Source: a virus | Lineage: Duplodnaviria; Caudoviricetes | Direction: 5' to 3' (one strand) | Virus record (IMG/VR): IMGVR_UViG_3300039305_000010 | Location: 1-28,658 of that record | Length of the DNA stretch: 28,658 nucleotides | Shown: one piece after another, positions 1 to 28,658 of the stretch | Numbering within the stretch: the first letter of the stretch is position 1 | Layout of the letters: each line of letters begins with the position of its first letter | Made by a program: the position numbers and the translations under genes | The notes under the pieces: generated by a model | Databases searched by the model: none | Told to the model about the DNA's origin: nothing | What the model saw: only the letters and a program-made list of their open reading frames with translations

Positions 1-186
1 ATGCCTCCCGACGAGCTGAAGGCGGCCATGCTGAAGCTTGGATGCAGGACCCAGAACGAGCTTGCCGAAGCGATCGGCGTCAGCCGCTCCTCGGTGAGCC
101 TTTGGCTCGACGGCAAAGTCGGAGTACCCCGCCCCGTTGCGATGCTGATCCGGATGCTGGTGAACGCCCAGCGGCGGCCTTACTGA
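1..186 (+). CDS. XRE/Cro-type helix-turn-helix protein
   Basis: 61 aa with TQNELAEAIGVSRSSVSLWLDG HTH motif; convergent with the lysis cassette. Confidence 0.85.
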   Translation: MPPDELKAAMLKLGCRTQNELAEAIGVSRSSVSLWLDGKVGVPRPVAMLIRMLVNAQRRPY

Positions 187-722
187 CCGCCCTTTTCGTC
201 GGTTGTGTCGCGCTCGATTCCAAGCTGCCCAATCATCCAGTCCTGAAGCGCCTTTAGCCTCAAGGCGATTTCGGAGGCAGCGAGAGCATCTTCGGAAGGA
301 AGTCCGTCTTGACCGGCGGCACCATCAGATCGGGCGGAGGAACCGGAAAGGCCGGGCACTGCCTCGCCTCCGGAACTGCCGGAATTGGTCGGGGTCTTTC
401 CGAGCCGCACGCGCAGAGCGTCGTAGCGGCTGCGAAGATCGACAAGCTGGTCCTGATAGTCACGAGACACCTCCTCGGAGACAATGGTCTGGTCGCGCTC
501 CACGCGCCTTGCATGGGCAGCATCGTCGGCCCGGGCCTTCTCGGCCGCGGCCTTCACGTTGGTGATCGTCAGCCTGTGCGCAGCTTTCTCGTCGCGGGTC
601 TGCTGTCGGGATTCCTGGAGCTCGAATTTCAGTCCCCGCACGCGCAGTTCCTGAGCGCCGCAGGCAAGGACGAGGAGCGCGACCATCCCTTCCCGCCAGA
701 AGCGGAGCAACATCAGCGGCAT
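180..722 (-). CDS. Rz: Rz-like inner-membrane spanin
   Basis: N-terminal hydrophobic anchor, then coiled-coil; last gene of lysis cassette; contains an embedded lipoprotein ORF. Confidence 0.8.
   Translation of the reverse strand: MPLMLLRFWREGMVALLVLACGAQELRVRGLKFELQESRQQTRDEKAAHRLTITNVKAAAEKARADDAAHARRVERDQTIVSEEVSRDYQDQLVDLRSRYDALRVRLGKTPTNSGSSGGEAVPGLSGSSARSDGAAGQDGLPSEDALAASEIALRLKALQDWMIGQLGIERDTTDEKGGQ
260..463 (-). CDS. Rz1: Rz1-like outer-membrane spanin lipoprotein, embedded in Rz in another frame
   Basis: GTG at 463 preceded by GAGGAGG; signal TIRTSLSIFAAATTLCA-C (lipobox); Pro-rich mature part; 67 aa. Confidence 0.8.
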   Translation of the reverse strand: MTIRTSLSIFAAATTLCACGSERPRPIPAVPEARQCPAFPVPPPDLMVPPVKTDFLPKMLSLPPKSP

Positions 723-1273
723 GTTATGGTGTCCTTCACTGAGCGTCCGAGAGCGGTGCTGAGCTCGGAACTGGAGGCGTTGACGATCGCCGCCACCCTG
801 CCACTGCCGTCGATGATCGGCCCGCCCGACATCCCCGGGATCGCTCCACCGCGGAACCGCATCATTCCGCTATAGGACGTGCCCTCCACATCGGCCTCGG
901 TGCGGCTTTCAGCAAAGAGCCGGCTGTCCATGCGGTATCTGCCGCCGGCATAGCCGATGCCATGGTAGGTTCGCCCACGCTTCATCTCCTTGCAGAGCAG
1001 CGTCATTGGTTTGCCGATCGTGCCCCTGATCAGCGCATAATCGAGCGCATTGTCCTCGAGCCTGATTTCAAGCGGAACACCGTCAACCGAGCACGGGCCG
1101 TTACGGGTGACATGCGCAGCGCTCATCAGGACACGAGGAGCAATCTGGAACACCGTCCCCGATGCTCGTCCGCAGCGGATCAGCTTGATCGAGGAATAGG
1201 GCACCTTCTCCACCGGCACGGGCGCAGCAGAGGTCAGCGCCGCGAACGCGACGGGCAGTAGTGTTGCCTTCAT
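713..1273 (-). CDS. secreted trypsin-like (S1) serine protease
   Basis: Start MKATLLPVAFAALTSAA (signal peptide, RBS GGGGGA); catalytic motifs SAAHV, DYALI, GMSGGP; 186 aa. Confidence 0.85.
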   Translation of the reverse strand: MKATLLPVAFAALTSAAPVPVEKVPYSSIKLIRCGRASGTVFQIAPRVLMSAAHVTRNGPCSVDGVPLEIRLEDNALDYALIRGTIGKPMTLLCKEMKRGRTYHGIGYAGGRYRMDSRLFAESRTEADVEGTSYSGMMRFRGGAIPGMSGGPIIDGSGRVAAIVNASSSELSTALGRSVKDTITCR

Positions 1274-1289
1274 GATGAAGTCCCCCGGA

Positions 1290-1481
1290 CTATCGTGGCG
1301 GCGTGTTAGCCCATTGCTTGATGGCGTTGTCTGAGATCGAGATCCCGAACATGCCCATCGCCAGCGCAAACCACTTCCAGGGCTCGGGCATGACGGAAAT
1401 GGAGCCAATGATGCCGACCATGCCCATGTAGGTGGACGGCTCGAACATCCGGCGCTTGGCATATGCAATAAGCTTCTTCAT
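1290..1481 (-). CDS. small two-TM membrane protein, holin/pinholin candidate
   Basis: 63 aa MKKLIAYAKRRMFEPSTYMGMVGIIG...; ATGA overlap with lysozyme stop; two hydrophobic segments. Confidence 0.6.
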   Translation of the reverse strand: MKKLIAYAKRRMFEPSTYMGMVGIIGSISVMPEPWKWFALAMGMFGISISDNAIKQWANTPPR

Positions 1482-1963
1482 TCGATCCCCCGCAAACAGA
1501 GCGCAACCTCGGCCTTTCGCCGCCTTACGAGACCCGGCAGCAGCCGCCCGCCGGCGCGATTGAACAGCCCCAGCGCAGCGCACCCGCCGCGATAGTCTCC
1601 AGAGTTCAGCTTCCTCGCAGCCGTGCTGTTGCAGTAACGCGACACGCCGATGTTGAAGGTAAGCGAGGTGACGGCTGCGAATATCTCGGGTTTGTCGAGG
1701 ATCGTCGGAGTGCATCGTGCGGCTCCTTCGGCATGGTCCCTGAGATCGCCCTCAAGAAGCGCTTCGCACCGATCGTCGGAGAAGCGGGTGCCCACCTTCA
1801 TCGAACGGTCCATGTGGCCGTAACAGACGGTTGGGAGCTTGATCGGATCGAGGTAGACGCGGTTACGTTTCCCCTCGAAGTGCATCACCGTTGGTGCGGC
1901 AATGGCACAGGCAGCGGCAATCAGCACCGCAATGGGTGCCCTGCCCTTCTTCTGTTCGGTCAT
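1478..1963 (-). CDS. GH24 phage lysozyme, probable SAR endolysin
   Basis: E-x8-D-x5-T triad (FEGKRNRVYLDPIKLPT), YGH, FNIG, GLVRRRKAE; Ala-rich N-terminal SAR-like segment. Confidence 0.93.
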   Translation of the reverse strand: MTEQKKGRAPIAVLIAAACAIAAPTVMHFEGKRNRVYLDPIKLPTVCYGHMDRSMKVGTRFSDDRCEALLEGDLRDHAEGAARCTPTILDKPEIFAAVTSLTFNIGVSRYCNSTAARKLNSGDYRGGCAALGLFNRAGGRLLPGLVRRRKAEVALCLRGIE

Positions 1964-2196
1964 GTTCCCCCCGAAAGTTGAGTTGATCGCGCATCATCTC
2001 GCGTGCGCGGGCGCGCCCTGCTCAGCGGCAAGGCGAAGATCGGTCAGCCGTCATCCTGAATCGCTCAACGGGCCCTGCACCGCCGTGACGCGGTCGAGCT
2101 CCGGATCACCCTCTGCGCTTCATTGCGGTCAGATTGGCGCTGAGCTTTTTGCGTGCATGCCGGCGGCTACACGGAGAGGGATCATCAAAGCGTTTG

Positions 2197-2316
2197 TCAT
2201 GATCCCTCCTCATCAAGCTTGGTGAGCAATTCCAGCCACTCCGCCGGGATCTCCTCCTCCAAAACATGGCTGTAGACGAAGGCCAGGTTGCGGATGTCGC
2301 GGAGGGCCTCGTTCAT
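2197..2316 (-). CDS. NepR-like anti-sigma factor peptide (39 aa, not in ORF track)
   Basis: MNEALRDIRNLAFVYSHVLEEEIPAEWLELLTKLDEEGS resembles the NepR core L-x2-Y-x2-V-x2-E-x-[IV]-P-x4-LL-x2-LD; ATGA-coupled to upstream gene. Confidence 0.65.
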   Translation of the reverse strand: MNEALRDIRNLAFVYSHVLEEEIPAEWLELLTKLDEEGS

Positions 2317-2630
2317 GCCCCGAAGTGCCGAGCGATCAGGAGCGCAGAGCCGATGACGCCTCCGCCCGCGAGCCAGTGGACAGCCTTGGCACTGAGAGCC
2401 AGCCCCTGCCGTTCGCCCTTCTGGAAATAATCCCTCGCTTCCAGCACCTGGATCCGGTTGCCGTGCCCGTGCAGGCGCTCGTCGATCCGCTTCACCTCCG
2501 TGATCTGCCGCTCATTCAATGCGCGCATGTCTTCCTGGCCGCGCTGAAGGGCATCGCCGATCCGGTCGATCTTCCCTTCCATGCGAACGAGGCCGAGCTT
2601 CGCGTCACTGTCCATCCCTCCCTCCGGCAT
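2313..2630 (-). CDS. coiled-coil protein with C-terminal TM (holin/antiholin-like)
   Basis: Heptad-rich N-part, hydrophobic C-terminus WLAGGGVIGSALLIA; RBS GGAGGA; at head of lysis cassette. Confidence 0.6.
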   Translation of the reverse strand: MPEGGMDSDAKLGLVRMEGKIDRIGDALQRGQEDMRALNERQITEVKRIDERLHGHGNRIQVLEARDYFQKGERQGLALSAKAVHWLAGGGVIGSALLIARHFGA

Positions 2631-2809
2631 AAGTCCTCCCCGCCCAGCGCTCCGGTGGAAGCGTTTGGCTCGACTTTGATGTTTGTGATGAGCGCAGCGC
2701 GTGAAGGTTCAGATGGTGGACAGCCGCGGGCTATCGCGGCGTTGCTGCGTCGGCCGCCAGAGCCCTATTGATCTGCACCGTGAAGTCTCCGCCTTGGGAA
2801 CGAGGCTCG

Positions 2810-3094
2810 TCAGATGCTCCCCCGCAGAAATAGCTTGCTGATGTCGAACGGCTCCGGTTCCAGCGGCTTGTTGTAGCCTCCGCCTTCCCAGTCCACCTGG
2901 GGCCTCTTCTTGCGGAACAGGCTCTGGACAGCGTCACCCAGTCCGCGCAGGTCCGGGACCCGCCCCTCGACACCGTTGATCATGATGGACGCGACATCGC
3001 TGGGCAGCCCCATGCCGAGGATATCGTCCGATGACCGGGGCATCGGCATCAGCGGCTTTTTCTCGAATGATCTGAACAGGCTCACTGCATCCAC
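2810..3094 (-). CDS. hypothetical phage protein, possible small ejection protein
   Basis: 94 aa, overlaps upstream gene stop, in DNA-injection gene block. Confidence 0.5.
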   Translation of the reverse strand: MDAVSLFRSFEKKPLMPMPRSSDDILGMGLPSDVASIMINGVEGRVPDLRGLGDAVQSLFRKKRPQVDWEGGGYNKPLEPEPFDISKLFLRGSI

Positions 3095-4812
3095 CCCTCA
3101 ACCTTAGCGTAATCCACCGTCTGAATGCCGTTGATGATCGGACCAAGCGCCTCGGGCTGGATCTGCTCCACCTCATCCACCATGACGCCCGTGTGCAGCG
3201 GAACATCGTCTGCATCCCAAACATAGCGGTAGCAGTAGACGTTGAGGCCGTTCCGAAGTGCCCCCACCTTATTGATTCCTCTCTTTAGGTGGCGCTCGGA
3301 CGGCTTGACGAATTGAGATGCCACGCTTGCCGCTGCAAGCATCGAGTTGAACAGGCTCGGCTTGCCCTTCTCGACGGTCGTGCCCTTCATGTTGGTCGTG
3401 CCGGTGCCCTGCTGCCCCTGGAAGAGCTGGAACGGCGTTGCGCCGTAGAGCTGCCCCATCGCCTCGAGCTGTGCCAATTCCGCCATCCGCCGTTGCTGAT
3501 CGATCCCCCGCTCCTGCTCCCCGAGACTTGCCATGAGCTGGATCGCCGCCCGCTCATCCACACCATATTGCTGCATGATCTGCGAGATAAGCTGCGCCGA
3601 CTGCATCTGACGGGCGAGCGCGTCATCCTTCTGCCCCACGTTGAACTGCACCTGCTGCCAATCACGGTCTGCACCGTAGCGGGCCGCATCGGTGTCGGCG
3701 CCCCACTGAGCCGCCTTCCAATCGTTCGCGCGGCCTGCATAGTCGCTCTCGAACTGGTTCCTGACGTTGAAGAGGTCGCGAGCGGCAGCCGTTGAGCGAT
3801 CGGCATTCGCGCCCTGCCAGGAAGCGTCCATTCCAGCCTGGTCGCGGGTTCGACTGACCGCGTTGCCGACGTTGAATCGCTCCATGTCGTGGGAAAGGTC
3901 TGCGTTCTTCATGATGCCCTGATTGTCCCAATCGCTCAGGTATTTGCGAGCGCCGGTCATGGCGTCGGCATTGTAGCCGAGGTGCGACTGATCCATGCCG
4001 GCCTGTGAGAGGCCGCGCTGGAGCCAGTTGCCGGCGTTCGTCGTGTCGCCTGAGAGGAAGCGGTTCGCGTCAGCCATTCCAAGCCCGGCTGCGGTGTTGA
4101 AGGCGTCGGAGCGCAGCTTGGCGGCGGTAGATGCCCGTCCCCGTGCAAGCTCGCCTTCGGTCTGCGCTTCCTGGATGGCATAGCGCGAGCCGCTGAACGC
4201 CTTGTTTCCTGCTGCCTGTGCGGCCTGTCTTGCCCGGATCTGGCCGGCATTCTCGTCGAAGTCGGCAAGGGTCGTGTCCACCACGTCCCTCATATACGGG
4301 TCTTGATATGCGCCCATGAAAGAAGCGCCGGTGCGAGCACTCACCCGCTCGATGGGATCGATCACGGTGCGGTCCATCAGCGCAGGATCGTAGCCGCCAA
4401 AGCCGCCCACCTGGGACGCATTGCCCCTCTGGTCGCCGCCGATCTCCGTTCTGGCCGCAAGCGTGGGCTCGTAGCCGGAAGCGCCAGCCTTCAGGGGTCC
4501 GCCGATCCGACCGGGCGTATAGCCGAACTCGCCGGAGGCCAGGTTCGGGCCGGCAGCCCCTGCCTTGCGGGCAAGTCCCAGCGCCTCATCGTAGTTGCTT
4601 CCGAGCGCCCCTGCCCGCTCCCATGCCTGCTTCTGAAGTGGCGAAGCTCCAGCAATCATCTCGGAGGGGTCTTTGGCGCCCCACGCACCGATCCTGCCGA
4701 CGAGGCCCTGGATGGCGTCGGTGGTCCATTGCGGGTTCGTCGGGGTGACGGTCGAACTCTCGTTCTGCGTCTGATCCGTCTTGCTCGTCTTCTTTGACGT
4801 AGAAATGCCCAT
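3082..4812 (-). CDS. DNA-ejection/pilot-like protein with C-terminal peptidase S74 (intramolecular chaperone)-like domain
   Basis: Likely start MGISTSKK (4812, RBS GAGGGGG); Ala/Gly/Gln-rich body with YQDPY and AFSGSRYA motifs; C-terminal SERHLK...GLNVYCYRY...GVMVDEV...VDY. Confidence 0.75.
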   Translation of the reverse strand: MGISTSKKTSKTDQTQNESSTVTPTNPQWTTDAIQGLVGRIGAWGAKDPSEMIAGASPLQKQAWERAGALGSNYDEALGLARKAGAAGPNLASGEFGYTPGRIGGPLKAGASGYEPTLAARTEIGGDQRGNASQVGGFGGYDPALMDRTVIDPIERVSARTGASFMGAYQDPYMRDVVDTTLADFDENAGQIRARQAAQAAGNKAFSGSRYAIQEAQTEGELARGRASTAAKLRSDAFNTAAGLGMADANRFLSGDTTNAGNWLQRGLSQAGMDQSHLGYNADAMTGARKYLSDWDNQGIMKNADLSHDMERFNVGNAVSRTRDQAGMDASWQGANADRSTAAARDLFNVRNQFESDYAGRANDWKAAQWGADTDAARYGADRDWQQVQFNVGQKDDALARQMQSAQLISQIMQQYGVDERAAIQLMASLGEQERGIDQQRRMAELAQLEAMGQLYGATPFQLFQGQQGTGTTNMKGTTVEKGKPSLFNSMLAAASVASQFVKPSERHLKRGINKVGALRNGLNVYCYRYVWDADDVPLHTGVMVDEVEQIQPEALGPIINGIQTVDYAKVEGWMQ

Positions 4813-4829
4813 GGGCGTGTCCCCCTCGA

Positions 4830-5201
4830 TTAATATCTGGAGCTGAAAAGGCTCTGCCACTGGCCGGAGCGCATCCGCTCCATTGCTCGCCGTGCATCGT
4901 CGGCTTGTCGGTTGAACTCGGACTCCTGGGCCTGAAGGGCCGGGGCCGACATTCCGAACGGATCGTTGGACTGCGCAAACATGCTCACGGGCGCCTGTGC
5001 CGGCCGACCCGACTGCTGGTCCGAGACATTCGCGGTAGCCGGCAGAGGCGCCTCCATGCCCGGAGTGTTCGGCTTCCCGGCCCATGATATTGCCCCCGGA
5101 TTGGCTCGGAACAGGCTCTGCCGCTTGGCATTGCCGAGCCACGCATTGTCTTGAAACCCGCCGCCGCCGAAGCCTCCCGGCTTTTCTCCCCAAGGCGTCA
5201 T
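4830..5201 (-). CDS. hypothetical phage protein
   Basis: 123 aa, ATGA-coupled to upstream GNAT-like gene. Confidence 0.5.
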   Translation of the reverse strand: MTPWGEKPGGFGGGGFQDNAWLGNAKRQSLFRANPGAISWAGKPNTPGMEAPLPATANVSDQQSGRPAQAPVSMFAQSNDPFGMSAPALQAQESEFNRQADDARRAMERMRSGQWQSLFSSRY

Positions 5202-5590
5202 CGTAGATCCTTCCGAATGCTCAGTTGATATTGCTCATAACCACGGCTCTTGAGCCGCTTGGCCCAAACAGGGCGGGATGCGATCTCCGCCCAGCCGCAG
5301 CCCATCAGGCGGCCAAAGTCTTCGGCCTTCGGGATCAGCACGTCCTCGACTTCCTCACGCGCCCCGGGAAGCTCGATCGCCGCCCCTTCGCCGTGAAGCT
5401 CCCGCGCCCGGGTGGGGTAGGTCTTGATGCTGACGAGGATTGCGCTTCGCTCTCCAACCAAGGGACGAAACGCGCCCGAGAGAATTTGCCGGTCGAGCCA
5501 TTCGATCGAGTAGCAGCGCGGGTCCAGGAGGCGTTGGAACTGATCCCTGAAGCGAAGATACCCCGCCCAATCGGGCACCTCGAAGATCAA
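5198..5590 (-). CDS. GNAT-fold virion assembly protein (podoviral, after tail hub)
   Basis: 130 aa; IPKAEDFGRLMGC...SRPVWAKRLKSRGY pattern; position downstream of gp10-like gene. Confidence 0.6.
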   Translation of the reverse strand: MIFEVPDWAGYLRFRDQFQRLLDPRCYSIEWLDRQILSGAFRPLVGERSAILVSIKTYPTRARELHGEGAAIELPGAREEVEDVLIPKAEDFGRLMGCGWAEIASRPVWAKRLKSRGYEQYQLSIRKDLR

Positions 5591-7095
5591 CGCTTCCCCC
5601 GCGCCGTCACCTCGAATATCGGCTTGCCGAGACGAACGTAACTCGGATTGGAATTGCCCGAGAATTTGAGCGCAAAGACCGCCCCCGTTGCTCGGAAGTC
5701 CTTCTTTCCGCGCCCTTCCGCCAGCGTGTAGGGCCCGTGTGTCGTGACTGGGGCCTGCGGGTATTTGCGGGTTTCCACGGTAAGGCTGATCGACCCAACC
5801 TGGTCCTCGAAGTCGGGGTAGACGGTGCGGGTCATGAACTGCTCGCCGCCGTCCTGAATATACTGGTCGGCGGTCTTGATGGACCAGTCGAGCGCCGAGC
5901 CGTTCGCCGTTCCTCCGAGCTCGTGATAGAATATCTGCCCCGCGGGGCTGACCATGATCGGGTAACCGATCACCCCCGCGTCAATGGCAGCGGTGCGGCC
6001 GAAATTGCCCCGCGACCATGAGCCGTCCACCGTTGAAACAAAGAGCGAGCGGCTGTTCTCGTTTCCGTCCCTGCTGTCGGGATAATGCCACCATATTTCG
6101 CCGAACCGGGAGACCGAGCCGGCATAGATTTTGTCACCCTGTGCTTCGGCAAGATTGTCTGCGAAGTCCGAGCGGATCGGGCAGGTGATGATCTCCGGCG
6201 TCCCGCCCAGCGGCCAGACTCGAAACTGGAGGTCCGGTGCAATCCAGTAGGCGGTCTGGCCCACGATCGCGACCGCGTTGGGCCCGATCAGCCCCGAATT
6301 CTCCTCGATCCGATCGAAGCGCCAGGGATTGTTCGTGTCGCCGGTATATTGGCCGAAATAGACGCTGTTGTCGGTCCAGACCGCCACTCCGTTCCCGAAC
6401 CTTCGCCCGGCAACGATGCGCCCGCCGCCCTCGAGAATAACTTCGCCGGCATTGTTGGAGCTCGTGGTGGTCCAGGCCGTGATGTTCTCGATGTCCGAAA
6501 AGCGGATGCACATCGGATTGAAGGTTCCGCTCACCTCCTCGTTGCAGCCGAGCGCCATGAGCTGGCGGGTGAAAAGAACGAGCGCATAAGTAACTTGGGC
6601 AGGGGAATTCGTGACCTGAGCCGCGACAGCGGCCGTGTTGTTCAACCACTGGTAGATCTTGCCCAGGCGAGGATTGGCGATCAGCGTCTCGCCATAGGTG
6701 TCCAGCACCCAGGTGCGCGGATAATAGTTCGAGCGGGGCGTTCCGTAGGTGCCGGTGCCGTAAGTGTCCGCGCCATAGCCGGGGCCGCCAACGCCGTCTT
6801 CATTGCCCGCCGCCAGTCCGGCAGGAGTGATGTTCGCCAGCGTTCCGCCCTGATAGACGTAGAGACCCGAATGGGTTCCGAGCCCCAGCGTGATGTTGCC
6901 GTCATTGTCCGCCCAGGAGAGGAGGCCGCGGCACTTGCCGGCCACGGTATCGGATGTGACCGCATCCCATCCCCCGATCGTCTGAGGCCGCCCGCGCCAG
7001 AAGCGCATATTCGCAGCATCCTCATAGCGCCCGGTGGAGGAAAACGTCGTGTCGTCCGAAACAAGGCCGGGCGGAATGTCGAGTGCGGTCCTCAT
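5587..7095 (-). CDS. P22 gp10-like tail hub / packaged-DNA stabilization protein
   Basis: 502 aa beta-propeller-like; IRFSDIEN, GLIGPNAV, EIWWHYP motifs; RBS AGGAGG; synteny. Confidence 0.75.
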   Translation of the reverse strand: MRTALDIPPGLVSDDTTFSSTGRYEDAANMRFWRGRPQTIGGWDAVTSDTVAGKCRGLLSWADNDGNITLGLGTHSGLYVYQGGTLANITPAGLAAGNEDGVGGPGYGADTYGTGTYGTPRSNYYPRTWVLDTYGETLIANPRLGKIYQWLNNTAAVAAQVTNSPAQVTYALVLFTRQLMALGCNEEVSGTFNPMCIRFSDIENITAWTTTSSNNAGEVILEGGGRIVAGRRFGNGVAVWTDNSVYFGQYTGDTNNPWRFDRIEENSGLIGPNAVAIVGQTAYWIAPDLQFRVWPLGGTPEIITCPIRSDFADNLAEAQGDKIYAGSVSRFGEIWWHYPDSRDGNENSRSLFVSTVDGSWSRGNFGRTAAIDAGVIGYPIMVSPAGQIFYHELGGTANGSALDWSIKTADQYIQDGGEQFMTRTVYPDFEDQVGSISLTVETRKYPQAPVTTHGPYTLAEGRGKKDFRATGAVFALKFSGNSNPSYVRLGKPIFEVTARGKR

Positions 7096-7412
7096 GCTTC
7101 CTCCTGGTCATGCTTTGACTGCGCTCGCCTGCGCAGCTTGCGGACGCGGCCTGGCTGCGGTTCGTCGACAGGACGCCAGCCGGTGGGAATGTCCGCAAAA
7201 AGGTGTTCGGGCTACCGCAGATCATCGACAGGAGCGGTGAACGTGAGACTGTCGAACTCGGCCGCCTGGTCATGTTGTTCCGACGGTTCGCCGGGCGCAT
7301 CTTCGCATCGGAACCGCATTCCGCAATCTTGCATTTGCTCCGAGGTCGGGGGAGCCGTCCCGACCGATACCGCCGCCACGTCAGTCGTCCGGCGACGGCG
7401 GGGCGCCTCTCG

Positions 7413-7447
7413 GCGGCTCATTACGTCATGAGCCGCGTTTTCTGCTT
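7413..7447 (+). terminator. intrinsic terminator-like hairpin
   Basis: GCGGCTCAT-TACGTC-ATGAGCCGC perfect 9-bp stem followed by GTTTTCTGCTTT. Confidence 0.45.
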
Positions 7448-7531
7448 TACGACGCAATCTGTCGAAAGCTCAGCGTGCAGCGCCCGGGCGGGCCTGGGCT
7501 CATGCCCGTGGCTTGGGGCTTCTGTGCCGGA

Positions 7532-7655
7532 TTGAGCGGAGGCGCCGTCTGGCATATGTCGGGTCTGGAGGCCGAACGTCAGAAAGTCGCGTCCTGCGGG
7601 CCGCCGAGCTTCGGCTCGGCCACCGATGGGGAATTTCGCGCGCCCCCGGCCTCCA
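7532..7655 (+). ncRNA. candidate sRNA module 6 (promoter plus stem-loop)
   Basis: TTGAGC(7532)-N17-TATGTC(7555); stem TGGAGGCCG 7566-7574 / CGGCCTCCA 7647-7655; inner GCCGAGC-TTCG-GCTCGGC (cUUCGg tetraloop on + strand). Confidence 0.6.
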
Positions 7656-7820
7656 ACCTCACCACTTCGGCAGTCGATCCGTTCCTCACGGTAGGCAGAC
7701 TTGATCAGTGTCTCCCCCGTCCGTCATTTTCGGCGATGAAGCCGCTACGCGACAAGCCCGCGCGCGCCTGGCCCGAGCGGACCTAAGCCCATGTCCGTAG
7801 CTCGGGGTTTCTGCGCGGGA

Positions 7821-7939
7821 TTGAGCGGAGGCGTCGCCTGGCTTATATTCCGACTGGAGGCCGAACTGCGGAAAATCGTGCTACGCTGGGCGCTGTTTCA
7901 GTTGCCGATGGAGGGATGTCGCGCGTCCTCCCGGCCTCC
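7821..7939 (+). ncRNA. candidate sRNA module 5
   Basis: TTGAGC(7821)-N17-TATATT(7844); stem GGAGGCCG 7856-7863 / CGGCCTCC 7932-7939. Confidence 0.6.
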
Positions 7940-7953
7940 GAGGCCCAGGCTCA

Positions 7954-8070
7954 TTGCCTTCAAGCGCTGGTACCTCTAACCGTGGATGCCCGGCCAACCT
8001 GGGGATTTTGCAGCCTGGTTGATCAAGTCGGGGACGCTGCCCGTCCTACCGTCTCCGCGCCGGTGTTTTT
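7954..8070 (+). ncRNA. candidate sRNA module 4
   Basis: TTGCCT(7954)-N17-TAACCG(7977); short stems CCGGC/GCCGG, CAACC/GGTTG, GGGACG/CGTCCT; ends in T5 (8066-8070). Confidence 0.4.
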
Positions 8071-8076
8071 GACGAG

Positions 8077-8155
8077 CTAGTTGGGTTTGAACGCGGTCAA
8101 CAGCCAAGTCTTGGTTGCGCCATCGAAATCAACGCGCACCACCGCCCGTGCTTCA
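8077..8155 (-). pseudogene. orphan C-terminal tip of a phage BECR (PBECR1-like) nuclease domain
   Basis: Reads EARAVVRVDFDGATKTWLLTAFKPN*; AVVRxDxDGxxKTWLLTAF is a recognisable end of phage barnase/colicin E5-like domains; no start codon. Confidence 0.6.
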
Positions 8156-8258
8156 TTGACTTATTCCTGCGTCTTCGCTCTGTTAGCGCTGGAGCCCGCG
8201 GGGGCTGCATTCCGGTTTCGTCCGGGTGCAGACGTCTCGGACACCGATGCGGGCTCCA
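8156..8258 (+). ncRNA. candidate sRNA module 3 (homolog of module 1)
   Basis: TTGACT(8156)-N17-TCTGTT (degenerate -10); stem TGGAGCCCGC 8190-8199 / GCGGGCTCCA 8249-8258. Confidence 0.55.
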
Positions 8259-8430
8259 CCTCACTGCTTCAATCGTGTAGAGCGGGTTCGGCTCATTGGG
8301 CCGGTCGTTTCCTTGATTGTTAGCTTCACGTCCAATCGTCGCCCTTAAACATCATCGAGGCGATATAGCGGTGCACGGCCTTAACTGTCGGCTCCCCCCC
8401 CCCCCCCGGGTCGTCGATCCGTCTGGCCCT
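8190..8430 (-). pseudogene. diverged, frameshifted copy of the 3' end of the 8697-10799 gene (LPD3-like tip)
   Basis: Aligns to about 8709-8965 with mostly synonymous substitutions, three single-base homopolymer deletions and a C14 run (8394-8407). Confidence 0.85.
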
Positions 8431-8438
8431 CGTCTTCG

Positions 8439-8530
8439 TTGATTTGTGCTACTTACGGCGCTATGTTGGCTAGGGCTCCGGCAGTCCCAAGGCTTTTCCT
8501 CGGTCAAGCTGTCGGAGCTACCTTTTTTTT
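8439..8530 (+). ncRNA. candidate sRNA module 2
   Basis: TTGATT(8439)-N17-TATGTT(8462); stem GCTCCGGCAG 8475-8484 / CTGTCGGAGC 8509-8518 (one G.U on + strand); T8 tail 8523-8530. Confidence 0.6.
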
Positions 8531-8668
8531 AGAAGCTTATTCGGATTTCGGTTGAGATTATAGAAGATCTTACCGTTCGCATCCTCTGCGACCGAAATAC
8601 CGACAGCGTATCGGGAGCCGCTCATCTTCATTGCTCTCTAGAAGTGGTGGAGCACTACCTGAACCCGT
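8518..8668 (-). pseudogene. orphan C-terminal tip of a second LPD3/BECR-like variant
   Basis: Reads VVLHHF*RAMKMSGSRYAVGISVAEDANGKIFYNLNRNPNKLLKKR*; same H-x-F...Y-x-V-x-I-x-V-x-E...G-x2-FY layout as the intact tip. Confidence 0.55.
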
Positions 8669-8674
8669 CCTTTA

Positions 8675-8783
8675 TTGACTCAGTCTCTCTTTTTGACTAT
8701 AAATCGCGTGGAGCCCGCGGGGGCCACGTGCCGGTTTTGTCCGGGCGTGGAAGCCGTAAACCCGGAACCGAAGCGGGCTCCAC
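8675..8783 (+). ncRNA. candidate sRNA module 1, antisense to the 3' end of the intact effector gene
   Basis: TTGACT(8675)-N17-TATAAA(8698, overlapping the gene's stop codon); perfect 11-bp stem GTGGAGCCCGC 8708-8718 / GCGGGCTCCAC 8773-8783; inner TCCGGG/CCCGGA. Confidence 0.65.
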
Positions 8784-10799
8784 CCTCACAGCTTCAATCG
8801 TGTAGAGCGGGTTGGGCTCATTGGGGCCGGTCGTTTCCTTGACCGTTAGTTTCACGTCCAGTCGACGCCCTTTGAACATCATCGGCGCGATATAGCGGTG
8901 CAGGGCCTTAATTGTCAGCTCCTCCCGGTTGTCGGGGTGCGTCTCGACCCGTCTAGCTATCGCGAAGAGTTGGTCCGCATTCGCCACGGCGGCCGCATGC
9001 TCCTCCGGCCCTATCGATTTTTCGAACGCCTTCGCGCTCGTCATCTTGCCCAGGCTTTTATTAGAGACCGTGCCGTCTAGATCTGTCCATTCGTTGCGGA
9101 TAGGACGGCCGACAAAGGCTTTTGCGGCAGTTCGCGCCTCGTTGAGCGTCGCTGCCCCGCGCTGCGGCACGATCGGCTCCATTTCGTCGGCGACACTGAG
9201 CCAAGCCTCCAAACCGTCCTCGCGCTTGCGCAGCGCCCGCGGGACGAGAGGCAAGACTTCCTCGCCTACACGTCCAAGCGAATAGCCGCCGGCGAACCCC
9301 AATCCCGCGCCGACAGCAGCGTTTGGCGCGCGCTGCAGAGGATTACCCTCACCAGCACCGAAGCCGGCCGCGAAACCCTCCGCTGCGCCGTACTTAGCGA
9401 ATTGTCCTGCGGTCCTTGCGCCGCCACCCACGGGAATAAGCAGACCCGAGGCAAGTTGGCCGCCGAACCGCGCTTCGAAGTGGTCGCGCTCGTCGGCCTG
9501 GAGGATGCTACGGTTTTCATCGATGTTGCTATTGAGCACGTCGAGGAACGGACGGTCAGAGGTCCAAATATTTTCCCGCCCGCTCGTCGCGCCAAGCGTG
9601 TCAGCAACCGCGCCCATTTCATCGAGCAAGTTGATGGGATCGCCAAACCCGCGAGCGGCCGCGCCGCCCGCACCGTCCGGGTTCTTGGGGATCTTTCGGA
9701 GCCTATAATCTGGGTCCTTGTTGACGCCCAGTCCCTTGGCCCGAGCCTCCACGATCGCGTCAGCATTGGCGAGTTCGTGGCCGAAGCTTTTCATCAGCGC
9801 TGTTAGCTGTTCGGGCGTTGACTTCAGATCAGTCGCCATGTCCAGATACCGCGCCAGTTGCTCAGGCTTCAGCTTGGAGGCGACGGTTTCAGGAAGCTCA
9901 TCATTGAAGGCAATGCCCGCAACGGGGCTACCGACCAGCCGCGCGCGACCGGCCCGGTCGAGACTTTCCTTCCCGGCTTCCGGCGCGATACGGGCGCCCT
10001 TGCCGCCCTTGTCGCGCCAGGCAATCGCCTGTCGCAGGTTGGCGGTGTTGCCGCGGTCGAATTGGATGCCGAGGCTGAAGGCCATTTTCAGCAGATCGCC
10101 GACCGAAGCGCCGTTGTCGAATGCCGCCTGTAGCTGCGCGTTCTTCGCAGGATCGACTTGGCTCCGATACGGTGCAGGAGGCTGGTTGGCCTGGCCGCCC
10201 AACGGTTGCTCCGCCACCGGCTGAGGTGTGCCTGCGTCCAGTGCGTCGGCAGCAATCCTACCTGGGCGGCCGGTACGAGCAATGCGGCGATTTGCCGCTG
10301 CCTCATCGGCGCGGATGCGAGCCGCAGTTGGATGAACCTGCGCCGCCCTGCTCGTGACGGTGTCGGGGCGAGAAGCGGCAGCCGTCCGCGCCGGATCGGC
10401 GACACTGGCAGGTGCGTCAATCCGGGGACTCTGCAAGCTGGCCTTCTGTCCGTAGGCTTTTGGTCCATTTGCCCGTAGCGTGAAGTCCTGAACCGACCTG
10501 TTGAGGTCGGATGAGCTCGCCTGGATGCCGATCGTCCGGGCATGGCGATCCGCTTCCGCTAGCGCTCCGAGAAGATCGATCGAGCCGATCTCCCCGCCGC
10601 TGTCGCCGAGCCGGTCCGCGCTGGGGCGCGTTGCGAAGAGGCCGCGAGGTTGGGGTGCAGACTGGAACAGGGAAATGCGCGCCGGGAGGCCATTGCGCGG
10701 CGTCTGCTGGCCTATGAAATCGTTCTGCCGGAGCCAATCCTCTATCGGGCTGCCCGGCCTGTCGTCGAGCATCTGCCCGACCGAATTGAAGAGACCCAT
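8697..10799 (-). CDS. ejection-type/polyvalent protein with C-terminal LPD3 (BECR-fold, putative RNase)-like domain
   Basis: 700 aa; low-complexity N-part, Gly/Ala hydrophobic mid-region (GAAEGFAAGFGAGEG); C-terminal VSNKSLGKMTS...HAAAVANADQLF...HRYIAP...VKLTVKE...LYTIE. Confidence 0.7.
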   Translation of the reverse strand: MGLFNSVGQMLDDRPGSPIEDWLRQNDFIGQQTPRNGLPARISLFQSAPQPRGLFATRPSADRLGDSGGEIGSIDLLGALAEADRHARTIGIQASSSDLNRSVQDFTLRANGPKAYGQKASLQSPRIDAPASVADPARTAAASRPDTVTSRAAQVHPTAARIRADEAAANRRIARTGRPGRIAADALDAGTPQPVAEQPLGGQANQPPAPYRSQVDPAKNAQLQAAFDNGASVGDLLKMAFSLGIQFDRGNTANLRQAIAWRDKGGKGARIAPEAGKESLDRAGRARLVGSPVAGIAFNDELPETVASKLKPEQLARYLDMATDLKSTPEQLTALMKSFGHELANADAIVEARAKGLGVNKDPDYRLRKIPKNPDGAGGAAARGFGDPINLLDEMGAVADTLGATSGRENIWTSDRPFLDVLNSNIDENRSILQADERDHFEARFGGQLASGLLIPVGGGARTAGQFAKYGAAEGFAAGFGAGEGNPLQRAPNAAVGAGLGFAGGYSLGRVGEEVLPLVPRALRKREDGLEAWLSVADEMEPIVPQRGAATLNEARTAAKAFVGRPIRNEWTDLDGTVSNKSLGKMTSAKAFEKSIGPEEHAAAVANADQLFAIARRVETHPDNREELTIKALHRYIAPMMFKGRRLDVKLTVKETTGPNEPNPLYTIEAVRVEPASVPGLRLPRPDKTGTWPPRAPRDL

Positions 10800-10843
10800 C
10801 TTACCCCCATAAATTAGAAACTCGTTCAGCCTCGGCCGGCCAT

Positions 10844-11007
10844 GTCAGCTTAGAAGATGAGCCCGCGGCACTTGCCGGTCAGAGTGTCAGAGGTGACCGC
10901 ATCCGACTCCCGATCAGCCTGAGGGCGCACGCGCCAGATAGCGTCCGATCAAGGAAGAGGTCGTGTCGTCGGAGCAAAGGCGGTCGGATGCTGAGAGCTA
11001 TTCTCAT
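10844..11007 (-). pseudogene. decayed 5' fragment of the gp10-like gene
   Basis: MRIALSI..SDDTTSSLIGRY..WRVRPQ..DAVTSDTLTGKCRGLIF*AD vs intact MRTALDIPPGLVSDDTTFSSTGRY...WRGRPQ...DAVTSDTVAGKCRGLLSWAD. Confidence 0.85.
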
Positions 11008-11036
11008 TCATCTTCCTGCTGGCTATCAGCCGATCG

Positions 11037-11681
11037 ATGAAGATCGCCATTTGCAGCCCGGTCTATTCCACCGTGACGATGAACTATGCTCACTCGCTGG
11101 TGACCATGGTGCACTGGACGGACCAGGCCGAGATTGTGTTCAACGGTAAACCGGCGCGCCCGGCGATCGAGGTCTTCATGGACCAGAGTTCGGTCCTGCC
11201 TCAGATCAGGAACCGCCTCGTCAGGTCGGCCGTGGAATGGGGCGCGAACTACCTGCTATGGATCGATTCCGACATATCATTCCCGAAGGAAAGCCTGCTC
11301 AGGCTCCTGTCGCTCAACCTGCCCGTGGTGGGTGTCAACTATCCGCGGCGTGGCCCAGGCATCCGCCCCACCGCCATCGGGCTGAACGGCCAGGATGTTT
11401 TCACCACTCAGCAGCTCGCCAACGCGCTTACCGTAGAGCCAGTGACGAGTCTCGGCCTCGGCCTCTGCCTCATCGACATGCGCGTCATTCACAAGCTCAA
11501 GGGCAAGCCATTCTTCGCGCTCGAGATGTTGGGTGATGATGGGACGGAGTTCAAAGGCGAGGATTACTTCTTCTTCGAGCGCATTCGAAAGGCAGGCTTC
11601 ACCATACACCTCGACCATCACCTATCGTGGGACATTGGCCATGTCGCGCAGCGCACACTCAAGAACTCGCATGGCGGTTGA
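11037..11681 (+). CDS. GT-A fold (GT2-like) glycosyltransferase, paralog 1
   Basis: MKIAICSP, RNRLV, LLWIDSD (DxD), GLGLCLI, GEDYFF, IGHV. Confidence 0.8.
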   Translation: MKIAICSPVYSTVTMNYAHSLVTMVHWTDQAEIVFNGKPARPAIEVFMDQSSVLPQIRNRLVRSAVEWGANYLLWIDSDISFPKESLLRLLSLNLPVVGVNYPRRGPGIRPTAIGLNGQDVFTTQQLANALTVEPVTSLGLGLCLIDMRVIHKLKGKPFFALEMLGDDGTEFKGEDYFFFERIRKAGFTIHLDHHLSWDIGHVAQRTLKNSHGG

Positions 11682-11699
11682 AATGACCGATATCGGCTT

Positions 11700-12389
11700 A
11701 TGAAGATCGCCATTTGCACGCCCTACTATGGAGACGTGACCCCTCAATATGCGCTGTCGCTCGCCAACCTCATCCTCTTCACCGGGCGGTGTCAGTTCGA
11801 GTTCAACGGCCATCCCGCAGTGCCTGAGATCAAGCCGTTCATGCGGACCAGCTCCCTCGTGCCGGAGGCCAGAACCTGGCTTGCCGATGATGCCTTGGAA
11901 TGGGGCGCAAACTACCTGCTGTGGATCGATTCCGACCATTCATTTCCTGAAGATGCGCTGGTCCGCCTTCTCTCTCACAATAGGGATATGATCGGGGCCA
12001 ACTACGCTCGCCGAACCCGCCCGTCTCTCCCCACCGCCCGTGATGATCGGGGCGGCCCGATATGGACAACCGAAGCGCAGGCGAAGGCCGGGGAAGTGCA
12101 GGAAGTGCATGACGTTGGACTTGGCTTCTGCCTCGTTTCAGTGCCCGTGATCCAGGCCCTCAAGGCGACCGGCAAGCCGCTGTTCGCGCTTGCCATGTCC
12201 CCGGATTATAAGCATTTCGTTGGAGAGGATTACTATTTCTGCGAACTGGTGCGGGGATCCGGGCGTAAGATTCATGTGGACCACGCCCTCTCCTGGGAGG
12301 TGGGGCATGTGTTCCGGTCAGAACTGTTCAACCGGGACGTGATTGCTGACCGCCTGTCCGGGCGGGGAGGCGATCCACTTCCAGCCTGA
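11700..12389 (+). CDS. GT-A fold (GT2-like) glycosyltransferase, paralog 2
   Basis: MKIAICTP, LLWIDSD, GLGFCLV, GEDYYF, VGHV. Confidence 0.8.
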   Translation: MKIAICTPYYGDVTPQYALSLANLILFTGRCQFEFNGHPAVPEIKPFMRTSSLVPEARTWLADDALEWGANYLLWIDSDHSFPEDALVRLLSHNRDMIGANYARRTRPSLPTARDDRGGPIWTTEAQAKAGEVQEVHDVGLGFCLVSVPVIQALKATGKPLFALAMSPDYKHFVGEDYYFCELVRGSGRKIHVDHALSWEVGHVFRSELFNRDVIADRLSGRGGDPLPA

Positions 12390-12460
12390 TCGTTCCACTG
12401 ACATCATCCTGCCCCGGTCCGTCCTGCCGGGTTTGACCTCCAAGCGGGGCGAGCTGCAAG

Positions 12461-13168
12461 CTATTGTGGAAGCGGATAAAAGCCGAGCCGGTTGAAGTTT
12501 TCTTCCGCATCGTAAACCGCTCCCGCCGATGTGTGCGGGTCAGGCGGCGGTGGCTTGCCCATTGCCTCGAAATGCTCTCGCCAATGTGAAACATAATAGA
12601 GTGTTTTACGTCCGGTCCAGGCGTGGGAGACGCCGTGAATGAGTACCGCGTTCAGCATGATCCGATCACAGATTGGGGAGACCTTGGGATCCATCATTGC
12701 CCAGATGGGCACGAGAAATGCTGCGCCCGCCGTGATGAAGAAGCAGCTTGTGTCGACATGTTTGCCGGCAGCTTCGTCAGGGTCGAACCGATCGAATAGC
12801 TCGCCTGTGGAGAGAACGATGTGCCGACTGCTGAATGCGACCTTACAGCCATTCTCGAGACAGCATGCGACAAGGCTTTCGACGTGATCCGGAGCATACC
12901 AATTGTCGGCGTCGAGATAGGCGATCGCGTCGAACCCTTGGTTCAGGGCAGAGATACCCCCGATACCGCGCGGTGTGTTGCCGAAATCGCGGTGAGAAAC
13001 CGGGAGGATGATGTGCTGTACATCCCAGGAGCTTAGCTCAGGCTGAGGATGGCCGTCGGCAACAAAGAAATGAGTGCAGGGATAGGTTTGCTCCAGGACG
13101 CTCGTGTGGCATTTCCGCAGCGTTTCCAGGTCCTCCCGATAATATGGGCTTATCACCGCCACCTTCAT
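12461..13168 (-). CDS. glycosyltransferase family 2 protein
   Basis: Likely start MKVAVISPYY (RBS GAGGA); SVLEQTYP, VADG, AYLDADN, VDTSCF. Confidence 0.85.
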   Translation of the reverse strand: MKVAVISPYYREDLETLRKCHTSVLEQTYPCTHFFVADGHPQPELSSWDVQHIILPVSHRDFGNTPRGIGGISALNQGFDAIAYLDADNWYAPDHVESLVACCLENGCKVAFSSRHIVLSTGELFDRFDPDEAAGKHVDTSCFFITAGAAFLVPIWAMMDPKVSPICDRIMLNAVLIHGVSHAWTGRKTLYYVSHWREHFEAMGKPPPPDPHTSAGAVYDAEENFNRLGFYPLPQ

Positions 13169-13392
13169 ATCGTCTGATCCTCGCGAACGGACAGCCTGTC
13201 GCCTCTGCGCCCCAGCCGAGCCGCCTAAAGCGCATGCCCAACTGATCATAACGAATCCATCGCTTTTCCGAAGACATTCCCAGAAGAACAAGGCGCTGAC
13301 GATGCCCCTTCCTAGCGCGGAGGGCGATCACCTGCCCTTCCTCAAATCGGCCGGCCGGGCTATCCCGCTGGGAGATATCCTGGAGATCCGAA

Positions 13393-14145
13393 TTGCACTT
13401 GTTCGTAAGCGTTCCCAGCCACGGCGGAACCGTGGTGACTGAGACCGCCCTTACTATGGTCACCATCCAAGCGATCGCATTGGGTTGGGGTTGGACCGTC
13501 ACCTTCAACACGGCCTCCAGCGCCGTAATCTCCGAGGTTCGAAACGCTATCGTCGGCCATTTCCTGAAGTCTGGAGCTGACCGCCTCTTGATGCTCGATG
13601 CGGATCAGTCGCTCGCGCCGGAGAGCATTGAGAGAATGCTTGGACTGGACAAGCCGGTGGTCGGCTGCATCTATCCAAAGCGGAGGCTCCAATGGTCCGA
13701 AGTGAACCTGAAGACCGCAACCAATATCGACGATATTCTCTATCAGGCTTCCGATTATGTGGGGAGGCTGGAGTTTAGTCCCCAAGGCACGACGGAAGTG
13801 GTGAACGGGTTTGGCAAGGCCCTGCATGTCGGAACAGGGATTTTGCTGATCAGGCGTGAAGCCTTCGAAGCGATGATGGAAGCCTTTCCCGATCTAAGGA
13901 ACCGAGGCTTTCACGATGATATGTTCCCGGGACTTGATGGGCTCAATTGGGGCTTCTTCAACCACATCGAGGTGGACGGTGAGTGCTCGTTGTCCGAAGA
14001 TGTCTCGTTTTGCAGGCGCTGGCGCTCACTCGGCGGAGAGATTTGGGCGGACGTCACCAGCAACTCAACGCATACCGGCGCTTACCATTATCGTGGCAAC
14101 TATCTCGATCATCTGAAAGCGAAAGGCGCCATCAACCCCGTTTGA
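13393..14145 (+). CDS. GT-A fold glycosyltransferase-like protein, paralog 3 (more distant)
   Basis: TTG start with GGAG; RNAIVGHFL, LMLDAD, GTGILLIRR, LSEDVSFCRRW, HTG. Confidence 0.8.
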   Translation: MHLFVSVPSHGGTVVTETALTMVTIQAIALGWGWTVTFNTASSAVISEVRNAIVGHFLKSGADRLLMLDADQSLAPESIERMLGLDKPVVGCIYPKRRLQWSEVNLKTATNIDDILYQASDYVGRLEFSPQGTTEVVNGFGKALHVGTGILLIRREAFEAMMEAFPDLRNRGFHDDMFPGLDGLNWGFFNHIEVDGECSLSEDVSFCRRWRSLGGEIWADVTSNSTHTGAYHYRGNYLDHLKAKGAINPV

Positions 14146-14261
14146 TCGGTGCGTGCGGCCACACCCATCACACCGCCGATCTTCTGCGCCTTGGCGGCCG
14201 CGAGGTCATAGGGAGGCTCGGGCACCTAGCTCGCCATAACGTCTCCAATATGGGTGGCCAT
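14146..14261 (-). pseudogene. remnant 5' end of a tail-fibre assembly/chaperone-like gene
   Basis: RBS GGAGAGG then MATHIGDVMAS*VPEPPYDLAAAKAQKIGGV; PP-x-DLAAAKAxKI is typical of tail assembly proteins. Confidence 0.35.
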
Positions 14262-14290
14262 CGGACGCCCTCTCCGGTTATCGCTGAGGA

Positions 14291-14975
14291 ATGAAAATAG
14301 CCATTTGCACGCCTCATTATGCCGATGTGAGCGCGAGGTTTGCCTACTGCCTTGCCAAGATGATGGTTCGGACGGTGCAGGCTCCGATCATGTTCAACGA
14401 TCAGGTTACGGTGCCGCAGATGGATATCTTCATGCGCAGCTCCTCAACACTGCCGACGCTCCGGAACATGCTAGTCAAAGACGCCCAACACTGGGATGCA
14501 AACTATCTCTTATGGGTCGATGCTGATCACGACTTTCCCGAAAGAAGCGCTGCTGCGGCTGCTTTCCCTGAATCTCCGCGTTGTGGGCGTGAACTATCCG
14601 CGCCGCACCTCGCCCACCATCCCCACTGCCACAACGCTCGACAACGAGGTTCTTTGGACCACCGAAGAAATGGCGAGGAACCTTGAGATAACCGAGGTGA
14701 GCCATATAGGGCTCGGCCTCTGCCTGATGGACATGACCATCTTGAACGAAATACCCGACCTGTGGCCGCTATTTGCCTACGAAACACTGCCCGGCAAAAT
14801 TGAGGGCGTCGGGGAGGACATCTACTTCTTCCGCAAGCTGCACGCGGCCGGCATTCCCGTCCACGTCGATCACGCGCTTTCGTGGACGATCGGCCATGTC
14901 CACCAGCAACTGCTCACCAACGAGCACGCATGGCAGCAGCGAGACGCCTATATGGCCTCTCGATCGAATCGATGA
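14291..14975 (+). pseudogene. GT-A fold glycosyltransferase paralog 4, split by a one-base insertion (or sequencing error)
   Basis: ORFs 14291-14686 and 14496-14975 join into a 227-aa paralog of 11037-11681 if one C is removed at TTTCCCG (14537-14539). Confidence 0.8.
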
Positions 14976-15011
14976 TTCCCAAAGCCGGGGGGTGGAATCG
15001 GACTGAGGTGA

Positions 15012-15053
15012 CGACGAGATACGGCCGGGCGGGATGTCGAGAGCTATTCTCAT
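15012..15053 (-). pseudogene. second, shorter 5' fragment of the gp10-like gene
   Basis: MRIALDIPPGRIS; shares exact 17-mer GAGAGCTATTCTCATTC with 10993-11009. Confidence 0.75.
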
Positions 15054-15079
15054 TCCGCCTCGCGCTCTAAGAAGCTTGA

Positions 15080-15967
15080 ATGCAGCGCAGTCTCGTTCCG
15101 TTTGCCGATGGTTGGGAAGCTCATCAGAACCGCCATTGCATCTGGGTGGTAAGCCCCGAGGGTTATGATCACCGGACATTCGATGAAGTGGCGGATGCGC
15201 TGGAAGATGCGTTCCGCGAATTGGGCGGGTCTGCTCCGATCGTTCGCAATCCGGAGGAATGGAATGGCCGGATTCCCATCGTCTTGGGAGCGAACCTTCT
15301 CTGGCGCCTGGGCTACCCGCCAATGCCCCCCAACAGCATCATCTTCAATTTGGAGCAGATGATTGAAGGTAGCGTCTGGATGAGCGACCGCTACCTTCCC
15401 GCGCTTCAGCAATTCCCGGTGCTGGATTTCAGCAAGCAGAACCTCGCCTCCCTGCATGGGCTCGGCATAAGGCACGCACGCCTGCTCGAAATCGGCTACT
15501 CTCCGGCGCTTGCGAAAATTCCAATTTCGCTGGAGAAGCCTTACGACGTTATCTTCTACGGCTCCGTAAACGACAGGCGGCAGCGCATCATTGATGAGCT
15601 GGTTGCGCGCGGAATGATCACAGCCTCACTTCGAGGCATCTATGGACCCGATCGAGACCTCCACATTGGCCGGGCCAAGCTGGTCGTCAACATCCACTAT
15701 TATGAGCAAAGCGCGTTCGAGGTGGTTCGCGTTTCCTATCTGGTGGCGAACAAAATCCCTGTTCTTTCAGAACGGCGGCCGGACGAAACAGACGGTGAGT
15801 GGGCAGGCGTTGAGTATGCCTCCTATGATCAACTGGTCGAGCGTTGCATCGCCCTGGTTGATGATGACCGGTGGCGAGAGCGGCTTGCCGAAGATGGCTT
15901 CCGCCACTTTTCCGAGCGCCGACAAGCCGATCTTTTGAGAACGTGCATAGCGGAGTCGCAGTTCTAG
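15080..15967 (+). CDS. GT-B-like glycosyltransferase
   Basis: 295 aa; IIFNLEQ, DVIFYGSVNDRR, AKLVVNIHYY, FEVVRVSYLVAN, VLSE. Confidence 0.75.
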   Translation: MQRSLVPFADGWEAHQNRHCIWVVSPEGYDHRTFDEVADALEDAFRELGGSAPIVRNPEEWNGRIPIVLGANLLWRLGYPPMPPNSIIFNLEQMIEGSVWMSDRYLPALQQFPVLDFSKQNLASLHGLGIRHARLLEIGYSPALAKIPISLEKPYDVIFYGSVNDRRQRIIDELVARGMITASLRGIYGPDRDLHIGRAKLVVNIHYYEQSAFEVVRVSYLVANKIPVLSERRPDETDGEWAGVEYASYDQLVERCIALVDDDRWRERLAEDGFRHFSERRQADLLRTCIAESQF

Positions 15968-17580
15968 TTGCCCTTCCTGATGCCGGTGATGCGGAAGCGG
16001 GAGCCGGTGTTGATCGTGACGCCGCCGCCAAGAAGTATCCGAACGGAGGTCAGCGCGCCAACGGCGGCAACGTGGCCGACCGTCACCCCTACGCCTGCAT
16101 GTCCCTGCCCTCGCGAAAGCACGCGCGGCCCTCTTGCCCCCCCGGATGTTCCTCGTGCGTTCTGGATTAGAGTTTCCGAGTGAGCGGGAACGGTCGCATT
16201 GCCATCGCTCGACAGCGGGATTGCCGTGTTGAATGTTGAGTTTGAGCCCGAAGACACGCCGCTGCTGGCGTAATGTTCGGCAGTGTTATAGTTGGTGGTC
16301 TGGACCGTCCCGGCAATACCGAGCTGCATCAAGGGGTAGGCGTTCGCAGCCATGATGAACAGCGCATCAATCCGGTAGCCCTCGAACTGCGTATCCGAGA
16401 ACGGCAGCGTGAAGTCGATCGCGGTGGCGCCGGCCGTGGTCGTGTAATCCCAGCAGACGACTTCGTTGTTCTTTTCGACGGTCCAGCCATTCCCCGCCGC
16501 GTTGCGGACAACCCTTACAGTTTCGGCATAGACGTTGAGGTTCGCAGCCTCCCCGTCGATTGTGTCCGACCCGTTGCGGGTGAGCGTCACATAGCGGATC
16601 GTTGCGGCGTTATAGGTGGCGTTCCGAACCAGGAAGTAGAAGTCGGCTGAGCATGCAGAGGCCGCCGGCAGCGTGAAGGAGATCGCGGCGGTGAGGCCGG
16701 TTGCGTCGAAGAGCTTTCCTTTGTCGGCCGTGGTGACCGTATAGGCGGTGGATTGCGCCGTCGGAATTAGAGCGCCGACTGCCGCCCAGCTCGCGCTAGT
16801 CCCGTCCGTGCTGAGGAACTTGCCGCTGTTGCCGCTCTGTGTGGGGAGCGCGCCGGCTGAAGCGCCTGCCTGCTGCGCCCAGTATTTGGCTGAATAGCCC
16901 GAGCCGTCCACCGTCCCGCTGGTCTTCTGCGCCCATTCGGAAGCGGTCGTGACATGACCTGCTGCGGTTGCGACGTGACCCGCTGCCGTAGTGACATGAC
17001 CGGCGGCTGTGGTTGCGCTGCTTGCCGAAGCCGTGGCGCTCGTGGCGGAAGCGGTCGCGGAGGTCGCAGCGTTCGTTGCCTGTGTAGAGGCCGTAGAAGC
17101 GTGCCCGGCCGCCGTTGTTGCGCTTCCGGCGGCAGCGGTAGCCGAATCGAGCGCAGCGCTTGCAGAGGCCGCTGCGGCGGCCGAGGCGTCTTCAACGGTT
17201 GTGTCCTTATAGAGGTTCGTGCCGTTCGACGCGATCCAAAAGGTCTTGCCCGTGGCGATCGAGGTGCTGTTCGTGCCGTTGGTGACGGTCAGCGTGCCGG
17301 TGGTCGCGTTGATGAACAGCTTCACCCACTCGGTTGCAGGCATAGCCACCTGATAGGAGCCGGTGCCCGTGAAGCGATACGCCTTGTTGCGCTGCTGGTC
17401 CGAGGCATAGTTGGTGGTCGAGAGCGTCAGGTTGCCGGTGAGCGCAATCGCCTCAACGCCGTCGATCTGCTCGTCCAGGAGGTCCAGAACGCCGTTGAGC
17501 TTGATGTGGCCCCAGGTGTTTGAATTCTCGCCCGAGCCCTGCTTCTCGAGCCGGCCACGGGAGGTTGCTGATGATGGCAT
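15964..17580 (-). CDS. tail fibre / receptor-binding protein
   Basis: Start MPSSATSRGRLEKQGSGENSNTWG (RBS AAAGGA); Ala/Ser/Thr heptad stalk; YSAKYWA and LPTQSGNSGKFLSTDGT motifs; beta-rich tip. Confidence 0.8.
   Translation of the reverse strand: MPSSATSRGRLEKQGSGENSNTWGHIKLNGVLDLLDEQIDGVEAIALTGNLTLSTTNYASDQQRNKAYRFTGTGSYQVAMPATEWVKLFINATTGTLTVTNGTNSTSIATGKTFWIASNGTNLYKDTTVEDASAAAAASASAALDSATAAAGSATTAAGHASTASTQATNAATSATASATSATASASSATTAAGHVTTAAGHVATAAGHVTTASEWAQKTSGTVDGSGYSAKYWAQQAGASAGALPTQSGNSGKFLSTDGTSASWAAVGALIPTAQSTAYTVTTADKGKLFDATGLTAAISFTLPAASACSADFYFLVRNATYNAATIRYVTLTRNGSDTIDGEAANLNVYAETVRVVRNAAGNGWTVEKNNEVVCWDYTTTAGATAIDFTLPFSDTQFEGYRIDALFIMAANAYPLMQLGIAGTVQTTNYNTAEHYASSGVSSGSNSTFNTAIPLSSDGNATVPAHSETLIQNARGTSGGARGPRVLSRGQGHAGVGVTVGHVAAVGALTSVRILLGGGVTINTGSRFRITGIRKGN
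16946..17008. repeat. 3 x 21-bp tandem repeat encoding (T/A)AAGHV(T/A) heptads
   Basis: Units 16946-16966, 16967-16987, 16988-17008. Confidence 0.8.
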
Positions 17581-17597
17581 ATATGATCCTTTGAACC

Positions 17598-18155
17598 GGT
17601 GTGGACAGCCCCCGGCGTTCACAGCGGAGATGCGGCGGGCCTGCTCAAGGCTAATTTTAGGCGATCAGGACGTTGCTGGCTTTGCGTTGAAATTGGAGCA
17701 TAAGGAGCTTGTCGCTGTCATTTCCGCCCTCGCCGAGACGAAGATCCTTGATCGCACTCTGACGGACCAGCAGCAGCGAATAATGCAAGGAGCGGGTAAA
17801 GAAGCTGGTGAAGCACAAGCCAGTGGAGAAGACGGATTGAATGAACCTGCCCTTGGGATCCTGCTTGTGGTGTTGTCCTCGATTTATCTCTGGGTATTGA
17901 GAAAAGGGCTTCGCACTGGCGAGATGCCGTTGGCTGTAATTCCTACCACTTGGGTTTCCCGCTCCGAACAGCCCTACATGTTCTGGGTGTTTGCGGCCTG
18001 GAACGTGACCATGTTCGGGGCCTTGCTCGGATTGGGCCTTCGTGAGCTGTTGACGGGTTCGTACCTTACATAATCCCCTAATTTATCCCGAGCAGGTGTG
18101 GACGGCCCCCGGCAGTCCACAGCCACATCCGGGGATGCGGCGGGCCTTCTCGAGG
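17598..18155. repeat. imperfect 55-60 bp direct repeats flanking a moron (17598-17650, 18095-18155)
   Basis: GGTGTGGAC[A/G]GCCCCCGGC...CACAGC...GATGCGGCGGGCCT.CTC.AGG in both. Confidence 0.8.
17837..18073 (+). CDS. small two-TM membrane protein (moron)
   Basis: TTG start after GGAGAA; 78 aa with two hydrophobic helices; lower GC; opposite to late operon. Confidence 0.6.
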   Translation: MNEPALGILLVVLSSIYLWVLRKGLRTGEMPLAVIPTTWVSRSEQPYMFWVFAAWNVTMFGALLGLGLRELLTGSYLT

Positions 18156-18169
18156 GATGAAATTGGCTC

Positions 18170-18406
18170 CTAGGAAACGATGGCGCGGTCAGTGGCTCTG
18201 CGCCACGCGCTGCCGTCATTGAAGGCAGGCACGGCACCGCCGATCTCATCCGTGACGTAGATCCAGCGCTTTGCCCCCGCCGGCGATGGAAGCTGCGCCT
18301 TGGAATGCTCAGGCATGTTGCCGGCGGTGCCGAGCAGGCGCTCGATCCCTTGCGCCACCACATGCATCCACTGCGGGCATTCCCGCGGCAGGAACAGCTT
18401 AACCAT
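18170..18406 (-). CDS. small virion structural protein
   Basis: 78 aa; YVTDEIGGAVPAFNDGSAWRRATDRAIVS motif seen in phage fibre/decoration modules. Confidence 0.65.
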   Translation of the reverse strand: MVKLFLPRECPQWMHVVAQGIERLLGTAGNMPEHSKAQLPSPAGAKRWIYVTDEIGGAVPAFNDGSAWRRATDRAIVS

Positions 18407-18806
18407 TGGTGATGTCGAAGGCTGAAGAGTTGGGCGGAAGTTCGGTGCCCAAGGGCTCCTCGGCTCGCCGTGCCGACTTCCGCATCAACCGCTGAAAGCT
18501 CTCCGCTTCCGCCTGACCGGCCAGGGCCATGTTCTCGGCATCCTGCCACAAATCGCGATAAAGCAGCATCCGAACGCGGGCGGCGATGAGATCGCGGGCC
18601 TCTGTCGTCCAGATGTTCGACGCTCCGTCGGTCGCGGGCGGCGTCGCCACCGTCTGGTCGTTGAACCAGAAGGGCTCTTCCGAATAATGCTCGATGGCGC
18701 TGGAGATCGCGTCCGCCAGCTCCGCTTCGCTCTCCGCTCCGGAGGCGATGTCATCCTTGTTCGTCTGGAGACGAATTCGGGTCTTGAGCTCGCCCAAGGT
18801 CGCCAC
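18399..18806 (-). CDS. head-tail adaptor-like protein (short form)
   Basis: GTG start after GAGGAGG; TLGELKTRI...AIEHY...FWFN...NIWTTEARDLI motifs. Confidence 0.65.
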   Translation of the reverse strand: MATLGELKTRIRLQTNKDDIASGAESEAELADAISSAIEHYSEEPFWFNDQTVATPPATDGASNIWTTEARDLIAARVRMLLYRDLWQDAENMALAGQAEAESFQRLMRKSARRAEEPLGTELPPNSSAFDITNG

Positions 18807-18821
18807 GGGCCCCTCCTCTTC

Positions 18822-18847
18822 AAAAAAAAGCCCGCTCAGTGGCGGGC
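18822..18847 (-). terminator. intrinsic terminator
   Basis: GCCCGC-CACTGA-GCGGGC followed by T8 on minus strand. Confidence 0.8.
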
Positions 18848-18855
18848 GGCGTGCA

Positions 18856-19122
18856 CTAGCGAGGTCTTTTTTGGCAGTGCGCTGTGGTCTCTATCGTCAC
18901 GGCCTCCGAGAACGGCACCGTCATGACCAGCTGGCGGTTCTCGTCCTCGATCTCGATGAACCATGCCATGTTCAAGGCGCCTCTTCGAAGCTCGCCCGCA
19001 AGAAGGTCCCGCAATCCGTTGATTGCCTTTGCCCGGGCGGCAGGAACGCTTGGAAGTTCCAGGCCTTCTTCATCCTCGGTGAAGCCGTTGCCGTCGCAAA
19101 CGTGGAAATAGAAACGGGGCAT
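18856..19122 (-). CDS. DUF6894-like protein (moron)
   Basis: MPRFYFHVCDG...DEEGLELPS..AARAKA...IEIEDENRQLVMTVPF. Confidence 0.8.
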   Translation of the reverse strand: MPRFYFHVCDGNGFTEDEEGLELPSVPAARAKAINGLRDLLAGELRRGALNMAWFIEIEDENRQLVMTVPFSEAVTIETTAHCQKRPR

Positions 19123-19130
19123 TCCACTCC

Positions 19131-19155
19131 AACGCGACCGCGACTCCGGAGTTTC
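19131..19155 (-). promoter_or_regulatory. sigmaEcfG (general stress) promoter-like motif
   Basis: GAAAC-N16-CGTT, 8 nt upstream of the DUF6894 ATG; consensus is GGAAC-N16/17-CGTT. Confidence 0.45.
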
Positions 19156-19264
19156 GCTCCGGAACATTTGTCACGGAGGTTTCGAGGCTCCGGCTTCTGC
19201 TTGGCGAACGTCCGTAGCCGCTCATTCCAGCCCGGCCTCGTCCCGTCACATCGATCCGCGCCTG

Positions 19265-19298
19265 AAGATAAAGGGAGGGAGCCCGAGCCCCCTCCCCG
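19265..19298 (-). terminator. terminator after coat gene
   Basis: GGGAGGGGG-CTCGGG-CTCCCTCCC then TTTATCTT. Confidence 0.65.
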
Positions 19299-19303
19299 CA
19301 TTG

Positions 19304-20485
19304 TTACGCCTGGTTGGCAAGGCGGCAGGCAAGCTCCTGGCGGAGCGTCTTGTAGCCGTAGAGGACATCGAGACGGCAGGGGAACTTGTCGTTGTTGATG
19401 TCGTACTGGCGAACGATCCGCATCGAGATGCCGTCGAACACCTGGCGGGCGGACCAATCCACGCCGGAAGGCATGACAAGATCGGCCGTTGCAAAGGCAA
19501 AGGCGTCCGGGTGGTAGAGCAGCGACTGGCCGTAATTGGTCGAGGCCGTACCAGCGATCGTCACCGCCGCAGTCGAGGACGGCAGCGCCGCCACGTTCTG
19601 CTTGGCACCTGACGACACGATCGCCGGGCTGATCGAAACGGTGCCGGCGCCGCCTGCATGGTCCGCAGTGACGACGAACTGCTTCAGAATGCCGCTGTCC
19701 ACCTTCGTTTCATCATGGACGCTGTTGACGCCCGCAATGGTGATGACCTCGCCTGCCCTGATGGTGCCGGTGCCGGTGCCGACCGCGATAGTGGTGGCGC
19801 CGGAGGCCGGCTGTGCGGTCAGCACATAGCCTGCACCCGAACCGCGCAGCTGCGTCGACAGGTGGGTGGATTCCGAAAAGTCGAACCCGGCCGTGCGGCC
19901 CATCTTGCCTTCGCGATATTGCTCGGCAACCGCCTTGCCGTCGTTGAACAGGCCTTTGAGGGCATCGACGAGGTTGACGCTGTCGGTGGTGTTGACGAGC
20001 GCCTGCCAGTCCCCGGCTGGAACGAGGTTGTCGACCATCTTCTTCCGGCCCTCGAGCACCTTGGCCAGCGTAATCGCCGAAGCCTGGTTGTTGACCTGGG
20101 AGGCGACGTCACGACGCATCGAGATCGCATCGGCTTCGATCGCCGCTGCGAGCACCGACATCGCCGGCTGGATGATGCGCTTGGAGAAATCGTCCAGGTT
20201 CATGGTGAGGTCGACGGAGGTGAAGTTGAGATCGACACCCTTCTGGGTCGCGACCTGGAGCGTCACCGAGCTCTCGTTGCTGTCCTGCGCCGACAGCGTG
20301 GCGCCCGTTCGGACAACATACTGGTTGGGCAGTCGGATCTTGAGGCTGTCGCCGATCTTCGCGCCGGACTTGGCGAAGCTATCGTCATACTGCCGATTGA
20401 TCGATCCGACGAAGTTGAGCTTCTGGTGGAGAATGCGGAGGCTCTCGCGAGTCACCGCAGTGGGAGTGAGAAGTGCGTTAGGCAT
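19304..20485 (-). CDS. P22 gp5-like major capsid protein
   Basis: 393 aa; N..LTP..VTRESLRILH, KIGDSLKIRLP, RLDVLYG motifs. Confidence 0.93.
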   Translation of the reverse strand: MPNALLTPTAVTRESLRILHQKLNFVGSINRQYDDSFAKSGAKIGDSLKIRLPNQYVVRTGATLSAQDSNESSVTLQVATQKGVDLNFTSVDLTMNLDDFSKRIIQPAMSVLAAAIEADAISMRRDVASQVNNQASAITLAKVLEGRKKMVDNLVPAGDWQALVNTTDSVNLVDALKGLFNDGKAVAEQYREGKMGRTAGFDFSESTHLSTQLRGSGAGYVLTAQPASGATTIAVGTGTGTIRAGEVITIAGVNSVHDETKVDSGILKQFVVTADHAGGAGTVSISPAIVSSGAKQNVAALPSSTAAVTIAGTASTNYGQSLLYHPDAFAFATADLVMPSGVDWSARQVFDGISMRIVRQYDINNDKFPCRLDVLYGYKTLRQELACRLANQA

Positions 20486-20537
20486 AATGAAAAATCACTT
20501 TCCGTGAACATGCCGTCTCACGACGGGAATCCGGGGT

Positions 20538-21392
20538 TTATCGGCCCCGAACCTGTTGGGATCTTTGCTTCATCCAGGCATCGATTGAGGCCCGATCGTC
20601 GGCCTTCGCTTTGGGAGGCGCTCCCGCGGCAACTTTCGGTGCCGGCTGAACCTGTTGGGCCTTGAGATGCTTGTTTGCAGCGGCTGCTTTCTTGGCAGTC
20701 TCGTGGAACTGGAAGGCTGCGTGGAGGACTCGCGCGATCCGGGGATCGTGGATGTCGTCAAGCTCGTCGGGCGTGAACCCGAAAGTCTTGCCGGCAAAGT
20801 CCACCAGCTTGGCCGCAGTCCCTGTTGACCAGCCGGGGATCGCCCTGTCGAGCTCGGCGCGACCGTCCTCCATCCGCTTGGCAGTTTCCTGCTGCTTCTG
20901 GAGCTCGCGTTCCTGCTTCGATTTGGCGAGGAAGTTCGCGGCATGGCCGCGCTGATCCTTCAAGATCTGGAACTTCTGAAAAGCCTTTTGCGCCTCAAAA
21001 GGATCGTCGTCCGCCCAGCGCTCCCAATCGACTTGTCTGTAATTGAGGAGCTGCTGATCGATGCTCCGAACCGCTGCGTAGGCGTTCAATTCCGCTTCCG
21101 AGGCTTGCTCGACCATGGAGCGCTGATCGGCAATTGCCTTGCGCTCCGCTGCGAGTTCCTGCGTCTTGCGGGTATAATCCGCCTGCATCATCAGTTCGGG
21201 CTTGAGCGCTGCGGGGATCTTGTACCTCTTCCCGTCGCGCTCGATCTCTTCGAGCTCGTCTTCCGCTTCGGCTTCCGCGTCGATCGGGTTGCCAAAATCA
21301 TCGAGCTCGGGCTCGTTCGTCTCGACTTCCGCTTCGACTTCGGTTTTAACGTCCTCGGCTTCGGCCAGATTGGTCGCGTCTTCGTTTTCCAT
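20538..21392 (-). CDS. scaffolding protein
   Basis: Acidic N-terminus, MQADYTRKTQELA motif, coiled-coil; immediately upstream of coat. Confidence 0.85.
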   Translation of the reverse strand: MENEDATNLAEAEDVKTEVEAEVETNEPELDDFGNPIDAEAEAEDELEEIERDGKRYKIPAALKPELMMQADYTRKTQELAAERKAIADQRSMVEQASEAELNAYAAVRSIDQQLLNYRQVDWERWADDDPFEAQKAFQKFQILKDQRGHAANFLAKSKQERELQKQQETAKRMEDGRAELDRAIPGWSTGTAAKLVDFAGKTFGFTPDELDDIHDPRIARVLHAAFQFHETAKKAAAANKHLKAQQVQPAPKVAAGAPPKAKADDRASIDAWMKQRSQQVRGR

Positions 21393-21595
21393 CTGTCAGT
21401 CCTTGGGAACATGGCGTCTCGGGACCCCATCAAATTGGCAACGGATCCGAGGCGACTTCCGGGGGAAGTCGCGCCGAGGCCATTACTTTGATGGGCACCC
21501 GCTAGGACGCGCTTTCGGCCACTGCCCGGCACCGTGCCGCGCTTGGTGGGAGATTTCGTTGGAAGTGCTTCCAAATAACAGGAAGGGGCTCTGAC

Positions 21596-21718
21596 TTGGC
21601 AGCGCCACTACAACGCTGCTATCGGTCAATTGTCGGGGGAGCTTCCGATTGCCGGTGCGCCCAACGTCTCTGACGCGGCCCCGTCGGCCTTGTGCCGGAC
21701 CCCGACAACTTCTTATTT
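21596..21718 (+). ncRNA. candidate sRNA module 7
   Basis: TTGGCA(21596)-N18-TATCGG(21620); perfect stem TTGTCGGGG 21630-21638 / CCCCGACAA 21700-21708, then CTTCTTATTT. Confidence 0.4.
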
Positions 21719-21930
21719 CGAAGCATGGCTGTGCCGGTCAAAGTTTAGTGACGGCTTGGATATTTATGTCTGGCCGTCGCCACTCAGCGTTGCAAGCCGT
21801 AGCCGGACCCCTCGGCGCCTGAGTCTCCACATTGACGCCATTGGAAAGCGTATCGAACCTGGGAGACGATGATATTCCATTATTTCCAAGGGAATGGGCG
21901 TACGGATACGGCCCCAGCTTGCACCGTGCC

Positions 21931-22092
21931 TTAGCGTATCCCTGCAAGGTCCCGGCGGTGGACGGGATCGGCCATGGGCGGGATAAGCCCGTTCAAATTG
22001 GCTTGGTTTTGCTCATCGAGAACAGCGGGACTTGTGGCGCTGAGATGCCTGGGAAACACGCCGTGGGCGCGCCGCCCGAAGAGCCCTGTCAT
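21931..22092 (-). pseudogene. truncated MTGLFG-leader gene, probable decayed effector
   Basis: 53 aa starting 5 nt after portal stop; N-terminus resembles MAGLFG (28658) and MGLFN (10799). Confidence 0.4.
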
Positions 22093-22097
22093 GCTCA

Positions 22098-24212
22098 TCA
22101 GGCCGCCTCCCCATATGGCGATTTGAACACGGGCGGCTGCGTTGCCTGCATGCGGGCGGTCTCCGCCTCATAGCCCTTGATGCCGAGCTCCTGGCTCTTG
22201 ATCTCCAGCTCCCTGGCCTTGAGCATCATTTCCTGCTGCTTTGCCCCGGTGGCTTGGCGGAGCTGCTGGTTCTCGGCGCGAAGCTGCTGGATGAGCGCCA
22301 TCCCCTCCTCCATCTGCTGAGCGAGCTCAGGCGGGATCGCCGGACCCGTTGCGTTGCCCCCGGCCGGCGACTCTCCAGCCTGCCCCTCGCCCATCGCTGC
22401 CTTGATCTCCGGCGGAAGCATGATCTTCAGGCGCTGCGCGATCTCGTCGGCACCGGGCCAGTCGAGGTTCTTCGCGACGATGTCGCCGATGACCGGCCCC
22501 AATTCGGGAGAGCCGCGAAGCCACTCCTGCATCTGAAGCGCAGCCTCTTCCCGCCGCGACGTGAAGGAGGGGCCGGCAGTGACGGTGAGGTCATACTTGC
22601 CGACGGTCAGATCATGCACGCGGGAAACCGCCGCCAGAGGCCCGCTCGGCACTCCTGAAGCCGCCGAGGCATCGGGAGCGCCCGAAGCGCCCTCCCGCTG
22701 CTGTGGCTGCGCTCCCGGCGCGATCTGGACAGTCTGCGGCGTCATGTTTTCCCCAAGCACTCGGATCATCCGCTCGGTCGTGTAGACCTTGGGGATGAGG
22801 TCGAGAACGATCCGCCCCGAATGGCGGATTGCGCGGCTGAGATTGTCGATGAAGTGGAAGGTCGAAACATCGCCCTCGAGCTTGCGCGCATTGATCGCCA
22901 CGCCGCTGGTCTCGTTAGAGCGGGCGCCCAGGGATGCATCGTAGATGCCGGTGATCGCCTTGATGTCGTCGGACGCGTTCAGCGCCTCCTGAAGCGCGCC
23001 GGCGGGCATCCCGGCGAACGGGTTGCGCTCCGGCGCCCGCGGCCCATCATATTCGAGATAGGGATGGTTCTGGGTATTGGCGGTCTGCCACTTGGCATGA
23101 TCGGTGTCGAACGCGCCCTTGGGGCCGATGAACGGCGCCTTGGGAGCAAGCGCAACCAGCTCGGTCGCCATGGTGCGCCAATAGTTGAACATGCGCTGCG
23201 GATCCTTGGCGTCCCGGATCAGCGATCGGAAATGCCGCTTGCCCTCGATCACCACCTCGTCGCCATAGACGGGGACGATCGGGATATATTTCCCGGCCCA
23301 GTCGACCTTGGAAAGCTCCTCGCCTCCGGTCATTACTCGAAGCGTGACTTTGTGGCTGCTCACCTCCCGGGTCTGGCCGATCGGCTTCACTGCAAGCGCA
23401 TCGAACAGCGCCTTGTTCTTCTCATACTCGCTGACCTTGACCACCTGCCCGTCGGACAAGGCGATGATCTTGTCCTTCACCCTCTCGCGGCGCCAGTAGC
23501 GGGCGATCATCACTTCCTCGCCGTCGATCCAGGGCGTGCCGAGGCCGAGATAGCCCGCCTCTTCCCAGTTGACCGGATCCGCGCCCTTATATTCGCGCTC
23601 GAAGCGGTCCTTGGCCAGCATCTCGACCTGGAACGCCGTGTCCCAGTCGGAACTGTCGGCGGCACCCGAATAAGGATCGCCATAGACGGTGAGCGGGTTC
23701 GACACGCGCTCGATCGCGATGTCCTGCTCGAATATGGATTGGTTCGAACTGCCCCCCGGCAGTCCGAAGCCATCTTCGGGGAAGATGGCGGCCAATCCAT
23801 CGTCGCACGAGTAACGGGTGTTGATCGCCCAATAGCCGAAGCCGCCGGTGACCGCGCTCTCGATCGCCGTGTCGTAGGCGACGTCGGCGTCCGAGCTCAC
23901 CTCGATGTTGCGGACGAGCCCCGTCAGGACTTCGGCGGTCTGCGGATCGGCCCCGCTGTCCTGCGGGTGGATCCGACACGCCGGCTTGTTCTGCCGCGCG
24001 TCGTTGACCACCTGGCGGATGAACACGGGCAGCTTGTTGAGGGTGAGGCACGGCCGCCCTTCGCGCTCGCGCTGCTGCCTGATCTGGTCCGGCCACTGCT
24101 CGCCCATTCGGGCAAAGCGCAGATCTTCCAGAAACTCCCTGCGGTTGTCGTTCTCGACTTCGGCGCAAAGCTCGAACGCCTCACGGGCCTCTTTCAGGAT
24201 GTCATTGCTCAT
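22098..24212 (-). CDS. P22 gp1-like portal protein
   Basis: GEQWP, RPCLTLNKL, IPIVPVYG, AKDPQRMFNYW, SNETSGVAINAR; ATGA overlap with terL stop favours start at 24212. Confidence 0.95.
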   Translation of the reverse strand: MSNDILKEAREAFELCAEVENDNRREFLEDLRFARMGEQWPDQIRQQREREGRPCLTLNKLPVFIRQVVNDARQNKPACRIHPQDSGADPQTAEVLTGLVRNIEVSSDADVAYDTAIESAVTGGFGYWAINTRYSCDDGLAAIFPEDGFGLPGGSSNQSIFEQDIAIERVSNPLTVYGDPYSGAADSSDWDTAFQVEMLAKDRFEREYKGADPVNWEEAGYLGLGTPWIDGEEVMIARYWRRERVKDKIIALSDGQVVKVSEYEKNKALFDALAVKPIGQTREVSSHKVTLRVMTGGEELSKVDWAGKYIPIVPVYGDEVVIEGKRHFRSLIRDAKDPQRMFNYWRTMATELVALAPKAPFIGPKGAFDTDHAKWQTANTQNHPYLEYDGPRAPERNPFAGMPAGALQEALNASDDIKAITGIYDASLGARSNETSGVAINARKLEGDVSTFHFIDNLSRAIRHSGRIVLDLIPKVYTTERMIRVLGENMTPQTVQIAPGAQPQQREGASGAPDASAASGVPSGPLAAVSRVHDLTVGKYDLTVTAGPSFTSRREEAALQMQEWLRGSPELGPVIGDIVAKNLDWPGADEIAQRLKIMLPPEIKAAMGEGQAGESPAGGNATGPAIPPELAQQMEEGMALIQQLRAENQQLRQATGAKQQEMMLKARELEIKSQELGIKGYEAETARMQATQPPVFKSPYGEAA

Positions 24213-25495
24213 CCCATCCACCCCCCTGCCCCTGCGTAAAAGTCCCGCGGCTTCTTCGCTTCCCGCGGAGCTTCATAGGCGATGCACATCAGCCCGAATG
24301 CGTCGGCAGCGTGGCTTGCCCAGTCATGTTCCGGGCCGAGCCCGATGCCGCGCTTGCTGTCCACGCGCTCGTGGTAGGCGGCGAGGCATTTCACCCCGTG
24401 CCGCGTCGTTTCTTCGTTGAACCATATCGCCGGGAACAGCCGGCGGGCGGCTTCAATGCGCTGCATCGCTGCACCCTTTCCCTGGTTGGGAACCGTCTGG
24501 ACCTGGAAGCCGGCCTGCCGAAGATGGTCCTCGAACTTGATCGCGGTGAAGCCGTCGCGCCTGGCCCCGTCATGGGGAAGGACGCACAACGCATCGCCGT
24601 GCCCGCTCGATCGCAGCCAGTTGGCGTAATAGCTGAGCGGCTGTCCCTGGCCCTCGCAATAGTCGAGGACTCGGATTTCCCGGCCAACGAACTGGGCCAC
24701 CCAGATCGACGTGCTGTCGCTGACGCCGAGATCCCAGAAGGCCCGCTTCTGCATCAGCGGATCGGCCGCCACCGCCCCGATGCGGCCCGCCTGCCGGGCA
24801 TCCGCCAGTTGCTTTGCGAAATAGGCGCCGTCGACCGCCGTGACATAGCCTCCGCCCCAGACATGCTCTGCCTTGGCCGGGTCCGATGCATAATCGAACT
24901 CCATCTCGGCCTGGAGCGGTGTGCCTGCAAACCAGGGATTGTCACGCCATGACACCTCTTTGACGAAGCTGTCTGGCGGAGGCCCCTGATGCCCTCGAAA
25001 GAAGCGATCAACCGGGTCATGCTCGAACTCGGGGTTCCAGATGAACCACAGTTCCGACCCGGGCTTGCGCATGGTCGGGCGAATGATCTTCAGCGATCGC
25101 TCGCTGAAGGCGCTGGCCTCCTCCCCCCAGAAGATGTCCGCGCCTTCGAGCGACTTGATGGCATCCGGATTGCGCCACATGCCGATATAGGTGAACTGCG
25201 ATCCGTTGCGGCCCTTGGTGATCTTGTCCTGGCAGTGGAAGCGGCTCTCCAGCCCCAGCGCCTTGATCTTGTCCTCGATGAGCCGCTTGGACGATTGGCG
25301 AAGGCTCTGCTGGATCTCGCGGGCGCAGACGATGCGCAGTGGCTTTTGCGCAGCCATGATCACGAGAGCGGTCGCAACGCTGTGCGACTTGGCCGAACCG
25401 CGGCCGCCATAAAAGGCCTTGTAGCGATGCGGCTCGAACAATCCTCTGAACGCGCTGGGGATCTGGACTTCAGACAAACCGAATGGTGAGGCCAT
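24209..25495 (-). CDS. terL: terminase large subunit (PBSX/Terminase_3 type)
   Basis: YGGRGSAKS Walker A, WGEEA Walker B, WDLGVSD and HDWASHAADAF nuclease motifs. Confidence 0.95.
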   Translation of the reverse strand: MASPFGLSEVQIPSAFRGLFEPHRYKAFYGGRGSAKSHSVATALVIMAAQKPLRIVCAREIQQSLRQSSKRLIEDKIKALGLESRFHCQDKITKGRNGSQFTYIGMWRNPDAIKSLEGADIFWGEEASAFSERSLKIIRPTMRKPGSELWFIWNPEFEHDPVDRFFRGHQGPPPDSFVKEVSWRDNPWFAGTPLQAEMEFDYASDPAKAEHVWGGGYVTAVDGAYFAKQLADARQAGRIGAVAADPLMQKRAFWDLGVSDSTSIWVAQFVGREIRVLDYCEGQGQPLSYYANWLRSSGHGDALCVLPHDGARRDGFTAIKFEDHLRQAGFQVQTVPNQGKGAAMQRIEAARRLFPAIWFNEETTRHGVKCLAAYHERVDSKRGIGLGPEHDWASHAADAFGLMCIAYEAPREAKKPRDFYAGAGGWMG

Positions 25496-25739
25496 GTTCG
25501 ACCGGCCCGCCACCCTCCCCGCTGAGCTGCACTGGAATGAGCTTGGGATAGATGCTGGACCAGAAGGTCGCCTCGTTCTTCGGGTCTTCCATTGCCCAGG
25601 CGATGATGCGCTCATGCCCGCCGAGCTCGGCAGCCGCTTGCGCGATGGCGTCTCTGGCCGCGGCTTTGGTCTTGCTGGCGGCAGCCTTCGGGCTGCTTCG
25701 CCCGGCGCGAGCTGGGTTTGGACCCTTTCTCTCAGTCAT
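25470..25739 (-). CDS. terS: terminase small subunit-like protein
   Basis: 89 aa overlapping terL start; LGG.ER..AWA...FW..IYPKLIP..LSGEGGGPV. Confidence 0.7.
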   Translation of the reverse strand: MTERKGPNPARAGRSSPKAAASKTKAAARDAIAQAAAELGGHERIIAWAMEDPKNEATFWSSIYPKLIPVQLSGEGGGPVEHGLTIRFV

Positions 25740-25771
25740 CTGTGTCTCCCGACTCCCCGTTCAGGGGTTCG

Positions 25772-25990
25772 TCAGCGTGGCCGGTTGGGATCGTAAGTGA
25801 GCCGGGACAGGGCCTTGAGGTCGCCCACGCTCACGCGGTCGCTTTCCAGGATTGCCCAGTCGATGAGGCCCAATGCGAATTGCTGCTGTCGGTGCAGCCG
25901 CTCCTTGGCCGTGCCCGTTGCCGGCACGTGATCCCTTGCCGCGATCAGCGCGAGCAGCACATCGTGCGGGCTGACACAGGAACGGTCCAC
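25772..25990 (-). CDS. hypothetical protein
   Basis: 72 aa, GTG start right after upstream stop. Confidence 0.4.
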   Translation of the reverse strand: MDRSCVSPHDVLLALIAARDHVPATGTAKERLHRQQQFALGLIDWAILESDRVSVGDLKALSRLTYDPNRPR

Positions 25991-25991
25991 A

Positions 25992-26204
25992 TCAAGTCTC
26001 GATTCTTGGCATTGCGACGTGCCGGCAAAGATCGTGCGGAACGAAGCGAAGGTGGGTGTCCAGCGCCCAGAAGCCGCTGTCCGTCTCGGCGATGTCGCAG
26101 CGAAGGTTCAGCGGTCTTTCAACCTCCCCTGCTGCGATGGCGTGCGCGGCTTCCTGGGCCAATTGGCGGAAGATGTGCTGAAGGAACTCAGCGCGCGTCG
26201 GCAT
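25992..26204 (-). CDS. hypothetical protein
   Basis: 70 aa from MPTRAEF; overlaps upstream small ORF. Confidence 0.4.
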   Translation of the reverse strand: MPTRAEFLQHIFRQLAQEAAHAIAAGEVERPLNLRCDIAETDSGFWALDTHLRFVPHDLCRHVAMPRIET

Positions 26205-26280
26205 GATCGTAGCGCAGCAGGAATGCGCTTCCGCCAAGGATAAAGCCGATGAGCTGGGCGGCGAGGAAGATCTGGAACAT
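26188..26280 (-). CDS. 30-aa single-TM peptide
   Basis: MFQIFLAAQLIGFILGGSAFLLRYDHADAR with strong RBS AGGAGGGG. Confidence 0.5.
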   Translation of the reverse strand: MFQIFLAAQLIGFILGGSAFLLRYDHADAR

Positions 26281-26475
26281 TGTTTCCCCTCCTGAATGGG
26301 TCCGCCGGACGCAGCACAGGGCCAACCGCATCGCGCAGCATGGCTTGCAGATATTGCGTTTGGATGTGGGTCCGGCGGGTTCCGCGCCTCTGTGCCTGGT
26401 GCTGGGTCCGGCGGCGGAATCAAAAAGCGCCCGATCGGCCAGGTGCCGCGGGCGCATTTCCAAGAATTGAATTAG

Positions 26476-26504
26476 TGTTTAGCAGAAGAGGCTGAAAAAG
26501 TCAA
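26476..26504 (-). promoter_or_regulatory. sigma70-type promoter facing the terminase/late operon
   Basis: AAAAAATTTTG-TTGACT-N17-(GC)TAAACA. Confidence 0.6.
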
Positions 26505-26638
26505 CAAAATTTTTTGCATCCACTCGCAGAAGCCCGATGCGAAACCCGGGTACTCGACTGCGGGATTGCTTTGTGGAGCGGCGCTCGACCACCAGCTTCT
26601 GTTGTGTGGCTCTTATGTCCGAGAACCAGCCGACCGCT

Positions 26639-26959
26639 TCATACCTCCCTGCACCAAATCTGCCGTGGGGGAGCCGGCGCTTCTCGCTCCAGTTGCTCGC
26701 GCCAACCAAGCGGAAATTTATTTAATTTCATGCTAATCATAGATAATAAAGCTTTAAACCCCTCATCAAGTTCACCCGTTGCTACCGCTTTTCCTACAGC
26801 GTCTTCGAATATCAGGAAGTTTTCCTCGTAAGTTATTAAATCTACCTTTTGAGCGTAGACATGCATTACATCGTCCCACCGCATTATTCGTGGCCTAAGG
26901 CCTTTATCGAGTAGGATCGCTTCGTCACTCACATGGACTGATGTCTTCAACCACCCCAT
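26639..26959 (-). CDS. orphan immunity-like protein
   Basis: 106 aa, AT-rich; W-x-D-V-x2-V-x-A-x-K-x-DL-x-T pattern; starts 8 nt after the stop of an orphan toxin tip. Confidence 0.6.
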   Translation of the reverse strand: MGWLKTSVHVSDEAILLDKGLRPRIMRWDDVMHVYAQKVDLITYEENFLIFEDAVGKAVATGELDEGFKALLSMISMKLNKFPLGWREQLEREAPAPPRQIWCREV

Positions 26960-26967
26960 AACGACCC

Positions 26968-27200
26968 CTAATAACCGGTGAGCCAATCATACACCTGCTC
27001 GCCTACCCTGTAGCCTGCGTTTCCGCCTGCTATCGAGCCAGCTATGCCACCAGCAGGGGCTGTCACAATAGCAGCGGGCCCACCGAAAGCTCCGAGAGCC
27101 GCGCCCCCCCCGCACCGCCAACAACTCCCCCAACACCTGCGGCAACATTTGCAGCTGTCGCACGAAGAGGATCATTCGAGGTGGCAATATCCGCGGCTCC
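26968..27200 (-). pseudogene. orphan glycine-zipper (pore-forming-type) toxin C-terminus
   Basis: GAADIATSNDPLRATAANVAAGVGGVVGGAGG/AALGAFGGPAAIVTAPAGGIAGSIAGGNAGYRVGEQVYDWLTGY*; one frameshift in the C8 run 27104-27111; no start. Confidence 0.65.
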
Positions 27201-27205
27201 TCGTA

Positions 27206-27520
27206 TCAACAATCGATAGATGGCTCGCACTTCTTCAGGAGCGCTCGCAAATCGTCTGACTCGTCGGCCTTTGCGCCAAGGAAACGACGCACAAACTGCT
27301 CGAGCTCGGCTGGACTCTTGGATCGGCTTTCATCTTCCAGGATGACAACCCGGTCATCCACTGATGTCAGCCTGTAAGGCTCCCCCTCGGGACCCCATGC
27401 ACGGGGGTACTCGCCGTCGTCGACGTCGATCGCTTCCAGATAAATCTCGGCTGCCTCCACAGAGCTGAAGAATGCTGGTCCGTCCACAGCCTCTACGATC
27501 AACTGGATTTTATCGTTCAT
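27206..27520 (-). CDS. cognate immunity protein (putative)
   Basis: Acidic 104 aa directly after toxin; FSSVEAAEIYLEAIDVDDGEY..AW..EG motif. Confidence 0.65.
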   Translation of the reverse strand: MNDKIQLIVEAVDGPAFFSSVEAAEIYLEAIDVDDGEYPRAWGPEGEPYRLTSVDDRVVILEDESRSKSPAELEQFVRRFLGAKADESDDLRALLKKCEPSIDC

Positions 27521-27557
27521 CAAGTTACCCTTCCCTACCGGTCGATCACAGCGTCCT

Positions 27558-28658
27558 TCAGAACCTATCCCAGAAGCTGGTATCGGGCGACTTCTTCTCC
27601 CAAGGACGATGCCGGCGCTTGCCCTGCCCTGCTCCCTTTCCGCGGCGGTGATAGTGGGGCCATTTTCCCTGCGGGTGAGGCGTACGATTGCCGAAAGGTG
27701 CGATCCGCAAATTCTCTCCTATCTTCAACTCTCTTCCAAGCCTTGCGGCGGTGACGAGTCCCGGCATTGAAGCCGCAGCCGCCGCTGCAGCGGGAGGCCC
27801 GAAAGCGGCATAATATTCGAGGTTTGGCGCTGGATTTCTCCAGTTAAGATTTGGAACATAGCGCCCGTTTTGCACGATCCAGGGCTCGTCCGGCGTCGAG
27901 GCCTTCTCGTAAGCAGTTTTCGATTGAATCGCTTGGTTCGAAGCTCTTCCTCCCGTCCCTCCTTGGAATGCCACCGGCCGCATAAACTGCGTCGGCATAT
28001 CCTCGCCTTCCCAGAAGAGGGCAGCCGGGCGCAGATTTTCTGCCTCGGCTTTGGCTCGTCCGAGAGCGCCGGCTTCTATGGTCGCCGGCCCGCGGCCGAA
28101 GCCTCGGCCCTCCTCCTCGGTTGCTGTTGGGAACTCGCCGTCAGGCGAGTCCAGATCCGGACGAACATCGGCGCAAACAAAGCTGGCAGGTCCTTGCATC
28201 ACGAAGTTCCGGACGGCGCTGCCCCATTCGCGGGTTCCGCGCTGCGCGAGCTGGTCGGCATAGCCTTCAGCCTCGGCTCGAAGGCCGCCAATCGGCGACC
28301 GGCTGAGGCTTCCACCGGCTGCACCCGGCACCCCGAGCAGCTGGGGATCGCGGGCAAGTGCCGGCGGAAACCGCGGGCCGTTGCTCGGTGGCTCGAAAGG
28401 CAGACCACTTACGCCCGCTGGTGCGTCCCCTGGCAAGGAAAGCTGAGCGGGCTGCACCAGGTTTTGCGTAAGCGGTTCGCCCGGCGGCATCCGCAGCAAG
28501 TCTTGGCTTTGCGGGCTGCCGCCAAGCTCGCCTGCGAGCCCGGCAAGGCCGGCAAGCTCGGCCAGGCGCCGCTGCTCCTCTTCGCCGACGTCGCGCGTCC
28601 TGCCAAAAAGCCCGACCGGGCCGCCGCCGCCTCGCAAGTCGCCGAACAAACCAGCCAT
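27558..28658 (-). CDS. polymorphic toxin-like effector
   Basis: Low-complexity N-part; basic C-terminal domain GRELKIGENLRIAPFGNR...PHYHRR...RHRPW of a type I recognise from Rhs C-termini; followed by immunity-like genes. Confidence 0.65.
   Translation of the reverse strand: MAGLFGDLRGGGGPVGLFGRTRDVGEEEQRRLAELAGLAGLAGELGGSPQSQDLLRMPPGEPLTQNLVQPAQLSLPGDAPAGVSGLPFEPPSNGPRFPPALARDPQLLGVPGAAGGSLSRSPIGGLRAEAEGYADQLAQRGTREWGSAVRNFVMQGPASFVCADVRPDLDSPDGEFPTATEEEGRGFGRGPATIEAGALGRAKAEAENLRPAALFWEGEDMPTQFMRPVAFQGGTGGRASNQAIQSKTAYEKASTPDEPWIVQNGRYVPNLNWRNPAPNLEYYAAFGPPAAAAAAASMPGLVTAARLGRELKIGENLRIAPFGNRTPHPQGKWPHYHRRGKGAGQGKRRHRPWEKKSPDTSFWDRF

Follow-up and report, generated by a model that had tools for sequence, protein, structure and literature searches.

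How can a phage carry a predicted RNase at the end of one of its proteins when no immunity gene lies beside it? This question was raised by a minus-strand gene (P0001; 8697-10799; 700 aa) in the window, the whole 28,658-nt stretch of viral DNA that was analyzed. The phage is P22-like, its minus strand bearing terminase, P22 portal, P22 coat, scaffold, tail and lysozyme genes. The middle region of P0001 is homologous to sphingomonad P22-like internal virion proteins and matched large sphingomonad prophage proteins (26 named genome loci among 27), two of which scored as 'internal virion protein', and we infer that the shortened P0001 protein is packaged and injected. At its C-terminus (tip type A), a Pfam scan found LPD3 (PF18798) at aa 554-659 (8823-9140, minus strand; E = 5.6e-14; 52.7 bits against a curated cut-off of 27) as the sole match, with no ToxN/CptN/TenpN/AbiQ-family toxin. 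The initial annotation had described this ending as LPD3/BECR-like; Pfam bore out the LPD3 part, and the BECR part is read from topology and an Atlas lead. A BECR-fold RNase was defined by a helix followed by 4-5 strands, with a His in the helix and a Ser/Thr in the last strand. The model of the LPD3 domain (pLDDT 92.4) comprised helices and then four strands, and His601 and Thr/Ser667 were conserved in 54/63 and 59/63 cases, respectively. Comparison of the domain with PDB sequences gave no match. Its Atlas features lay closest to PBECR3/PBECR1 (0.82-0.86, values under 0.9 being a lead only), and on this lead and the topology LPD3 would be a BECR-type RNase.

Rhs and CDI loci are known to carry orphan toxin-immunity modules and arrays of displaced tips. 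Polymorphic toxins including MuF, as described in the accessible text of one study, share with the present locus a constant body, swapped C-terminal tips, displaced downstream tips and a phage virion-gene context, but differ in having a downstream immunity ORF; a small downstream ORF was reported there for 89.4% of 191 MuF toxin genes (PMC5576092). At the present locus a conserved N-terminal body with a variable C-terminal domain was found, as were displaced tips, but a gene for an immunity protein was not. On the minus strand 3' of P0001, no ORF was preceded by a ribosome-binding site and only chance frames of 36-81 codons or tip remnants were seen, in agreement with the earlier claim that a downstream immunity ORF is absent. 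The orphans here are short tip stubs accompanied by RNA units.

Six promoter-hairpin units were found on the plus strand between 7.5 and 8.8 kb, all with hexamer pairs spaced by 17 nt (at 8675, 8439, 8156, 7954, 7821 and 7532). The promoter-like site of unit 1 (TTGACT-17-TATAAA; 8675-8703) has a -10 box (8698-8703) that overlaps the stop codon of P0001 and points into a predicted type A RNA (8708-8783; z = -2.8) that runs antisense to the gene's final 29 codons, its 11-bp closing stem being a perfect inverted repeat (8708-8718 with 8773-8783). Unit 2 (TTGATT-17-TATGTT; type B; 8439-8530) contains a 12-bp-closed hairpin (8474-8519) and a terminator-like T8 tract (z = -4.1). Unit 3 (TTGACT-17-TCTGTT; type A; 8156-8258) contains a hairpin at 8190-8258 (z = -3.1) with three compensatory pairs in its inner helix relative to unit 1, and it is probably silent since its -10 lacks the second-position A, probably through decay, and the unit duplicates unit 1. 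Unit 4 (TTGCCT-17-TAACCG; type C; 7954-8074), with a weak fold and a T5 run at its end, is the least certain. Units 5 (TTGAGC-17-TATATT; 7821-7940) and 6 (TTGAGC-17-TATGTC; 7532-7655) are both of type D, hold 9-bp-closed RNAs (7855-7940 and 7566-7655, respectively), share 74% identity across 132 nt with the flank included and were weak by folding energy (z = -0.4 and -1.6).

A rule fitted to the six units (TTG-N17-T[A/C] with a stem of at least 9 bp starting 4-7 nt later) was passed by five of them, whereas 300 shuffles of 7500-8800 gave 0.15 passes on average and never more than 2; the rule had four further matches elsewhere in the 28.7-kb window. Unit 4 failed this rule, lacking the 9-bp closing stem and folding no better than shuffles (z = +0.5). 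The layout had been said to recur five times beyond unit 1: all of the hexamer pairs and spacers stood and the stem of unit 4 did not, while the coordinates and repeat of unit 1 and the division of the RNAs into about four sequence types (A-D, by sequence comparison) were confirmed. A generic promoter scanner called unit 5 alone. Three of the six -10 boxes lack the T at -7, a base absent from most alphaproteobacterial promoters according to the available part of the source (PMC8407463). No Rfam family matched the RNAs of the six units, and these showed no significant likeness to tRNA (shuffle p 0.27-1.0, with 30 Sphingomonas tRNAs as the reference; scores below the Rfam cut-off). The type A hairpin was tested as a mimic of the tRNA-Gln anticodon arm and was not significant; mimicry of known type III or retron RNAs was unsupported.

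Remnants of tips lie on the minus strand among the units. Tip B (8473-8658), a broken, startless LPD3 3' end, shared 76% identity with the P0002 C-terminus. Tip A' (8164-8397) is a frameshifted older allele of P0001's own tip (DNA 86-95% identical) with a tail resembling P0021. Tip C (8049-8154) ends in a WLLTAF strand, the P0003 C-terminus matching 8080-8154 with 88% identity over 25 aa, and the broken tip D (7594-7767), PBECR3-like by Atlas features, matched the C-termini of P0009 (E = 2.7e-9) and P0004. The remnants are stubs of 75-180 nt, each starting no more than about 40 nt from the -35 box of the unit before it. Startless tips had been described between the units, and this was correct for four of the five intervals; unit 5 has no remnant of its own domain, and only 14 nt separate its stem from the -35 box of unit 4. 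The proposed replacement of tips was upheld by proteins that share parts of the P0001 body and end differently (P0002, P0003, P0004, P0006 and P0009, among 10 matches), their C-termini corresponding to tip B (P0002), tip C (P0003) and tip D (P0004, P0006 and P0009). The P0002 tip is LPD3, and Atlas features place the P0004 tip near PBECR3 (0.91). The P0003 tip was assigned to no domain family, its comparison with PBECR1 giving no significant match (E = 0.21). At the level of sequence, tip swapping at this locus is established. Single-protein scans of viral contigs did not find relatives and an exact search for the promoter-hairpin pattern gave no matches. Scans with the conserved body returned 30 loci, nearly all encoding proteins of 860-1810 aa and none with a tip like these, and the array is known as DNA from this one locus.

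The promoter-hairpin unit itself is a trait of the LPD3 family. Loci L031-L088 were searched with a profile of this LPD3 subfamily, resulting in 44 distinct matches that reached the end of the LPD3 domain, 41 without near-duplicates. Under a strict rule (antisense TTG-N16-18-TAnnnT 40-230 nt from the domain end), the pattern followed LPD3 in 36/41 on the antisense strand and in 1/41 on the sense strand, and it was present in 0-7 of 38-41 in each of twelve control windows. The five misses deviated at the first -10 base alone and had stems of 8-11 bp at +6 or +7. Where an LPD3 locus had several promoter matches the best-stemmed one was used. Stems of at least 9 bp were observed in 30/36 LPD3 units compared to 2/35 controls; the stem started 5-8 nt past the -10 in 34/36, the antisense strand gave the more stable fold in 28/36 and a T-rich tail followed the stem in 25/36. 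Synonymous recoding gave z < -2 in 15/36 units compared to 1/35 controls, a modest effect. Across 12 related RNAs 12 of the 19 consensus pairs were compensatory, and the basal (closing) helix was 96.6% paired with 8/10 pairs changed on both sides. The inner hairpin of type A is translated in different frames in P0001 and P0021; motifs for the two frames had 11 and 13 matches among 158 domains, most of them counted at the protein level. Tandem units were found in 2/41 other LPD3 loci, and four loci fetched after the rule was fixed gave two strict passes, one relaxed pass and one fail. Phages JC1 and NK-7 gave no unit call at their LPD3 domains, and just 9/133 linkers matched the protein motif I-x6-V[NK] when used as a proxy for the promoter.

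Most LPD3 units sit within reading frames of more than 1000 codons. The usual position of the units, inside the ORFs of giant polyvalent proteins, and their generality had been missed by the initial annotation.

The stems, their fixed spacing, the antisense bias in folding, the compensatory pairs and the hairpin read in two frames argue for selection on the shape of the RNA. It could be supposed that there is no functional RNA at all, the hairpins being structures of the mRNA strand or a side effect of the linker codons, with the array as neutral debris of recombination, and the weak folds of units 4-6 and the decayed -10 of unit 3 agree with this, as does the fact that a junction removing an old RNA leaves no trace, so that retention may be survivorship. 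We nevertheless consider such an absence highly improbable given the near-restriction of the promoter pattern to the antisense strand, the constant distance of the stem, the T-rich tails and the antisense-biased stability, and given that units persist outside coding sequence (L033, L099, L147 and L149). For the orphans, neutral debris taken by itself is plausible. Across dozens of phages, a covarying unit for a predicted antisense RNA is tied to a BECR-type domain.

The unit followed the domain type rather than the protein. Among 21 non-BECR control domains in the same proteins (ART 7, LPD1 4, InPase 3 and seven singles), the promoter pattern occurred in 1/21 and a stem of at least 9 bp in 0/21, a significant difference from LPD3 (Fisher P = 1e-10, with loci that are not independent). 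Units were also found after four further LPD3, two MuF_C and one PBECR3 domains, while one PBECR2/3 domain had none under the strict rule, and ORFs with two BECR-type domains had two units (L032, L036, L048, L057 and L061). The initial annotation had proposed a scan of LPD3/PBECR genes for an antisense TTG-N17-TAT and hairpin; such a unit was common at LPD3 and rare at PBECR1-3, where 1/7 loci passed the fixed rule. Four of these seven loci are from Helicobacter and have extended -10 matches instead, and weaker unit candidates were seen post hoc at four others of the seven. DUF6883 domains, a loose control in which immunity genes are assumed, gave one weak unit call in eight.

Within MuF_C, presence of the unit paralleled presence of the predicted catalytic His in the helix. 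All nine His-bearing domains had a unit (7 strict, 2 relaxed), compared to 0/3 His-less domains (Mu, MuM16-1 and L100), after which the next gene follows almost immediately (Fisher P = 0.0045, the sets not being independent and the His-less set consisting of three Mu-like genes). L101 (a weak match with a stop) and L115 (a duplicate) were left out of this count. The gp30 domain of phage Mu was called inactive by Iyer et al. (PMC5512222). After three Mu-like gp30 genes the RNA was tRNA-shaped with the anticodon arm replaced, and these units lie entirely past the stop codon and keep features of the tRNA D- and T-arms. The L099 and L147 units scored 35.6 and 31.0 bits against the Rfam tRNA cut-off of 29, the L149 and L090 units scored below it, and a Helicobacter canis unit gave a weak tRNA-clan match at the predicted place (E = 0.61). 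An element annotated 'tRNA-OTHER' in Mu-like prophages was matched in 230/5426 E. coli genomes; the Sakai Sp18 element was absent from the supplements of Tree 2014.

These observations bear on how the RNA would act. Type I toxins are typically small peptides. Under type I-like cis-antisense control, the RNA would pair with the mRNA 3' of the domain and cause RNase III decay of leaky late transcripts, with the orphans acting on the late mRNA of superinfecting relatives. As in type I systems, the RNA of unit 1 is by its position (8708-8783, the last 29 codons) perfectly complementary to the mRNA of the predicted toxin, and since the unit lies about 2 kb from the start codon decay would be the one possible type I route. 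The absence of units after His-less domains would also fit. The available text on RatA/txpA and SR4/bsrG describes antisense RNAs over the 3' part of the toxin mRNA, with 3'-end pairing and RNase III for RatA/txpA (PMC4147584), and STnc6030 of prophage BTP1, a 786-nt RNA opposite a DNA-injection gene, is described as excluding superinfection by BTP1 (PMC7067206). STnc6030 is the nearest phage antisense precedent. The RNAs predicted here differ from both in being 50-110 nt, self-closed, one per domain and specific to the domain type. A single RNA per gene would be enough for base-pairing, yet every BECR-type domain has its own; the RNA ends are locked in their own 9-12-bp stems; the D- and T-arm features kept past the stop of Mu-like gp30 would be needless; and pairing would probably offer no guard to a cell making the protein in bulk. 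We regard this type of control as unlikely, though as the strongest of the rival readings.

A further explanation is that the RNA is a partner or cargo and not an antidote, the domain binding or trimming the RNA that is cognate to it, and this RNA, by itself or in the complex, acting on the host, for instance by serving as a decoy for defense RNases. Domain-specific pairing and covariation would fit this equally, as would the tRNA-like versions, and in the accessible text Iyer et al. propose RNA-binding or anti-CRISPR roles for PBECRs (PMC5512222). Tip D likewise has RNAs although P0004, which carries this tip, has no obvious His in its helix. We think such a role quite improbable, as the RNA is lost where the His is lost, arrays of displaced tips are the pattern of toxin-immunity loci such as Rhs and CDI, and orphan RNAs that have no domain would be useless unless they acted alone.

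The reading that we place just on the probable side is that a cognate RNA, encoded antisense, binds and blocks each predicted RNase domain. Binding fits better than base-pairing because there is one unit per domain, units are lost with the His, the folds are self-closed and the tRNA-shaped versions lie past the stop; the unit per domain, the co-occurrence with the His and the tRNA-like versions also lend indirect support to a cognate antitoxin role. The C-terminal domain would be a swappable RNase, every tip type having its own promoter-hairpin unit, and each unit would constitutively make a 50-110-nt RNA from its sigma-70-type promoter. The domain may cut host RNA, possibly tRNA, and the RNA would neutralize it by shape, as a decoy substrate, shielding the lysogen and the phage-producing cell. 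In the available text Iyer et al. proposed mRNA or crRNA, not tRNA, as the targets of PBECRs (PMC5512222). Their proposal counts against tRNA as the substrate of PBECR-type domains.

If the RNA is such an antidote, a new tip would bring its own RNA and promoter along. The 3' junction would then lie within the old tip, a little beyond the -35 box, and the old RNA would be left as an orphan able to block a matching domain injected by a related phage. That the orphan array forms an immunity library against the effectors of related phages is the weakest step, since at least one of the orphan promoters looks decayed and the fold of one orphan is poor, and we put it forward tentatively. In favor of a library, types B, C and D each keep one plausible promoter. 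The retention of the orphans may be survivorship, and the compensatory changes of unit 3 may, to judge from P0021, predate its displacement.

An antidote RNA of this kind would resemble type III toxin-antitoxin systems (ToxIN, CptIN, TenpIN and AbiQ), in which, as in the prediction made here, a structured RNA neutralizes an RNase by binding it (PMC4147584). As described in the accessible text, a type III antitoxin consists of short repeats in tandem that precede the toxin gene on the same strand, with a terminator between the two; the repeats fold as pseudoknots and the toxin is ToxN-like (PMC4147584). The RNA predicted here is single-copy and antisense, lies 3' of or inside the predicted toxin gene, is served by a promoter of its own and is closed by a stem that joins its 5' and 3' ends. 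The locus had neither the type III layout nor a type III toxin family.

The available text of Iyer et al. (2017; PMC5512222) describes PBECR/LPD3 polyvalent proteins, the same domain family in the same virion-gene context; it mentions no linked RNA, does not contain the term 'immunity protein' and does not list LPD3 among its PBECR families. The same text reports that Helicobacter jhp1044 carries four PBECR domains and undergoes mosaic swapping (PMC5512222). A record annotated 'CUP0956/HP1116/jhp1044-like' matched the present domain. Opposite HP1116 of H. pylori, the table of a review lists two Northern-validated antisense RNAs, HPnc5970 and HPnc6000, with no function assigned in that table; antisense starts were reported in the same source for 46% of H. 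pylori ORFs (PMC8322730). Like the present units, these are antisense RNAs in a gene of a mosaic PBECR-bearing family, and they may provide an expression lead for the family, one that the high share of antisense starts weakens.

In the open-access literature searched, mostly at the level of abstracts, no description of RNAs tied to PBECR, LPD3 or MuF_C domains was found. The terms 'LPD3', 'noncoding' and 'RNA antitoxin' were absent from the available text of a 2026 BECR classification preprint, and the accessible text of the cited literature held no self-protection mechanism for any PBECR domain. On this literature the architecture is new in kind, and a cognate small RNA that blocks a phage's own nuclease would be an antidote of a type not described before. 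The feature itself is confirmed and occurs much more widely than at the locus in which it was first noticed, and the antitoxin mechanism appears likely.

According to the available text of Iyer et al., as many as 26% of phage polyvalent proteins contain PBECR domains (PMC5512222). More broadly, and with less than even confidence, PBECR, LPD3 and MuF_C RNases may be a widespread class of polymorphic toxins whose immunity is a cognate, substrate-mimicking antisense RNA encoded within the toxin's own gene and taking, in some lineages, the form of a tRNA body that lacks an anticodon, with orphan arrays as a heritable record of, and defense against, rival phages. The locus offers a ready specificity matrix, one body with four pairs, cognate and non-cognate. 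If true, the shape of each RNA would hint at the substrate of its nuclease, the antisense RNAs HPnc5970/6000 of H. pylori and the 'tRNA-OTHER' annotations in Mu-like prophages would gain a function, a new layout of RNA antitoxin would be added to those described, and it would be explained how phages carry RNases without immunity genes.

Just beyond the -35 boxes of both type A units, two stretches of the window (8664-8685 and 8145-8166) are 82% alike and can also be read as the beginning of the displaced tips B and C. Their likeness, together with this reading as tip starts, suggests microhomology at the junctions. Within the displaced tip A', a run of 13 C residues (8396-8408) lies at a frameshift, and tip B carries a T8 run that is one base over the in-frame length. 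An additional TTG-N17-TC match with a 12-bp stem was found within the LPD3 coding region itself (8929-9030, + strand) and is probably due to chance. Directly upstream of the 700-aa gene, the late operon is broken by a gene block (11037-15967) that is chiefly + strand and includes three phrog_1574/glycosyltransferase-like ORFs and a GT2 gene.

The nearest DNA relative (73%; L003:1068-4010) has the gene for the long virion protein in split form and is without a BECR-type tip. No hairpin was called at the LPD3 domains of the DarB-like proteins of phages JC1 (L091:3001-3318) and NK-7 (L154:701-994), and both retain a promoter-like peptide motif.

Directly after His-bearing Mu-like gp30 genes, four loci carry an antisense tRNA-like RNA with a replaced anticodon arm, all on the - strand (L099:1797-1874; L147:892-971; L149:813-892; L150, about 6640-6730). 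Of 5426 E. coli genomes, 230 contain a matching stretch, with a tRNA-OTHER annotation on 9 of the 15 matches listed. The MuF_C-linked RNAs of six loci (L036, L032, L092, L097, L098 and L116) have in common an AATTG[G/T/A]A-type loop, of which L032 has a shorter variant, and this loop yields an LQLP-like motif when read as protein.

Beyond the terminal PBECR3 domain of a Helicobacter canis prophage, five extended -10 matches followed by stems of 6-9 bp lie on the antisense strand (L090:8163-9400), the two nearest having a common 7-nt loop identical to the anticodon loop of tRNA-Met(CAU). This series may represent a second orphan array, a weak candidate because the region is AT-rich. Two tandem promoter-hairpin units also lie behind a single LPD3 domain, within the open reading frame, in L046 and L087 and, by eye, in L068; these may include orphans kept in frame.
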